Shown here: positions 1 to 64,000 of the stretch, one piece after another
Position numbering within the stretch: the stretch's first letter is position 1
Layout of the letters: the number at the start of each line of letters is the position of its first letter
From: a virus
Lineage: Duplodnaviria > Heunggongvirae > Uroviricota > Caudoviricetes
DNA length: 64,000 nucleotides
IMG/VR virus record: IMGVR_UViG_3300020201_000012
Span: 1-64,000 of that record
Reading direction: 5' to 3' (one strand)
Translations under genes and position numbers: made by a program
Notes under the pieces: model-generated
Told to the model about the DNA's origin: nothing
Seen by the model: only the letters and a program-made list of their open reading frames with translations
The model's database searches: none

Positions 1-74
1 TCCAAGATATAGATTACTTTCAAAAACAAAAATAACTGCACCTTTTAAAAAGAAACATTAAAGAGAGAAAGTAA

Positions 75-2294
75 ATGGACAAAACAAAAAACCAATTACA
101 AATCTCGGTTTCTAATGGAAGCTTTGTAGACGAAGGCGAAGGATTAATATCTTTCCCTAACGGTCTAACTATTACTGATGACTCGGTAATGCGAAGTGGT
201 ACTCGCTATGACATCAACTCCTTAGACGTAAGCAATTACGCAGGACAGTTGACAGGCGATCACATAGACTCTCTGGGCACGCTTATTGGTAAAACAATAG
301 GAGTTGTCAAAGAAGGTAATCGTGTTGCAATACAAGGTATCAAGTACGCGGTAAACGAAAACCCTTATGCTCGTTTAGCATACAACCTGTTGGTTGGTGG
401 ATTCTCAAACAGTTTCTCTATTGAAACTATGGGACCATGGCCGAACGAAGAGGACAGAACTTACTACGCACACGAACTTGTTGGTCTATCACAAGTAGTT
501 GTTCCGAATAACTACAATGCTCAAATTAACCAATTTAACGAGATAGTTCACAATTCACTTGAACGCTCTCAACAAGACGGGCTCGACATCACAGGTGTTG
601 AACAGAAGATTTTAAGCAAAGTAACATTTGTTAAATCGGAACTCGTTGAGGAAGAAAGCATGAAAAAAGAAAAAAACGACGCTCCTGTTAAAGAGGAAAC
701 TCCTGTAACTGAACCAACAATAGTTGAAGAAGTAAAGACAGAAGCGGTTGAAACCGAAACAGTAGAAGAAACTACATCAGTAGAAGAAACTACAAACCCT
801 GAAACAACAGTAGAAGCACCCGCTGAAACTGAAGTAACGGTAGAAGATGAAGTGATAGTTCGAGATATATCTGGAACAACCCCTTCGCACCCAGAAGAAA
901 CAGAAGAAATAGTCGAAGAAGAAGCTACAGTAGTAGAAGAAGTCGAGACCGAAGAAACTGTAAGCGACAACACAGAAGTAGCGGCATCAGTCGAAACCGA
1001 AGTGAAAGTTGAAAATAAAACAAATAAAACAGAGGAAATACTAGAAATGACTGCCGAACAAATCGCAGAAATCGTAGCTAACTCAGTTGCAGGAGCCCTA
1101 AAGCCCCTAACTGAAGAACTTGCTATCACAAAAGAACTAGCTCAGAACGCACTCGATGCACAGGCTAAAGAACCTGTATTCGAAGAAGTCGAAGAAGTCA
1201 CAAATGGCTACGATGACCTAAGCTCAGATGAACTATTCGCAAAGCAGCTTAATGCAGCTGTAGCTGTAGAACGTATGGATAGCGTTGAAGGTCGTAAGAC
1301 ACTTAACGAAATCAACACACGTAACCTACAGGCCCTAAAAGATGAAAAGATCGTTAACCGAGCTTTGACACTTGAAGACCTAGGTAACTTCGTTATCGCC
1401 CCAGAACTTTACAACCAAGTTGTTGGAGTTCGAACAAACTACCAAGGCGTTATCGACGCTACAGAATGGCGTGAAACTACTAGCCTAGAGTTTAGTTGGT
1501 TGTCACGATCAGCTGACATCGACATGAAGCCAGTTGCAACCGGTGCACTAGGTGACGTAGCTTCCCCTGACAACTCAAACCTACGTTTGAAGCCAGTCAG
1601 CAAACCAGCTTACGGCTCTAACACTTCTAAGATGGAAGAAATGGCTGCTGTAACACCTATCTCTATCAACGTTATTAAGTTCGCTGCTGCTGACATCCTA
1701 GCTGATGTTGCAGAAGGCTACCGAAATGACTACGACCGTAAGAAAGCTCAGCTTGTTATCGCACGTATGCAACAGGCAGTTGACACAACAAACCTTAAGA
1801 CTACATATGACATCAGCAATGGTATCATACAGTTCGCACAGGTTGTTGCTAACATGAGTGATGTTACAACTATTGGTTCACTAATAATGAACTCTCGAAC
1901 ATTAGCTATGATTAAGGGTGCTGCTATCGACGCAAACCAAGAAAGTCTATTGATCGAAATCGGACAAGGAACAATCCTTGGTACTCCGTTCATTGTTGTG
2001 CCTAACGACTTGCTTCCAACACTTAACTCAGGACAGACAAGAACATTTGTTGTTAATGGCGTAAACGTTGTTATCGACCAAGCTGTATTCTATGCTGACA
2101 TGCGTTCATTCACAGGTCGCTCAAGTGGTGGTTTGAAGTACGACGTAGACGGATCAGCATCATACGAGATTGCTGGAATTGTTTACTCAGCTTACCAACG
2201 TAACGAAATAGTCCTACGTGGATCATTCTTCCGTGGTGGTGTCATCAAGGATCCTAACGTTATTGCCTCTATCAGAGCAGTCGCTGTATCCTAG
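75..2294 (+). CDS. Fused prohead protease (HK97/S78-like N-terminus), acidic E/T-rich scaffold-like linker and HK97-fold major capsid protein
   Basis: N-terminal ~170 aa resemble the caudoviral prohead protease (…HELVGLSQVVVPNN). The middle is a Glu/Thr-rich low-complexity repeat plus a coiled-coil. The C-terminal ~330 aa are major-capsid-like. Sits at the head of the structural module. Confidence 0.55.
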   Translation: MDKTKNQLQISVSNGSFVDEGEGLISFPNGLTITDDSVMRSGTRYDINSLDVSNYAGQLTGDHIDSLGTLIGKTIGVVKEGNRVAIQGIKYAVNENPYARLAYNLLVGGFSNSFSIETMGPWPNEEDRTYYAHELVGLSQVVVPNNYNAQINQFNEIVHNSLERSQQDGLDITGVEQKILSKVTFVKSELVEEESMKKEKNDAPVKEETPVTEPTIVEEVKTEAVETETVEETTSVEETTNPETTVEAPAETEVTVEDEVIVRDISGTTPSHPEETEEIVEEEATVVEEVETEETVSDNTEVAASVETEVKVENKTNKTEEILEMTAEQIAEIVANSVAGALKPLTEELAITKELAQNALDAQAKEPVFEEVEEVTNGYDDLSSDELFAKQLNAAVAVERMDSVEGRKTLNEINTRNLQALKDEKIVNRALTLEDLGNFVIAPELYNQVVGVRTNYQGVIDATEWRETTSLEFSWLSRSADIDMKPVATGALGDVASPDNSNLRLKPVSKPAYGSNTSKMEEMAAVTPISINVIKFAAADILADVAEGYRNDYDRKKAQLVIARMQQAVDTTNLKTTYDISNGIIQFAQVVANMSDVTTIGSLIMNSRTLAMIKGAAIDANQESLLIEIGQGTILGTPFIVVPNDLLPTLNSGQTRTFVVNGVNVVIDQAVFYADMRSFTGRSSGGLKYDVDGSASYEIAGIVYSAYQRNEIVLRGSFFRGGVIKDPNVIASIRAVAVS

Positions 2295-2334
2295 TTTAAC
2301 CAAACTATAAAAACAAAAACATAAGGTAGGGATA

Positions 2335-3096
2335 ATGACTATAGTAGAATATCAAGCATTGACGGGTACAACAGTTTCGACTGCTGATACCCCTCGAATC
2401 ACAGCGGCAATCCGCAGGTCCGAAGTCAAACTTGGTGGACTACTTGGTTACTCCCTATCAAAACAAAAAAAGTGGACTGAACTTGGAAAAGTTCAATACA
2501 ACGGTTTAATACCGTTTCCTTCCCTGCCAGTAAGTGATGCAGTGATAGCAAGCCTATCTGCCTCAGATGACCAAACTGGCGACATACAACTGTTCAACTT
2601 CGATTCGTTGGACACGCACATTAGAATAAACCCAGCTAAAGAAGTTTACCGAGCAAAAATTGTTCTACCTATAAATAGCGATGAGTTCATCACAATTTAT
2701 AGCCTAGACGATGCAACCCCATATCTTAACAACACTAGTCTCGCTGTAGCGGTTACTCGCCATACGAGCTGGTTCAGTTGGACATGGTGGAACTCGCTCT
2801 TGTGGTCAGATAGAAAAAACCTGATGCTTGCTGTAGATGCCGATTTTGTAAATGTTTGCGACGCAAGCAAATACCCAGACTTGGCCTACTTGCTAGCAGA
2901 TATGGTTACTTACTACTCTGACCCTAACTACTCTATTATGGGTAACATACGTTCAGAGTCAATCGACTCGCACAGCTACTCTCGTGCCTCTACGGGCAGC
3001 ACTCCTGATAACGCCGCACCAGAAGGTCAATCTTCATCTAAGATGATAATTGAAAAATACGCTGGACCGGGTGCCTTCAGGAAGCTCGTAATATGA
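2335..3096 (+). CDS. Head-tail connector / structural protein (hypothetical)
   Basis: Placed between the capsid gene and the neck/tail genes. No diagnostic motif. Confidence 0.25.
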   Translation: MTIVEYQALTGTTVSTADTPRITAAIRRSEVKLGGLLGYSLSKQKKWTELGKVQYNGLIPFPSLPVSDAVIASLSASDDQTGDIQLFNFDSLDTHIRINPAKEVYRAKIVLPINSDEFITIYSLDDATPYLNNTSLAVAVTRHTSWFSWTWWNSLLWSDRKNLMLAVDADFVNVCDASKYPDLAYLLADMVTYYSDPNYSIMGNIRSESIDSHSYSRASTGSTPDNAAPEGQSSSKMIIEKYAGPGAFRKLVI

Positions 3097-3458
3097 AGTA
3101 TCCAGATACTGTACGACTTGCGACAACAACCTCAGACGGCTACGGTGATAGAGCGGTAACAGTTCTCGATGAGATTCCAGCTTCTTTCATAAAGCGAGCT
3201 GGGGTAACTAGAGGTGCTAACACTGAAGGTGAAACTTCAGACGCAGCTGTTTACCTACTACCAACGCACGCAAAGGTTCTTGAGAAGAAAGACGAGCTAG
3301 AAGGAATGTACATCATAGTTGCACCATTCGGTGATAACAATTGGTACAGAATCTCTAGTGCAAATATTGCGGAACGTAAGTTACTTAACAATACAATAGA
3401 CAACGTTTATTGTAGATTAGAGAAAGTTGCAGGATTAGCATATGTTTATGTCAGCTAA
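3093..3458 (+). CDS. Head-tail adaptor-like protein
   Basis: Small ORF, translationally coupled (ATGA overlap), in the neck-module position. Confidence 0.25.
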   Translation: MKYPDTVRLATTTSDGYGDRAVTVLDEIPASFIKRAGVTRGANTEGETSDAAVYLLPTHAKVLEKKDELEGMYIIVAPFGDNNWYRISSANIAERKLLNNTIDNVYCRLEKVAGLAYVYVS

Positions 3459-3810
3459 GGCATTCTTTGACTCAAAACAACTAGACCTAGACATAGTGCT
3501 CTATAGACGAGCAGAAACTGTGCTGGCGCCAAGATTTGTTGAACTGTACAAAAAGAACGTAGTTAATATAACGCCATGGCGAACTTATGCACTTCGCAGA
3601 AGCATAATTACTCAAGCTTTAGGTAATAAGGCAGAGATTGGTTGGCGAAGCCCCTACGCTGGCGCTCATGAGAAGGGCTCTCACCGAGGCTCAAGACAAT
3701 ACACTGACTACAACGACCTGACTACCGGAGCTGGTTTCGCTACCAAGGCATTCATAGCTACGACAGCACAGATGCCAGCACTTTACAGAGAGTTAGGGCT
3801 AACTAAATGA
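3442..3810 (+). CDS. Head closure / neck protein (hypothetical)
   Basis: Synteny only. Confidence 0.25.
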   Translation: MFMSAKAFFDSKQLDLDIVLYRRAETVLAPRFVELYKKNVVNITPWRTYALRRSIITQALGNKAEIGWRSPYAGAHEKGSHRGSRQYTDYNDLTTGAGFATKAFIATTAQMPALYRELGLTK

Positions 3811-4226
3811 TAGATACACAAACAGTCGGAGAAGCTTTTATAAAGTTTCTAGAAGGCAAAAATATAGGCATATTCAATCAGAATTTGTACCTAGGTATGC
3901 TACCATTAGACGCCCCTGACGAGGCATGGCTGGTAGTGGTATCGGGCGGTGCACCAGAGTCGGTGACGCTAGACGGGGGAATGATCAAGGTATACACCTT
4001 TAACATTTATCGTCGCTCGCTGGCAGGGAAAGAAATCGAACGTCAACTTTTCAGTCTAGAAGAAGACTTGAATCGTGCAGAATGTGTCAACCTAGATGGA
4101 TTCGAAACAATCTACTCAAGGGCAACACAATTCTCACAGGACACAGACTTCGAAAACGAAAATAGAAGAATTGGGCTTTTACAAGCACAAATCAGATTAT
4201 TTAAACAAAATACACAAATAAGTTAA
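3807..4226 (+). CDS. Tail completion / tail terminator-like protein
   Basis: Synteny; overlapping start/stop. Confidence 0.25.
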   Translation: MIDTQTVGEAFIKFLEGKNIGIFNQNLYLGMLPLDAPDEAWLVVVSGGAPESVTLDGGMIKVYTFNIYRRSLAGKEIERQLFSLEEDLNRAECVNLDGFETIYSRATQFSQDTDFENENRRIGLLQAQIRLFKQNTQIS

Positions 4227-4237
4227 AGGAAAAAAGA

Positions 4238-4741
4238 ATGAGTTTAGTAAAAGGTCCATTCAACTTCAAGTGGGGTGCAAACACTCTAAATAACATATCA
4301 GAAATGTCTGTTGACTACTCCGTAGAAAGCAGTGATACAACTACACTTGATGGCAATAAGTACATGGTACAAACCGGCATAAGTGCCACCATAACCATGA
4401 CGCTACTAGATAACGACATCGCGTCTCTAGCAACAATTCTACCACAGTTTTACGTACCTATGGGTGGCGTACTATCAACTGGTCAGACTGTTACGCAAGC
4501 ACAGGGTGCGATTGACGTTAAGGCGGCAGCTTGTGGCACTAATGAAGTTCACAACCAACTTGATATTTATGCTTGTGGCACAAACGCGCAGGTACTACGT
4601 CTAGTTAACGCTAGAACACAAATCGATTCAATCGATATGAGTGATGGTCTTCGTACCGTTGCTATTATGTTCATAGGTGAGCCACTAGCAGGACAAGCAG
4701 TTGTACAGTTCTTACGAGATAACGAAACTTTCGTTAGCTAG
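4238..4741 (+). CDS. Major tail protein
   Basis: 167 aa, beta-rich, immediately upstream of the chaperone pair and tape measure. Confidence 0.4.
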   Translation: MSLVKGPFNFKWGANTLNNISEMSVDYSVESSDTTTLDGNKYMVQTGISATITMTLLDNDIASLATILPQFYVPMGGVLSTGQTVTQAQGAIDVKAAACGTNEVHNQLDIYACGTNAQVLRLVNARTQIDSIDMSDGLRTVAIMFIGEPLAGQAVVQFLRDNETFVS

Positions 4742-4777
4742 TAACAAAACATAAAAAAACCAAAGGAGTTTATAATT

Positions 4778-5089
4778 ATGGCAAAATATGATTTAACCGG
4801 AAGTCTGGAAACAAAGTTTTCATTCTCTATCGGTGAAAAAGAATTCGAATTTCGAAAACCAACAGTACGTGAAATGCGTGAAGTAGCAAAGAAATTTGCC
4901 GGTATCGAAAAAGAAGAAGATCTAGAAAAGCAAACACAACTAAGCGACGAAGCTATGGCTGAGTTATACAAGTTTGTTCTGCCTATAAACCACGATGTAG
5001 ATCTAAAAGAGTTGATGGACGATCAGCCAGTAGGCGTTCAAGTTGCTTTCAACGAAATGATTAAGAAAGAACTAGGCGCCGGTCAGTAA
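4778..5089 (+). CDS. Tail assembly chaperone
   Basis: Acidic 103-aa protein between the major tail and tape-measure genes; strong RBS (aaaggag). Confidence 0.4.
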   Translation: MAKYDLTGSLETKFSFSIGEKEFEFRKPTVREMREVAKKFAGIEKEEDLEKQTQLSDEAMAELYKFVLPINHDVDLKELMDDQPVGVQVAFNEMIKKELGAGQ

Positions 5090-5424
5090 TGACTGATATT
5101 AGCCCTGAAGACGCTTCTGCACGAGTCAGAGCGGTATTCGGTGACAATGTAGAGGTTAAGCCTTTACAGAACCCAGTAAGCGATGATTCTGAGATAGATG
5201 TAGTAGACCTTATAACTAGGGTCTGTTACTTCTACCCTCAATACACGCTAGAGGCAGCTCAAGAATTAACAAATTCACAGGTTGCAGCACTGCTCATACA
5301 GGCAGAGAAGCAACGGGCTATAGAACTCTACAACCATGTACTTATCGCCGCCGCCCCACATTCTAAAAAAGGCGCAATGGTAGAAAAACTTATTAAACAG
5401 TATAAAAAGATCGCCGAGGCGTAG
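5089..5424 (+). CDS. Tail assembly chaperone (second)
   Basis: TAATG overlap with the previous chaperone, directly upstream of the tape measure. No obvious slippery heptamer was seen. Confidence 0.35.
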   Translation: MTDISPEDASARVRAVFGDNVEVKPLQNPVSDDSEIDVVDLITRVCYFYPQYTLEAAQELTNSQVAALLIQAEKQRAIELYNHVLIAAAPHSKKGAMVEKLIKQYKKIAEA

Positions 5425-5426
5425 CA

Positions 5427-8400
5427 ATGGCAGCTAACGAACTAGTAGTACAATTCAAAGAGATAGGCCTAGACCAAGTTAATGCCAAAATGGATCAGTA
5501 CAATGCTAGACTAACCAAAATGGTTGTGACTACCAATAAGGCTGGTCAAGAAATGGCTACAGCAACCGGTAGGGTTAGAAGTGGGCTTGATGACCAAGCC
5601 AAGGCTACAGACAATGTTCGTAATGCAACAAATCGTGCCACTCATTCTCAAGGTGAGTTTTTTGCTCATATCGCGAAAACAACAGTTCAATCTGCCCTAG
5701 TTAACAAACTCTTCTTAGAGCTTGTTGATGTTTCTGGCCAAGCTATAAAGCAGGTTGATCTAATGGAAAACTTCCCAGTTACGATGGCCTCTATGGGCCA
5801 ATCAATGAAGTCATCTAATGAAGCTCTTCAGGTTATGAGAGACTATGTTGGTCAAATCGGTGGGAACCTAGGCGACGCCACATCTTATATTACTCGTTTC
5901 ACGGGTGCTACAGGCAACGTTAAGGCTGCTACGGCAATCTTCGTTGGTCTTAACAACGCCCTCATCGCAGGTGATTCAAGTCTTGAAGAGCAACGCGGGG
6001 CGATTCTTCAGTTTGCTCAGGCTCTTGAACGTGGGAAGATAGAAGCAAAAGAGTGGAATATTCTTACTCAAAACATGTCGTTCCAGTTGAATCAGGTAGC
6101 TAAGTCAATGGGCTATGTAGACTCAACAGATCTTAGAAGGGCAATGGTAGAGGGTGAAGAGAGTATGGCTTCATTTGTTACCGCTCTAACAAAAATGTCA
6201 ACAGGAATGGGGCCAATAGTTTCTCAGGCAGAAGCTCGCATGAATGGTATGGAGTTCGCGTTCAACAGAATGAAGAACGCTGCCGTACAGGGGCTCTCTG
6301 CGGTCGTAGCTGCGATCGGTAGACAAAACATTGTTTCATTCTTCACCTTCATGACACAAGTAGTGCAAGTACTAGCTACTGCATTTGTAAGACTCATACG
6401 CGTTATAATAACCCTACTAAACTTGCTATTTGGTCTATTTGGGCTACCTAAATTAGCACTAAAAGACGACATAGCTAGCGTAGCAGAAAGCTTGGGGGAT
6501 GGTTCAGATAACGCTGGTGATCTAGCAGACGGTCTAGGCGATGCCGGTAAAGAAGCTAAGAAGCTAAACAAATCCCTTGCAAGCTTCGACAAAATGAATG
6601 TGCTAGCAGACAAAGAATCTGGTAGCGGTGGAAAAGAAAAGGATGCCAGTGGTGCTGGTTCCGGTTTTAATACGGATCAAATAGGCGTATTAGAAGATCT
6701 ATTTGATGGTATAGGTGATGACCTACAAGAAGTAAGCAAATGGGCTAAAATATTTTCGGGGGTCTTATTGGGTATAGCTGGAATCAAGTTTGCTGAAGGT
6801 ATTATAAATCAGATAGACGGTATAAGCGGGGCTTTTAAAAAGGCGCTAGCACCCGTCGCCGCTTTTAAGACTAGCTTACTAGGTAGTACAGATAAAGCCG
6901 GTACTAAAGTTGATGGCCTAGCTCAGAAAATTGGTAAACTGCCTGGTGTTATATTCACTGGCTTTGCTGGGGTTGGAGCATTTCTTCTTAACCCTTGGGT
7001 GCTTCTTGCTGCGGCTATTATCGCGGTGGTAGGGGCAATGATATATCTATACAATACAAATGAAAACTTCAAAAAGGGCTTCGATAGTGTTTGGGGGCCT
7101 GCAATTGAGAGTTTTAAGGAAGTAGCCAAGATCGTGGGCGGAACGCTTGTGGTCGCTTTTAATTTCTTAAAGAAGAAATTTGAAGAGTTCGTAAAACCAA
7201 TACTACCAAAACTTCAACCAGTAATAGAAGTGTTCAAGTCTATAGTAAGATGGGTAAAAGAAGCCGCAGATAAATTAGGCTTACTCAACACCCCTATGGA
7301 GACACTGGGTAAGGTAGTAGGCGCAGTAGCGGCTATTCTAGCTGGGTCTATTGTTGTGGCTTTACTGGCATTGGTCGGAATAGTAGTCACAGCAATCGGA
7401 ATCGTTGTAGCTGTAATAGCAGGCCTCATATTTATAGTAAAAGAAATATGGAAAAATTGGCAAGAAACATGGACTAAAGTAAATGCAGTTGCACAAACCG
7501 CATGGCAGAAGATGCAAAAAATATGGGACGGTATAACCGAATTCTTTATCAAGCTATGGGATGGCGTTAAAAAAGTCTTTAACAGTGTATCAACATTTCT
7601 TAGTGAATGGGGTCTAACCATTTTAGCTGTTATTCTCTGGCCCCTAACCCTTATAACAGCGGCGGTTATCGTAGTTAGTAGTGCTATTACATCTGCGTTT
7701 ATGTGGGCGTGGGACGAGGTAGTAAAAATATGGGATAAGGGCTTCGCATTCTTTACTGGCGTATGGAATAGTATAGTAGAAACGTTTAATAAGGTCGAGA
7801 AATTTTTCACCGATACGTTTACGAAAGCATGGGACGCAGTTAAACTAGTATGGTCAATAGTTTCAGATTGGTTTCTTGATACTGTTTGGACGCCGATAGT
7901 AACTGTATTTACACCGGTAGCAGAATGGTTTAAAGAGAAATTTGACTTGGCTTGGACTAATGTAAAATTAATCTGGGGTAATCTTGGCACCTACTTTAAG
8001 GATCGTTGGGAGAATCTAAAGACTAATCTTTCTGGTATAGCACAATGGTTTGGTGATACTTTTCAGAATGCTTGGAACAAAATAACTGGTATATTCTCTG
8101 AGTTGTGGAGCTGGTTTAAAACAAATGTTTGGGATAAAATAACTTCCTTATTCACTGGCGCAGGTACGGGTATCGGCGAAGCCGTTAGTAATGCATTCAG
8201 GTCTGTAGTTAATACAATGCTCACACAGGTTGTTGGTGTTATAAACGGCTTTATTAGCGGTCTTAACTCCGCTATACGCACAATTAACAAGGTCTCACCT
8301 AAAAATATAAACGAGATACCGTCACTGCCCGTGCCACAGCTTGCTCGTGGGGGTATTATCAATCAAGCGACACTAGCCATGATCGGCGAAAATGGCTCTG

Positions 8401-8657
8401 AAGCCGTTGTACCACTAGAGAACAACCTAGAATGGATAGACAAGTTAGCTTCAAAAATAAACAGTGGAGGACAGTCAAACACTGGTTCAGATATGATCCC
8501 CGTAACAAACAGAGAATCTCAACCGTCGAATCACATAGAGATAAACGTGTCTGGCGTATTTGCCACAAGCACACAAGAGCAGAGAAGAATAGCTGATATA
8601 ATTGCAAAACAAATAGAAAACACCCTTAAATCTAAGGGATTGAGAGGAGCATACTAA
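5427..8657 (+). CDS. Tail tape measure protein
   Basis: 1076 aa with a long coiled-coil N-terminus, a hydrophobic multi-TM central region and W/F-rich repeats, in the canonical position. Confidence 0.8.
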   Translation: MAANELVVQFKEIGLDQVNAKMDQYNARLTKMVVTTNKAGQEMATATGRVRSGLDDQAKATDNVRNATNRATHSQGEFFAHIAKTTVQSALVNKLFLELVDVSGQAIKQVDLMENFPVTMASMGQSMKSSNEALQVMRDYVGQIGGNLGDATSYITRFTGATGNVKAATAIFVGLNNALIAGDSSLEEQRGAILQFAQALERGKIEAKEWNILTQNMSFQLNQVAKSMGYVDSTDLRRAMVEGEESMASFVTALTKMSTGMGPIVSQAEARMNGMEFAFNRMKNAAVQGLSAVVAAIGRQNIVSFFTFMTQVVQVLATAFVRLIRVIITLLNLLFGLFGLPKLALKDDIASVAESLGDGSDNAGDLADGLGDAGKEAKKLNKSLASFDKMNVLADKESGSGGKEKDASGAGSGFNTDQIGVLEDLFDGIGDDLQEVSKWAKIFSGVLLGIAGIKFAEGIINQIDGISGAFKKALAPVAAFKTSLLGSTDKAGTKVDGLAQKIGKLPGVIFTGFAGVGAFLLNPWVLLAAAIIAVVGAMIYLYNTNENFKKGFDSVWGPAIESFKEVAKIVGGTLVVAFNFLKKKFEEFVKPILPKLQPVIEVFKSIVRWVKEAADKLGLLNTPMETLGKVVGAVAAILAGSIVVALLALVGIVVTAIGIVVAVIAGLIFIVKEIWKNWQETWTKVNAVAQTAWQKMQKIWDGITEFFIKLWDGVKKVFNSVSTFLSEWGLTILAVILWPLTLITAAVIVVSSAITSAFMWAWDEVVKIWDKGFAFFTGVWNSIVETFNKVEKFFTDTFTKAWDAVKLVWSIVSDWFLDTVWTPIVTVFTPVAEWFKEKFDLAWTNVKLIWGNLGTYFKDRWENLKTNLSGIAQWFGDTFQNAWNKITGIFSELWSWFKTNVWDKITSLFTGAGTGIGEAVSNAFRSVVNTMLTQVVGVINGFISGLNSAIRTINKVSPKNINEIPSLPVPQLARGGIINQATLAMIGENGSEAVVPLENNLEWIDKLASKINSGGQSNTGSDMIPVTNRESQPSNHIEINVSGVFATSTQEQRRIADIIAKQIENTLKSKGLRGAY

Positions 8658-9052
8658 TGGCCTACGAGGTATCACTTCTAGACGATTCAACTAGCTGGGT
8701 CTCACCAGCACCAAGCACGCCACTTACCGAGCAGGTTATAGAGGCGTCATCAGAGGTTATGACACTTGACTTGAATATATACGTTGATTTGTTAAATACT
8801 AAGCGTCTATGGATTATAAGATGGGGATATATGAGTGCCTCAGATTACCAAACGTTGAGAGGTTTCTATGACCGTCAGTTCACGTTGTTGAAATTTCCTA
8901 GAGTAACAATAACCGACATGGGAATTACGTCCGTGGTTGTTAAGGCTACCCTAAGCGATAAAAGAATAACTGACGAATCCGGTCTTATAGAAAACGTTGA
9001 ACTTGTTTTAAGAGAAACTATACAGTCAACAGTAAATTATTTTGTATCATAA
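8657..9052 (+). CDS. Distal tail/baseplate-associated protein (hypothetical)
   Basis: Immediately follows the tape measure. Confidence 0.25.
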   Translation: MAYEVSLLDDSTSWVSPAPSTPLTEQVIEASSEVMTLDLNIYVDLLNTKRLWIIRWGYMSASDYQTLRGFYDRQFTLLKFPRVTITDMGITSVVVKATLSDKRITDESGLIENVELVLRETIQSTVNYFVS

Positions 9053-10617
9053 TGCAAGCAGTATCAGCATCATTCCATCAGAAGTCACAAGCCAACGTTC
9101 GTAAGCACAAGTGGTCGCTTTTGATGTCGTTCGATAAGACATTCGACGACTCAAGAACATTTTTTGTACTCGACTCTTCTGTTTTAAATGGTAGCAACTT
9201 ACTAGCCCCCGTAGGTAATAACGCTATACAATACTGGGATTTCTTTAGCTATATTTCACATACAGATAGAGTAATATCTCTCGAGTGGAGTAGAGAGATA
9301 GATTTTCCGTTTTCAATACAGTCTTCTGTTTCCGGGGCAGTTCTTAATAATATGGACAACTACTATTCATCTAACACTAATAGCCCTATAAGCCCATATA
9401 TACTTCCGGGTAGACCAATTAAATTATTATCATCTTATGAAGGCGAAACCTTATTGCAGCAGTTTGTTGGTTTGACTCAGGGTAAACCGAAACTAGATAG
9501 GGTGTCTAAAACCGCTACATTCGAGTCTCTTGATTATCTTAGTGAGATATTCAAACTGCAACTATCTAATTCTATAGCTATGTCTAATGTTAGAACTGAC
9601 CAGGTTATTGCCGCTCTATTCGTGCAATTTGGCCTTGAGCCATATCAGTATAGCTTGTCTCGTGGCAGAAACATAATTCCGTTTCTGTTTCTAGAGAAGG
9701 GCGCGAGTGCATCTCAGGTTCTTAGAGATATTATGCAAGCAGAAGGCGGTCAGCTCTGGATAGATGAACAGGGAATTATACGATTCGAAGAGCGTCTTGT
9801 AGCCGCTACGGGGCCAGTGTTTACATTCAATGAATCAAACATCTCGTCAATGAAGACAACCGAGGATACAGAAATAATCAACAGGGTCGTCATAACCTCA
9901 AATATTCGAGAAGTACAGATTGCTCAACCGATACACGCAGGATCAGGAGAGTTAAACAACTCAATTTTGTCTAACCCTATTAAAATACCAGCAAACAGCT
10001 CTGAGGTGTACAGCGTCAAACTAAGCGACCCGCTGGCGAGTCATAGCAACCCAACGCTAGGCGTATCGTCGGGAGGTTCTTGGTTCACGGCATCAACACT
10101 AAGCAACGATAATATAATTTCTAACCTGTCGGTTACTGCTTCTTTGTTAGCGGTCAACCAACTAACTATCACATTCAGCAATACAAATAGTTTTGATGCG
10201 TATTTAAACGCTATCGAAATATACGGCACACCAGCTAAAATTATCGACACTCTCAAATACGAGGCTTTCGATCAAGGCAGTATAAATAAATATGGCGAGC
10301 ATCAACTAGACATAGAAAATGATATGTTTGGTTCTGAATCAAACTGTGAATCATTCGCGTATACCGTGCTTGATGCATATTCAGAGTTTGACAGCATTAT
10401 AGAAATGTATGTCAAGGGGAACTACTCACTACAGTTAGGTGATATAATATGGGTAGACACTACAAGAATAACTGGTCAATTTCAAATAATAAAAATATCT
10501 AACTCAATAGATACTGACGGTGTTCGGCAGATCATAAAAGCTAGACGCTATGATCCAAGATTCTGGTTTATACTAGATGCCTCAGTACTTGATGGAACGG
10601 ACGTACAGGCACCATAA
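9052..10617 (+). CDS. Tail tip / baseplate protein
   Basis: 521-aa beta-rich protein after the tape measure. Confidence 0.35.
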   Translation: MQAVSASFHQKSQANVRKHKWSLLMSFDKTFDDSRTFFVLDSSVLNGSNLLAPVGNNAIQYWDFFSYISHTDRVISLEWSREIDFPFSIQSSVSGAVLNNMDNYYSSNTNSPISPYILPGRPIKLLSSYEGETLLQQFVGLTQGKPKLDRVSKTATFESLDYLSEIFKLQLSNSIAMSNVRTDQVIAALFVQFGLEPYQYSLSRGRNIIPFLFLEKGASASQVLRDIMQAEGGQLWIDEQGIIRFEERLVAATGPVFTFNESNISSMKTTEDTEIINRVVITSNIREVQIAQPIHAGSGELNNSILSNPIKIPANSSEVYSVKLSDPLASHSNPTLGVSSGGSWFTASTLSNDNIISNLSVTASLLAVNQLTITFSNTNSFDAYLNAIEIYGTPAKIIDTLKYEAFDQGSINKYGEHQLDIENDMFGSESNCESFAYTVLDAYSEFDSIIEMYVKGNYSLQLGDIIWVDTTRITGQFQIIKISNSIDTDGVRQIIKARRYDPRFWFILDASVLDGTDVQAP

Positions 10618-10943
10618 TGATAGAAGTAAAGAAAACATATAACGGCGACAAAAGCACCTCAGCGTTAAGCGGGCAACTTCGTATTGAAGAGGCAAACAGC
10701 AGAATGGTGTTGCATGACGGGTCTGTGTATAGAATGGAGACAGGTGCCTTCGATGATGGTACATATGGCTTCAAGTTTTCCGACCCTAGCGGTTTTTTAT
10801 TGTTTAAAACCGATGGCGTTACTTGGTTCTGGTACGACAAGACCACACAAAAAAACGTTATGCAAGTCGGCAAGCTACCCGATGGAAGTTACGGAATAGC
10901 AGTAGCTAAACCGGGTAGTGATGTATCTGACGGGGTTTTCTAA
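10617..10943 (+). CDS. Tail/baseplate small protein
   Basis: Contiguous co-oriented ORF in the tail module. Confidence 0.2.
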   Translation: MIEVKKTYNGDKSTSALSGQLRIEEANSRMVLHDGSVYRMETGAFDDGTYGFKFSDPSGFLLFKTDGVTWFWYDKTTQKNVMQVGKLPDGSYGIAVAKPGSDVSDGVF

Positions 10944-11422
10944 TGGGCGTAGATGTAGCAAGCCTTCAATTTTATAGTGGGCACCCCATAGATAAAATAG
11001 TAGCTACTGGTACACAGACTATCGTTAATGATGGTAATACGACAAATACCGGTACTGGTGATGGCGACGACCGATCTAGAATAACAACCACTACTATTGC
11101 AAACCCTTATGGGAAAGAATGTCTTGTTCGTTTCGTATGGTCAATTGACGGAACAAATTTTAATGCCGCAGAGGCTCACCTAACATTTACATACAAGATA
11201 ACACTTACAAATATTCCGGTTACTTCACCCCCAATTCGTGGCTTAAGGGCAGCTGCGTCTATAGGGGTAGATGCTACTAATATTACATTTTTGACGGGTA
11301 ACGGCTTTCACGGCAACGTTTCTAGGCTTTCATCTGATGCAGGTAATGTTGGCTATACTCCAACCTCTCAAACGTTTACTCTTAAATATGCATTATATGA
11401 AATTTTACCGTATGGAGATTGA
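10943..11422 (+). CDS. Tail fiber-associated protein
   Basis: G/T/N-rich beta protein; synteny. Confidence 0.2.
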   Translation: MGVDVASLQFYSGHPIDKIVATGTQTIVNDGNTTNTGTGDGDDRSRITTTTIANPYGKECLVRFVWSIDGTNFNAAEAHLTFTYKITLTNIPVTSPPIRGLRAAASIGVDATNITFLTGNGFHGNVSRLSSDAGNVGYTPTSQTFTLKYALYEILPYGD

Positions 11423-11797
11423 ATGACTGTAATATTACCTGAACTTAATTTTTATTCTGGTGTCAATTATATGAAACGAGATATATCTAGTGGAAGCTCT
11501 ATTATGACTTTGGGCGCTCTTAATGCTGTTACTACTATAACAATCAACCATAATCTCGGTTATATACCCTTTTTTCAAGTCTCTTGTGACCAAGATGGTA
11601 CTAATATAATTTGGTCGGCTACTAAAATAAACAGATTAACAGAAAGTTCTTCAGCCGCAACTCGCCCTGACCCGTTCTTAAGAAGCTGGGCAACCACCAC
11701 TACACTAGTTATTACTTTAACCAATGCTACTAGCCCACTTGCGACGGGTGGCAGAAGAGTTTACTATTTAATTTATAGAGATTATGGGGTAAACTAA
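11423..11797 (+). CDS. Tail fiber-associated protein
   Basis: Synteny. Confidence 0.2.
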   Translation: MTVILPELNFYSGVNYMKRDISSGSSIMTLGALNAVTTITINHNLGYIPFFQVSCDQDGTNIIWSATKINRLTESSSAATRPDPFLRSWATTTTLVITLTNATSPLATGGRRVYYLIYRDYGVN

Positions 11798-12213
11798 TGG
11801 GTGTAGATTTATCACAACTAATTGAAAATACTCAATATAACGCATTTAAGAATAATGCTATCTATACTGGCGTTCTAACCATGGCAGGGTCTACTGGTGA
11901 GGGGGCAAATGTAAGAACCTTTACCGTTGGGTTAGACTCGATACCTGATATGGTAGATATTGTTTTTAATGGCCCAACAAATGTTAATGATAGTAGGCCC
12001 GCTAATGGCTGGTTTAAACAGGGCCGTGTTTGGGTAGCAGGTACTGACATACCTGCCGGTTACAATAATCACCCTACAGACTGGATTATATATGGTGCTA
12101 TCACCGGTACTACTCTTACTATTACCGCTACATTTTCACAAACTTTTATTGCTACTCTGGCCTTAACTAATACTGGTTTTTCATATCGTGTGATTGATTA
12201 TTCCGCGTTCTAA
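11797..12213 (+). CDS. Tail fiber-associated protein
   Basis: Synteny. Confidence 0.2.
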   Translation: MGVDLSQLIENTQYNAFKNNAIYTGVLTMAGSTGEGANVRTFTVGLDSIPDMVDIVFNGPTNVNDSRPANGWFKQGRVWVAGTDIPAGYNNHPTDWIIYGAITGTTLTITATFSQTFIATLALTNTGFSYRVIDYSAF

Positions 12214-12346
12214 AAAACCCATATCTGTTATAATAAGAGAAGTAAATACACAAAGCAATACACAGAACTCAACAAGAAAAGAAAGACAAAAAAATGAAGA
12301 CTCATCAAGAATCAAATAATAGAAGAATCGTATACGGGGTGTCGTC

Positions 12347-13810
12347 TTGAATCTTCCTAACCCTGGCATGGACTCGGTGCCCTTTACGCCATTAACTGCT
12401 GAGTTTGTAGATAAAATAATCGCCAACATAGAATTCCTCGGTAATGTTTTTGGAGATGGTAACACTGGCTGGGTAGGTGGGGTTCTTCCAGCTCAATCAG
12501 GAACAATCATAAACAACGGCAACAGAAGTTATGATGTACCCTTTGCTACTACTGTAGCCGGTATATTAACCCCTGGTATGAGGGTGAGAATACCTCGAAC
12601 TGTACCAGCTCCGACACAATGTACTTCTCTTAACGGTACTACTCAGTTCTTTAATGACACATCAGTTAATGGTATGACGTTTACTGATGACTTTACTGTT
12701 AGTGCTTGGGTGAAATTAAGTAGTTACGAAAACCAAACTATCATAGGTAGAACAACAACACTTGGAACTAATGGTTTCGCCCTAAGAGTATTAACTACTG
12801 GTCAACTTGCTATAAACGCAGGTAATAATGCTACGATTTCTCATCAATCACTACCGTTAAACAAATGGGTTCATGTTGCTATAAGTGTAGACTTATCTGG
12901 TAGTAGTTTCACTTTGTATATTGACGGCATAAATTCGCCAAAATTAGACAGCTTTGCTTCAGCATCATTTACACAATCAGGGAACTTAACCGTAGGGGCA
13001 TATGGTGCTGGGCTTGAACCATTTCCAGGCAAAATAGCTCAAGCAGCCGTATTCTCATCTGTTCTATCAGCCGCAACTATTCGCTCATACATGAGTCAAG
13101 GTCTAATTGGTACAGAACCAACGTTAGTTTCCGCCTACTCATTTAACGGTGTAATAACTGACCTTAACACCACAAACGCTAACAACCTAACAGCCCAAGC
13201 TGCCGCGGTAGCTACTAACGCTGATTCACCATTTGCCCTAGATGCTAACGGAGTACCAGGTGGAACTAATGAGTTTGGAATAGTTACTAGAGTAGTTACA
13301 ACAACCGCCACAATCCAAGTACCAGAAGGCTGTGCTATCCCTACAAGTGGTGGAGTTGGAAGTATTGGTTATTCAACACAGGGTAGCCCTTTTGGTATGC
13401 CTAGTGTCGATAGCGTTTTTGGTTATGCAGAGTTGCTCTCAAGCTCATCAACCGCAAGTAGTTCATTCACGGACTTACTCGGTGCAACCGCAACGGTCTA
13501 TGTTCCTACGGGTAAGCAGGTCAGAGTCAGTGCCTTCATAGGCAACCTATCTTCATCTGTTGCTAACTCTGGTGGTTATATTTCAGTCTTCGACTCAACT
13601 GCTAGCGTTCAGCTCGCACAAGCCGCAGGGGCTACTAACGCTTCGGGCGACGTTACGACACTTTTAGTCTCTAAAATCCACAAACCAGTAGCACCAGGTC
13701 TTCGAACCTACAAAGCACAGTGGCGAAGGGCTACTAATGCTGCAACAGTAACCACTAATGCCTCATTAGCTGCCCCTGCTTATTTACAGGTAGAAATCCT
13801 TGACCTATAA
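12347..13810 (+). CDS. Receptor-binding / tail fiber protein with concanavalin A-like (LamG) lectin domain
   Basis: The segment FTVSAWVKL…GFALRV…WVHVAISVD…FTLYIDG is typical of LamG/ConA-like jelly-roll domains; S/T/A-rich C-terminus. The start is an alternative TTG (an ATG lies 21 nt downstream). Confidence 0.45.
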   Translation: MNLPNPGMDSVPFTPLTAEFVDKIIANIEFLGNVFGDGNTGWVGGVLPAQSGTIINNGNRSYDVPFATTVAGILTPGMRVRIPRTVPAPTQCTSLNGTTQFFNDTSVNGMTFTDDFTVSAWVKLSSYENQTIIGRTTTLGTNGFALRVLTTGQLAINAGNNATISHQSLPLNKWVHVAISVDLSGSSFTLYIDGINSPKLDSFASASFTQSGNLTVGAYGAGLEPFPGKIAQAAVFSSVLSAATIRSYMSQGLIGTEPTLVSAYSFNGVITDLNTTNANNLTAQAAAVATNADSPFALDANGVPGGTNEFGIVTRVVTTTATIQVPEGCAIPTSGGVGSIGYSTQGSPFGMPSVDSVFGYAELLSSSSTASSSFTDLLGATATVYVPTGKQVRVSAFIGNLSSSVANSGGYISVFDSTASVQLAQAAGATNASGDVTTLLVSKIHKPVAPGLRTYKAQWRRATNAATVTTNASLAAPAYLQVEILDL

Positions 13811-13883
13811 TGAAAACAGCCGTATTACTCTCATCAATAACCCTACCGGAACTAAAAAAAATATCTACCGAGAATAATAAACT

Positions 13884-14261
13884 ATGTCAGTAATAAACCC
13901 GATCATAACGATAAACGGCATACCGCTTACTACCAGCCAGGTATCTGACTACACCTTAACCTATAACAAACTGTGGAAGAATGCTGATCGTGATATGAAT
14001 GGTGATATTTCAGCAGTTTTAATAGGTGTGTATCCAAACATAAGCGTTACTACTACTATGTTGAATTTTAACGATGCAGAAGCGTTGTCGGCCGCGATAA
14101 ATGATGATTATTTTTCTGTTACTTTCTGGGACACACAAACAAGTGGGCAACAAACAGCTCAATATTATGCAGCAGACCACGATGTTAAGTTTGTTAACGA
14201 ATGCAAATACGGTCAGGTTACCGTGCAGTTGGTAGCTGTCAGTAAATCGGCTCACATATAG
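13884..14261 (+). CDS. Hypothetical protein
   Basis: ORF only. Confidence 0.2.
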   Translation: MSVINPIITINGIPLTTSQVSDYTLTYNKLWKNADRDMNGDISAVLIGVYPNISVTTTMLNFNDAEALSAAINDDYFSVTFWDTQTSGQQTAQYYAADHDVKFVNECKYGQVTVQLVAVSKSAHI

Positions 14262-14337
14262 AGTATTAAAGCTGCGACACTTTAAAATGATATAATAGTA
14301 ATAGAGATAAAAATAAAAAGAAAATAATATTTTAATA

Positions 14338-14595
14338 ATGAATGATGCACAAAACCTTATAAGAGACATCGAGAAAGAGCTTACCATCATAAAGGTAAAG
14401 CTGGCCGATCTCAATGGCGAAATAGATAATCTAAAATCAAAAGCGCACGACCTAGAAAAAACAATAGACATGATAACAGCAAATAAAGTAGATATGAAAG
14501 AGTTCAGCCCTGTACAAAGGGTTGTTTACGGTATCGTAAGCCTTATTGTTACTGCTGTTATATTAGGAATGTTAGGTTTGGTATTAGCTAAATGA
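14338..14595 (+). CDS. Membrane protein with coiled-coil N-terminus and C-terminal TM helix (lysis-associated?)
   Basis: C-terminal VVYGIVSLIVTAVILGMLGLVLA; lies adjacent to the endolysin cassette. Confidence 0.3.
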   Translation: MNDAQNLIRDIEKELTIIKVKLADLNGEIDNLKSKAHDLEKTIDMITANKVDMKEFSPVQRVVYGIVSLIVTAVILGMLGLVLAK

Positions 14596-15062
14596 ACAAA
14601 ACAAGACACGCCATAGCATATATAGTAATGTGGGTAGCGTTAGCGTTTGCATTTGTAATGCTAACCGTATCTGCATGGTGGCTTCTATCACCGTATAAAG
14701 TACTAGAAATTGGCCAACCACCTCAAATACTAAATAAGGGTGGAATAATTACCCCCGGCGATACTATTGAATTAAAGATTGATTACAAGAAGAGCAAACC
14801 TCTTCCATCGAGTGTCTCTCCCTCAATTTCTTGTGAGAGTGGCAACCTAGTTCAGTTTAATAGTTTTGAGAGTAATCTACCTGTCGGGCAGGGCACGACC
14901 CTAGATACTGATTTTATTCTACCCCCAAAGTTCAAAGATGGAGACAATTGTCAAGTAATTTTTACCCAGACATACAAAGTCAACCCAATCCGAGAAATAA
15001 GTTACACCATCTATAGTGAATTCTTCATTATAGGAAAAGAAACTACCCAAGAGAAATTATAG
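14592..15062 (+). CDS. Membrane-anchored protein (N-terminal TM)
   Basis: N-terminal hydrophobic helix AIAYIVMWVALAFAFVML; overlapping start. Confidence 0.25.
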   Translation: MNKTRHAIAYIVMWVALAFAFVMLTVSAWWLLSPYKVLEIGQPPQILNKGGIITPGDTIELKIDYKKSKPLPSSVSPSISCESGNLVQFNSFESNLPVGQGTTLDTDFILPPKFKDGDNCQVIFTQTYKVNPIREISYTIYSEFFIIGKETTQEKL

Positions 15063-15079
15063 AAAGCAGAAACATTAGT

Positions 15080-16321
15080 ATGGATAATTATTACCAAATA
15101 GAAGTAAAACTTACTAGTAAAAATGGTTGGTTCACCCCAGATGAAGCTAGAAGACATTATGGTAAATATGATCGTAGCGGTATTACTGTACACTGGTGGG
15201 GTGATGGCTCCGGCGCCGATAACCATGATAACACAGTAAACTACCTAAACCGTCAAGGTTTGAGGGGTCTTGCCCCTACGACTAACTATGTACTCAGTGA
15301 TAATAAAATTACGCTCTGTGTAGACCCGGAAAACGTAGCTTGGACGTCTTCTAATGGTAACGCCACAACCATCGGTATTGAAGCACAGCCGACACTTTTA
15401 GCTGAAGGTTATAAGAAATTTGGCTGGCTAGTGGTAATGCTTGAAAAACGTATAGGTAGAAGTTTACAGCTGTACCCTCATAATTTTTGGACACCAACAC
15501 AATGCCCTGGAACTCTCTCTTTGGATATTATTAAACAAGAAGCTGACAAGTGGCGAAGGGGCGTATATACGCCGGTCACACCACCACCAGTAGTCACACC
15601 CCCCGTGACATCAGCTGAATTATACTGGACACCTCTTCCTGGTGGGCCAGCTGAATATATCTGCAACAAACAGCCAACTAATATGTGGAATTTTAACCAA
15701 ACCTCATGGGGTGGTTTTACAAAACCTGTTAAACAATTCAACAGAGGGGATAAGGTAACTATTTTCGGGCAAGTGTTTAACAGCACCCTAAAAGCCAACT
15801 ACCTACTAACGGAATTCAGCTATGGTAAAAAAATACCTAATGGCTTCAATATAGTAGATATGTCGCTTCCTATACAGCCCACCCCGATACCGGTACCAAT
15901 ACCAGCACCGGCGCCAGTTGTAGCTGAGTGGATAAAGAATTTACGCGATATTGATGACACTAAAATGTGGATAACTAAGTCGCAGGCTCTGATAGACATC
16001 AAGACCGGTGAACCAGCGACCATACCAGCACCGAGAATATTCGCAAAAGACGAAGAGTTTATAGCCAGTGCGTTAACAATTGTTGGCAATAAAGAATACC
16101 GTATAACAGATTACAGCTTTAAGAAGGGCGTATTTAACGGTGTGCCTACTACAAGCTTAACCCTAACGGCTCCTGGCGTACCAAATATACCACCGGCACC
16201 AGAAGTACCCCCAGCACCAAAGCCAATCGATGAAGAAACTAGAAACCTCTTACAGTCAATCTTAGCGGGCCTTACTGCCATCGGAAAACTAATAGCAGAC
16301 TTTCTGTCGAGGAGAAAATAA
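15080..16321 (+). CDS. Endolysin: N-acetylmuramoyl-L-alanine amidase (Amidase_2/PGRP) with Pro-rich linkers and a C-terminal cell-wall-binding region
   Basis: N-terminal …HWWGDG…NYVLSDNKITLCVDPENVAWTS…IGIE… resembles the Amidase_2 family. PxPxP linkers separate the C-terminal domains. Confidence 0.7.
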   Translation: MDNYYQIEVKLTSKNGWFTPDEARRHYGKYDRSGITVHWWGDGSGADNHDNTVNYLNRQGLRGLAPTTNYVLSDNKITLCVDPENVAWTSSNGNATTIGIEAQPTLLAEGYKKFGWLVVMLEKRIGRSLQLYPHNFWTPTQCPGTLSLDIIKQEADKWRRGVYTPVTPPPVVTPPVTSAELYWTPLPGGPAEYICNKQPTNMWNFNQTSWGGFTKPVKQFNRGDKVTIFGQVFNSTLKANYLLTEFSYGKKIPNGFNIVDMSLPIQPTPIPVPIPAPAPVVAEWIKNLRDIDDTKMWITKSQALIDIKTGEPATIPAPRIFAKDEEFIASALTIVGNKEYRITDYSFKKGVFNGVPTTSLTLTAPGVPNIPPAPEVPPAPKPIDEETRNLLQSILAGLTAIGKLIADFLSRRK

Positions 16322-16403
16322 TGTTCAATAAATTAAGAAGTAAGCTAGGCAGCATGATATTTGACCTAGCAGCTTGGGTAAGCCCCAACAAGAAAGGTAA
16401 AAA

Positions 16404-16475
16404 ATGACAGTCGAACGAGTAATCGTAATCGGAATTTTAGTAGTAGTATTTTTAATCGTGCTAGGAGCACTTTAA
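16404..16475 (+). CDS. Tiny single-TM peptide (23 aa)
   Basis: MTVERVIVIGILVVVFLIVLGAL; RBS aaaggtaaaaa; sits between the endolysin and the holin. Confidence 0.2.
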   Translation: MTVERVIVIGILVVVFLIVLGAL

Positions 16476-16484
16476 GGTAATAAA

Positions 16485-16781
16485 ATGGAATATTTCGCAC
16501 AAGTAACAGCACTTGCAGCATTAGCTGTAGTAGCCGTTCAGCAAATTTTAAAGTTAAACGTAATACCTCTGTACTTTGCAAACAAGTACCCAGTTATCAC
16601 TAACGTCGTATTGAGCATTATCGCTTCAGTAGTAGTTACGTGGCAAACAGCAGTGAGTCTTCTGGGCGTATCCGCTTGGCTGGCATACGTAGGTACCGTT
16701 TCTGTTCTAGCGGCAATCGTGTATAACATGACGTTTAAGAACTCGGATGTCATACAAGACATTTCTAGCGACACAGAATAG
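16485..16781 (+). CDS. Holin-like membrane protein
   Basis: 98 aa with 2-3 predicted TM helices and a charged C-terminus, adjacent to the endolysin. Confidence 0.4.
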   Translation: MEYFAQVTALAALAVVAVQQILKLNVIPLYFANKYPVITNVVLSIIASVVVTWQTAVSLLGVSAWLAYVGTVSVLAAIVYNMTFKNSDVIQDISSDTE

Positions 16782-16911
16782 TGGCCCCCTGACACACACA
16801 GGACGCGCGTGAGGGGCTTTAGGGCCCCTTACGATACCTAAGCTCATAACTGAAAGACTGACGCTCAGACGGGCTTAGAATAGCTCTAAACTTTAGGTAA
16901 GCCTAAACATG

Positions 16912-16940
16912 AGAAGGACCTTGCGGTTCTTCTTTTTTTG
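16912..16940 (+). terminator. Rho-independent terminator after the lysis cassette
   Basis: gaaggacc-ttgc-ggttcttc hairpin followed by a T8 run. Confidence 0.55.
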
Positions 16941-16942
16941 TC

Positions 16943-16970
16943 TTGCTATTTTACTCAAGTCTGCTATAAT
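16943..16970 (+). promoter_or_regulatory. Sigma70-like promoter (TTGCTA-16-TATAAT) for nrdH-nrdJ
   Basis: Sequence match only. Confidence 0.4.
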
Positions 16971-17048
16971 TAGAAGACAATATTAATACTATTTATCATA
17001 GCTACCTCAAGCTGGGGTGTTATATATTTATACTCAAAAAGGGGACTT

Positions 17049-17270
17049 ATGATCACTGTTTTCACTACTAAAACCTGCGCTTACTGCAAGATGGTAAAAC
17101 AATATTTAACAATGAGAGGTAAGGAATTTCAAGTAGTGGACCTTGAAGATGAGCCCGAGAAAAGACAAGAACTTTTTGATAAAACCGGTTTCATGACAGT
17201 GCCCATTACTCAGATTGACAACGAGTATATAGTCGGCTGGAACCGTAATAAGTTTGCGGAGGTACTTTAA
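17049..17270 (+). CDS. nrdH: NrdH-like glutaredoxin/redoxin
   Basis: 73 aa with a CAYC redox motif (TKTCAYCKMVK) and the glutaredoxin fold pattern; immediately upstream of the RNR. Confidence 0.65.
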   Translation: MITVFTTKTCAYCKMVKQYLTMRGKEFQVVDLEDEPEKRQELFDKTGFMTVPITQIDNEYIVGWNRNKFAEVL

Positions 17271-20162
17271 ATGAGCGACAAAGAATTAATATCTGAAAGT
17301 TCAAAGTATTTTCAGTCTTCATATCAAGAGATGATTTTTTATCAATTCTATTCCCGTTGGCAACCAGAAATAGGTCGTCGCGAAACATGGGTAGAAGCAA
17401 TAGACCGCTATATGGCTTACATGAAAGTCAAGCTCAACGATAAGCTAACAGAGACCGAATACAGTGAACTTCGCGAAGCTCTACTAAATCAGGAAATCTG
17501 CCCCTCAATGCGTCTTTTATGGTCAGCGGGTAAAGCTTGTGACGCGACTAATGTAACGGCATATAATTGTTTGACTGAAGAGACACCGGTACTCACAAAA
17601 GAACACGGCCTAATAATGCTAAAAGAGGCATACCAACACGGTGAGCTCAACCTCTTAGGTCACGACGGAGAGTGGCACAAGTCTGCTATAAACTATTTCG
17701 GGGAACAAGATGTAGTAGATGTTTTACTCACTAAGGGTAGAAGAAGAAAAATAATATCGGCGACGCTAGATCATAAATGGCTTATTGACAGCAAATTTAA
17801 AACTACAAAAGACCTAATAATCTCTACTAAAAAACAAACTGGCGACAAAATAATACCAGTTTTTGCACCCAAGCCACCTACAGACAATGAAGATTATCGT
17901 TTAGGTATTATGCACGGTATAATTTACGGAGACGGGACAACTACCTATTTCAACGAAAAGAAATTGGGCCATGTGATACGTCTGTGCAAAGATAGTAACG
18001 AATTACTAACCTTGTTTGATGGCTACAAAAGCTCCCAACCGCCCTCATACGGAGGCGATAATGTAGTATACCTTTACGATGAGTGGGCTAAAAACACGGA
18101 CTTAAAAGAGCCCCCTCAAAACGCTTCAAAATCTTACCTACTTGGGTTCATACGTGGCTGGTTTGCGGCAGACGGAACTGTTGGCAAGAATGGGCAGGCA
18201 TCTCTTGCAACACCAGTAGAAGGTCTAGAGTGGTTGCAAAAATACTCCGGGACTGTAGGGCTTCCAACAGGCGGTGTCGATAAGTATTCGGATGAAACAA
18301 ATTACGGACTCAGAAAACAAGACTTATTTAGGGTATACTTTTTTGATTCTGTGCTGTCAAAAGACGACATGTTGCTTTTCGCAAAAAAAGAAAGAGTCAA
18401 AGCAAAAAATAGTGCCTCTAGATATAGCCAGTGGACTGTATCTGACGTATCTAACAAAAGAAAAGAGCCCGTGTATTGTGCAACAGTTCCTGAAACTTCA
18501 ACTTTTGTACTCGATGAGGGTATAGTAACCGGAAACTGTGCTTATGTTGCCCCTATAAACTGGAAAGACCTATCAGAAATAATGTATGTCTCTATGTGCG
18601 GTGCCGGTTGTGGTTTCTCTGTAGAAAAAGAAAACGTATCACAGTTTCCCGTAATTAAAGAACAAACAGGCGAAAAGATAGAAGATATTCTAGTAGACGA
18701 TAGCCGTGATGGTTGGTGTGAAGCCTTTTACCTAGCTTGTGAAGCATGGACTAGTGGTAAAGACGTAGACATAGATTACTCGATGATACGTCCAGCAGGG
18801 GCTCGTCTTGAGACCATGGGCGGTCGTGCTTCTGGCCCCGACCCATTAATTGACCTAATGAAGTTTACCCGTGACAAGATGTTTAATGCTCAGGGTCGTC
18901 GACTTACCCCACTGGAATTACACGACATTATCTGCCAGATCGGTTTGATTGTTGTTGCTGGTGGTGTTCGTCGTTCTGCTCTTATCTCTTTATCCGAGCT
19001 CAAAGACGCAGACATGCGTGACTCAAAAAGCGGTGCTTTCTGGGAAAACAATGGTCAGCGTTCTATGGCTAACAACTCAGCTGTCTATGAATCAAAACCA
19101 TCTGCTGCCGACTTTCTAGAAGAATGGACTGCACTCGTTAAATCAGGTACCGGCGAGCGCGGTATATTTAACAGGGGTGAACTAGTCAATCAAGTACCAG
19201 ATCGTCGTTGGCAAAAAATAAAAGACCAAAAACAAGTCGGTGTAAATCCTTGTGGAGAAATATATTTGCGTTCTAAGCAATTTTGTAATCTTACATCAAT
19301 TGTTGTTCGACCTAAAGACACAATGAAAGACCTAAACCGCAAGATGCGTCTTGCTACGCTACTTGGTACATACCAAGCTACCCTTACTGATTTTGCCTAC
19401 TTAGGTGACGACTGGAAGACCAACTGTAGAGAAGAACAGCTTCTTGGTGTTTCTATCACCGGATACTTCGACAACGAAATTATTCGTAACGACGAGAACC
19501 TTGATGAGCTACGCGAAGAAAGTATCAAGACAAACGAAAAGTATGCAGAGCGTTTTGGTAGTAACCCATCTACTGCAATTACTTGCGTTAAGCCGCACGG
19601 CAACTCAGGGCAGCTTCTAGCTGTTGGTTCGGGTATGCACCCTTGGTTTTCTAAGTACTACATTCGTCGCGTTCGTATCAGCGTTAATGATCCACTTTTA
19701 GCAATGGTTAAAGACCAAGGCATACCGGTTCTACCAGAAGTCGGCTACTCTACTTCTACTGCATCGACTATGGTTATGGAATTTCCTATAAAGGCTCCTG
19801 AAGGTGCTCTGACCAATAAAGACGTAACTGCCATTGAAATGATGACAGAGTGGAAGCGCCTAAAAGAAAGGTTCACTGAACACAACCCTTCGGTAACTAT
19901 TTACGCTAGTGATGACGAGTGGTTAGATATTGCTAACTTTGTTTATAGTAATTGGGATAAAGTTGGCGGTCTGTCGTTTCTACCTAGAAGTGAACACGTT
20001 TACCAGCTTGCACCGTATGAAGAGATAACTGAAGAAGAGTATAACACGCGCAAAGCAGCCTTCACAGATATTGACTTCTCTAAATTGTCTGAATACGAAA
20101 AAAGTGATAACACGCAGGGTGCTAAAGAATTAGCTTGTTCAGGCGGAAACTGCGAAGTTTAA
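17271..20162 (+). CDS. nrdJ: Class II (adenosylcobalamin-type) ribonucleotide reductase NrdJ, interrupted by an intein
   Basis: Extein regions carry RNR-like motifs. A 323-aa insertion has intein hallmarks. The protein is 963 aa in total. Confidence 0.7.
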   Translation: MSDKELISESSKYFQSSYQEMIFYQFYSRWQPEIGRRETWVEAIDRYMAYMKVKLNDKLTETEYSELREALLNQEICPSMRLLWSAGKACDATNVTAYNCLTEETPVLTKEHGLIMLKEAYQHGELNLLGHDGEWHKSAINYFGEQDVVDVLLTKGRRRKIISATLDHKWLIDSKFKTTKDLIISTKKQTGDKIIPVFAPKPPTDNEDYRLGIMHGIIYGDGTTTYFNEKKLGHVIRLCKDSNELLTLFDGYKSSQPPSYGGDNVVYLYDEWAKNTDLKEPPQNASKSYLLGFIRGWFAADGTVGKNGQASLATPVEGLEWLQKYSGTVGLPTGGVDKYSDETNYGLRKQDLFRVYFFDSVLSKDDMLLFAKKERVKAKNSASRYSQWTVSDVSNKRKEPVYCATVPETSTFVLDEGIVTGNCAYVAPINWKDLSEIMYVSMCGAGCGFSVEKENVSQFPVIKEQTGEKIEDILVDDSRDGWCEAFYLACEAWTSGKDVDIDYSMIRPAGARLETMGGRASGPDPLIDLMKFTRDKMFNAQGRRLTPLELHDIICQIGLIVVAGGVRRSALISLSELKDADMRDSKSGAFWENNGQRSMANNSAVYESKPSAADFLEEWTALVKSGTGERGIFNRGELVNQVPDRRWQKIKDQKQVGVNPCGEIYLRSKQFCNLTSIVVRPKDTMKDLNRKMRLATLLGTYQATLTDFAYLGDDWKTNCREEQLLGVSITGYFDNEIIRNDENLDELREESIKTNEKYAERFGSNPSTAITCVKPHGNSGQLLAVGSGMHPWFSKYYIRRVRISVNDPLLAMVKDQGIPVLPEVGYSTSTASTMVMEFPIKAPEGALTNKDVTAIEMMTEWKRLKERFTEHNPSVTIYASDDEWLDIANFVYSNWDKVGGLSFLPRSEHVYQLAPYEEITEEEYNTRKAAFTDIDFSKLSEYEKSDNTQGAKELACSGGNCEV
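17568..18536 (+). mobile_element. Intein with LAGLIDADG homing endonuclease domain inside nrdJ
   Basis: Starts with Cys (CLTEETPVL…). Two LAGLIDADG-type motifs (RLGIMHGIIYGDGT and LLGFIRGWFAADGT). Ends …VTGN followed by a Cys +1 extein residue. Confidence 0.65.
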
Positions 20163-20169
20163 AAAAGTC

Positions 20170-20197
20170 TTGACAAATAAAAAAACTTCTATATAAT
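20170..20197 (+). promoter_or_regulatory. Consensus sigma70 promoter (TTGACA-16-TATAAT)
   Basis: Perfect -35 and -10 hexamers with 16-nt spacing. Confidence 0.5.
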
Positions 20198-20390
20198 TAG
20201 TAGTGTGATAGAAGGCTTACCCTCAGCCTACAAATATCGTAAACAGAAAGGGCTTCCGTGGTGAGGCCCTTTTTGGTATAATATAAGTAGGGCTAGTACA
20301 AACAAAAACAGCCGATAAGCAGAGGATACACAAGGTAAAAAGCTCTGCGAGGAACGTCCAACCTTAATAATTAGAAGTTTCGCCGGATCA

Positions 20391-20816
20391 ATGGAGATAA
20401 GAATGAAGAAGAACGAAGAAAAAGCAACAATACTCGAAAAAAATAAATTGATCTGGAAATTAGCAGAAAGACCGTCTGGGCACGTTATTGCTGAACTCGT
20501 AGCAAATGGTGTCATAGACGTAGATGAAGCTAGGGATATTCTCTTTAGAGAAGAAGCCAAGCAGTCGGACGAAGTAGAAGCACTCAAAGAAATGGTTAAG
20601 ACCCTTCAAGGAATGGTAGCATCTTTACTGGCTCGGCGTGATGATAGGCATTATGTACCCTACACAAGAATAATCGAAGTACCGGCGCCATCAAGACCAT
20701 ATTGGACTCAATATTGGGATAGCGCCAGAATGACGAGTGGGGCAACGAGTAGCTCGTTAGGAACTGTAACCACAGCTGGCACTGACGGTAGCGCCGTTTA
20801 CAAGCTATCGATATAA
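20391..20816 (+). CDS. Hypothetical protein
   Basis: ORF only. Confidence 0.25.
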   Translation: MEIRMKKNEEKATILEKNKLIWKLAERPSGHVIAELVANGVIDVDEARDILFREEAKQSDEVEALKEMVKTLQGMVASLLARRDDRHYVPYTRIIEVPAPSRPYWTQYWDSARMTSGATSSSLGTVTTAGTDGSAVYKLSI

Positions 20817-20843
20817 AAATAAATTAATTACTCCGGCGACACA

Positions 20844-21080
20844 CTAATTATCAAAATGAATAACAGGGGGACTTGCGTGAAAACGTGGGTCTTTTTTTAT
20901 ATATTTTGGGTTGGTTATTATCCCGCTCATAGGTTCATTCCCTGACCATCTGTCTACGCGCTTACTACAAACAGCACAATCATACCTATATTTATAACCA
21001 CTAGCATATTCAATATCTAACATGTTGCCTTTTTCCCAGTAATGAAGACACCAAAAACGACGCCATAAACGCTTAAGCAT
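20844..21080 (-). CDS. Hypothetical small protein (Cys/His-containing)
   Basis: ORF only. Confidence 0.25.
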   Translation of the reverse strand: MLKRLWRRFWCLHYWEKGNMLDIEYASGYKYRYDCAVCSKRVDRWSGNEPMSGIITNPKYIKKDPRFHASPPVIHFDN

Positions 21081-21483
21081 TGAGGTGCTCTATCACTTTA
21101 TCTGCGATTTCATCATTCAAGCCTTCATAGAACGTTGTCTTGAAAAAGTTAGGAAATTGTTCATTAAGCATGTCACTATCATCATCTAAGATTGCATATT
21201 TGTTAACTTCAGGGTGTGCATTTAACCATGCTTTAATTTCTTCACCACGAATAGTACCCAGACACGTGGTGACGTCTCAGAGCTCTACGACGCGCTGTGA
21301 GACGTTTTTAAATCCTTCTGGGTCATAGCGCCACGATGAACTCAAAACAACGTCACAGCCCGTAGAGAGCTTTATGCGGGCTATTAAGAGTGCCATGTGA
21401 GGATCTATCGGGTATGGCTCGTGAAAATTGCTTGTACTACGACTGTTCACTACACCATCTATATCGAGAAAAAGTATCTTCAT
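21073..21483 (-). pseudogene. HAD-superfamily phosphatase-like gene (~136 codons) with a single in-frame TGA at 21277-21279
   Basis: The N-terminal 68 aa carry HAD motif I (LFLDIDGVV) and a SSSWR motif. Immediately after the TGA the same frame continues for 67 codons and contains motif IV (AILDDDSD). Either a pseudogene or a readthrough/recoded gene. Confidence 0.45.
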
Positions 21484-21887
21484 CTTTTTGCTTTCGTGAT
21501 TAACTTTCTAGCTTCTTCGTAAGTGAGCATGTTGCCATACATTTCACCTGATAAATCTCTTGCTATAGAAGAGAGCAATGCCTCTGTGTTTCGCCAGTTT
21601 CGCCTTTTCGCAACCAAATTGTATTGCACTCTATAAGCTTGAACTTCTTGCTGCAACCTAAAATCGGCATCTACCAGATACTTGGCCCACCATTCGTCAC
21701 GACCCATTTGTTTCTGTTGGTTAACGTGGACTGATTCATGTTGGTGCAAGTGATCAACTAAATCTGTAGTAGAGGGACTATACACCGTGTCTCCATAAGT
21801 GAATACAATGCCCTCATTACCCCTAACCCCTGGAATGACGTTACATATTTCTTCGTAATTAGGTGGGTAAGCTTTAACTATTTTCAT
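21480..21887 (-). CDS. HExxH-motif zinc metallopeptidase-like protein (SprT-like?)
   Basis: HQHESVH motif in a 135-aa protein. Confidence 0.3.
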   Translation of the reverse strand: MKIVKAYPPNYEEICNVIPGVRGNEGIVFTYGDTVYSPSTTDLVDHLHQHESVHVNQQKQMGRDEWWAKYLVDADFRLQQEVQAYRVQYNLVAKRRNWRNTEALLSSIARDLSGEMYGNMLTYEEARKLITKAKR

Positions 21888-22218
21888 TACTAAGAGACTC
21901 CTTCTTTAATTGTTGCCATAGTTTTTCTTCTTCTGCGTTCTGTAACTCTTGAATTCTCCAATATAAATTTTCATACTTATCTCGGTAAAGCCTTAGACAT
22001 ATGGGGCAGTAACTACCGCCGTAGTCGCTTATATCTTCGGGGTCGTATGTTCGGTCGGTATAGCATATATCTCGACTACAGCGCATACACCGCACTTTAT
22101 TACCATAGTCATCTGCACTTGGCTTATCACAAAAATCGCAGAACGTAACTATCTTTTCTGTCTTCTTCGCTGGGCGAGCTTTTACCGCAGGTATGGTTTT
22201 AGTTATTGTCTTTTTCAT
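21874..22218 (-). CDS. Zinc-ribbon protein (multiple CxxC pairs)
   Basis: Three CxxC pairs (CDFC, CMRC, CPIC). Confidence 0.3.
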   Translation of the reverse strand: MKKTITKTIPAVKARPAKKTEKIVTFCDFCDKPSADDYGNKVRCMRCSRDICYTDRTYDPEDISDYGGSYCPICLRLYRDKYENLYWRIQELQNAEEEKLWQQLKKESLSNENS

Positions 22219-22547
22219 TCGAACTCCATCTCACCAGCTGGTTGGGTTGGGTCTATAACAATTTCTGCACCGAGTACGTGCCCCCATTCGCTGTATTCGG
22301 GCATAACTTCAGATATAGTCTTAGGGTCTCTTCTCTTTTTATTGTCTTCTACCATACCTACGCGCAATCTTTCTTCTTCTTCTTCAGTAAGAAAAAAGTC
22401 TTTCAGAGCAATGTAAGCTTCTGGCGAACACTTTAACCGGTTAAAGAACGTGCCAGTTTTTTTTAATTTCACAATAGACGCATACATCTCATTGATATTA
22501 ATTTTAGGAAATCTAGCTAGAGTACTAGTCTTTAACATATTCTTCAC
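22215..22547 (-). CDS. Hypothetical protein
   Basis: ORF in the minus-strand early block. Confidence 0.2.
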   Translation of the reverse strand: MKNMLKTSTLARFPKININEMYASIVKLKKTGTFFNRLKCSPEAYIALKDFFLTEEEEERLRVGMVEDNKKRRDPKTISEVMPEYSEWGHVLGAEIVIDPTQPAGEMEFE

Positions 22548-22956
22548 CCACTAAAGCTTGTGTTATAGCTTTTTCTAGTATATAATATGCTTTATCTACA
22601 CAACAAGATGGCCCTTCAGTTTTTTGTATGTATCTAACTAAGTTATACTCAAGAAATGGAAGAGCTAGCAAGAGTATATAAGCTTCATCTGATACCTTTT
22701 CGTAACCATACTTTTCTTTTAGCACAGTGGTAGCGTTTAGCGCGTGGCCAGTCATCTCATCTTCTAGGTTTCTCAATAAACCTTCCATACTGTTGCTGCG
22801 CTTGAACAGTAGCTTATAGCTAGCACTAGCTTTACGTTCTTTCTCGGCTACACCAATTATGCCTTCCATTAGGCTCTTGAGAGCTTCTGCTGAAAACTCT
22901 TCTGCTTTGCCGTCTGCTTTATCTTTCATTTTTCTGTAGGTCTTTAACATATTCAA
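22525..22956 (-). CDS. Hypothetical protein
   Basis: ORF only. Confidence 0.2.
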   Translation of the reverse strand: MNMLKTYRKMKDKADGKAEEFSAEALKSLMEGIIGVAEKERKASASYKLLFKRSNSMEGLLRNLEDEMTGHALNATTVLKEKYGYEKVSDEAYILLLALPFLEYNLVRYIQKTEGPSCCVDKAYYILEKAITQALVGEEYVKD

Positions 22957-23104
22957 TTACTGCTGAAAGCATTGATAATGAAGCGTCTGCTGAGGGGTTG
23001 TCTCCAAGTTTATTTTTTTTAACATAGGCTTTAAACCTAGTTTGAGCACACTCTAGAACTCTGACAGTAGTCTTATATTCTTCTTGGGTTGGCTTTTTAC
23101 TCAT
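22919..23104 (-). CDS. Hypothetical small protein
   Basis: ORF only. Confidence 0.15.
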   Translation of the reverse strand: MSKKPTQEEYKTTVRVLECAQTRFKAYVKKNKLGDNPSADASLSMLSAVIEYVKDLQKNER

Positions 23105-23526
23105 TAGAAATCTTCTTTCTTCTTTATTGCTTCAGGCGCTTCTTCTTTTATCATTTTTTCTAGTTCATTGGTTATAGTAAATGCCAATGTAGCCTCGCTA
23201 GAAGTGGTACCTTTACCAAACATTGTATTAAATTTAAGTCTAGAGGCTAGAGACTTTAAAGCTTTATCAACTAATTTATCTGCCATTTTATCTAGGTTCT
23301 TTTCGGCGTTAGCTGTTAATTGTTCTAGCTCTATATTACGCTCTAGACTTCGCTTATAACCCCAACTGTCTTCTTTCTTCTTTAGGTTAGACTTTCGTGC
23401 AACGAGGTATTCTTCATGATCGTTAACAACTACCACTAGATCATCTTCACCTACAATCTTATTCGAAATTGTTACATAGTCATCGTTATATAAATATTCT
23501 TGCTTATCGTCGGTCTCTTCTTTCAT
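23104..23526 (-). CDS. Hypothetical acidic protein
   Basis: ORF only. Confidence 0.2.
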   Translation of the reverse strand: MKEETDDKQEYLYNDDYVTISNKIVGEDDLVVVVNDHEEYLVARKSNLKKKEDSWGYKRSLERNIELEQLTANAEKNLDKMADKLVDKALKSLASRLKFNTMFGKGTTSSEATLAFTITNELEKMIKEEAPEAIKKKEDF

Positions 23527-23858
23527 ATTTCTTCTCCCCTTACGGTTACTATTACGTTACCTACTTTAACTGCTCTCTTGTGATTAGCCACTTTAGCTCT
23601 AATGTCAAGCATGTCCATACCCTCTACTCTTTCTAGGTATCTAACTACCGAATGGTCCGTGACCTCTGGTGTTTCCCCTTCGTGTTTAAGTGCATAGATA
23701 GCCTGACCAACACTAGCTATCTTTTTATTTATTTTTCTCACCCTATTGGAAGCTTTATTAGACTCTTCTATTAAAGGTTTTCGTGCCTCACTTAATTCTC
23801 TGTGAATTCTCTGATTCTCGGCTAATTTATCTCTACGTTCAATCTCTTTTTCTTTCAT
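23523..23858 (-). CDS. Hypothetical coiled-coil protein
   Basis: ORF only. Confidence 0.2.
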   Translation of the reverse strand: MKEKEIERRDKLAENQRIHRELSEARKPLIEESNKASNRVRKINKKIASVGQAIYALKHEGETPEVTDHSVVRYLERVEGMDMLDIRAKVANHKRAVKVGNVIVTVRGEEI

Positions 23859-23906
23859 GTTTTAATAATACACCAATATAAAAATAAAGTCAATTCTTTT
23901 TTATAC

Positions 23907-23934
23907 TTGACATAAAACGCTGATGGTGTATAAT
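23907..23934 (+). promoter_or_regulatory. Consensus sigma70 promoter (TTGACA-16-TATAAT) driving a 30-codon ORF and tRNA array A
   Basis: Perfect hexamers. Confidence 0.5.
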
Positions 23935-23940
23935 TAGGGT

Positions 23941-24033
23941 ATGGCAACTAGAATTATAGCCCGAACAACAGCAACCGCTAAGACGGCTACTTTTGCTATG
24001 CACGTAATGCGTGGAGGCAAAGCCAAACAGTAA
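23941..24033 (+). CDS. Small ORF (30 aa) between promoter and terminator
   Basis: MATRIIARTTATAKTATFAMHVMRGGKAKQ. Could instead be an sRNA. Confidence 0.15.
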   Translation: MATRIIARTTATAKTATFAMHVMRGGKAKQ

Positions 24034-24061
24034 ACCCTTATACTTTTCTATAGAATCTTAT

Positions 24062-24082
24062 AAGGGCAATCAGCCCTTTTTT
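24062..24082 (+). terminator. Rho-independent terminator (aagggc-aatca-gccc + T6)
   Basis: Hairpin plus T-run. Confidence 0.45.
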
Positions 24083-24091
24083 AAATATTAA

Positions 24092-24166
24092 GGGTCTGTG
24101 GCTTAACGGTCGAGCGGTAGCCTTTTAAGCTATTACAAGCGGGTTCGACTCCCGCCGGACCCTCCA
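24092..24166 (+). tRNA. tRNA-Lys(UUU)
   Basis: Hand fold: acceptor GGGTCTG/CGGACCC, anticodon loop CTTTTAA, T-loop TTCGACT, encoded CCA. Confidence 0.65.
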
Positions 24167-24171
24167 AATAA

Positions 24172-24247
24172 TGAAAATTAACTCAGCGATTAGAGTGCTT
24201 TCCTGATACGAAAGAAGTCCGAGGTTTGAATCCTCGATTTTCAACCA
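24172..24247 (+). tRNA. tRNA-Ile(GAU)
   Basis: Acceptor TGAAAAT/ATTTTCA, anticodon loop CTGATAC. Confidence 0.65.
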
Positions 24248-24250
24248 GAT

Positions 24251-24324
24251 GCCCCAGAAGCTTTGTGGCGAAGCACCAGTTTTGTAAACTGGGGAGTACA
24301 GTCCGATTCTGTGGTGGGGCTCCA
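24251..24324 (+). tRNA. tRNA-Thr(UGU)
   Basis: Anticodon stem CCAGT/ACTGG, loop TTTGTAA. Confidence 0.6.
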
Positions 24325-24332
24325 ATAAATAA

Positions 24333-24409
24333 GCGGGTATAGTGTTCAATGGTTAGCACGATTGCCTTCCAAGTAATAGGTCGGCGTTCGAATCGTCGTA
24401 CCCGCACCA
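24333..24409 (+). tRNA. tRNA-Gly(UCC)
   Basis: Acceptor GCGGGTA/TACCCGC, loop CTTCCAA. Confidence 0.6.
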
Positions 24410-24413
24410 ATAA

Positions 24414-24486
24414 GCTGTCGTGGGCGGAATCCCAGCAAGGTGTTCTAAGCCGACGCACGAAAGTTCGACTCTTTCCGACAGTACCA
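24414..24486 (+). tRNA. tRNA-like gene, anticodon unresolved
   Basis: Clean acceptor (GCTGTCG/CGACAGT), T-arm (GAAAG-TTCGACT-CTTTC) and CCA. The D and anticodon region is 3 nt short and will not fold into a canonical 5-bp/7-nt arm. The best fold gives loop CTAAGCC. Confidence 0.4.
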
Positions 24487-24542
24487 ATTTAAAAAAAGGA
24501 GCTAAAGATAACATACATATCAAGCCTAGTAACCAACGATCA

Positions 24543-24617
24543 CGGCGTATCGTCTAATGGTTAGGGCATCTGTCTTATATGCAGATTACGAAGGTTCAAT
24601 TCCTTCTACGCCGACCA
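24543..24617 (+). tRNA. tRNA-Ile(UAU)-like
   Basis: Acceptor CGGCGTA/TACGCCG. Anticodon stem TCTGT/GCAGA with loop CTTATAT, giving anticodon UAU, which is unusual in bacteria. Confidence 0.45.
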
Positions 24618-24621
24618 ATAA

Positions 24622-24692
24622 CATCCATTAGTTCAAGGGCAAGAATACACACCTACAGGTGTACGACAGCGGTTCAACTCCGTTATGGATAG
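24622..24692 (+). tRNA. tRNA-like gene with apparent 8-nt anticodon loop (ACCTACAG)
   Basis: Acceptor (6/7 bp), D-arm and T-arm are all present. The only consistent anticodon stem, TACAC/GTGTA, leaves an 8-nt loop. Confidence 0.35.
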
Positions 24693-24736
24693 TGTCCTTG
24701 GGGCCTCAACGACGTAAAACGTAAGGCCCACTAATT

Positions 24737-24813
24737 CGCTTCTTAGCTCATTTGGCTAGAGCACCTCGTTTACACCGAGGGGGTGGTAGGTTCAAATCCT
24801 ACAGAAGCGACCA
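24737..24813 (+). tRNA. tRNA-Val(UAC)
   Basis: Acceptor CGCTTCT/AGAAGCG, loop TTTACAC. Confidence 0.65.
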
Positions 24814-24818
24814 ATATA

Positions 24819-24893
24819 GCGGGGTGGAGCAGTGGTCAGCTCGGGTGCCTCATAAGCACCAGGTCGAGGGTTCGAATCCCTCCCCCGCAACCA
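24819..24893 (+). tRNA. tRNA-Met(CAU) (elongator, or Ile-lysidine type)
   Basis: Acceptor GCGGGGT, loop CTCATAA. Confidence 0.6.
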
Positions 24894-24897
24894 TAAT

Positions 24898-24967
24898 GCA
24901 CGGGTACAAGGTACAGATAGGCCTCATATGCCTTTCCTGATGGGCGCGATACCCATGCGTGCGACCA
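24898..24967 (+). tRNA. Degenerate tRNA-like sequence (CAU-type loop CTCATAT)
   Basis: Poor acceptor pairing (5/7), non-canonical T-loop CGCGATA. Possibly a pseudo-tRNA. Confidence 0.25.
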
Positions 24968-25042
24968 GAGCTGTTAGTTCAACGGATAGAATACTGGCCT
25001 TCGAAGCCATTGATGAAAGTTCGAATCTTTCACGACTCACCA
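24968..25042 (+). tRNA. tRNA-Arg(UCG)
   Basis: Acceptor GAGCTGT/ACGACTC (one mismatch), loop CTTCGAA, T-loop TTCGAAT. Confidence 0.5.
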
Positions 25043-25045
25043 TAT

Positions 25046-25121
25046 GGGGGATTCATATAATGTCTTATTATGCTTGCCTTGCACGCAGGTCATCAGAGTT
25101 AGATTCTCTGATCTTCCACCA
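25046..25121 (+). tRNA. tRNA-Ala(UGC)-like (atypical)
   Basis: Acceptor GGGGGAT/ATCTTCC with two G-U pairs, anticodon loop CTTGCAC. Non-canonical D-loop (no GG) and T-loop (TTAGATT). Confidence 0.35.
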
Positions 25122-25126
25122 ATTAC

Positions 25127-25201
25127 GGGTCTTATGCCGAACGGTTAGGCAGATGCCTCTTAAGCATCCCCGAGTGGGTTCAACCCCCACAGGGCCCTCC
25201 A
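25127..25201 (+). tRNA. tRNA-Lys(CUU)
   Basis: Anticodon stem GATGC/GCATC, loop CTCTTAA, T-loop TTCAACC. Confidence 0.6.
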
Positions 25202-25300
25202 TTTTACTCAATAATATATAATTAATATAGAACCTTAAACTAGGGGTCTAAAACCCAAGCACAGCAGATGCTCATATAAAATAAACATAGGGGAAGATAT

Positions 25301-26296
25301 ATGAAGCAAGAGCCAATTAAGTCGTGGGAGGCGGGAGCTTATAATAGGGAGACTAACGAATGGGTTCATACAACACTACACAGCTACGATCACACACACG
25401 GTGACGCAGACATACGAGACCTGCTAATAAGCAGGGCTGCACCGACGAAGATAACCCCGACAAAACGAGGCAAACCGTTCAGGTCAGATGCTAGAACTCT
25501 CGTGGCAGGTGACGCACAAATACCGTTCCAAGACCCAGAAGCTTTCGATCGTTTTCAGAGAACGGTAATAGAGGTACAGCCAGACAATATAGTATTTGTC
25601 GGCGATATGATTGACCTGCCCAGTATGAGCCGCTGGAGTCAACGTTCAGAATGGGTTGGCACGACACAGGGCGCAATAGACCAGTACCATTCGTTCTTGG
25701 CTCAGACAAGAGCTAACGCACCCAACTCGAACATATCGGTCGTGCACGGCAACCACGAACAGCGAATGGACGACTACGTTCGAAAAAACGCAGCAGAGGC
25801 TTTAGGGCTAAAGAGAGCAAACTCAGCAAAAGAGCTCGCAGTGTTGACGCTCCAATACCTCGTTAGGTACGACGATTTAGAGGTACACAGCGTAGACGGC
25901 TACCCAAACGGCACTCTGTGGCTTGAAGATAATATCAAAGCAACTCACGGAACCAATGTAGCAAAAGGTGGCAGTAACGCGGCCAAGTACCTCAGACAAG
26001 AAAGGGAAACCACTTTGTACGGGCATACACACCGCCAAGAATTAGCCTACAGAACGTTTCCTATGCGAGTCGGTGCTATAACGATTGCGGCCGCTTCTCC
26101 GGGTTGTCTAGCCCTTATAGACGGGACTGTGCCGGGGTTTCACCACACGGTCGATGCCCAGGGTGAATTAGTTAAAAAAGCAGAGGACTGGCAACAAGGA
26201 CTATTAGTAATTGACCACAACTCTGGAGTACACAACATAACACCAGTGTTATTCACTGAAGAAGGATTCTACTTAGATGGAAAGAGACATAAATAA
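25301..26296 (+). CDS. Calcineurin-like metallophosphoesterase
   Basis: Motifs VAGDAQ, FVGDMID, VHGNHE and GHTH match phosphoesterase motifs I-IV. Confidence 0.55.
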   Translation: MKQEPIKSWEAGAYNRETNEWVHTTLHSYDHTHGDADIRDLLISRAAPTKITPTKRGKPFRSDARTLVAGDAQIPFQDPEAFDRFQRTVIEVQPDNIVFVGDMIDLPSMSRWSQRSEWVGTTQGAIDQYHSFLAQTRANAPNSNISVVHGNHEQRMDDYVRKNAAEALGLKRANSAKELAVLTLQYLVRYDDLEVHSVDGYPNGTLWLEDNIKATHGTNVAKGGSNAAKYLRQERETTLYGHTHRQELAYRTFPMRVGAITIAAASPGCLALIDGTVPGFHHTVDAQGELVKKAEDWQQGLLVIDHNSGVHNITPVLFTEEGFYLDGKRHK

Positions 26297-26567
26297 CTCG
26301 GGCCCAGAAACAAGCGAAACGTTTCGCTCTAGGGTTACACAACACCTAATACAGGCGATACAAAACGACCCCGAATATCCGCAATACCCGCCACATTGTC
26401 AAGAAGATTATGTTTGGGATAGGCTTAATAGCCTAGAAGATGATGATTATTTACCGCTAGACTTAGATGCGTTTAGTGTATTTCAACACTTTATAGCAAC
26501 TAGGCGTCCCGAAACTAAAATTATTAAAGTAAAAAAAAGACCCCCTAGTGGAGCGTTTTACGAATAA
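26277..26567 (+). CDS. Hypothetical protein
   Basis: ORF only. Confidence 0.2.
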   Translation: MERDINNSGPETSETFRSRVTQHLIQAIQNDPEYPQYPPHCQEDYVWDRLNSLEDDDYLPLDLDAFSVFQHFIATRRPETKIIKVKKRPPSGAFYE

Positions 26568-26986
26568 TGGCAAACTTTATAGACGTAGAACAAGACGGGT
26601 TTAGGCCCAATTATGGCGAGATCATATGGACGCCCAGACTAAATAGTGCACTAGAGTCCGCTAACGTTGTAATATCACCACTGGGTTACTGTGAAGACGG
26701 TAAAGAACCGATGCAGATAACTCAAGAAAATACTAATATATACTTAAATCAGGTAGCCGAGGAGCTAGACGTAGTAGCGGTAAAATACGATCAAGACGGA
26801 GAAGATGTTTGGACTTGGTACTTTAGGCAGGCTTTTGAGAGATCACCGGTTCCATTTGAAGCAGTTGTCAGCGTCATCGGTGTGTGGGCGTGCAATATTA
26901 CCACCCTGTACCCAATGAAACACATAGTGGACCAGTATCAACGTATGAGTACGAGAGACCTAGACACTATACCTGAATGGCTGTAG
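26567..26986 (+). CDS. Hypothetical protein
   Basis: ORF only. Confidence 0.2.
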   Translation: MANFIDVEQDGFRPNYGEIIWTPRLNSALESANVVISPLGYCEDGKEPMQITQENTNIYLNQVAEELDVVAVKYDQDGEDVWTWYFRQAFERSPVPFEAVVSVIGVWACNITTLYPMKHIVDQYQRMSTRDLDTIPEWL

Positions 26987-27058
26987 CCGTTATTCACATA
27001 TAAAAAACACCCAGCTAAAGGGTGTTTTTTGTTTACTGCGAAAGAACAATAGGTGTAT

Positions 27059-27427
27059 TTATATTTGATTCTGTGCTTCAGCTAACAGATGTTTAATGCG
27101 TGACTGTGCTGAACTTATAAGCCTACTGCCGCTTGAACATAAGCGCGTGAGACGAATTATTTCTGCACGGTCTACTGCTACGTCGTACTTAACCTGTATT
27201 TGAGAGGCATTGGCTGATAGATCTTTTGCACGATATTCTTTGAACAATTCAGCTTCGCGTAACTCAAGTTTCTTTTCTTCTTCGGCGAGACACTCTTCTA
27301 GGGCACTGTTAAACTGCGAGAGAAGGTACATGTGCTCACTTATGTAAGTAGGTTGAGGGGTGCCCCCCATCTTTTGAAGGGCACCTCTCTCTTGTAGCAC
27401 ACCTTTGACGGCTACTTCTATCTTCAT
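27059..27427 (-). CDS. Hypothetical coiled-coil protein
   Basis: ORF only; 1-nt overlap with the upstream SPFH gene. Confidence 0.2.
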   Translation of the reverse strand: MKIEVAVKGVLQERGALQKMGGTPQPTYISEHMYLLSQFNSALEECLAEEEKKLELREAELFKEYRAKDLSANASQIQVKYDVAVDRAEIIRLTRLCSSGSRLISSAQSRIKHLLAEAQNQI

Positions 27428-28257
27428 TATTCAGTCTTTGGTGCTGGTATGTTGAAGAACAAACCGCCATCGCTACCTGAATAGACCGGTAAAACACCAT
27501 TCCATTTTTTAATTGCTTCTTGTTGCAATAGTTCTGGCGTCAAGGTCTGTTGCTTGAGTCTCTGCGCTTCGGCCTGTGCCTGTGCTTCTGCAATAGACTT
27601 CTCTGCGTTCACCTTAACGGTTTCAAGCTCTTGACGGGCCTGTGCGACGTTCTGGTTGGCTATCTGTACTGCTTCGATGGCTTTATTGAACTCTGCTGAG
27701 AATGAGAAGTTCGTAATAGCAATGTCTTGTATGTTATAGCGACCATCAGCCTGTAGGCGATCTTTTAGATTCTTAAGTACGGCTTCTTTTACTTCTGCAC
27801 GACGTGTTATTAACTCGCTGGCTGTGTATGAAGCTGATACGGCCTTAAATGCTTCCTGCACTTGCGGGTCAATCTCTACTGCTTGAAAGTTAGCACCAAC
27901 CCGTTGATGCACTTCTGATACTTTACCACGATTTAGACTGTAAGTCAAAACTATTGTGGCATTTACATCTTGCAGATCTTTGGTTGCTGCTGCTGATGTA
28001 GCTTCTACTTTCTGAGTTTTTATATCATACTCCGTAACGTTGTTCACCCCCCAAGGAAGCACCCAACCGAGACCCTCTGTAAGCTCACGCCCTGTTACTT
28101 TACCATACTGTGTCACCACACCGATACGGCCGGTATCAATGCTTCTCATTGAGCCGAACAGTGTTATGATTGCTATAAGCACAAGTGGGGCTAGGACCCA
28201 TATTCTCATAAATCTGAGAAGCGCCCGCTTGTTTGTTGTCTGATTATCTAGTGTCAT
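27427..28257 (-). CDS. SPFH/Band-7 (prohibitin/HflK-C-like) membrane protein
   Basis: N-terminal TM, then a band-7-like core followed by an A/Q/E-rich coiled-coil. Confidence 0.55.
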   Translation of the reverse strand: MTLDNQTTNKRALLRFMRIWVLAPLVLIAIITLFGSMRSIDTGRIGVVTQYGKVTGRELTEGLGWVLPWGVNNVTEYDIKTQKVEATSAAATKDLQDVNATIVLTYSLNRGKVSEVHQRVGANFQAVEIDPQVQEAFKAVSASYTASELITRRAEVKEAVLKNLKDRLQADGRYNIQDIAITNFSFSAEFNKAIEAVQIANQNVAQARQELETVKVNAEKSIAEAQAQAEAQRLKQQTLTPELLQQEAIKKWNGVLPVYSGSDGGLFFNIPAPKTE

Positions 28258-28387
28258 TGTTTCTTACTCTTTCTGGCTTTCTTTATAAGCTCTTGTTCAT
28301 AGTTTTTTATGGTTCTACTTTGTTGTACGGACAGCACCATTAATGTAATCACGGCTGTCAATAGTGCTACTATTAAGACGAACTGCA

Positions 28388-29077
28388 TTAAAATGGAATT
28401 TCATCTAAGCTGATGGGTTCGTCTTGAATATCTTCGACTACAGTGTCTCTTCGCATTGATGACTCATCATCATGATTGTCATCTGGTGAGTAACTAAAGT
28501 ATTCGCTCAAGTAAGCCTGTAGCTCTTTATCTAGCTCGACAGCTTCCTCTTTTTCAGTATCACCCATTGGTGCAGCCCCGAAAATAGGAACTTTATATGA
28601 AATAGCGGCATTCTTGGCGTCACTCCAACCGGTTAGCGTGATCTTATTAGTATTAACGCGATTCTTCTTAGTAAACTCAATCCATGCGTTCAATGCAGCG
28701 CCGGTTAGTGATAGGTTGTTTATTTCCATACCATCACTGCCTTTAGTCGCTACATAGATACTTGAATGGTATTTAGACCCCGCAACACCTGTGCTACCTT
28801 TAATGTCTCGCCAGATACCTGATTCTTTCATACCCTTACTGGTGCGAACAGTTAGTGTATCTCGACCTACCGAACGAACCTCATTAGACCAGTAACCTGA
28901 TTCGTCTTGGTTAGACCAACCCTTTACTGTCGCCAACTGATCTAGAACTATAAACTCTAGGGGTGTTGGTACATTAATATTCTCTTTGCTTTCTCTGTCG
29001 TAATAACTAACAGCACCGCTCTTTATCTTCATATAGCGCTTAGCTGGGTTAGTTGGCCGATCCTGTGATAGACTCAT
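28388..29077 (-). CDS. Putative single-stranded DNA-binding protein (SSB-like acidic C-terminal tail)
   Basis: C-terminus …DDNHDDESS…DEPISLDEIPF resembles the conserved SSB acidic tail ending in DDIPF. The core OB fold was not verified. Confidence 0.3.
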   Translation of the reverse strand: MSLSQDRPTNPAKRYMKIKSGAVSYYDRESKENINVPTPLEFIVLDQLATVKGWSNQDESGYWSNEVRSVGRDTLTVRTSKGMKESGIWRDIKGSTGVAGSKYHSSIYVATKGSDGMEINNLSLTGAALNAWIEFTKKNRVNTNKITLTGWSDAKNAAISYKVPIFGAAPMGDTEKEEAVELDKELQAYLSEYFSYSPDDNHDDESSMRRDTVVEDIQDEPISLDEIPF

Positions 29078-29149
29078 ATCTTCTCCTTAATTTACTTATA
29101 CCTATAATTATATAGCAAAAACCACACAATTGCAAGTACTTTTTTTATA

Positions 29150-29419
29150 TTATTTTGTTCTCCAATAACACACCGTTCGGCCTGTCGCGGGATAGATTGC
29201 TTTAAAAGCTAGTTCTACCTTATCTATACCCAACAACTCGTTTGTACGAGGTGTTATGGTGTTGATTGGTAGGGCTAGGTGAGAAGCAATCTCTTGGTTA
29301 TTAACAGGTCGTTTTGCTTTAGCTATTGTTTGCAACACTAGGGCTTGTTTCTTGCCAATACTAGGCAACACTTCATCGTAGGCGAGCAGGCTCGTATCTC
29401 TAACACTCATCGCTTGCAC
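29150..29419 (-). CDS. Small winged-helix-like DNA-binding protein
   Basis: 89 aa, HTH-like central segment. Weak. Confidence 0.2.
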   Translation of the reverse strand: MQAMSVRDTSLLAYDEVLPSIGKKQALVLQTIAKAKRPVNNQEIASHLALPINTITPRTNELLGIDKVELAFKAIYPATGRTVCYWRTK

Positions 29420-29862
29420 TCCTTAATTCTTTCCCCCTTCGTTAGATTGGTTTGGCCGGTTAGCGTACCCTCTTCAAATAGCTTGATAGCCAGTAGGCAC
29501 AAGGCATCTTCGGGGGTGTCGGCAGTCGCATAAAACCAAGCTTCAGCAACAACAGAAGTTGCACCCCATATTTGTTTTGCGCTATATGTGTCCTTTAATG
29601 AAATCACACTCACGCTACCTTTTCGTACCTTCCTCAAAAGATAGCCAGCTTCGTATGCGGGGGTACTTATTTTTACTTCCTGTGTTCCCCATAACCCGTA
29701 TCTTTCCATCAGTTTAGGTTGAACTAAATACGGTTTACCAAGAGGTATTTCATCTGTTTGCTCCCAGAAGTTGAAAGTATCATGCCACCCACTTAACTCA
29801 TATAACTTCTTGCAGTTTTCTAATGATGCTACGTTAATCATTCTGCGTACCTTTCTTTCCAT
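29407..29862 (-). CDS. Hypothetical protein
   Basis: ORF only. Confidence 0.2.
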   Translation of the reverse strand: MERKVRRMINVASLENCKKLYELSGWHDTFNFWEQTDEIPLGKPYLVQPKLMERYGLWGTQEVKISTPAYEAGYLLRKVRKGSVSVISLKDTYSAKQIWGATSVVAEAWFYATADTPEDALCLLAIKLFEEGTLTGQTNLTKGERIKECKR

Positions 29863-30470
29863 TCTTCATAAGTTTTATATTTAGGCGGGTACTCTTTACC
29901 CTCCCATACTAGGCGCCAATCTTCCCAAGCTGGGGTCTCACCATCTGGGGTTATCGTAGGTACTACACCCAGTGTGTCTACATCAAGTTCATGGGCTAAG
30001 TGTACTGTAAAGTGAAATGCAGACATATTGTTATCTGACAATATCTTGAAACCATGTTTTAATATCTCTATTACCTCATCTTCGGTCTTTTCTTTGCCGG
30101 TTATCATGTGCAACCGACCAGAATGAATAAAGTTATGACAATAATGACACAAAGGTATTATTCTGTCAATCTCTACCCTGCCTGCGCTGTAGTCTATATT
30201 ATAGAACTCGTGTGCCTCTAGCCATTGATAACCCTTAGCTTCGGTCTTATGTACCCCACAAGCGATACAGTGGTAGTCGGTAGATGCATATGCGTCTTTA
30301 CGTACTATGTCCCACTTAGCTTGACCCATTATATTCCGCGGATTAACTTCGTGCAGCGGTTTAGGTATGTTGGGGTGCATTAAGATCTCAGGGTGCAGTT
30401 CTAGTTTAATACCGCTAGACTGGTACTCATTGGGGTGACTGAAGTCTGTTGCTGGGTTGCTCAGGCTCAT
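29838..30470 (-). CDS. HNH endonuclease
   Basis: CIACGVH…LEAHE…IIPLCHYCHNFIH matches the HNH bba-Me motif. Confidence 0.55.
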   Translation of the reverse strand: MSLSNPATDFSHPNEYQSSGIKLELHPEILMHPNIPKPLHEVNPRNIMGQAKWDIVRKDAYASTDYHCIACGVHKTEAKGYQWLEAHEFYNIDYSAGRVEIDRIIPLCHYCHNFIHSGRLHMITGKEKTEDEVIEILKHGFKILSDNNMSAFHFTVHLAHELDVDTLGVVPTITPDGETPAWEDWRLVWEGKEYPPKYKTYEEWKERYAE

Positions 30471-30769
30471 TCAAACTCTTTTTTTATTTCTTCATGCATA
30501 TCTACACCAAGGTGTTTTATGATTAACATTCTGAACTCTGTACCAAAATCTTTGGCTAGAGTTAAACGTGAATCTATATCAGTGTCTAGGGCCTCAAAGT
30601 CTGACCACATTCTATCAAAACCTACACTCATCATTATCTTGACTGCTGAGTTGAGTGCTGTTTCGCCGTACTCGTAGGGCTCTTGACCTTCTCTGGCGTC
30701 AATCTCCCATAGCGAGTCAGAGATTTCTCTTAATACGGGTGTCATTTTTGATCCGTAATATTTACTCAT
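30467..30769 (-). CDS. Hypothetical protein
   Basis: ORF only. Confidence 0.2.
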   Translation of the reverse strand: MSKYYGSKMTPVLREISDSLWEIDAREGQEPYEYGETALNSAVKIMMSVGFDRMWSDFEALDTDIDSRLTLAKDFGTEFRMLIIKHLGVDMHEEIKKEFE

Positions 30770-31278
30770 TTTACTTTCTCCTTAGTGAGCGACAGGGTTA
30801 AGGGGCGTATATAACCATGGCAGGTTATGGAGTCTTCACAATAACTACTCATATACCCGTCATGAGAGAAGTAGGGTTCTAGTAGTTTGTTAATTGCTTT
30901 CTTGTTGTCAGAGACAGCTTTTTCAGATACCTCTAGGCTGTCTAAAAGTTCTATTATTTCTACCGGCAAGCTAACTCGATCAATACGGTATTCTGGGGAT
31001 GATTCATAGTTACTATAACCCGTTTTAACTATTCCTGTTGCTTCTTTTTGCTTCTCAGATTCAATATCTACAACTTTAACTTTATTTACGCCTACAGATA
31101 GTGGCCTGTATTTTTCTGTAAAGTGTTCAGCCAGTTCTCTTTCGTCTGCGTCACTACTGACAAACATATCATCAATGTGGTTGCGTTTACCCTTAGCGGT
31201 GGTGGTATATATTTCTATACGGTACGTAGCTTTACTCATTATAGTGTCTCCATTTTCTCTAGTGGTATATCTATCCAA
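30766..31278 (-). CDS. Hypothetical protein
   Basis: ORF only. Confidence 0.2.
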   Translation of the reverse strand: MDRYTTRENGDTIMSKATYRIEIYTTTAKGKRNHIDDMFVSSDADERELAEHFTEKYRPLSVGVNKVKVVDIESEKQKEATGIVKTGYSNYESSPEYRIDRVSLPVEIIELLDSLEVSEKAVSDNKKAINKLLEPYFSHDGYMSSYCEDSITCHGYIRPLTLSLTKEKVK

Positions 31279-32174
31279 TCACCATCTTTCCAGTGGTGTA
31301 AGGCTAATGGTAGATGTTCACTTAATTTACCGCCATTTGCAATCACAAGGTCGGCATAGAAACTGAGCTGCTTACCGTAGGTGGTTCTTTCGGGTTTAAG
31401 AATTTTATAATTTGTCTTCATATCTCGTATAGAGAATGTGCTATCTTCATTCTTGAGAAGTCTATCAATTCGTCCTGCACGCTTATTCTTGTGGTCTACA
31501 ACCAAAACTTCATACTTAGCTTTTTCTTGTGAGCGCTGTTCGTTGAAAAACTTTAGAACACACTCTTTTAGGTGTGGCAACTTAGGTAGCGAAGAGTTCT
31601 TGTTAATACCGGCACTTAGAATCTTTCGTTTACCTGTCTTTAGGTCTTGGTCTATAATATCGGCTAAACCCCTAAACTCGCCGTGCAACTCTATCGCCGC
31701 ATGAATTGCCGTGCCGAAAGCGTTACTAGCAGCGGCATTAACATTCCACATTCTTAAAATTTCATCTTTCATAGTCGGCTCTAGCTTATATGTATTAACG
31801 AACTCATTAGCCCAGTATTCGCAGTCGAATTCTTCTTCTTTAGCATATTGAGAACCTGAAAGATAAGCCTCGCCAAGGGCGTTAGAATACTCATGCTTTT
31901 CCTCATCATAGAAGATTTCATTACCGAAAAGGTCTTTTTCTAATTTACGACCTGATTTCTTAGCAACTTTAGCTGCGCCGATCTTACCATCTTTCTCGGC
32001 ATATTTATTGAAGAACGCTTCTAGGTGTGGCATGATTGTTTCAAGCTCTCTTAGTGACTTTACCTTAAATGTGGGCTTAAGATTGCCGTACTGTAATACC
32101 GGAACAGTCATTTCTATCTGACCGTCTAATTGTATATCTTCTTTTTCCATTAGTATGATTCCTCCACGAAACAT
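31239..32174 (-). CDS. PD-(D/E)XK-family exonuclease (YqaJ/RecB-like recombination nuclease)
   Basis: C-terminal segment …YEVLVVDHKNKRAGRIDRL…DMKT… matches the D…(D/E)xK arrangement of viral-type exonucleases. Confidence 0.4.
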   Translation of the reverse strand: MFRGGIILMEKEDIQLDGQIEMTVPVLQYGNLKPTFKVKSLRELETIMPHLEAFFNKYAEKDGKIGAAKVAKKSGRKLEKDLFGNEIFYDEEKHEYSNALGEAYLSGSQYAKEEEFDCEYWANEFVNTYKLEPTMKDEILRMWNVNAAASNAFGTAIHAAIELHGEFRGLADIIDQDLKTGKRKILSAGINKNSSLPKLPHLKECVLKFFNEQRSQEKAKYEVLVVDHKNKRAGRIDRLLKNEDSTFSIRDMKTNYKILKPERTTYGKQLSFYADLVIANGGKLSEHLPLALHHWKDGDWIDIPLEKMETL

Positions 32175-32425
32175 TCTTGTTTAATTTTACCGTCTTCTAG
32201 CCAGGCCACTACATATGAATCCATATCATAACCAGGGCTGTCATAACTACCGGCAGAAATGTATGTGTATTTATCTTTATCGAGGCCTTCTAGTAAATTA
32301 GCTATACCTATATCGTCGGTGCCAAAACGCTCGGCTAGCTGTTTCATGCGTTCTTCATACTTGACGTGACTGTTTATGTTAGTCAGTTTTTGATAGAACC
32401 GCAAGTCTTCTAATGTGTACTTCAT
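32150..32425 (-). CDS. Hypothetical protein
   Basis: ORF only. Confidence 0.2.
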   Translation of the reverse strand: MKYTLEDLRFYQKLTNINSHVKYEERMKQLAERFGTDDIGIANLLEGLDKDKYTYISAGSYDSPGYDMDSYVVAWLEDGKIKQECFVEESY

Positions 32426-32626
32426 TTATGCCTTTCATTAAGTTATAGCTTAATTATATGTCAGATTAATTTAAAAGTCAATACCTTTTTGCTTGCATTT
32501 TATTTTCTGTGTGGTATAATTAAACTATGAGCAATGTATATTATAGCGAAGAACGTATAACCGACTAATCGGCACTCTTTGTATTTGCTCAAAGTATTTC
32601 GCCGAAAGGCGTTTTTTTAATATATG

Positions 32627-32702
32627 GCCTAGTTGACAAGTGGTTTAAGTCGCTGCCCTTTCAAGGCAGTTATCACGGGTTCAAATCCCGTCTAGGTCAC
32701 CA
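32627..32702 (+). tRNA. tRNA-Glu(UUC)
   Basis: Acceptor GGCCTAG/CTAGGTC, anticodon stem CTGCC/GGCAG, loop CTTTCAA. Confidence 0.65.
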
Positions 32703-32742
32703 TAAGCAGCGTTCGCATAGCGGCTATTGCAGGAGACTGTAC

Positions 32743-32828
32743 GCGGTATTATACATCTAAAGACGATGCCTGGACTGTAAATCCAGTGTCCTCGGACTTA
32801 CTAGGTGCAATACCTAGATACCGCACCA
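32743..32828 (+). tRNA. tRNA-Tyr(GUA)-like gene inside the insertion (partly degenerate)
   Basis: Perfect acceptor GCGGTAT/ATACCGC+ACCA, anticodon stem CTGGA/TCCAG with loop CTGTAAA, and a long variable arm. The T-loop TGCAATA is non-canonical and there are 4 nt between the acceptor and the D-stem. Confidence 0.45.
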
Positions 32829-32865
32829 GAGACTACTAGACTCCTCTTTATGTTATAATTAATTT

Positions 32866-33249
32866 ATGGTAGTAAACACGAACAGGGATCGCGGCAATGC
32901 TGGTCTTGCTCTTGCAATATCATACTATGGGGCGAACGGATACACCGTATCGATACCGCTTAATGATACACAAGATTATGATTTGCTAATAGATAATGGA
33001 GTATCTATATCTAAAGTTCAGGCAAAGTTTTCAAAACAGCGAAGCGAACACGGGGTTCAAAAAGTACCTCTACGCAGTTCAGGCGGAACAAACGGTGGTG
33101 TATACAAGACATTAATTGACACGAATATAGACATTTTATTCTGCTCGAACCCGAATATGGAGATGTGGGCTATACCGAAATCTGAGCTAACACAAAGAAA
33201 TGTTCTCAATCTTGGTGAAAAATATCATAAGTACAAAGTTAACCTGTAA
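32866..33249 (+). CDS. ORF inside the tRNA-Tyr insertion; possible PD-(D/E)XK-type nuclease (homing-endonuclease candidate)
   Basis: 127 aa, preceded by an extended -10 (TGTTATAAT). Segment DYDLLID…SKVQAK gives a weak D…(D/E/Q)xK pattern. Its stop codon TAA (33247-33249) is the A36-A37-A38 of the tRNA-Tyr anticodon loop. Confidence 0.35.
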   Translation: MVVNTNRDRGNAGLALAISYYGANGYTVSIPLNDTQDYDLLIDNGVSISKVQAKFSKQRSEHGVQKVPLRSSGGTNGGVYKTLIDTNIDILFCSNPNMEMWAIPKSELTQRNVLNLGEKYHKYKVNL

Positions 33250-33490
33250 ATCTCCCGCCTTCGGGCATCGTAGGTTCGAGTCCTACACGCTGCACCATAT
33301 AATAATGTACCTCGTTATAATAGATAACACAGACTTTAAGTTGACCATTATGAGGTAGTGTGCTATTATTAGAAAGTCGGGAGGGTAGTTGCTTTGATAT
33401 AGAGAATTCAATTATCAAAGCTGACGTAAAACCTATACAAATTTAGGGGGTAACAAATAGTTCGACAACCTTCGCCACAAAATAAAACAC

Positions 33491-33518
33491 TTGACACGGC
33501 CAGTCAGTGTGGTATAAT
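33491..33518 (+). promoter_or_regulatory. Consensus sigma70 promoter (TTGACA-16-TATAAT)
   Basis: Perfect hexamers. An ATG lies at the predicted transcription start, giving a leaderless 27-codon ORF (33525-33608). Confidence 0.45.
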
Positions 33519-33648
33519 TAACATATGAGAACATCATCACTACATCAACAGCATTTATCTCTACTCAATCAACCGAGTTGTGATTTTAATTGGGGTTATG
33601 GTGTATAAGCGTTCTCTACAAAAATAGAATAAAAACAAAAACGCAAAA

Positions 33649-33685
33649 AGGCACCTAATCTCAAAAAAAAGGTGTCTTTTTCTTT
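33649..33685 (+). terminator. Rho-independent terminator (aggcacct…aggtgtct + T-run)
   Basis: 8-bp stem with one G-U pair, followed by TTTTTCTTT. Confidence 0.45.
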
Positions 33686-33694
33686 AACAATTAT

Positions 33695-34130
33695 AACGGA
33701 AAACCCCGGCTGGAAGAATCGTGGTACTGGGGCAAGAACACAGAGGATATGAGTTTTAGGTGTTCAACAGACGGACGAGGCTAAGGCTCGGTATTCAGTA
33801 ACAAGGAGAGTGAAACTCCTCTACCCTTCGGGGATGAGACTGTGAAACCGAGATGGGTAGCGAGCGGTCTGTAAAGCACTCCACAGTTATGGTGTGCGGT
33901 GTACACTCTTCGGGGCAGCTAGAAGATATGGTTATGTACGGGGCGGTCCGCCTACAGTGCTTGAAAGATAGTAACGGTGCCTGAAAAGTAAGACGATTCG
34001 GCATGTCACATTCACGTAGAGTACCAATAAAAGCTCTACACCGGGTTTTATTCTCGGTACCTAGTAGTATCGGTGAATGGGCGGTACAAAGTAGTTAAAG
34101 TATCTTAAACTATTAAAACCGCCCAGCAAT
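33695..34130 (+). ncRNA. Structured non-coding RNA candidate (~430 nt, class unknown)
   Basis: No ORF longer than 30 codons. GC content locally higher than the surroundings. Many short hairpins capped by UUCG tetraloops (cccTTCGggg, ctcTTCGggg, gcggTCcgcc). A long-range stem GGGCGGT…ACCGCCC. Flanked by a terminator upstream and tRNA-Trp downstream. Confidence 0.35.
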
Positions 34131-34133
34131 TGT

Positions 34134-34208
34134 AGAGAGTTAGTGAAATGGTTATCACAAGAGCTTCCAAACCTCTTATTATCGGTTCGAGTCCGATGCA
34201 CTCTGCCA
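34134..34208 (+). tRNA. tRNA-Trp(CCA)
   Basis: D-stem GTGA/TCAC, anticodon loop TTCCAAA, T-arm ATCGG-TTCGAGT-CCGAT, discriminator G, CCA. One A-A mismatch in the acceptor. Confidence 0.5.
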
Positions 34209-34211
34209 GAT

Positions 34212-34288
34212 GGACTGGTAGCTTAGTGGCTTAAAGCGCCTCCCTGTCACGGAGGAGATCGTGGGTTCAAATCCCATTCAGTCCGCCA
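34212..34288 (+). tRNA. tRNA-Asp(GUC)
   Basis: Anticodon stem CCTCC/GGAGG, loop CTGTCAC. Confidence 0.65.
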
Positions 34289-34294
34289 AAATAA

Positions 34295-34369
34295 TCCTAG
34301 TCGGCCCATCGGTAGGGTACCTCGCTGTTAACGAGTAGGTGGTTGGTTCGATTCCAACACTGGGAGCCA
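34295..34369 (+). tRNA. tRNA-Asn(GUU)
   Basis: Loop CTGTTAA, T-loop TTCGATT. Confidence 0.55.
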
Positions 34370-34374
34370 TACAT

Positions 34375-34450
34375 CAGAGTGTGGGAAAGCGGTTAATCTG
34401 CTCGCCTTGGAAGCGAGAGAACGCTGGTTCAAATCCAGCCGCTCTGACCA
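34375..34450 (+). tRNA. tRNA-Pro(UGG)
   Basis: Anticodon stem CTCGC/GCGAG, loop CTTGGAA. Confidence 0.6.
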
Positions 34451-34526
34451 CGAGAAAAAACAGTGAACTGTACGAGTCGCTCTCATATATACTGGTTGAC
34501 CCTAAAGGTCAGCTTCTCGACCATAA

Positions 34527-34602
34527 TTCTCTCTAGCTCAAAAGCCAGAGCGCCTAGTTGAATCCTAGGAAGTACTCGGAGCGTTACCGAGGGGGGAAAC
34601 CA
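34527..34602 (+). tRNA. tRNA-Phe(GAA) (atypical T-loop)
   Basis: Acceptor TTCTCTC/GGGGGAA (two G-U), D-stem GCTC/GAGC, anticodon stem CCTAG/CTAGG with loop TTGAATC, T-loop AGCGTTA. Confidence 0.45.
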
Positions 34603-34623
34603 AATAAAACTGAAAGGTGAAAT

Positions 34624-34989
34624 ATGGACAACAAAAAGAAGCAGCTAGGTATAGCACCCAGTAATGCTAGAAATTTGTTGATACGAATGATAATATTTGA
34701 CTTTATAAATAAAGACAATATCGTTTGTTACCGATGCTATCTTGAGATGTCTCTAGAAGACTGAAGTATTGAACACAAAATACCCTGGTTACATAGTGAC
34801 AACCCAATAGAACTATATTTTGACCTTAAAAACGTTACTTTCAGTCATCTACGTTGCAATACACTTGCTGCTAGACCCGAAAAAAACAATACTATAAAAC
34901 ATGGTATATCGCGGTACAATAAATATGGTTGTAGGTGCAAAGTTTGCAAAAATACAAAAACAGTATTTAATAAAAAAAGAATAAGATAA
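34624..34989 (+). pseudogene. HNH homing-endonuclease gene with a single in-frame TGA at 34762-34764
   Basis: The 46 codons before the TGA carry CYRC. The 74 in-frame codons after it carry SIEHKIP…N…LRCNTL (HNH core) and C-terminal CRCKVC. Strong RBS aaaggtga. Either a pseudogenised homing endonuclease or a readthrough gene. Confidence 0.45.
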
Positions 34990-35064
34990 GCTGAGTTGGC
35001 TGAGTGGCCTAGGCGCCGGATTGCAAATCCGATTACAAGAGTTCGATTCTCTTACCCAGCTCCA
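34990..35064 (+). tRNA. tRNA-Cys(GCA)
   Basis: Loop TTGCAAA; one acceptor mismatch. Confidence 0.5.
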
Positions 35065-35068
35065 ATAT

Positions 35069-35156
35069 CGCTTCTTGGTGAAACAGTAGACACGATAGCC
35101 TCAAAAGCTATTATCTCGCAAGGGGTGTGTAGGTGCGAATCCTACAGAAGCGACCA
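35069..35156 (+). tRNA. tRNA-Leu(CAA)
   Basis: Anticodon stem ATAGC/GCTAT, loop CTCAAAA, long variable arm. Confidence 0.6.
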
Positions 35157-35189
35157 AACTACACAGTTCAGTGTACTTTAAAAATTTAT

Positions 35190-35274
35190 GCATGAGTGGT
35201 GGAATTGGTATACACGTAGGTTTTAGAAACCTATGCCGAAAGGATTGAGAGTTCAAGTCTCTCCTCATGCACCA
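35190..35274 (+). tRNA. tRNA-Leu(UAG)
   Basis: Acceptor GCATGAG/CTCATGC, anticodon stem TAGGT/ACCTA, loop TTTAGAA, long variable arm. Confidence 0.6.
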
Positions 35275-35277
35275 TAT

Positions 35278-35353
35278 GTATCTATAGCCCAACGGCAGAG
35301 GCGTTCGGTTTAAGCCCGATAAAGTGTAGGTTCGAATCCTACTAGGTACACCA
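35278..35353 (+). tRNA. tRNA with anticodon UAA but a short (5-nt) variable arm (atypical Leu-type)
   Basis: Standard 76-nt layout: acceptor GTATCTA/TAGGTAC, loop TTTAAGC (U33, UAA, G37), T-arm GTAGG-TTCGAAT-CCTAC, discriminator A. Confidence 0.45.
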
Positions 35354-35356
35354 CGT

Positions 35357-35443
35357 GGAAGATGTCCGGTTGGTCGAGGACACCGCCTTGAAAGCGGCTG
35401 GCTGTTATAGGCTCGTAGGTTCGATTCCTATGTCTTCCGCCAA
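35357..35443 (+). tRNA. tRNA-Ser(UGA)
   Basis: Loop CTTGAAA, long variable arm, acceptor GGAAGAT/GTCTTCC. Confidence 0.55.
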
Positions 35444-35479
35444 GAACTTTAAAAAGCATAGATGTGATACAATATATAT

Positions 35480-35944
35480 ATGGAACAAAAATATAACAAC
35501 ACAATAGAGTGGCTTGCTGGGCTGATAGAAGGTGAAGGAAGCTTCATAATTAAAAAAACGGGCGTATCAATAACTTGTCAGATGACAGATGAAGATGTCA
35601 TTAAAAACATAAAGAGTGTATTCGGCGGCGCAGTGTATTTCAACAAAAAAAGAAAAGAGCACTGGAAAGATTCTTGGAAATGGCAGATAAATGGTGAAGA
35701 TGCCTACAATCTGGCCGAACAGTTGAAGCCCCACATGTTCGGAAGAAGAACGCATCAAGTAAACAAATTGCTATATCAATATGAAAATTCGCCTAAAAAG
35801 CTACAACAACATAGAACTTCTAGAACAATACTTAAAGTCAAAGAACTGAGAGAATCTGGGTTATTGCACAGAGAAATAGCAGAAAAGCTAGGTGTTCATA
35901 GAACATTTGTGTCACACATATTGAGAGGAAAATACGGAGCGTGA
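35480..35944 (+). CDS. LAGLIDADG homing endonuclease (single-motif type) with C-terminal HTH
   Basis: LAGLIEGEGSF motif near the N-terminus. Free-standing between tRNA genes. Confidence 0.7.
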   Translation: MEQKYNNTIEWLAGLIEGEGSFIIKKTGVSITCQMTDEDVIKNIKSVFGGAVYFNKKRKEHWKDSWKWQINGEDAYNLAEQLKPHMFGRRTHQVNKLLYQYENSPKKLQQHRTSRTILKVKELRESGLLHREIAEKLGVHRTFVSHILRGKYGA

Positions 35945-35974
35945 AGAAGAAGTAGTCGATTCGCCAGCCTGTGA

Positions 35975-36009
35975 AGCCGGAGTAAGCCAGTGCAAGTCTG
36001 GTCATGCAC
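35975..36009 (+). other. tRNA 3'-end fragment (T-arm plus acceptor 3' strand plus CCA)
   Basis: GCCAG-TGCAAGT-CTGGT then CATGCAC-C-CCA, resembling the 3' end of tRNA-Leu(UAG) at 35250-35274. No matching 5' half was found. Confidence 0.3.
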
Positions 36010-36062
36010 CCCAAATAAAAAAGTACCTAATATAACCATAACTAGGAACTGAAAGGAGACTA

Positions 36063-36116
36063 TATGTCAAGAGACAAAGGGCGCAAAGAAGTCAAGAAGC
36101 CCAAAAAAGCTAAATA
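36063..36116 (+). CDS. 17-aa Lys-rich peptide ORF with a strong RBS
   Basis: gaaaGGAGActat-ATG, encoding MSRDKGRKEVKKPKKAK; lies inside the tRNA array. Confidence 0.2.
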
Positions 36117-36117
36117 A

Positions 36118-36191
36118 TCAGGAGTCATCTAACGGCAGGATGCGAGGTTCTGATCCTCGTCATCTAGGTTCGAATCCTAGCACCTGAGCCA
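36118..36191 (+). tRNA. tRNA-Gln(CUG)
   Basis: Anticodon stem CGAGG/CCTCG, loop TTCTGAT. Confidence 0.55.
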
Positions 36192-36194
36192 TGT

Positions 36195-36284
36195 GGATAG
36201 TTGCCCGAGAGGTTTAAGGGAACGGTTTGCTAAATCGTCGTAGTCGAAAGGCTACCGTAGGTTCGAATCCTACACTCTCCGCCA
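36195..36284 (+). tRNA. tRNA-Ser(GCU)
   Basis: Loop TTGCTAA, long variable arm. Confidence 0.55.
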
Positions 36285-36287
36285 TAA

Positions 36288-36364
36288 TCGTGGGTAGACA
36301 AATAGGTAAAGTCGTCTGCCTTTGAAGCAGAAGTTTGTAGGTTCAAGTCCTACCCCGCGAGCCA
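36288..36364 (+). tRNA. tRNA-Gln(UUG)
   Basis: Anticodon stem TCTGC/GCAGA, loop CTTTGAA, T-loop TTCAAGT. Confidence 0.6.
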
Positions 36365-36378
36365 AATTTATAATATAT

Positions 36379-36747
36379 TCAGCACTCTAGTCTATCTACT
36401 ATAATTCTCAGCCTTACAATTTCTTTCTGAATTTCACTATTATTAGTGCATAATTCATCTGCTAGTGGTGACTGTATTTGCTTTGGTTCAGCATCTGTGG
36501 GCACTGTTATATCCCCTGATAGTGGTGTCAAAACACAATCTAGCCTGTCTGTTAGTTGGTTGATGACTTCGTGTAAATCCGTAATTAATCTTTCTTGTCT
36601 GCTCAACGGAAGTTGACTAGGCGGTTGACCTACCTCGGCTGCATAGCTTGCCTTTTTTGCTGGTTCGTCTGTCTCGTATGCATAATCTGTTGTTAATTCT
36701 GGTCGATATGCTGATACCCCTTCTTCTTCACCTGTAAGTCCGAACAT
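36379..36747 (-). CDS. Hypothetical protein
   Basis: ORF only. Confidence 0.2.
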   Translation of the reverse strand: MFGLTGEEEGVSAYRPELTTDYAYETDEPAKKASYAAEVGQPPSQLPLSRQERLITDLHEVINQLTDRLDCVLTPLSGDITVPTDAEPKQIQSPLADELCTNNSEIQKEIVRLRIIVDRLEC

Positions 36748-36748
36748 A

Positions 36749-36940
36749 TTAATCCTCTATTCTTATTTTAATTTCTGGGTAGTCTGTATCTTCATTCTCT
36801 GTCCATGCATCATACATTGAACTGTCACCCCCACCCTCTAAATAATAACCATGCCATGTGTACATATCATCTTCATTCTCAAACTCAAATACTAATTTAT
36901 ACATTACGAGAATCCTCTTCTTTTTGACATGCTTCGTCAA
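36749..36940 (-). CDS. Hypothetical small protein
   Basis: ORF only. Confidence 0.15.
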   Translation of the reverse strand: MTKHVKKKRILVMYKLVFEFENEDDMYTWHGYYLEGGGDSSMYDAWTENEDTDYPEIKIRIED

Positions 36941-37146
36941 CTGAACCCCAGTCTACTTCTTCGTAGCCCGCCCAGTTATCTACACCTGCACCTTCCAGGG
37001 CATATAGACTTTCTACGGCGCGAAACATACCCATATATTCATCTAGGGTTACTTCTATTATTGGTTGTGGTTTCATTATTGATCCTTTATTACTTATACC
37101 AATAATTATAAACCTTTGTATTTACAGAGTCAAGTACATTTTTTCT

Positions 37147-37174
37147 TTGAAAACAAAAGAATCTGTGGTATAAT
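37147..37174 (+). promoter_or_regulatory. Sigma70-like promoter (TTGAAA-16-TATAAT) placing the start site at the tmRNA 5' end
   Basis: Sequence match only. Confidence 0.4.
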
Positions 37175-37184
37175 TAGTATACAT

Positions 37185-37538
37185 GGGGCTGCCAAGGATT
37201 AGATTGCACGTTGAAAATCAGAAAAGCGAGTAGGTTGCTCACCTTTATAGGGCAAAAGACTTCTAATTGCAAAATTACTAGCATTTGTTAAGGAAAAGAT
37301 TGCTGACTTCGGTCGCGGTTTCAACCTGACACCAGCTTACGCTACGGCTTAAGCCACCCATCGTTCGATAGTAGTAGATCGAAAAGGGTGTTATACACTA
37401 CTGAGTTTTCTTGCCAGTCATAAAGGCAAGTGGTACGGGCGTTAAGATATTAATAGATGTTCTTATCTACAAAAGAACTACACTCGTAGAACACTGACAG
37501 AAGATTAGCAAGACGGGGGTTCGAATCCCCCCGGCTCC
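37185..37538 (+). ncRNA. ssrA: tmRNA (SsrA)
   Basis: 5' GGGGCUG pairs with 3' CGGCUCC. The 3' end GACGGGGGUUCGAAUCCCCCCGGCUCCA is the canonical tmRNA T-arm/acceptor. An internal reading frame ends …P-A-Y-A-T-A-UAA (stop at 37330-37332). Confidence 0.6.
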
Positions 37539-37553
37539 AAGAGTAATTAAGTT

Positions 37554-38066
37554 TTATTGATTATTGTTGGAGCTGTATAAAATATTATACCTGTTAACTA
37601 TCTCTATAGCCCAATTATAGGCATCTTCTGCACACACCCCAGATGGTTGGGGCTTACACCATAACTCTAGGTTTTCTAATCTATTATCATTTCTTATACC
37701 ATTTTTATGGTGAACGTTCTCCCCAGGTAGCAAATATCTGCCTAGAAACGCCTCCATAACAATAACGTGCTCTTGCACGATGTGTCTTTTATTGCGTGGG
37801 TGATTGGGCACATACATCGTGACATAACCACTACTACTGGTGTATTTTTTTGCTATTTTACCCGAAGCTACAGATTTTTTATTACTTTTATTATGACATC
37901 GTATGCACAGACTAGATAATATCTGTTTTTTGCCTTCGCAACCGTTGCATAAATTCCACCTATTATATTGAGCAAACCTACATCTTGGACACAATCTATG
38001 TCTATCGTCTGATCTTAGTGCAGAGTCGCATCTTATGCATGTTTTTGGTATTTTTTTATCTATCAT
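37554..38066 (-). CDS. HNH endonuclease (HNH_3/AP2-type)
   Basis: …HIVQEHVIVMEAFLGR…ENVHHKNGIRNDNRLENLEL… plus N-terminal Cys-rich repeats. Confidence 0.6.
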   Translation of the reverse strand: MIDKKIPKTCIRCDSALRSDDRHRLCPRCRFAQYNRWNLCNGCEGKKQILSSLCIRCHNKSNKKSVASGKIAKKYTSSSGYVTMYVPNHPRNKRHIVQEHVIVMEAFLGRYLLPGENVHHKNGIRNDNRLENLELWCKPQPSGVCAEDAYNWAIEIVNRYNILYSSNNNQ

Positions 38067-38278
38067 GTTGCTTGTGTTATAATATGATTATAGCATGATG
38101 GTGTTTTTCGACTCCCGCCAGTTCCACCAAGTTTATTTAAGTGGGTGTACAATTAGCAGTAATAGTGTAGAGAGAGTGCCATTACCGCACAGACTCGCAG
38201 TCGGGTGAGACTCCAGCTAGCCCACTATTCTTTGAACCTTAACATCACCACCAAGTAAAGTCAGGAAAAGAAAAGCAC

Positions 38279-38656
38279 ATGGTAAAGCAAAAAGTAATGT
38301 TGGTCTTTTGTAGTAATGTTGAAGTTCCTATGTTGAAAGATCATTTTAGTAAAGAAATAGAAATTGAAGTTCCTTCAGAAATTGGTGAAGAGGTTCATCT
38401 TGTAGCGGCTTGCGTTTCAGAACAAGAGTCAACTAAAAAAGAAGAGTGCCCGAGCACTGACTCTTATGCCTCTATATGGAACGATAGGGACGAATCGCGC
38501 CTAGTTGGTAATCTACTAACATACATCGACGCGACATACGCAGATAAAGAGCAGCGCGAAGCCCACAAAGATATAGTAAAGAAAATGGCTTATGGTTTTT
38601 ACAATGATATATACAATCGCTGTATACAAACTATAAGATCGCAGATAACTAAATAA
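38279..38656 (+). CDS. Hypothetical protein
   Basis: ORF only. Confidence 0.2.
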   Translation: MVKQKVMLVFCSNVEVPMLKDHFSKEIEIEVPSEIGEEVHLVAACVSEQESTKKEECPSTDSYASIWNDRDESRLVGNLLTYIDATYADKEQREAHKDIVKKMAYGFYNDIYNRCIQTIRSQITK

Positions 38657-38835
38657 AAATAACACCTTGGTGGTGTTGCTAAGGTTTAAGTAATGGTGTA
38701 TAATATAAGTAGGCTATGGTAAGCCGGGCAAAACACAAAAGAACGTTAGACAACTCTAAATTAACGAATAAAGGGAATAGCCCGTAAAACACATCGCTAA
38801 CTAAACTATACATTCCCTCTAGAATTTTTAATGAC

Positions 38836-38862
38836 CCCTATTTATTAGGGGTTTTATTTTAT
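38836..38862. terminator. Bidirectional terminator hairpin (gacccctatttattaggggtttta + T-run)
   Basis: CCCCTA/TAGGGG stem flanked by T/A runs, between convergent genes. Confidence 0.4.
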
Positions 38863-39069
38863 GCTCATAATTTTTTCAAAAGTTCTTCTTTGTGCTTCTA
38901 CTATATCTACCGCCATGAGACCAGCTTCTAACTTATTCATACCCAGACAATCTGTCAGATATTCTTTTACTTGATTTGCTAACAGGGCAAATTTCCCTTT
39001 AGCCATATTAATTCCAGAAAGATGCAAAATTTCTGCCGAAGAACTGCATCGCGTTAGTTGCTTTTTCAT
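38854..39069 (-). CDS. Hypothetical small protein
   Basis: ORF only. Confidence 0.15.
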   Translation of the reverse strand: MKKQLTRCSSSAEILHLSGINMAKGKFALLANQVKEYLTDCLGMNKLEAGLMAVDIVEAQRRTFEKIMSIK

Positions 39070-39547
39070 ATGATTTTTTTTCTTTCTCTGAGTGACTCTT
39101 TATTCTGGCGGTTATTTGTTTGTCACTTACTTTCTTACCGGTCTTTTCATCCCGCCATACCATGTTTAGTTTTCCGCCTTCTTTAAGGTTATAGCTATCA
39201 CAAGTCAAGCCGTCCCCCCACGATGTTTCTGTAAGCGCTAGGTACTGATTAATGTCATCAATTACTGCCTGTAGGCTTTTGTAGCTATCTTTTTCTTGTA
39301 CGTTATTCTTAAACCATTCAGGCCAGTCAACGTAGGTGTTATTGTTTAGGTGCTGCAATATTTCTGCTGTAATCTTAGCTATATGCTCACCAGCACCCCA
39401 AGTATCCCGCTCTGACCAGCCACGATCTGCTCGTTGTTTTCGCCGTTTATGCAACCTTACCCATACTTTAGGTGACAGTAAATACACTACTTGACGGTTT
39501 AGTCGGTAGCTTTCATTGTCTCTTTTGAAATCTTGAAGTATACTCAT
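39008..39547 (-). CDS. Hypothetical protein
   Basis: ORF only. Confidence 0.2.
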   Translation of the reverse strand: MSILQDFKRDNESYRLNRQVVYLLSPKVWVRLHKRRKQRADRGWSERDTWGAGEHIAKITAEILQHLNNNTYVDWPEWFKNNVQEKDSYKSLQAVIDDINQYLALTETSWGDGLTCDSYNLKEGGKLNMVWRDEKTGKKVSDKQITARIKSHSEKEKKSYEKATNAMQFFGRNFASFWN

Positions 39548-39598
39548 ATCTCAATTATACAGTAGAATAATTTGATTGTCAATTATTATCTATTTATA

Positions 39599-39988
39599 CT
39601 ATATCAACCCTGCGTCTTTCATCGCTTTTTGATCTATGACGGTTACGGTTTCTTCTGGGTGATATTTCTTCATTCTTTTTAACTTAGTCTTAGACTTACT
39701 ATCCATCCAGCCCTTCACTTCATGGTATTCATGTTTGCCGCCATTGAAGTAAATTTTAAAATCGGGGGTGTATGATCTGACCCCTCTTTTGATCTTTTCG
39801 AACCAGAATGTGTCCTCTTCATATGTCCAATCTTTTATAGCCTTACCTTTTTTAAGCATTTCTAAAAAAGTAGCATATTTCATTTCCCAGCCAGACCTAA
39901 AATAATATCTTTTGTCAGTACCGAACTCTACCCACCCCTTTACGGTGTGGCTATATTTATCTGGGTTTGATTTTATTCTTTCTATCAT
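39599..39988 (-). CDS. PD-(D/E)XK-like nuclease (possible resolvase/endonuclease)
   Basis: …YTPDFKIY…HEYHEVKGW… fits the PD…ExK motif spacing. Confidence 0.3.
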   Translation of the reverse strand: MIERIKSNPDKYSHTVKGWVEFGTDKRYYFRSGWEMKYATFLEMLKKGKAIKDWTYEEDTFWFEKIKRGVRSYTPDFKIYFNGGKHEYHEVKGWMDSKSKTKLKRMKKYHPEETVTVIDQKAMKDAGLI

Positions 39989-40167
39989 TTTTTTCTAATA
40001 ACGATGTTATATATTTTAGTGGCATAGGCCCTCTTTAATTTAGATTATTCTTTATCTATCTTATCCGGGTCTTCAGTGTTTTCATTTAATACCAGCACTT
40101 CGGTTGCAAAGTCTGAAAGAAAATCTATTATTGTGTTTTTATTATCTATCATAATTGTAGTATACCA

Positions 40168-41490
40168 TTATTGTTTATACGGCAATGATACCGCCCCTGG
40201 AAATACCTGTTGTACGGGTGTTGGTATAGGCACCGGTGTCGGGTCACGAAGTTTAGTGCTATTAAACTCTAGGTAGATTGTATCAATATCTCTCTGGGAT
40301 TGTTCACCCCAGTTTGGTGTGCGGTCGCTCAATTTACCACGGTTTCTATTCTTGTCGATAAGAATACCCATTTGATTAGTCTCTGCATCACGATTAACGA
40401 GTAGAACAATATCTGAATCTTGTGCAATTAAAGATGAGCCACGCAAAGCCTCTCCCGACAGTTCTTCGCCTGCTTGCATCTTTCTGATATGAGAAATAAG
40501 AATAATAGGTATCTTGTGACGAATTGCATTCTTCTTGAATGTCATTGTTATCTTGCCTAGTTCTTCTGCCGCATTCTTAATGTCTCTAGCGAAATAATGC
40601 AAATGGTCTATTACGACAATATCTACTTCTAGTTCTTCTCTCGCATTAGCAATTAGACCATCAATATCTTTCCAGTCAAGTTCGTCATTTTCTTGAAAGA
40701 TTGTATTTGCGGCGACTATATTGAATTCTTCTGTGTCTGGGCCCCCATTAATAAACATATATCTCGAAGTGAGTTCAGCCTTAGTCATCTCTAGCGTGAC
40801 AAACAGCACACGCCCGCCATACTTCGCTATATTATTACAGATACTCATAGACAATAATGTCTTACCTTTTGATGTTGGGCCAGCTACAACTATCAATTCC
40901 CCTTCAACCAAACCTAAAGTAAGTTTATCTATAGAGGCAAACCCTGTACTAAGCCCCTGAACTTTACCACGATTCTTGTACCTGTCTTGAGCTTCGTCTA
41001 CATAATCTATCATCGAAGCAACTTGGTACTTGTTTTGTTTACCGCCTATTCTATTAACTTCCGCTATTTTTTCTTGAAATTTTGCTAATGTCTCGTCAAG
41101 AGTTGACCCATTCTTAGATACGTTTGCAATCTCTTCAATGGCTTTCGTAACCTTGCGTTTAGCTGAATCTTCCATTACTAACTTTGCATATGTTAAAGCT
41201 CGTATAGATGTAGGTACTAGGCTGGTCATATTTACAAGGTGAGAGGCACCACCGATAGTATCTAATAGATTATTGTCCTTCAGTTTATCTACAATCGTAA
41301 CCAAATCAACTTCGACGCCGTTATCGTTAAGCTCTTCCATGGCGCTGAATATCAACTTGTTGTGTTGATCATAAAAATCATCACTAGTAATTAGCTCGCG
41401 AATTTTCTTTAGTTTAGCGCTGTCTATTAGTACGCAGCCGAGTACAGATGCTTCTGCTTCATAGTTGTACGATTCATGTTCTTGGTTCAT
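40168..41490 (-). CDS. dnaB: Replicative DNA helicase (DnaB family)
   Basis: N-terminal DnaB-N-like domain, Walker A GPTSKGKT, and the RecA-like motifs of DnaB. Confidence 0.75.
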   Translation of the reverse strand: MNQEHESYNYEAEASVLGCVLIDSAKLKKIRELITSDDFYDQHNKLIFSAMEELNDNGVEVDLVTIVDKLKDNNLLDTIGGASHLVNMTSLVPTSIRALTYAKLVMEDSAKRKVTKAIEEIANVSKNGSTLDETLAKFQEKIAEVNRIGGKQNKYQVASMIDYVDEAQDRYKNRGKVQGLSTGFASIDKLTLGLVEGELIVVAGPTSKGKTLLSMSICNNIAKYGGRVLFVTLEMTKAELTSRYMFINGGPDTEEFNIVAANTIFQENDELDWKDIDGLIANAREELEVDIVVIDHLHYFARDIKNAAEELGKITMTFKKNAIRHKIPIILISHIRKMQAGEELSGEALRGSSLIAQDSDIVLLVNRDAETNQMGILIDKNRNRGKLSDRTPNWGEQSQRDIDTIYLEFNSTKLRDPTPVPIPTPVQQVFPGAVSLPYKQ

Positions 41491-41530
41491 TCACCAGCCC
41501 CACAGATTTCGGTGAATTTTTTTCTAACCA

Positions 41531-42064
41531 TTAGAACATACCTTTCTTTTTCTTGTCTTCTTGATCTTCACTCCACGAAGCCGCCTTATCGGGCCTTAAT
41601 AGATAATCAACATTACCATATCTTTTTTTACTATCATTAACTCCCTGTAGAAAGTCATTCTCGCCAATATTCTTTGCCGCTTTTAGCAAAAGTTCTTCTG
41701 TCATTCGGTGCTTGCCTAGAAGCTCACCTAGCTTTTTTTCTCTTGAAAGAGAAAACACTGTCTTGCCTTTGCCGCCTGTTAACTTGTGCAATTTTTCAAA
41801 CAGCTCTAATAGTTCAGCTTTTGGCTCGTTATTTTTAACCCTCTTTTCTTTGGGTATCATATTCAAAAGAAGCTCGTGTAAAGAATCCTCTTCTAATACT
41901 ATAATATCCGAGTTGTTCATCTTAACCCTGGTTCCGTCTATTGTTGAAATGTTTTGTGTATTTATTAGTACTGGTTTGCCGAACGAAAATGTTGATAGTT
42001 TTATAAGCATATTACCTCTTTCGCCTTTAATTATAGCACAGATGTTTATAAAAAACAATAGCAA
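41531..42064 (-). CDS. Hypothetical protein
   Basis: ORF only. Confidence 0.2.
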   Translation of the reverse strand: MLLFFINICAIIKGERGNMLIKLSTFSFGKPVLINTQNISTIDGTRVKMNNSDIIVLEEDSLHELLLNMIPKEKRVKNNEPKAELLELFEKLHKLTGGKGKTVFSLSREKKLGELLGKHRMTEELLLKAAKNIGENDFLQGVNDSKKRYGNVDYLLRPDKAASWSEDQEDKKKKGMF

Positions 42065-42104
42065 TCTTTTACAATATTCTGGACGAACCGTCCAAAAAGT
42101 AGTA

Positions 42105-42134
42105 TTGACAGATTTTATGTTGATAGTCTATAAT
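42105..42134 (+). promoter_or_regulatory. Consensus sigma70 promoter (TTGACA-18-TATAAT)
   Basis: Perfect hexamers. Followed by ~330 nt without a long ORF, then a second promoter (42471-42499, TTGACA-17-TATTAT). Confidence 0.45.
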
Positions 42135-42516
42135 TAGAAAGTACTACAAAGCACTTTTACACGAATCTGGGAAATTACTCCACGATTTTAAACAAAAATT
42201 AGTAACTGTTGGTTGATTAAATCTATCTACGCTCTGACACGCCTGTCAACGTGGTGCCTGATACCCGAAAGGGTCAAAACCTTAGTCCTATAGCCGAGCG
42301 CGAAAGTGGAGGCAGGGCGATCAACACACAGAATAAACAGAAGGTACACGAAACGTAGAAAGTTCTTCCGCGGCGTTGCTATAGTGTAAAAGCTTACAAT
42401 CTCCTAGACTGATGGTATATCAGGCTATAGTGGCTCTATTTTCAAAAATAATAAAAAAAGTACTTGACATTAGAATTATGTGTGTTATTATTAATGTAAA
42501 CCTTAGAAAGGATTAA

Positions 42517-43332
42517 ATGAGAGAATTACAGGAAGTCAGAAAGCCTAAGATACTAGCCTATGACATAGAATGTACCGGATTACTCGGTTATTCATATGGA
42601 ACCTATCAAGTAAATGTACATAAAATTATAGAGCAACCAATTCTGCTCAGCTTTTCATATGCATGGTATGAAAACGGCAAGAAACCTAAAATAAAATGTA
42701 GAACACTAGCAGACACCTCAACTTATAAAAAAGAACCCAAAAATGACGCACTATTAGCCAAGGAACTTTGGGATCTATTCGAAGAAGCTGACGTTACTCT
42801 GGGCCATAATTCTAAATCTTTTGATGATAAGATGTCAACTATGTTTTTCTTAAAGAACTCTTTGCCGCCAGTGCCGCCCCACAAACAATTAGATACTATG
42901 AGAATGGCTCAAAGTATTGGTAAGTGGCCCTCAAAGTCATTAAACAATCTGAGTGATTTCTTCGGCATAGGCAGTAAAACTACAACTACGCACGCAGACC
43001 TATGGTGGGATTCTATAAACGGTGGCAAAGAAGGTCAAAAAGCTATGAAAAAAATGGCTGCATATAATAACCAAGATGTCGTATTAACAATCAAACTGTA
43101 TGAAATACTGCGACCATACTATCGAAGTCACCCAGTTCTTTCTAGAATATCTGGTGAATGGGATGCTTGCCCTAAATGTGGTAGTTATGATTACCGAATC
43201 AAATCTTATCGTGTATCAAATGTTTCGAGACACCACCAGTATCTCTGCAATAGCTGTAACGGCTACTTCAGCGACAGAAAAGCGATAACAGAAAAAGAAG
43301 GAGATATAAAACCATCCTTCGTTAATGTATAA
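42517..43332 (+). CDS. DEDDh 3'-5' exonuclease (DnaQ-like) with C-terminal zinc finger
   Basis: Exo I YDIECTG, Exo II GHNSKSFD, Exo III H…D. CxxC…CxxC at the C-terminus. Confidence 0.55.
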   Translation: MRELQEVRKPKILAYDIECTGLLGYSYGTYQVNVHKIIEQPILLSFSYAWYENGKKPKIKCRTLADTSTYKKEPKNDALLAKELWDLFEEADVTLGHNSKSFDDKMSTMFFLKNSLPPVPPHKQLDTMRMAQSIGKWPSKSLNNLSDFFGIGSKTTTTHADLWWDSINGGKEGQKAMKKMAAYNNQDVVLTIKLYEILRPYYRSHPVLSRISGEWDACPKCGSYDYRIKSYRVSNVSRHHQYLCNSCNGYFSDRKAITEKEGDIKPSFVNV

Positions 43333-43370
43333 GGTGTGCTATTATTAATACAAACATTGAAAAGAGTCAA

Positions 43371-43787
43371 ATGAAAGAATTACAAAAAATCAGTACGTCG
43401 ATAGTGTCACTAAATGAGGGCGCTAAATTAAGCCTGGCAAAAGCCCTAAGCAAACCACAGACTCAACAACAAAAAGAATCCATCAAGAAATCAACCGGCG
43501 TATACACTCAATATACTGAAAAACGAAAAAACCCAAAAATAATCAATAGAGGAAAAATAACCTACTACATATATGATGAAAAAGTGGTGGTCTCAGTTGG
43601 TTGTGAACAATACATATCATATAACCAATATGATAACTGGAACAGGCAGGGAATAAATCAATTTATCGATAAATTGAAAAAATCAGAAGATGGCGAATAC
43701 GCTAATGTCATAGATCAAATGTCGTTAGCAGTGCGATGCGGTATAAGAGGTTCGAGTACAACTAAACCGAAAGAGGTAGAATTATGA
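43371..43787 (+). CDS. Hypothetical protein
   Basis: ORF only. Confidence 0.2.
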   Translation: MKELQKISTSIVSLNEGAKLSLAKALSKPQTQQQKESIKKSTGVYTQYTEKRKNPKIINRGKITYYIYDEKVVVSVGCEQYISYNQYDNWNRQGINQFIDKLKKSEDGEYANVIDQMSLAVRCGIRGSSTTKPKEVEL

Positions 43788-44749
43788 AAAAAGTAACTGT
43801 TGCGTTTCTTGGTAATTTCGGTGTTGAATATTCAAGCGAAAACCACCACGCTAAAAGCATAGAGGCACTAGGGCATGAAGTTATAAAGTTGCAAGAAGGC
43901 GTGGCTAGTGATACAGAAATTTACGAAAAGGCAAAAAATGCCGATATTCTAGTTTGGGTACACACCCACGGATGGCAGACACCAGGCGATATTATAAGTA
44001 CAATTAAGCAATTAAAAGTCGATGGTGTCAAGATAATTAGTTACCACCTAGATTTGTGGTTCGGCATAGAGCGGCATCACGACCTAGAAGATGACCCGTT
44101 CTATAAACAGCTAGACTACTTCTTTGCTACCGACAGAAAGATGTGCGACTGGTTCACAGAGAATACCGACGTTAAGGGTTTTTACCTACCGGCTGGTGTT
44201 TATGAGCCTGAATGCTATATTGCCAATAAGGTTATACACCAATATGATACAAACAGGGGTAATGATGTTATATTTGTTGGCAGTAAAGGTTATCATCCGG
44301 AATGGCCATACCGACCACAGCTGATAAACTGGCTGAGAGATCAATATGGAAGTAGGTTTACTCATGTTGGTGGGGACGGTGATACAGGAACAGTTAGGGG
44401 GGATCTACTCAATCATATGTACGCTCATAGCGAAATAGCTATCGGAGATTCTCTTTGCTTGAACTTTAACTACCCGTCTTACTGGTCTGACCGAGTATAT
44501 GAGACACTTGGGCGCGGTGGTTTTATGATTCACCCATACATAGAAGGCATGGAAGAACACTTTACAGATAAAGAGCACCTAGTATTCTACAAGTTTGGTG
44601 ATTTTGATCAGTTGAAGTACTTGATTGAATATTATTTATACAACACAGAAGAACGCGAGAAGATACGCCTTGCAGGGCACGAACACGTTAAGAAAAACCA
44701 CACATACAAGAATAGGTGGGCAACAATATTAAAGGAGATAGGGTTATGA
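43784..44749 (+). CDS. Glycosyltransferase-like protein (CgeB/GT1-like C-terminal domain)
   Basis: C-terminal …ETLGRGGFMI…LVFYK…KIRLAGHEHVKKNHTY… resembles CgeB-like GT1 C-terminal domains. Confidence 0.35.
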   Translation: MKKVTVAFLGNFGVEYSSENHHAKSIEALGHEVIKLQEGVASDTEIYEKAKNADILVWVHTHGWQTPGDIISTIKQLKVDGVKIISYHLDLWFGIERHHDLEDDPFYKQLDYFFATDRKMCDWFTENTDVKGFYLPAGVYEPECYIANKVIHQYDTNRGNDVIFVGSKGYHPEWPYRPQLINWLRDQYGSRFTHVGGDGDTGTVRGDLLNHMYAHSEIAIGDSLCLNFNYPSYWSDRVYETLGRGGFMIHPYIEGMEEHFTDKEHLVFYKFGDFDQLKYLIEYYLYNTEEREKIRLAGHEHVKKNHTYKNRWATILKEIGL

Positions 44750-45492
44750 TAAAAATGGTAAAAGCAAAACTAAATCAGAGATGGAACTTAGTATTACCAA
44801 GCCATCGTGCGGCTCGCCCGGAGTGGTTAGAGCTTGATGGTTGGGAGGGCCCAAGACTTTTATCTATGAGTAAGAATATCGGTAAGGGTGATGTAGTCTA
44901 TTATGTTGGTGCTGAACTTGGAGAGATGGCAGCACTCTGCCAATCATGGGGTGCCGAAACAGTGTTATTCGAGCCGAACCATTCAGCATGGCCGTCTATT
45001 AAAAAAACTTATGAAGCTAATAATATGAAACCATTAGCGTGCTTTGCCGGTTTCGCATCTAACGTACATAAACCTATACCATCTGACCCCGATACTGGTT
45101 TACTGGAAGGTGCCGGTTGGGTTATAGGCAGCGATGGTTGGCCACTATCATCGCATGGTGATATTATTGAAGCCCACGGTTTCAGTGAACTATATCAGGA
45201 GGCAGATGGGTTGCCACAATTCAAGATTGACGACCTAGTTAGTGCCGGCTTAAAACCACCGACAGTCATCACGTTCGACTGTGAAGGTAGCGACTGGGAG
45301 GTACTAAAGGGTGCCGAACAAACACTTATTAAATACAAGCCTAAAATATGGGCTTCAATTCATCCTGAGTTCATGTTTCACCAATACGGAGAATATTCAA
45401 GGGATTTCAGAAACTGGATTATTGACCACGGCTACAAAGAAACCTACTTAGAGTACGCCCACGAATTGCATTGCTACTATGAGTCAATCTAA
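44716..45492 (+). CDS. FkbM-family SAM-dependent methyltransferase
   Basis: GKGDVVYYVGAELGEMAALC…FEPN… pattern. Confidence 0.45.
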   Translation: MGNNIKGDRVMIKMVKAKLNQRWNLVLPSHRAARPEWLELDGWEGPRLLSMSKNIGKGDVVYYVGAELGEMAALCQSWGAETVLFEPNHSAWPSIKKTYEANNMKPLACFAGFASNVHKPIPSDPDTGLLEGAGWVIGSDGWPLSSHGDIIEAHGFSELYQEADGLPQFKIDDLVSAGLKPPTVITFDCEGSDWEVLKGAEQTLIKYKPKIWASIHPEFMFHQYGEYSRDFRNWIIDHGYKETYLEYAHELHCYYESI

Positions 45493-46162
45493 ATTCAATA
45501 TTTGCGGGGCGGGTCACACGATGCATGACACGGAGCTTATAGGTACAACCATCGGCAATATGTGGATTTTTAAGTATTTACAGTACGCAGGTCAAGCTGG
45601 GATATATTGTACTGGGCAAGATGTACTTTCGCAAGCTATTGCGCTACAGGGTTCTTGGGAGGATAGGGATACTGCCGTTATGAAGCCAATACTCGAAAAT
45701 GGCGATCATAATAGTTTATTTATAGACGTCGGTAGCCACATAGGGTGGTATACGGTAATGGCTGCGAAATTAGGATATAATGTGGTGGCAATTGACGGCG
45801 ACGCTGAAAATCTAAGAGTTTTAGAAATGAACTTAATAGAAAATAACATAGTAGACTTAGTAGAAATCAGACATGAATGGATGGATGAGACTACTGAGCT
45901 GCAATTTAATCAAGATATAGAGCTACTCAAGATCGATATTGAGGGTAATGAAAGACACGTTATTAATGCCCTCGAGGGTATGATAGAAAATAATCAGATT
46001 AAGCATATATATCTTGAGGTGTCGCCGGAGTTTAACGATACATACCCAGCCCTTATGAGTAAGCTGTCTAATAAATACGATGTTTATTACGATGATGGAA
46101 GACCCTTTGATAATAACTACTCAAACGGACAGATTAATCTATTATGTAAATTGAGGAAATAA
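45479..46162 (+). CDS. FkbM-family methyltransferase
   Basis: FIDVGSHIGWYT and LKIDIEGNE hallmark motifs. Confidence 0.6.
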   Translation: MSQSKFNICGAGHTMHDTELIGTTIGNMWIFKYLQYAGQAGIYCTGQDVLSQAIALQGSWEDRDTAVMKPILENGDHNSLFIDVGSHIGWYTVMAAKLGYNVVAIDGDAENLRVLEMNLIENNIVDLVEIRHEWMDETTELQFNQDIELLKIDIEGNERHVINALEGMIENNQIKHIYLEVSPEFNDTYPALMSKLSNKYDVYYDDGRPFDNNYSNGQINLLCKLRK

Positions 46163-46165
46163 ATA

Positions 46166-47035
46166 ATGAATGCATACTTTTTATCACTTAAAAGCGAAAC
46201 ACCAAACCGAGACTACTGGGACTATGGTTTCTTAGATGACTATATAAACGGTCGGCTATGGAAAACATACGAATGGGTTGACTACGAGCAACTAGAGGTA
46301 ATGAAACTTCCTAAAGATAGCAAAGCCATAGTAGTTGTTCCCGCGAGACATCATGCAGGACTAGAAGAAAAGATAAATAAAGAACTACAGAATATTGATA
46401 AAGTAGTTTTGTTCTTGATGGGTGACGAAGAAGCTAGTTTCGACGTAGAAAAAATAAAACACCCCGATATTAGTATCTGGGTACAAAACGCACATCCAGG
46501 CAAGCATGATAAGTATAACCGTATAGGTACTGGTTACCCGCAAGCTATAAGACAATTAGACGGTACGCCCTATAAAAAAGACCTAGATGTATATTTCAGT
46601 GGTCAGATTACCCACCCTAAACGTGCTGATATGTGGGCCTCTCTTAAAGATTACCCGGGTTCAATTATGAATAAGACTGGTGGATTCACGCAAGGTGCTA
46701 CCCCAGAAATATATTACAAATATATGAGCAGAGCAAAAGTAGTGCCGTCACCGGCTGGTGCAGTTATACCAGATAGCTTTAGAACTTTTGAGGCTATGGA
46801 GTGCATGGCAATACCTGTAGCAGACGATAAAAACTCGTTAGAAACAATAAGCAACTACTGGGACTGGTTATTTAATGATATTACACCTTTTCCTAGAATA
46901 CAAAATCCCGAAGCTTGGCCTTTTATTGTTGCACAAAGTGTCTACATCTACAATGAATTAATACAAAAACAAACCGCGTGGTGGATTAAATATAAAAGAG
47001 ATTTTGCATATAAAATAAAGGAGCAACTACAATGA
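46166..47035 (+). CDS. Hypothetical protein (possible glycosyltransferase)
   Basis: Lies inside the glycosyltransferase/methyltransferase cluster. Confidence 0.2.
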   Translation: MNAYFLSLKSETPNRDYWDYGFLDDYINGRLWKTYEWVDYEQLEVMKLPKDSKAIVVVPARHHAGLEEKINKELQNIDKVVLFLMGDEEASFDVEKIKHPDISIWVQNAHPGKHDKYNRIGTGYPQAIRQLDGTPYKKDLDVYFSGQITHPKRADMWASLKDYPGSIMNKTGGFTQGATPEIYYKYMSRAKVVPSPAGAVIPDSFRTFEAMECMAIPVADDKNSLETISNYWDWLFNDITPFPRIQNPEAWPFIVAQSVYIYNELIQKQTAWWIKYKRDFAYKIKEQLQ

Positions 47036-47769
47036 TAACTGTTATACTCGTTTCTAGCGTGTTGCCTACCCACCCAGACACGTCAATTATAGACGAAACC
47101 TATGCTAGCATAAGACACCACTTGCCTGATGCTGAAATTATTCTACAGCTTGATGGCATAAGAGAAGAGCAAGAAGATCGTAAGGCCGACTATGATGAAT
47201 ACAAGAAAATAATACTTTGGAAATGTCTACACGAGTGGACTAATGTCCTGCCGGTTGTATTTGAAGAATTCTCGCACCAAAGCAATATGATGAAAGCCAC
47301 CATAGATATGGTAAAAACTCCATTAATACTATACATGGAAGGGGACTGCCCGTTAGTCACTGATTGCGAGATAGACTGGCAAGCATGTACGTCGCTAATA
47401 ACTAGCGGTGAAGCCAACACTATCCGGTTTCATTTTGAAGCTTCTATACTAAAGCCACACGAGCATTTAATGATAGCAAGGCACGGAAATTTCTTGCAGA
47501 CGATTCAGTGGTCTCAGCGCCCCCACTTGTCAAGTACTATCTACTATAAGGATACAGTATTACCGACAGTATCAGACAAGCTGTTTATAGAGGACACGTT
47601 CCACGGTCTCGTACAAGATGATTATAGTACTAGTGGATTATTAGGCTGGTACAAGCACCGTTTGTGGATATATCACCCAGACGGTAACATTAAACGAAGC
47701 CACACCTTAGACGGCAGGGCGGGCGGTAAGAAGTTTACGTCTGACGATGAAGTATGGGCGACAGGATGA
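47032..47769 (+). CDS. GT-A-fold glycosyltransferase-like protein
   Basis: N-terminal ITVILVSS…P…DTSII…ASI… is Rossmann/GT2-like. Weak. Confidence 0.3.
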   Translation: MITVILVSSVLPTHPDTSIIDETYASIRHHLPDAEIILQLDGIREEQEDRKADYDEYKKIILWKCLHEWTNVLPVVFEEFSHQSNMMKATIDMVKTPLILYMEGDCPLVTDCEIDWQACTSLITSGEANTIRFHFEASILKPHEHLMIARHGNFLQTIQWSQRPHLSSTIYYKDTVLPTVSDKLFIEDTFHGLVQDDYSTSGLLGWYKHRLWIYHPDGNIKRSHTLDGRAGGKKFTSDDEVWATG

Positions 47770-48815
47770 GACTTACCGTAATAGCACGGGCAGACTTAAC
47801 CGGGCTCGGAGTGCAGAGTCGCAACTGGGTGCGTCTTTTAGATCCTCACAAAGTAGTTGTGATAAACTCTAGGCCGTTCAACAATAATGAGCAACATTTT
47901 GAGTGGTACGCACACAGGCCCAATGCTTTTGTAGTTGACGGTTTTATACAATATGATCAAATTAACTCTATCTTAAACGATACAGATGTTCTTTTAACTT
48001 TTGAGGCTGTATATAATTATGCAATTATTTCTGCCGCACGAGAGAGGGGAATTAAAACAATAATACAAAATAACTGGGAGTTCACAGATTATCTTCGCCA
48101 ACCAGATCTTCCGTTCCCTGACTTATTGGTTAATCATTCGTATTGGCACCTAGACGAGCAGAAAAGACTATGGCCCGACATAACAGAATATTGTGCGACG
48201 CCCCTTTTTATAGAAGACTATGACTCTATAATGCTTCAGAATATGAATCGTGACCCCTCTAAGCGTCGCTTCTTACATATTGCAGGTCGAAAGACATATG
48301 AAGAACGTAATGGGACTAATGACTTAGTAGCGGCGGTAAGTCTTATACCCCCAGAGTATGATTTTGAGTTAGTAATAAAAGCGCAGAACGCAGATGTGCC
48401 AGATATGGGTGATCCGCGTATAGTGATTGATCGTAGCTCGCCGGAAGATGAAAAAGAATTATACCGCGATTTCGATGCTATGATTATGCCACGTCGTTAT
48501 GGCGGCGCTTGTTTGCCGATGAATGAAGCCCTTGCCTCTGGCCTGCCTGTTATTATGACTGACATAGACCCCAACAATAAAGTATTACCTAAAGACTGGC
48601 TTGTTGAGGCAGACAGAACGGGTGAATTTTTTACTCGCACTGTCATAGATTTATTCTCTGTTAATAGGCAAGCTCTCGCTAACAAAATAGTTGAGTTCAT
48701 ACTTTTAGAAGGCAATGAAAACAAACTACGAGCTAGAGAGATAGCAATAAAAGAATACTCTAGCGAATCCGTAAAAGAAAAATGGGCTTTACTTATGTCT
48801 AAATTAGGGGTATAA
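47754..48815 (+). CDS. Glycosyltransferase family 1 (GT4-like)
   Basis: …FLHIAGRKTYEERNGTNDL…DAMIMPRRYGGACLPMNEALASGLPVIMTDI… matches the GT1 E-x7-E region. Confidence 0.55.
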   Translation: MGDRMRLTVIARADLTGLGVQSRNWVRLLDPHKVVVINSRPFNNNEQHFEWYAHRPNAFVVDGFIQYDQINSILNDTDVLLTFEAVYNYAIISAARERGIKTIIQNNWEFTDYLRQPDLPFPDLLVNHSYWHLDEQKRLWPDITEYCATPLFIEDYDSIMLQNMNRDPSKRRFLHIAGRKTYEERNGTNDLVAAVSLIPPEYDFELVIKAQNADVPDMGDPRIVIDRSSPEDEKELYRDFDAMIMPRRYGGACLPMNEALASGLPVIMTDIDPNNKVLPKDWLVEADRTGEFFTRTVIDLFSVNRQALANKIVEFILLEGNENKLRAREIAIKEYSSESVKEKWALLMSKLGV

Positions 48816-48822
48816 TGAGTAT

Positions 48823-49104
48823 ATGAAAACAGTAAACAGCAAGATAATATTCAGCGCCACAATTGAACTTACTAATCAGATAATAGATGAATCTATGAAT
48901 GAAAGCTATATAGAGCATAAGAAAAAAGATATGGCTCACCAATTAGGCCTTCAGATAGTAGGGGAAAAAGGTTGGGAAGTAGAGGTAGTTGAAGATCGTA
49001 CTTTACTTGATATAAGATTATATGTATTCACACCGCAAGAACTAAAAGACTTTATTGATATAAAGCTTCAGCATAAGCTAGAAAAGATGGGTATTACAGA
49101 TTAA
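48823..49104 (+). CDS. Hypothetical protein
   Basis: ORF only. Confidence 0.2.
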   Translation: MKTVNSKIIFSATIELTNQIIDESMNESYIEHKKKDMAHQLGLQIVGEKGWEVEVVEDRTLLDIRLYVFTPQELKDFIDIKLQHKLEKMGITD

Positions 49105-49123
49105 AAATTTAGCAATAGGTGAT

Positions 49124-49801
49124 TTGCACACCAAGTCATGGATAATAGAAGAGGTAGAAAAGCTCGTAGATAATTACGACGCAGTTGTATTTGTCGGCGA
49201 TTACGCAGACAACTGGAACACGGGCCCTGGTCAGACTATGGCTACATGGCGATTGTTAAAAATGTTTATGGATTCAAACCCTACTGTTCATGCAGTTATA
49301 GGTAATCACGATTATGCCTACATACACCCAGAGATAGCGGGTAGGTCTAGCGGCTGGAACCCGATAACCTATCAATTGATAAATGCCCCCGAGAACAAGA
49401 AGATTAAAGACTGGTTACTATCACTACCGGTTATTCTTGAGCTAGACGGTGTAAGCTACTCGCATGCTGGTATAACCGAACAGTGGAATGGCGAGCTAGA
49501 TGTTTCAAGCCTATGGAACGATCAAAGCCCTATATGGGCTAGGCCGCGAGAGTTCGGGGGTTTTGTCACTTATAAAAATATTAAACAAGTTATAGGCCAT
49601 AACTGTAGTGAAAAAATTTGGCAACCGCAAGAAGGGGTATGGTGTATTGATACGTTCTCAGAGCACCAAGATAACACGCCAGTGGGTGACCAGACTATAC
49701 TAGAAGTGACAGACGGTAAAGAATTTTTACCAATAAAACTAAAAGAAACACAAAATGAAGATAATAGCAATACTGCCGATTTCAAGACTACAGTATCTTG
49801 A
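49124..49801 (+). CDS. Calcineurin-like metallophosphoesterase
   Basis: VVFVGDYADNW and VIGNHDY motifs. Confidence 0.5.
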   Translation: MHTKSWIIEEVEKLVDNYDAVVFVGDYADNWNTGPGQTMATWRLLKMFMDSNPTVHAVIGNHDYAYIHPEIAGRSSGWNPITYQLINAPENKKIKDWLLSLPVILELDGVSYSHAGITEQWNGELDVSSLWNDQSPIWARPREFGGFVTYKNIKQVIGHNCSEKIWQPQEGVWCIDTFSEHQDNTPVGDQTILEVTDGKEFLPIKLKETQNEDNSNTADFKTTVS

Positions 49802-50528
49802 TAGGGTTATAGACTCGTTAATAGCGCAAACCCATAAAGTTCAAGGCTTAATAGTTGTACTCGATCTTGCTGACGATGAGTATTTAGAGGCTAGAAATAA
49901 AATTGTTGGTTTAGGCTTTGATCAGGTTTTATGCGTTAAGTCTAACAACCTCGCCCCAGTACATTCAGTACCTGAACGCCGTGAACATATTACCAATATA
50001 CACAATCAATTTAGAGGTTTGATTGGTGAAGCAGATTGGGTATTCAGCATGGAAGACGATAGTATAATACCATCAGACGCACTAGAGCGTTTAATAAACG
50101 TAACAAGAACCGAAGAAAAAGTTGGAATGGCAACAGGTGTCGAGCTCGGTCGATGGGGTGTACAGTATGTTGGTGCTTGGACGGTTGACGACATAGAAAA
50201 TGTACAATTAATAACGTCGGTTGAAAATCGCATTCTAGAAACCTCACTAGTACAAGAGATTGATGCTTGCGGTCTCTACTGTGGCTTGATACGTGCAGAC
50301 CTATATAAAGAGCATGAGTTCTTTACTTATAACGGTTTAGGGCCAGATGTTAACCTAGGGCTATTTATAAGAAATAAAGGTTTCAACAATTATATAGCAT
50401 GGGGCATACCCGTAATTCACCTAACTAACTCTATGAGAGAAGAAATAGAGATAACACCGTTCAGCCAGTCTCGTATTGTTACTTTAAGCTTGTTATCTGA
50501 GAGCACTTGGCAAGCTTCTTCAAATTAG
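49755..50528 (+). CDS. Glycosyltransferase family 2-like
   Basis: N-terminal KIIAILPISRLQYLDRVIDSLIAQTH…VLDLADD resembles GT2. Confidence 0.45.
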   Translation: MKIIAILPISRLQYLDRVIDSLIAQTHKVQGLIVVLDLADDEYLEARNKIVGLGFDQVLCVKSNNLAPVHSVPERREHITNIHNQFRGLIGEADWVFSMEDDSIIPSDALERLINVTRTEEKVGMATGVELGRWGVQYVGAWTVDDIENVQLITSVENRILETSLVQEIDACGLYCGLIRADLYKEHEFFTYNGLGPDVNLGLFIRNKGFNNYIAWGIPVIHLTNSMREEIEITPFSQSRIVTLSLLSESTWQASSN

Positions 50529-50530
50529 TG

Positions 50531-50559
50531 TTGACATTTGCCCTATAAGCAAGTATAAT
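50531..50559 (+). promoter_or_regulatory. Consensus sigma70 promoter (TTGACA-17-TATAAT)
   Basis: Perfect hexamers upstream of 50566. Confidence 0.5.
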
Positions 50560-50565
50560 TAAGTT

Positions 50566-50934
50566 ATGACATATAACCAAGAAATAGACGAGCCAGCCGA
50601 GTTCGTCACTAAAGATAGCGGCGAAAGAGAAGAGTTTGAGACCGGCAGCCGTAGGGATACGCAAAACGGCAAGCCAAGATATGACTTAATACCAACAGGC
50701 CCACTTACTAGAGTGGCGCATCTATACGCTAGAGGTGCCGAGAAGTACGACGACTGGAACTGGGTTAAGGGCCAGCCAATGAGTCGAGTTTATGCATCTA
50801 TGTTTAGGCATATGATTGCGTGGCGAGATGGTGACAAATCGGAAGATCACCTTGCGGCAGTAGCGTGGAATGCTTTTGCATTAATGCACTTCGAAGATAA
50901 CAAACCAGAGTTAAATGATTTGGAGATAATATGA
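50566..50934 (+). CDS. Putative nucleotide pyrophosphohydrolase-like protein (MazG-related phage family)
   Basis: …RYDLIP…L.RVAHLYARGAEKY…NW… pattern, recalled from phage dATP/dGTP diphosphohydrolase-like proteins. Low certainty. Confidence 0.25.
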   Translation: MTYNQEIDEPAEFVTKDSGEREEFETGSRRDTQNGKPRYDLIPTGPLTRVAHLYARGAEKYDDWNWVKGQPMSRVYASMFRHMIAWRDGDKSEDHLAAVAWNAFALMHFEDNKPELNDLEII

Positions 50935-51167
50935 TATTTAGAGTGACAATGAAAGATACGGATGTTCTAGACGACGGAATCGATGAGGCGCTTGATAAGT
51001 GGTTTTTGACGAGTGGTTTACCAGAAGACGAGCAAGAGGAGATTCGTGAGATACGTCACGAAAAAGCATCAGACGTTGCAGGCCAGTGGTTTAGGTATGG
51101 TGAGTATTTAACTGTAGAAATAGATACAGAAAAAGAAACAATAAAGGTAATACGAAATGAAGTTTAA
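50931..51167 (+). CDS. Hypothetical acidic protein
   Basis: ORF only. Confidence 0.2.
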   Translation: MIFRVTMKDTDVLDDGIDEALDKWFLTSGLPEDEQEEIREIRHEKASDVAGQWFRYGEYLTVEIDTEKETIKVIRNEV

Positions 51168-52428
51168 AGAATTAGAGAACAAGAATTATGCAGCGACCAT
51201 AGTAAGAATTGATAGTCTGCACCCACTAGAGAATAGTGATAATCTCATCGGTACACCGCTTCTAGGTATGCAAGCTGTCGTTTCAAAAGACACGGAAGTG
51301 GGCACGATAGGCGTTGTTTTCGTAGCCGAGACTCAGTTGAGTGAAGAATACACAGCTAGAAATAACCTATTTCGTCACCACGAGTTTAATGAAGATAAAG
51401 ACAAGACTGGCTTCATAGAAGATAATCGTCGAGTGAAGGCTATTAAGTTGCGTGGCAGTAATTCTAACGCGTTATTTATGCCGCTTTCGTCTTTGGCTTA
51501 TACAAAAGTTGACCTTAGCGAATTCAAGATAGGTGATGCATTTGAAGAGTTAAACGGCTATGAGATTTGTAAGAAGTATCAAGTCAAATCTAAGTCTTAC
51601 CCGACCCATGAAAAAAATAAGCATAAAGTGTTCACCCGTGTCGATGAAAGAATGTTTCCGCGACATTATGATACTGACCAGTATTACAGAGTTCTTGATA
51701 CATTTAAGCCCTACACCGAGATTATTGTTACCCAAAAACTACACGGTACATTACTAAGGTTCTCAAATATTCCGGTTAAGCGTAAACTTTCACTAGCCGA
51801 AAAATGGGTGTCTAAACTAGGTGTTAAAGTACAGCAAGAAGAATATGCTCATATCTATGGGTCTAATCGTGTTATTAAAGATGCTAACAATAATAACCAA
51901 AGACATTTCTATGAACACGATATATGGACAGAAGCAGCTAAAAGATTTGACGATATGATTCCTGAAAACTTTGTTGTTTATGGTGAGTTAATCGGCTGGA
52001 CACCAGACGGTGCCCCTATTCAAAAGAACTATACATACCATGTGCCTCACCCGACTAACGAACTATACGTCTACCGAGTTGCTCAGATTAATGGGCAAGG
52101 TATCATGACCGACTTAAGTTGGGATCAGTTGAAAGAGTTCTGTAGAGATAGGGGTATGAAGCACGTACCAGAACTATGGCGTGGTAAACACCAAGACTTC
52201 AGCCCAGAAGAATGGCTAGACACAAACTATAGCGAGAAGTTGCATGGTGGTTATCCACAGGCAGTACCGCTAGACAAAGAGAGCCCGTGCGAAGAGGGTA
52301 TATGCATAAGAGTTGAAGGTCTAGCACCCTATATAGCAAAATTAAAATCACCAGAATTTTTCGCCCATGAAACAAAAATGATGGACGAAGAGGTACTGGA
52401 CATAGAAGAAGAAAGCAAGGTAGAGTGA
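51157..52428 (+). CDS. ATP-dependent RNA ligase, Rnl2-like nucleotidyltransferase domain with an N-terminal OB-like extension
   Basis: Motif I QKLHGT (compare T4 Rnl2 KIHGTN), motif III VVYGELIGW, motif IV EEGICIRVEG, motif V IAKLKS. About 190 aa N-terminal extension. Confidence 0.5.
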   Translation: MKFKELENKNYAATIVRIDSLHPLENSDNLIGTPLLGMQAVVSKDTEVGTIGVVFVAETQLSEEYTARNNLFRHHEFNEDKDKTGFIEDNRRVKAIKLRGSNSNALFMPLSSLAYTKVDLSEFKIGDAFEELNGYEICKKYQVKSKSYPTHEKNKHKVFTRVDERMFPRHYDTDQYYRVLDTFKPYTEIIVTQKLHGTLLRFSNIPVKRKLSLAEKWVSKLGVKVQQEEYAHIYGSNRVIKDANNNNQRHFYEHDIWTEAAKRFDDMIPENFVVYGELIGWTPDGAPIQKNYTYHVPHPTNELYVYRVAQINGQGIMTDLSWDQLKEFCRDRGMKHVPELWRGKHQDFSPEEWLDTNYSEKLHGGYPQAVPLDKESPCEEGICIRVEGLAPYIAKLKSPEFFAHETKMMDEEVLDIEEESKVE

Positions 52429-52652
52429 AATATAACGTAAAATTTTACCTAAATTCAGGGCTTGTGTATGAAATGGAGACAGACGACCATAGGAACTATC
52501 AAAAAATATTAAAGAAAAAGAGTAACGTTCTCCAGATTTTCTCGAAAGAAAACGAAGTTAAATATATCCCAGTCTCTAATATACAACTTCTCGAAGTTAA
52601 AGAGAACGATACGCTTAAAAGAAAAGAAAAACAAAATGAACAATCAAGTTAA
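52425..52652 (+). CDS. Hypothetical small protein
   Basis: ORF only. Confidence 0.2.
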   Translation: MKYNVKFYLNSGLVYEMETDDHRNYQKILKKKSNVLQIFSKENEVKYIPVSNIQLLEVKENDTLKRKEKQNEQSS

Positions 52653-53550
52653 AGTTATAATCACCAGAGGCTTACCCGCTTCTGGTAAAAGCACCTATGC
52701 CCGCGAGTGGGTTTCAGAAGATACTTCTAGTAGGGTTTGTATAGAAAAAGATATAATCAGAAAAAATGCCAGCCTATTTAAGGACGGCGTTTATACGCAT
52801 AAGCGTGGTGATGAATCAATAGTAATAAGAGAAAGAGATAAACTCATAAACCAATCTTTACAAGATGGCAAAAGTGTTATATCATCTGATACTAACCTAT
52901 TGCAGAAACACATTGCACAAATATCTTCTATTGCTAGAAAATATAATGCCGAGATAGAGGTTGTAAGTTTCTTAGACGTACCATTGAAAGAGCTTATTGA
53001 TAGAGATAAGAATAGGCAAAACTCAGTTGGAGAACAAGTGATTCGTAAGATGTTTCACGAACAAGTTAAGAAGATGCCAACCTTCTTGAAGTTTGACCCG
53101 AAGTTGCCAAATTGTGTTATTAGTGATTTGGATGGTACTCTGACCCTTGGCCCAAAAGATCGCTCGCCCTATGAGTGGGCAAAAGTAGGTAATGATGACC
53201 TTAACTTAGGTATATCACATATACTAGACGGCGTCAAAATTATAGACTATGCAAAGATATTTATATTCAGTGGTAGAAACGCTGTATGTCGCCCACAGAC
53301 AGAAGATTGGTTAGAGCGTAATGATATTGAGTATGACTTACTAGCAATGAGGCCACAGTTCTTAGAAGACGGTAAAACAGAAAACAACTTGTCAGATGAG
53401 ATAATTAAAGCCGACATGATTGAAAAACATATTCGCGGGAAATACAACATTCTTCTATGGTTTGATGACAGAATTAGAATTTCTACTATGCTTAGAGACG
53501 TCTACGGAATTAACGTCGCACAGCTTGGGGATACTCGTTTCGAATTTTAA
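52636..53550 (+). CDS. pnkp: Polynucleotide kinase-phosphatase (T4 Pnkp-like)
   Basis: N-terminal P-loop GLPASGKST. C-terminal HAD phosphatase motif ISDLDGTL with later DD motifs. Confidence 0.65.
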   Translation: MNNQVKVIITRGLPASGKSTYAREWVSEDTSSRVCIEKDIIRKNASLFKDGVYTHKRGDESIVIRERDKLINQSLQDGKSVISSDTNLLQKHIAQISSIARKYNAEIEVVSFLDVPLKELIDRDKNRQNSVGEQVIRKMFHEQVKKMPTFLKFDPKLPNCVISDLDGTLTLGPKDRSPYEWAKVGNDDLNLGISHILDGVKIIDYAKIFIFSGRNAVCRPQTEDWLERNDIEYDLLAMRPQFLEDGKTENNLSDEIIKADMIEKHIRGKYNILLWFDDRIRISTMLRDVYGINVAQLGDTRFEF

Positions 53551-53551
53551 G

Positions 53552-53580
53552 TTGACAATTCAATAAAACTGGTGTAGAAT
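53552..53580 (+). promoter_or_regulatory. Sigma70-like promoter (TTGACA-17-TAGAAT)
   Basis: Sequence match only. Confidence 0.4.
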
Positions 53581-53586
53581 TAAAGT

Positions 53587-53949
53587 ATGAATACAATACA
53601 ATATATAGTAGTTAATAAAGATTTAAAAATGTCAGCAGGCAAAGCTATGGCACAGGTTGCTCATGCAATAATGCACTCGGCAGCATCAAAAAATTTCAAC
53701 AACTATCTCGATGCGAAACAGCGAACAGTGATAGTTCTAGAGGGAACGGGCACTCAGATATTAAACCTATTTAAGTATCTGATCCTTAGAGATATAGGCG
53801 CTAATTACGTCATAGACGAAGGTATTAACGAAATACCCACAATGTCTGTTACTGCTCTCGCGACAGATGTTTTAGATATTGAAGATAAGGATACACGATA
53901 CATCTTTCGGGGCTTCAAGCTATACAAGCATGGCAGGTTTCAAAGATGA
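53587..53949 (+). CDS. Peptidyl-tRNA hydrolase, PTH2-family-like
   Basis: YIVVNKDLKMSAGKAMAQVAHA… and …VIVLEG…VIDEG…IP..SVTALA match the PTH2 pattern. Confidence 0.45.
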   Translation: MNTIQYIVVNKDLKMSAGKAMAQVAHAIMHSAASKNFNNYLDAKQRTVIVLEGTGTQILNLFKYLILRDIGANYVIDEGINEIPTMSVTALATDVLDIEDKDTRYIFRGFKLYKHGRFQR

Positions 53950-54137
53950 AATACATATACGTATTAATAGACAAAGAAACGGATGGTTTCTGGGCAAATA
54001 CCAAGAACTATCACCGTAAGCGTGCTATTCAGGCATATACTAGTGAAGCTAGGGCTCTTGCTGCATTGTCAAACTTCTGGCCCAAAGTCGAGCCAAATAC
54101 AGTCGTCGTAAAGAAATTCAGAAGGATTACAGAATGA
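53946..54137 (+). CDS. Hypothetical small protein
   Basis: ORF only. Confidence 0.15.
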   Translation: MKYIYVLIDKETDGFWANTKNYHRKRAIQAYTSEARALAALSNFWPKVEPNTVVVKKFRRITE

Positions 54138-54442
54138 ATGAAGATATGGCATCGGAAAAAATAGTAATATTTTGGCGTTTTGGGTATTTTAAACTATTTG
54201 ACAGTAGGGGTAACCAGGTAAACGACAGGTTCGTATTAACTGAGGATTATGATTGGGCAAGAATATTTTGGCGCTTCTATTATAGGGAGGCATATTATGA
54301 ATAAAATAACAGTAATTACTTTTGGTATATTTCTATTTGGTATGAATGTATATTTAGCACTAAATTCAAGTCTAGATTGGTGGACCGTGTTAGGCACCTC
54401 GTCTTCCGCTTTTATGGTTGGTTTTGGGTGGGGCAAAAAATA

Positions 54443-55144
54443 ATGAAACCTAAATCTATAATACTAGAAGGCATAACCGGTTCTAAGGCTTATGGTCTAG
54501 ACACCGAGAAATCAGATACCGATATTAAGGGTATATATTTATTGCCGACTGCAAAAGTATTAGAGATGGGTTTCGATTTACAGCACACAACAGTTGACAA
54601 TGTAGACCCTGACTGGGTTTATCATGAAACTGCTAAATTTATGAAGCTTGTAGTGGGTGGCAACCCAACCGTAACTGAACTTCTGTATTTAAATGATTAT
54701 ACGATAATGACACCAATAGGTCAAATATTAGTAGACAATAGAGACGCATTTTTGTCAACTAAAGCAGTTATGAACGCTTATCGTGGTTACGCATTCTCAC
54801 AGGCTAAGAAGTTAAACAACCGCACAGAGCAGGGTCTTGATGGTTATGACAGTTCACTTAAGAACCGTTTCTCTAAGCATACGAGACATCTTTGGAGGTT
54901 ATTAGAACAAGCAGAACAGCTACTTACCACTGGTACTCTGAGTGTTAAGCTAACTCAAAAACAACGTGAAGAATGCTTTGCTCTTGGTGAAAAAAGTGCT
55001 AGCGAAGTTGTAGATTATTTTATAGAAAAAGATAAATATGTATCAGAGCTATCGAGTGTATTGCCAGATAAGCCAGATATTGAAAAACTTAATAACATTC
55101 TATACAATATTAGAATGAATAACTACGACGAGATAGAATTATAA
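54443..55144 (+). CDS. Pol-beta-superfamily nucleotidyltransferase
   Basis: GITGSKAYGLDTEKSDTDIKG gives the GS…DxD nucleotidyltransferase motif. The start is taken at the ATG overlapping the upstream stop (the track ORF begins at 54377). Confidence 0.45.
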   Translation: MKPKSIILEGITGSKAYGLDTEKSDTDIKGIYLLPTAKVLEMGFDLQHTTVDNVDPDWVYHETAKFMKLVVGGNPTVTELLYLNDYTIMTPIGQILVDNRDAFLSTKAVMNAYRGYAFSQAKKLNNRTEQGLDGYDSSLKNRFSKHTRHLWRLLEQAEQLLTTGTLSVKLTQKQREECFALGEKSASEVVDYFIEKDKYVSELSSVLPDKPDIEKLNNILYNIRMNNYDEIEL

Positions 55145-56073
55145 TGTCATACAATAACTGGAAAATGATGGATAAGATAGATGTTGCGGTGAGAACTGGC
55201 GATAATAGTTATCGTGGGTTTACTGGCTACATCGTACCTCATGGCGACAAAGAATCTCTTGAAAAGGCTAAAGACTGGGCAAGAAACCAAACATGGGATG
55301 ACGAACTTCGTAAGCATCTAACAGTACATGAACCAGATGTTCACACCTTTGACAACGAAGGCTTTACGGCAAAGATCCTTCAATCAGCCGGTGGCTCGTC
55401 ACAGGGTGGAAGATTGTCTTTCTGGGCGTGTGAAGTAGAAAAAGACGGTATCAAGTTCACTATCGGTGTAAATGATGCAGTTCTAGCTGACTTAATCAGG
55501 TCAAGCGATATGTCAAATGGTCTAGTTAAGCAGAAAGTTATGTTTGCTCGTAGGGCAGGTCAACCAGGACTCATACACGAAGGTATGCAATCTTACCAAG
55601 ATGCAACAGCAGACATGGCCCATAAAGCAACCATGAAAGCCGCCAAGAAAACCTCTAAGTGGGAAATTGGTGGAGTGTATTCATCTATAACCCAGACTGC
55701 TATATGTCTTGGTGAAGTATTTGATTCCATGGAAGAATATACAGTTCAAAATAATACTTGGCGGTACGGTAGAACTGAAACAAAATTTCGCAAGCGTGAT
55801 GTGCCAGTTAAGACTTTAGCTTGGGTTCACATATATAACCCTGAAAATGGCCTGCCGAAAGACTTTAACGAGCTGATGAATAAAAAACTAGAAGATAAAA
55901 GATATGTATATTTTTACACTGGTAAGCCGCCGGCACGCGCCAAGACAGGGCAACTAGAAGTCAAAGACACCGATATGAAGCTACTTGATAAGGTTTTATC
56001 TTTACGTAGAGAGAGTGTGAACTATGGTGAAGTAGAGATTACTAAGCGCTTTGCGAGGAAATTAAATGTCTAA
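55144..56073 (+). CDS. Hypothetical protein
   Basis: 309 aa; overlapping start with the nucleotidyltransferase gene. Confidence 0.2.
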   Translation: MSYNNWKMMDKIDVAVRTGDNSYRGFTGYIVPHGDKESLEKAKDWARNQTWDDELRKHLTVHEPDVHTFDNEGFTAKILQSAGGSSQGGRLSFWACEVEKDGIKFTIGVNDAVLADLIRSSDMSNGLVKQKVMFARRAGQPGLIHEGMQSYQDATADMAHKATMKAAKKTSKWEIGGVYSSITQTAICLGEVFDSMEEYTVQNNTWRYGRTETKFRKRDVPVKTLAWVHIYNPENGLPKDFNELMNKKLEDKRYVYFYTGKPPARAKTGQLEVKDTDMKLLDKVLSLRRESVNYGEVEITKRFARKLNV

Positions 56074-56587
56074 ATATAAACCTTGGTTCTTTGTAGATGT
56101 TGAAGCAAGAGGAACTTCTCCTGTTAATGGTACTATGACAGAATTTGGTATTGTTCACTATGATACCAAAGAAACATTTCATGGTATTCTTTATGAAGGT
56201 ACGCCAGACCCAGAAAACCCAGCAAAACCAATCGTAGGTCAGAGAGTCAACGCCACAGGAACAGTTGTGCTAGATTTAAACGACTGGCTAGCTAGCTTCA
56301 TCGGTCACGGCAATGCGACAATGATTTCAGACAACCCAGCGTATGACTTTATGTGGATCGCAGGAATGTATGATGAAGTTGGTCTAGAAAACCGATTTGG
56401 TCACTCAGCTCGAAGAATAAGCGACTTTTACGCTGGTGTACAACTAAAATGGGGCGACACACAGGGCTGGAAACGTTACAGAGAAACACCACACGATCAT
56501 AACCCTGTTAATGATGCAATGGGTAATGTAGAAGCATTTATGAGAATAGAAGAAATAGTAGCAGAAAAGAAAAGAGAAGCTAAATGA
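56066..56587 (+). CDS. DEDDh 3'-5' exonuclease (RNase T/oligoribonuclease-like)
   Basis: FFVDVEARG (Exo I), DNPAYDFMW (Exo II), HNPVNDAMGN (Exo III). Confidence 0.45.
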   Translation: MSKYKPWFFVDVEARGTSPVNGTMTEFGIVHYDTKETFHGILYEGTPDPENPAKPIVGQRVNATGTVVLDLNDWLASFIGHGNATMISDNPAYDFMWIAGMYDEVGLENRFGHSARRISDFYAGVQLKWGDTQGWKRYRETPHDHNPVNDAMGNVEAFMRIEEIVAEKKREAK

Positions 56588-56690
56588 AATACGCGTTTCC
56601 ACCAAAAACACTGTATGATACCCTGTGCACACCAAAGATGTATAAAAAGTACCCCGGTTCGCCAACGTGGGCTTATGATGGGCAGTTTAT

Positions 56691-56984
56691 ATGGATAGTT
56701 CAATGACACCTAAAAGATACAAAGCAACGACTCTACCCCCAGAGACACCAGACCCTTTCATGGGCTTTAAGACTTTTACCATTAAGGGTTACTATGTTAA
56801 GCACGTTTACGCAACCCCCCACCCAATAAGTACTAAAGAAAAAGATGATCGGTTTGTTGCAGAACATACTAAACATTACATTATGTCTGACGGCTTCTCT
56901 GACTGGGGTTTACCACGAGAGCTAGAGGTACACGAAATAGATATTAATACTTTAGAGGAATGTATAGAGTCAACAAATGGATGA
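56691..56984 (+). CDS. Hypothetical protein
   Basis: ORF only. Confidence 0.2.
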   Translation: MDSSMTPKRYKATTLPPETPDPFMGFKTFTIKGYYVKHVYATPHPISTKEKDDRFVAEHTKHYIMSDGFSDWGLPRELEVHEIDINTLEECIESTNG

Positions 56985-57222
56985 CAAAACCAACGAAACG
57001 GAAGATTTTCCAGTTACCCTCGCTTTTGGGCAGGGCATTGAAGATATTATAGGTCAAATCACTCTATCTAAAAAAGCACTAGATATAATAAAGGCCGCAC
57101 CGCAAATGTGCGAATTTGCAATAGCATTCACAGGAGACGTTAACCAAGATGGAACATACAGTAACGGAAAGTTGCTTGAAGTTTCGCTAGTAATAAGGAA
57201 AGAACAATGGATAAAGCACTAA
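56977..57222 (+). CDS. Hypothetical protein
   Basis: ORF only. Confidence 0.2.
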   Translation: MDDKTNETEDFPVTLAFGQGIEDIIGQITLSKKALDIIKAAPQMCEFAIAFTGDVNQDGTYSNGKLLEVSLVIRKEQWIKH

Positions 57223-58169
57223 ACATTCAAAAAGAAGTACAACGTATTCTCGGCACCGAAGAGGTATATCTTGTTGGTGGTTCAGTTCGTGACTTAGTTA
57301 TGGGTAATGAACCTAAAGACTATGACTTCACTACCTCAATGCTACCCGAAGAAATGGTAGAGAAAGTTAAGGCTGCCGGTCGTCGTGTTTATACTATCGG
57401 CGAGAAGTTTGGCACTATTGGGTTCAAAGTGCCAGTGGTCGTAGGTTATGAATTAGAAGATACGGAGTCGATTTACGCAGAAGAGGCTAAGTACAAGAAC
57501 ATAGTCGAATATGAGTATGTAGAAGTCACTACGTTCAGAAGCGAAGTTTATACAAGTAAATCACGCAAACCTGAAGTTGAGTTTGTTACGAGTCTAGATG
57601 AAGACCTTAAGCGACGTGACTTTACAATGAATGCTATGGTTCTTAGAAGCGATGGTACTATATACGATCCTTTCGGTGGCAAACTAGATATTCATAAGAA
57701 ACAAATAATCACAGTCGGTATGCCAAAAGATAGGATTCTAGAAGACTCACTTCGTATCCTCCGTGCTGCACGGTTCGCCGCAAGATACAATTTTTCAATC
57801 GACCCTAACTTCATAGGTAAGGCAAGGCAACTAGCAGACCGTATCTTTGATGTATCTGTTGAGAGATGGGTGCAAGAGCTAGATAAACTTCTGGCATCAA
57901 AACACACCTTAAAAGGGCTTGAATCCTTATACGAGATGGGTGTTTTTCAAAGAATATTCCCCGAGATTATATCGGTACCAAATCTGTTGCTGAAGACACC
58001 AGATGTAGATGATGTCTGGAATGACCTACTGCGCAACGTTCATGTACCTGCACAAATTAAAGAACCAACAAGAACAAGAAAGCACATCAACGCTGGCATA
58101 TGTGCAAGATTTAAGTTTAGTAATGATCGATGTGATGTGATACTTGACAAACAAAAGAAAAAGGAGTAA
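57207..58169 (+). CDS. tRNA nucleotidyltransferase (CCA-adding enzyme) / poly(A) polymerase-family head domain
   Basis: LVGGSVRDLVMGNEPKDYDF (GG.VRD…DxD), RRDFTMNAM and DPFGG motifs. Confidence 0.65.
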   Translation: MDKALNIQKEVQRILGTEEVYLVGGSVRDLVMGNEPKDYDFTTSMLPEEMVEKVKAAGRRVYTIGEKFGTIGFKVPVVVGYELEDTESIYAEEAKYKNIVEYEYVEVTTFRSEVYTSKSRKPEVEFVTSLDEDLKRRDFTMNAMVLRSDGTIYDPFGGKLDIHKKQIITVGMPKDRILEDSLRILRAARFAARYNFSIDPNFIGKARQLADRIFDVSVERWVQELDKLLASKHTLKGLESLYEMGVFQRIFPEIISVPNLLLKTPDVDDVWNDLLRNVHVPAQIKEPTRTRKHINAGICARFKFSNDRCDVILDKQKKKE

Positions 58170-58178
58170 TATAATAAT

Positions 58179-58397
58179 ATGGTACCGGAAGAAGATATAA
58201 GAAAATTAAGTAAAGACTATAAACCAAACAGGGCTGAACGGCGTAAAAAACCGATAAACAGCCCTTGGTTCACTAAAGCGACTCACAGTTTTAGTAAATT
58301 GAGAAGAAAAAGCGCGAAAAGCAAGCAACAACGTAAAAAAGAAACCGCAAAAGCCCTAAAAGAGCACAGACAATCACTCAATACTGTAGTATCGTGA
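58179..58397 (+). CDS. Small highly basic protein
   Basis: K/R-rich 72 aa. Confidence 0.2.
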   Translation: MVPEEDIRKLSKDYKPNRAERRKKPINSPWFTKATHSFSKLRRKSAKSKQQRKKETAKALKEHRQSLNTVVS

Positions 58398-58447
58398 TAA
58401 CTAAGTAATAATATTGAAATTAAGATAATTAAAACCAAGGATGTTCA

Positions 58448-58846
58448 ATGATTAAAAGTAAAATAACAGCGACAGAAGAACTTAAAGAGCTAGAGAAGCT
58501 AACAAAAAAAGTTATACGCAAGTCACTAAAAGACAATACTTTAGATTTTACGTGTCAAATAACTAGGTCTAGTATCGATCCGGGTAAGACTAAGTATGCA
58601 ACACTAATCACATCCCCTTCTTACGCCGTACAGCCCATAAGCTTTATCTTTGATAGCTATGAAATGCTAAGGGCAGCCCTAGAACATGCAGAGAAAGAAA
58701 TTAACAAGAAACAAGTCGAGCTCACCTTTCACGAGTCTAGGATTACCACCTATAAAAACAAGATTCAACAGCACGAAGAGCGCATGAAACAATTAAATGA
58801 CCCAGAATATAAAGAAGAAGAAGAGATAGAAATGGAAGAAGTGTGA
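58448..58846 (+). CDS. Hypothetical coiled-coil protein
   Basis: ORF only. Confidence 0.2.
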   Translation: MIKSKITATEELKELEKLTKKVIRKSLKDNTLDFTCQITRSSIDPGKTKYATLITSPSYAVQPISFIFDSYEMLRAALEHAEKEINKKQVELTFHESRITTYKNKIQQHEERMKQLNDPEYKEEEEIEMEEV

Positions 58847-59064
58847 AAAAATTAACCGAACTACAAAAGATGAAATATTGGTTAGACGCTGAAATGACTA
58901 TACTGCACATTATGTTCGCAGTTGTGATGCTAGAGCTGACTGAAGGCTGGTTACCTACCTTTATTTTGAGTCTTTATATTACGTGGTGCGTAATATATAC
59001 GATGGTCAGAGTAGCTTACATAGCAGTAGATGACCCAGACTATCTCAGGGCACCAAAGAAATGA
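58843..59064 (+). CDS. Small membrane protein
   Basis: Two TM helices. Confidence 0.2.
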   Translation: MKKLTELQKMKYWLDAEMTILHIMFAVVMLELTEGWLPTFILSLYITWCVIYTMVRVAYIAVDDPDYLRAPKK

Positions 59065-59411
59065 CGCTATTAACGTTCATAATAATAAGCTTAGCCGTAT
59101 GGAGGTTATCACGGGGTATAGCTAAGGAAAAAGGCCCATTGATGATGTGGGCAAAGTTAAGAGCACGTCTAGCACGCACACAGAAGCGCCCTGGTGGGCT
59201 TTTCGACATGGTATCGTGCGTACAGTGCCTTTCGTTCTGGATAGGCCTTGTAGGGGCTCTGTGGGTCTCAGACAGCATTTTCAGTTGGATTGGCTACGGC
59301 TTTGCATTCTCTGGCGCCTCACTAATCATGGAAGCTTTACTGTCAAAAAATCTTAATTCCCTTACGACTGTTTCAAGAAATACTGATTTAGACCTTAAAT
59401 CACTACTATAA
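59061..59411 (+). CDS. Membrane protein
   Basis: Hydrophobic helices. Confidence 0.2.
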   Translation: MTLLTFIIISLAVWRLSRGIAKEKGPLMMWAKLRARLARTQKRPGGLFDMVSCVQCLSFWIGLVGALWVSDSIFSWIGYGFAFSGASLIMEALLSKNLNSLTTVSRNTDLDLKSLL

Positions 59412-59422
59412 AAACGGTAGAT

Positions 59423-59737
59423 TCAGCGAATAATCTTTATGCCTTTTATTTGGTTGCAACCCCAACATGTTATGACTAGATTTCTGTAAGCAGAAGTTCC
59501 ACCTCTAAATAACGGCAAGTAGTGATCTGTCACCCAAACACCAACAATGGGCCTCTTGCAGTAAAAGCAGAGGCCTTTTTGTTTTACCGTGTACTGGTAC
59601 TTTCTCCATCTCTTGAAGGCCGCGGTTTTCTTCTTTCGCTCAAAAGCATCTCTCTTTATTTTTAATAATGACGGCGAAACAGCGCCGATTGATTTTTTAG
59701 TTATCTTTACTAATTTGCTTCCTCGTCGTATGTACAT
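59423..59737 (-). CDS. HNH endonuclease
   Basis: CFYCKRPI…VTDHYLPLFRGGTSAYRNLVITCWGCNQIKG. Confidence 0.55.
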   Translation of the reverse strand: MYIRRGSKLVKITKKSIGAVSPSLLKIKRDAFERKKKTAAFKRWRKYQYTVKQKGLCFYCKRPIVGVWVTDHYLPLFRGGTSAYRNLVITCWGCNQIKGIKIIR

Positions 59738-59797
59738 ATACTGCTAGTATAGCAAATTGTACTTGACAAACTCGTTGAGGTTTAGTATTATTAGATA

Positions 59798-60247
59798 ATG
59801 AAACAAACAAGTAAGAAAAGCAACGTGTTAAAAAGTTTTAAAATATATTACGAAGACCTAGAAAGGAAACTTGTGAAAACTGTACCAACAAAGCAGAAAG
59901 TAACTAAGAGCTCGGCCAAGAAGACCGAAAAGAAGAGTATATTCAAGAGACACATGTTAATTATATTACAGCTAGCCCGTAGAAAATTTAACAACATTAA
60001 TAAGAGGGTCAAACAACCTCTTAAAAAAACTAAAAAGAGCACAAAAGCAGAGCGAGAGCTCATACTACAGCAAAGAAAAAATGGTATACTTGGTATATGG
60101 TTATTGTTAGTGGTTGTGAGTATCGCCTACAGTACCTCTGTTACACGAACGTTCGTGAACAGTAACGCGTCATTGATAGCATTAGCACCGCAAGCAATTT
60201 TCGCAATAATTACAATAGTAAAATCATTTTCGAAGTTATATAAATAA
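59798..60247 (+). CDS. Basic protein with C-terminal TM helices
   Basis: ORF only. Confidence 0.2.
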   Translation: MKQTSKKSNVLKSFKIYYEDLERKLVKTVPTKQKVTKSSAKKTEKKSIFKRHMLIILQLARRKFNNINKRVKQPLKKTKKSTKAERELILQQRKNGILGIWLLLVVVSIAYSTSVTRTFVNSNASLIALAPQAIFAIITIVKSFSKLYK

Positions 60248-60265
60248 CAAAGGAGAAAAAATTAT

Positions 60266-60583
60266 TTGTCAACTCACACCCGTTGGGGTTATGGCAAATG
60301 GACTATGAGTAGCAATATAATTAAAACAGTCTTCGTTGCAGCGATAGTTGGGCCATTCGCCTACATATCAGCAACAGACGCTATAAGTATAAAGCAGAAC
60401 TTACAGAAGCAGAACAATCACATTCAGCAATTAAGTGTTGAAAGTGAAAAACTTGATGAAGAGATAACGAAGACCGTAGAGGTCAAAGAACAGACTGAAC
60501 AAGAAGTTCAGCAAATAGAAAAAGAAACTCAAGAAATATTAAGCGAACGCGAACGGCTAGAAGCCGAACTAGGGGCTAACTAA
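60266..60583 (+). CDS. Membrane-anchored coiled-coil protein
   Basis: N-terminal TM followed by a Q/E-rich coiled-coil. Confidence 0.2.
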   Translation: MSTHTRWGYGKWTMSSNIIKTVFVAAIVGPFAYISATDAISIKQNLQKQNNHIQQLSVESEKLDEEITKTVEVKEQTEQEVQQIEKETQEILSERERLEAELGAN

Positions 60584-61275
60584 TGAAGCTCTCTAGGCGT
60601 TACTTTATTCTAGTCTCAACGATACTATTCGTATTGTTGGCTAATATGTTTCTATTCACGGGAAAGGCATCAGCGCAAGAACAGCCTAGGCCCCTGTTTG
60701 AAAATAAAAAAATAATTCTACAGCAAAAAGAAATAGTAGAACAAAAAGAAGGTATACTCAAGAACGCGACTACAGAAATATCGCAGTTAGAAGGTAGAAA
60801 AATTTCTCTATCCCTGGAACTGGGTAGTATAAAGAAAGACGTAGATGAGCTTCAAGAAAAACTCGCAGAGAGAAGGGTTAGAGTAGAAGCAGAGCGTAAG
60901 CGTATTGAAGACTTAAGAGACATGTTCGTGAGGGTTAACCGTCACGCAGATAACTCTTATGGCAATACATACACAACCGGTAACTGTACTTGGTACGCTA
61001 AAAGCCGTCGCCCCGATCTACCTAATAACATGGGGAATGCAAACTCCTGGTATCAAGCAGCTCAACAAAAGGGCTGGAACGTAGGTTCAACACCCAAAAA
61101 GGGTGCAATAGCCACAACAACCGACGGTTGGGCAGGTCACGTTGCATATGTTGAGGGTGTTTCACTTGACGGTCAGTATGTAACCATATCTGAAATGAAC
61201 TATAGGGGTTTATACTCTATGAATACCCGAACAGTTCACTATACGGAATTCAGATATATATATGAATTAGAATAA
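60583..61275 (+). CDS. CHAP-domain peptidoglycan hydrolase with N-terminal signal/TM and coiled-coil
   Basis: Catalytic Cys context GNCTWYA and His context GHVAYVE, as in CHAP domains. Confidence 0.55.
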   Translation: MKLSRRYFILVSTILFVLLANMFLFTGKASAQEQPRPLFENKKIILQQKEIVEQKEGILKNATTEISQLEGRKISLSLELGSIKKDVDELQEKLAERRVRVEAERKRIEDLRDMFVRVNRHADNSYGNTYTTGNCTWYAKSRRPDLPNNMGNANSWYQAAQQKGWNVGSTPKKGAIATTTDGWAGHVAYVEGVSLDGQYVTISEMNYRGLYSMNTRTVHYTEFRYIYELE

Positions 61276-61485
61276 GATGATTCTATAATTCAACTTAAAT
61301 AGGGGTAAACGTATGATTACGAAAAAAGACAAAGAAGTAATACTAGAAGCCTTTAAAATGGTAGACGTCAATAAGATGAGTGTAGAAAATATGAACCCAC
61401 AAATAGTCAAGTGGTTTCGGTTCGGCAATTATAACGCCATGATGATTGCATCAGAAATAATAAAAGAATTGCCAGAAAAAAACAG

Positions 61486-61514
61486 TTGACTATAAAGAAA
61501 TAGTGGTTTATAAT
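61486..61514 (+). promoter_or_regulatory. Sigma70-like promoter (TTGACT-17-TATAAT)
   Basis: Sequence match only. Confidence 0.4.
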
Positions 61515-61520
61515 TAATCT

Positions 61521-61823
61521 ATGATAAAACAACTAGACACATACGCTACAAGAGTTATAGGTTACGGCCCAAAATTAAATAAGGTTAGAACGCCAGATGG
61601 GGTTTTGCACATTGACGTTAGAGACGTCCCTAGCTGCACATGGATGTTAGATGGCGGTAGTTTCTTTTGTACGCATAACGAGGTAGAGGTCGAAGAGTTC
61701 GCAGAAAACCATATAGGTTATCAGGGGCATTATCAAACCAAAAGCCTCGGCTATTTTTGTGCAGAGTGTGATAAGCCTTTAGAGGGGTCACCAGAAGAAG
61801 ACGGGTCTGGTTATGAAGACTGA
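61521..61823 (+). CDS. Hypothetical Cys-containing protein
   Basis: ORF only. Confidence 0.2.
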   Translation: MIKQLDTYATRVIGYGPKLNKVRTPDGVLHIDVRDVPSCTWMLDGGSFFCTHNEVEVEEFAENHIGYQGHYQTKSLGYFCAECDKPLEGSPEEDGSGYED

Positions 61824-62028
61824 TAAGGTAACTCGTTTAGAGATAATAGACCATACGCGGTGCAAGCAATGTACTGGTATGGCAAGAATACTATGTGGTG
61901 CCTGTGGCGGCACCGGCATAAAAGGTCGCAGTGTTATATTCTGGGACAAAGACAAACATGTAGACATTCAACTGCAAGACGATAATAGAACCCTTAAGAT
62001 ATTCATAAGCGACTGGATTGGTTTGTGA
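61813..62028 (+). CDS. Small zinc-ribbon protein
   Basis: CKQC…CGAC motifs. Confidence 0.2.
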   Translation: MKTDKVTRLEIIDHTRCKQCTGMARILCGACGGTGIKGRSVIFWDKDKHVDIQLQDDNRTLKIFISDWIGL

Positions 62029-62423
62029 AGCTACCTTTTGATCGACAAAATGCCGAGGCCATAACAAGACATCATCTATTATTCGAAAAACCACAGTGGG
62101 AGTATTACGAGGCGTCTAGGAGTGTCAGTCGGCTCGGTTCATTTGTGGTCGGAGCAGTACGTTCACATCACGATTATTTACACGCAACATTCAAGCCGGT
62201 GCCTGTTCCGGGCTTTAAAGTTCTTGACATTCTCTACGGTATAGGTAAGGCCTTCTCGGGTTTTCACAATGATCAAGAAAGAACTGACCAGATACTAGAA
62301 GAGATGATTGGCTTCGCCAAATCAACCCCGTCACCTGAACAATGTCACGATATGTTAGGGGTTGCAGTTAGTATAGAGGCGCAGATGAGTTTATTAGGTC
62401 TAATGAAAGGTATAAAAATATGA
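62025..62423 (+). CDS. Hypothetical protein
   Basis: ORF only. Confidence 0.2.
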   Translation: MKLPFDRQNAEAITRHHLLFEKPQWEYYEASRSVSRLGSFVVGAVRSHHDYLHATFKPVPVPGFKVLDILYGIGKAFSGFHNDQERTDQILEEMIGFAKSTPSPEQCHDMLGVAVSIEAQMSLLGLMKGIKI

Positions 62424-62956
62424 GTAATCCAGAGTCATTATTAATAGACATGGACGGCGTATTAGCTGACACCGTTGGTGGTGCTTTCGACTATATGGAA
62501 GTTCACAATCTAGCCCATGAAGACGTATACGACTATTGGTTTGAAGGTCTTGATGCTGAGGCTATGCTCAGCGCCTTCAGAACAAAGGGCTTTTATAGAA
62601 GCCTAGATGTTATTACTGGAGCCGTGAGGGCAGTCAATAGATTACGCGAAGAATATAATGGTAATGTTTTTATACTATCTTCCCCCATAAGTGGGGCAGA
62701 AGCGTGTGAAGGAGAAAAAAGAGAATGGCTAGAAAAACATTTTGATGAGGATTTTGCCAGAGAAGCAATCATACAACCGACAAAACAAGATGTTCTAGGG
62801 CATGTTCTTATTGAAGACAATCCAGATATTGCTGGTGGTATCTGGCAGCCAATCATGTTCGACCAGGCATGGAATAGAAACTCTAATTATCCTAGAATGT
62901 ATGGTTGGCATGATCTTTCCGTGGTAAGAGAACAAATGTCTAAAGAGAGAAACTAA
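62420..62956 (+). CDS. 5'(3')-deoxyribonucleotidase (HAD, NT5C-like)
   Basis: LIDMDGVLAD (motif I) with the later pattern of NT5C-type nucleotidases. Confidence 0.55.
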   Translation: MSNPESLLIDMDGVLADTVGGAFDYMEVHNLAHEDVYDYWFEGLDAEAMLSAFRTKGFYRSLDVITGAVRAVNRLREEYNGNVFILSSPISGAEACEGEKREWLEKHFDEDFAREAIIQPTKQDVLGHVLIEDNPDIAGGIWQPIMFDQAWNRNSNYPRMYGWHDLSVVREQMSKERN

Positions 62957-63253
62957 ATGAATAATACCGACGAAACGAGATCTTGCAAGCCCCCAAAAAG
63001 AGAAGCTAGTTTTTCTACCCCGATGGATATTCCTCCGAGTGAGTACCCCGAAATTGGTTATGCTGAATTAAAGTCGCAGGTACTATTATTTATAGAGCGA
63101 GACTGGGGCCAGCGCTGTGAGACTAAAGACACCGATGATTTTGATGATTTGGCGACAGTGGAAAACCCTGATGCTGGCCGTTGCTCTTGCTGTTTAGTTT
63201 ACGATAAGTTCGACAAATTTTGGGATTATTTTGACCATGAAGCTAGGCTATAA
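62957..63253 (+). CDS. Hypothetical protein
   Basis: ORF only. Confidence 0.2.
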   Translation: MNNTDETRSCKPPKREASFSTPMDIPPSEYPEIGYAELKSQVLLFIERDWGQRCETKDTDDFDDLATVENPDAGRCSCCLVYDKFDKFWDYFDHEARL

Positions 63254-63393
63254 AACAGGTTTTCAGATACCGCGTTGCCCTACTTGCAGTAAATATATGC
63301 ACGACCCCATCGAGAGTACGTCTGATGTATGCTGAACATTTAAACACTGTGGTACATATTGGGAAGTAACCTACGTAAAGAAGGGTAGTAAGT

Positions 63394-63768
63394 ATGTCCT
63401 TAGTTAAGTGGAAGTGTCCTAGCTGTTGGACCGAGTATGAGATTGATAGTAGGTATCAAGAAGTTCTGGTAGACAAGAAGAACTGTGTGTTTTGTGTTCG
63501 TAAACACGCAAACATTCCCACGGTAGCAGAAATGGACGGCTTTCTAAACGAAGAAGAGATGCGTAATCGTCATACTATAGTTCTTCAGTGCCAAGTATGC
63601 AACAAATGGACAGCACACGAACGGTGGGTTGTTGGTAGTCAAAACGCTCATATACCTTGTACTAGTTGCGATGTGATAAAGTATGACTCATCGTCTATTA
63701 AAAGCTTAAGATCGTACAACCCCCTTACCGATAATAAGCGCAGAATTAAGAACAGTAAAAGAAAATGA
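63394..63768 (+). CDS. Zinc-finger protein (multiple CxxC)
   Basis: CPSC, CVFC, CQVC and CTSC pairs. Confidence 0.25.
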   Translation: MSLVKWKCPSCWTEYEIDSRYQEVLVDKKNCVFCVRKHANIPTVAEMDGFLNEEEMRNRHTIVLQCQVCNKWTAHERWVVGSQNAHIPCTSCDVIKYDSSSIKSLRSYNPLTDNKRRIKNSKRK

Positions 63769-64000
63769 GGTCTCGTAGGTCCTTAACAAAAGAAGCTGAT
63801 AGAATTTTCAGTTTATATATCAGAAATAGAGGGGAAACCTATGGGTATAACCATTGTTATACATGCCCTGCTTATATGCCCATTGAAGAGTTGCAGTGTG
63901 GGCACTTTAGACCCCGTAGGTATCTCAACACTAGATGGCACCCTTTCAATTGCTGGCCACAGTGTAATACTTGTAATGTTGAGATGGGCGGTAACTTAAC

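Follow-up and report, generated by a model that had tools for sequence, protein, structure and literature searches.

Does a TGA codon that interrupts the reading frame of an HNH endonuclease gene serve a tailed phage as a site of stop-codon recoding, or has the gene been broken by mutation? The question arises from the window analysed here, 64,000 nucleotides of the Caudoviricetes record IMGVR_UViG_3300020201_000012, in which two genes each contain a single in-frame TGA. The original prediction, made from the sequence alone, took the pair as suggestive of low-level programmed readthrough or suppressor-dependent expression and offered pseudogenisation as an equal alternative for the HNH gene. 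Pseudogenisation is the reading that the evidence favours: the window very probably carries an allele of a free-standing homing endonuclease gene that was broken specifically in this strain, either a null or, at most, a weak leaky hypomorph, and not a recoding device.

The HNH gene occupies positions 34624 to 34989 of the plus strand and comprises 46 codons, the TGA at 34762–34764, 74 further in-frame codons and a terminal TAA at 34987–34989. It is preceded by a Shine-Dalgarno-like AAAGGTG at 34613–34619, from which the ATG is separated by 4 nt, in agreement with the ribosome-binding site described earlier. According to translation and the family alignment, the N-terminal 46 codons (34624–34761) contain the first CxxC pair (C35/C38, within the motif CYRC at residues 35–38) and no catalytic residue. 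The part downstream of the TGA (34765–34989, including the TAA) carries the entire HNH core (E50, H51, N70, H75, C78 and N79) together with the H93/C103/C105/C108 zinc motif, and the SIEHKIP, HLRCN and C-terminal CRCKVC motifs are all located there. Translation thus confirms the predicted order of CYRC, TGA, HNH core and zinc motif, and the predicted hairpin GTCT-CTAGA-AGAC, with a stem of 4 bp, is present at 34749–34761 and directly abuts the TGA on its 5' side. A search for an in-frame ATG, GTG or TTG from the TGA to the end of the gene found no restart codon, and the C-terminal part can therefore not be made alone. The gene is free-standing, with its own ribosome-binding site, between tRNA-Phe(GAA) (34527–34602) and tRNA-Cys(GCA) (34990–35064), both on the plus strand and predicted by ARAGORN. 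The tRNA-Cys gene begins at the base right after the HNH stop codon, and the surrounding cluster comprises 14 tRNA genes from 32626 to 36364 as recognized by ARAGORN.

Judged by their shared homology to phage HNH endonucleases of about 120 aa, both halves of the ORF are a single gene interrupted by one TGA, as the original prediction had proposed. When the stop codon was replaced, the joined sequence matched PHROG 23251 ('HNH endonuclease') with an E value of 2.5e-33 over residues 4–115, across the stop, and in a tblastn search it aligned with 88 phage records, 70 of them over at least 80% of its length. These long alignments and the PHROG match place the union of the two halves beyond chance. 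Assignment to the HNH superfamily is based on this significant profile match and on the presence of the core residues of the beta-beta-alpha-metal fold; the match to Pfam HNH (PF01844) stays below threshold, with 16.2 bits vs a gathering score of 21.4 (E 0.012), and a profile search of PDB sequences with the HNH protein gave no match at E values up to 1. Twelve residues are invariant in an alignment of ten sequences (C35, C38, E50, H51, N70, H75, C78, N79, H93, C103, C105 and C108), and in this alignment all catalytic residues of the family fall downstream of the TGA, with the C35/C38 pair upstream. The column that corresponds to codon 47 is occupied by W, Y, F or L in the more distant homologues.

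The genomic setting of the homologues is informative for the nature of the intact gene. Homologues from six isolates, Pectobacterium phage Arno18, Pseudomonas phage Milchi, Vibrio phage 1.007.O, Escherichia phage radambza, Aeromonas phage 4_4572 and Proteus phage Mydo, were examined, and all are uninterrupted ORFs of about 125–150 aa located in or beside tRNA arrays. The distance from their stop codon to the next tRNA gene is 1–48 nt in all six phages and only 1–8 nt in four of them. Taken together, the tRNA clusters that harbour homologues belong to Ounavirinae, Vequintavirinae, Lahexavirus, a Vibrio phage and a Pseudomonas phage, and the phages with the six homologues are otherwise unrelated to the window phage. 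Such a sporadic spread across unrelated phages at tRNA arrays is typical of a free-standing homing endonuclease. Members of PHROG 23251 (radambza gp51, Mydo gp254, 4_4572 gp033 and Arno18 orf72) are 41–50% identical to the window protein over 87–99% of the length, share with it the invariant CxxC, EH, N, H-x2-CN and H-x9-CxC-x2-C residues, and are likewise positioned immediately upstream of a tRNA gene within a tRNA cluster. They differ in being uninterrupted, whereas the window copy carries W47* and M10I. To our knowledge, none of these four homologues has been characterised biochemically. Klebsiella phage K23PH08C2 was considered as a possible independently split homologue and was dismissed, because the two features under the match merely reflect annotation on the opposite strand.

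The origin of the TGA became apparent from closely related sequences. A protein search retrieved a 121-aa protein that is 98% identical to the joined product and has a tryptophan at the stop position. It is encoded on four metagenome contigs (L001–L004; JGI metagenomes 3300015360 and 3300020192, SRA runs SRR6448207 and SRR6448205), which represent at least two haplotypes and are 99.3–99.8% identical to the window; two of them, L001 (99.28% identity) and L002 (99.78%), are distinct haplotypes, and both have TGG. Over 451 nt, the four contigs differ from the window at just two positions, both of them G>A: at 34653, where ATG>ATA replaces a methionine that is nearly invariant in the family (M10I), and at 34764, where the TGG codon of Trp47 becomes the opal TGA (W47*). 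Both changes in the gene are protein-altering and none is synonymous. By this allele comparison, the HNH TGA is a derived Trp-to-stop mutation private to this strain, accompanied by M10I as a second damaging-looking change. The original prediction had itself named intact variants in related phages among the observations that would speak against it, and L001–L004, with their TGG codons, are such variants. Programmed readthrough at a conserved stop is not supported, given TGG in these contigs and W/Y/F/L in the distant homologues.

Further copies of the TGA allele were not detected. When metagenome contigs were scanned with a pattern that left the variable base open (N), only the known TGG allele was recovered; in IMG/VR, exact patterns for the HNH and HAD TGA sites, likewise with N at the variable bases, had no match, and neither the TGA nor the TGG allele of the HNH gene is present there; and a look-up of the truncated 46-aa and 68-aa products in the gene collection found none on record. 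Among isolates, megablast of positions 34400–35200 against 50,697 phage genomes and tblastn of a 739-aa ORF (75–2294) against isolate phages gave no match, which indicates a phage without a sequenced close relative among isolates.

The second interrupted gene, on which the idea of a common mechanism depended, exists as described: a HAD_SAK_2 phosphatase gene (PF18143; 21073–21483, minus strand) with exactly one in-frame TGA, at 21277–21279, and a preserved downstream frame. Its family has 2,364 homologues at E ≤0.001, and in 26 aligned homologues Leu predominates at the stop column, while a few have F, Y, H or I there. Two near-identical contigs (L005 and L006, >99%) contain an intact 136-aa gene with TTA (Leu) in place of the TGA. 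The HAD stop arose by T>G on the coding strand and the HNH stop by G>A, and the base that follows is A at the HNH stop (TGA-A) and G at the HAD stop (TGA-G). The HAD lesion has a second part 9 nt downstream of the TGA, where ACACCG>ACCACG converts a nearly invariant Pro into Thr. Compared with L005 and L006, three changes are thus clustered within 12 nt (21267–21278), namely TTA>TGA and the swap of adjacent bases, and this clustering suggests one multi-nucleotide event or an assembly artefact and not independent point mutations. The two TGAs thus replaced different ancestral residues (Trp and Leu), and neither is conserved, both being absent from the sister strains.

The odd HAD lesion also bears on the reading that the HNH TGA arose in sequencing or assembly, or reflects a minority variant in a population consensus, and that the real genome has TGG. 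Three changes in 12 nt, including the ACACCG>ACCACG swap, can be an assembly artefact, TGG is found in four out of four related contigs, and the truncated products of 46 and 68 aa have no record in the gene collection. On the other side, single-base substitutions are rare in short-read consensus assemblies. Furthermore, the 45.8 kb of the window that are covered by related contigs contain 132 variant sites (59 synonymous, 48 non-synonymous, 23 intergenic and 2 nonsense), and their normal excess of transitions and synonymous changes identifies the window as a genuine distinct haplotype and not as a noisy copy. We therefore regard an error as very improbable. The two nonsense changes are those in the HNH and HAD genes; both are in the window sequence, and they are the only nonsense differences across the 45.8 kb.

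With respect to recoding, the presence of two window genes that each have one in-frame TGA and a preserved downstream frame was the basis for proposing programmed readthrough or suppressor-dependent expression common to both. This proposal does not hold against the remaining data and appears scarcely credible to us: neither TGA is kept in contigs that are more than 99% identical, the ancestral residues differ, the 3' contexts are unlike each other, no tRNA with a UCA anticodon is encoded in the window, no Rfam element was found at the site, and the hairpin is insignificant, precedes the stop and also occurs in the TGG alleles. The hairpin was evaluated by folding. The 46-nt stretch around it reaches -4.9 kcal/mol (z = +0.42), and 125 of 200 shuffled sequences fold at least as well; its 13 nt are identical in the intact TGG alleles. 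For the 101-nt context of the HNH stop, the fold has z = -1.45, with 15 of 200 shuffles as good. Hairpin-stimulated readthrough was thus rejected, as the fold is not above that of shuffled sequences, the hairpin is 5' of the stop and it is unchanged in the TGG alleles. An Rfam search of the HNH stop site gave no match. Selenocysteine recoding was likewise rejected: the aligned residue is W, Y, F or L, Rfam revealed no SECIS element and the downstream fold is insignificant.

A general reassignment of TGA is not supported either, as the original prediction had already stated for whole-genome codes 4 and 25. TGA terminates 27 of the 81 ORFs of at least 90 aa in the window, and internal TGA is limited to the HNH and HAD genes, so both alternative codes were excluded. 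The UCA anticodon is absent from all 25 tRNAs of the window (24 predicted by ARAGORN and a tRNA-Ala found by Rfam), and a suppressor tRNA encoded in the window was rejected on this basis. That tRNA-Ala(UGC), at 25046–25118, scores 42.8 bits in Rfam and is missed by ARAGORN; conversely, Rfam at its gathering threshold misses the tRNA-Phe at 34527–34602 and a tRNA-Ser at 35357–35442. Another tRNA-like gene, at 24622–24692, has a 6-nt anticodon loop, CTACAG, which does not contain UCA; ARAGORN assigns it a 2-nt anticodon and the label 'tRNA-???', it is absent from the Rfam results, and it may be a decayed or unusual tRNA.

The scan for further split genes joined by a single TGA, which had been proposed along with the prediction, did not yield any. 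Seven same-frame ORF pairs joined by one stop were inspected in the window: one is joined by TGA (10943/11423) and the others by TAA (45479/46166, 54134/54377, 59798/60266, 62420/62957, 17049/17271 and 57207/58179). Five of the downstream ORFs have ATG as their start codon, and the two at 54377 and 60266 have TTG. The products within the pairs are different, for example a glutaredoxin-like protein and ribonucleotide reductase, a nucleotidase-like and another protein, or a CCA-adding enzyme and a small basic protein, and tandem paralogues were also present. The seven pairs read as different proteins and were therefore rejected as split genes in favour of adjoining separate genes. Within one of these pairs, the glutaredoxin-like ORF of 73 aa (17049–17270) precedes the ribonucleotide reductase ORF (17271–20162, 963 aa) in the same frame, and the latter by eye shows an apparent intein-like insertion from about CLTEETPVL... 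to ...GIVTGN, with C following.

A weaker form of recoding deserves separate consideration, in which a tRNA-Trp of the host or the phage decodes the UGA as Trp with low frequency and TGA alleles are tolerated as leaky hypomorphs. The ancestral codon is TGG, and Trp insertion by a near-cognate tRNA-Trp would restore the wild-type protein; in addition, an A follows the HNH stop. UGA is the leakiest of the stop codons, and both nonsense polymorphisms are TGA, with a probability by chance of about 0.06. Based on the codon usage of this genome, nonsense changes account for 3.6–4.7% of random coding substitutions, and 23–26% of random nonsense substitutions produce TGA. Two TGA out of two thus corresponds to p ~0.05–0.07 for a comparison that was chosen post hoc, and just two events are sampled.

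A candidate reader is encoded nearby. The tRNA-Trp(CCA) gene at 34134–34208 (plus strand, ARAGORN), 420 nt upstream of the HNH gene, is the only plausible near-cognate UGA reader among the window tRNAs, and its D stem contains a U11-A24 pair. E. coli tRNA-Trp has U11-G24, and the G24A exchange of the Hirsh mutant suppresses UGA. In the phage tRNA-Trp, the anticodon stem is moreover mismatched at its base (C31-C39). However, its gene, including the U11-A24 pair, is identical in the strains that carry TGG, and no change accompanies the stop. The HAD TGA took the place of Leu and is combined with the loss of a nearly invariant Pro, and the HNH gene also has M10I, so both genes look like products of decay. 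Moreover, the termination of 27 of the 81 long ORFs depends on TGA, and the 101-nt fold provides no stimulatory structure downstream of the stop. Low-level reading by a host or phage tRNA-Trp with tolerated TGA alleles is thus very improbable in our judgement, and we likewise give little credence to the more specific proposal that the phage tRNA-Trp with U11-A24 would decode UGA as Trp at a few percent, with the HNH opal allele being tolerated as a leaky hypomorph. If it were true, low levels of the wild-type nuclease would be produced from the TGA allele and UGA nonsense polymorphisms would persist in the population. Phage Q-beta offers a precedent for leaky UGA reading, by which its coat protein is extended to A1 through Trp insertion, and low-level reading by tRNA-Trp would lengthen the HNH protein in a comparable way. 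In Q-beta, the UGA is fixed, it ends a complete functional protein and the extension is essential, whereas the TGA in the window is private and lies inside the catalytic domain.

We thus return to a strain-specific broken allele as the explanation that best accounts for the data. The intact gene probably encodes a free-standing HNH homing endonuclease of PHROG 23251, a family whose genes reside in tRNA arrays and directly precede a tRNA gene. A single G>A transition has converted the TGG of Trp47 into an opal stop in this strain, and translation would end after a 46-residue fragment, ahead of every catalytic residue. Because the stop precedes all catalytic residues and no restart codon follows, only the 46-residue fragment is expected, which makes the allele a null or, at best, weakly hypomorphic. 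Residual activity would arise at most through the ordinary background leakiness of UGA, in which misreading by tRNA-Trp would restore the wild-type residue. We infer loss of function of the window allele from these features, and it would represent the expected decay of a selfish gene that is dispensable to the phage. In the model of Goddard and Burt, homing endonucleases reportedly pass through a life cycle of invasion, fixation, decay and loss. The degeneration phase of this model includes inactivation in some lineages with intact copies persisting elsewhere; here, one disrupted allele is seen.

The homing activity of the intact protein is inferred by analogy with SegB of phage T4. SegB is a free-standing homing endonuclease of the GIY-YIG family in the T4 tRNA cluster, which in experiments cleaves tRNA-gene sequence in related phages without SegB and drives the inheritance of itself and of neighbouring tRNA genes (PMC2330249). 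SegB may serve as a functional model for the intact HNH allele, as both are free-standing and both are located inside a phage tRNA cluster; as a GIY-YIG enzyme, it has no sequence relationship to the window gene. By this analogy, the intact HNH allele would cut the endonuclease-less tRNA arrays of co-infecting relatives and would be copied into them during repair. Multiple HNH homing endonuclease genes are known from Felix O1-type phages (PMC3185647).

Several further features of the window concern its tRNA arrays. Four endonuclease genes of four families are found within one 5.5-kb tRNA region (32866–38066). Besides the HNH gene, profile matches identified a PDDEXK_5 (PD-(D/E)XK) gene at 32866–33249, a LAGLIDADG + HTH gene at 35480–35944 and an HNH_3 gene at 37554–38066 on the minus strand. 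Between the latter two genes, a hypervariable patch at 36682–36745 distinguishes the window from L001 by about 20 substitutions and 18 indel bases in 65 nt. It coincides with the 5' end of a 122-aa ORF (36379–36747, minus strand), L002 matches the window there, and it looks like a recombination patch.

The PD-(D/E)XK gene is part of a split tRNA-Tyr(GUA), 1.3 kb upstream of the HNH gene (32706–33297), which ARAGORN in intron mode predicts with a 507-nt insert in the anticodon loop. The 5' half (32706–32736) and the 3' half (33244–33297) flank the insert (32737–33243), and CTGTA is repeated at both junctions. The halves pair perfectly, with a 7-bp acceptor stem and a 5-bp anticodon stem, and when joined they form a perfect cloverleaf that over about 50 nt has the same sequence as the uninterrupted tRNA-Tyr genes of nine IMG/VR contigs (L028–L036). 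Inside the insert, a variant tRNA-Tyr-like element with unusual D and T loops is located at 32744–32828, followed by the endonuclease ORF (32866–33249), which matches PF11645 of the I-Ssp6803I family (E 1.8e-14) and whose stop codon falls within the anticodon-loop sequence. Elsewhere, homologues of this ORF are free-standing, beside tRNA-Tyr, tRNA-Ser or tRNA-Leu genes, and in one contig (L013) a similar tRNA-Tyr is positioned upstream of an ORF homologous to the insert endonuclease. An Rfam search of the split gene detected no group I intron at E values up to 10, and no junction register combined a 5' exon ending in U with a final G in the insert. For these two reasons, the split gene is not supported as a classical group I intron. 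The insert would be either a new type of tRNA intervening sequence or a homing cassette whose arrival inactivated the resident gene; the split tRNA-Tyr would either be spliced or repaired, or be dead, its place taken by the tRNA of the cassette.

The window also encodes an RNA ligase (PF09414; 51157–52428), the polynucleotide kinase-phosphatase Pnkp (AAA_33 + HAD_PNKP; 52636–53550) and a CCA-adding tRNA nucleotidyltransferase (PolyA_pol; 57207–58169), which together constitute a T4-like tRNA repair set. This set may bear on anticodon-nuclease defence and, more speculatively, on the split tRNA-Tyr. Between the 3' half of the tRNA-Tyr and the tRNA-Trp gene, 830 nt (33300–34130) are devoid of ORFs. 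A perfect sigma-70 promoter, TTGACA-N17-TATAAT, is present at about 33492–33520, and the part from 33700 to 34130 is GC-richer and structured-looking, with several CUUCGG-type loops. Rfam returned nothing but noise for the 830 nt at E values up to 1, and the segment could be an ncRNA or a decayed gene.

By itself, the HNH finding is a minor one: it records a single decayed allele of a selfish endonuclease gene and disposes of a misleading hint at stop-codon recoding in this phage. The family to which the gene belongs, PHROG 23251, is of wider relevance, since its genes directly precede a tRNA gene in widely differing phages and are therefore candidates, like T4 SegB, for homing endonucleases that target tRNA arrays. 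In the same region, the split tRNA-Tyr looks like a frozen snapshot of endonucleases remodelling phage tRNA arrays.
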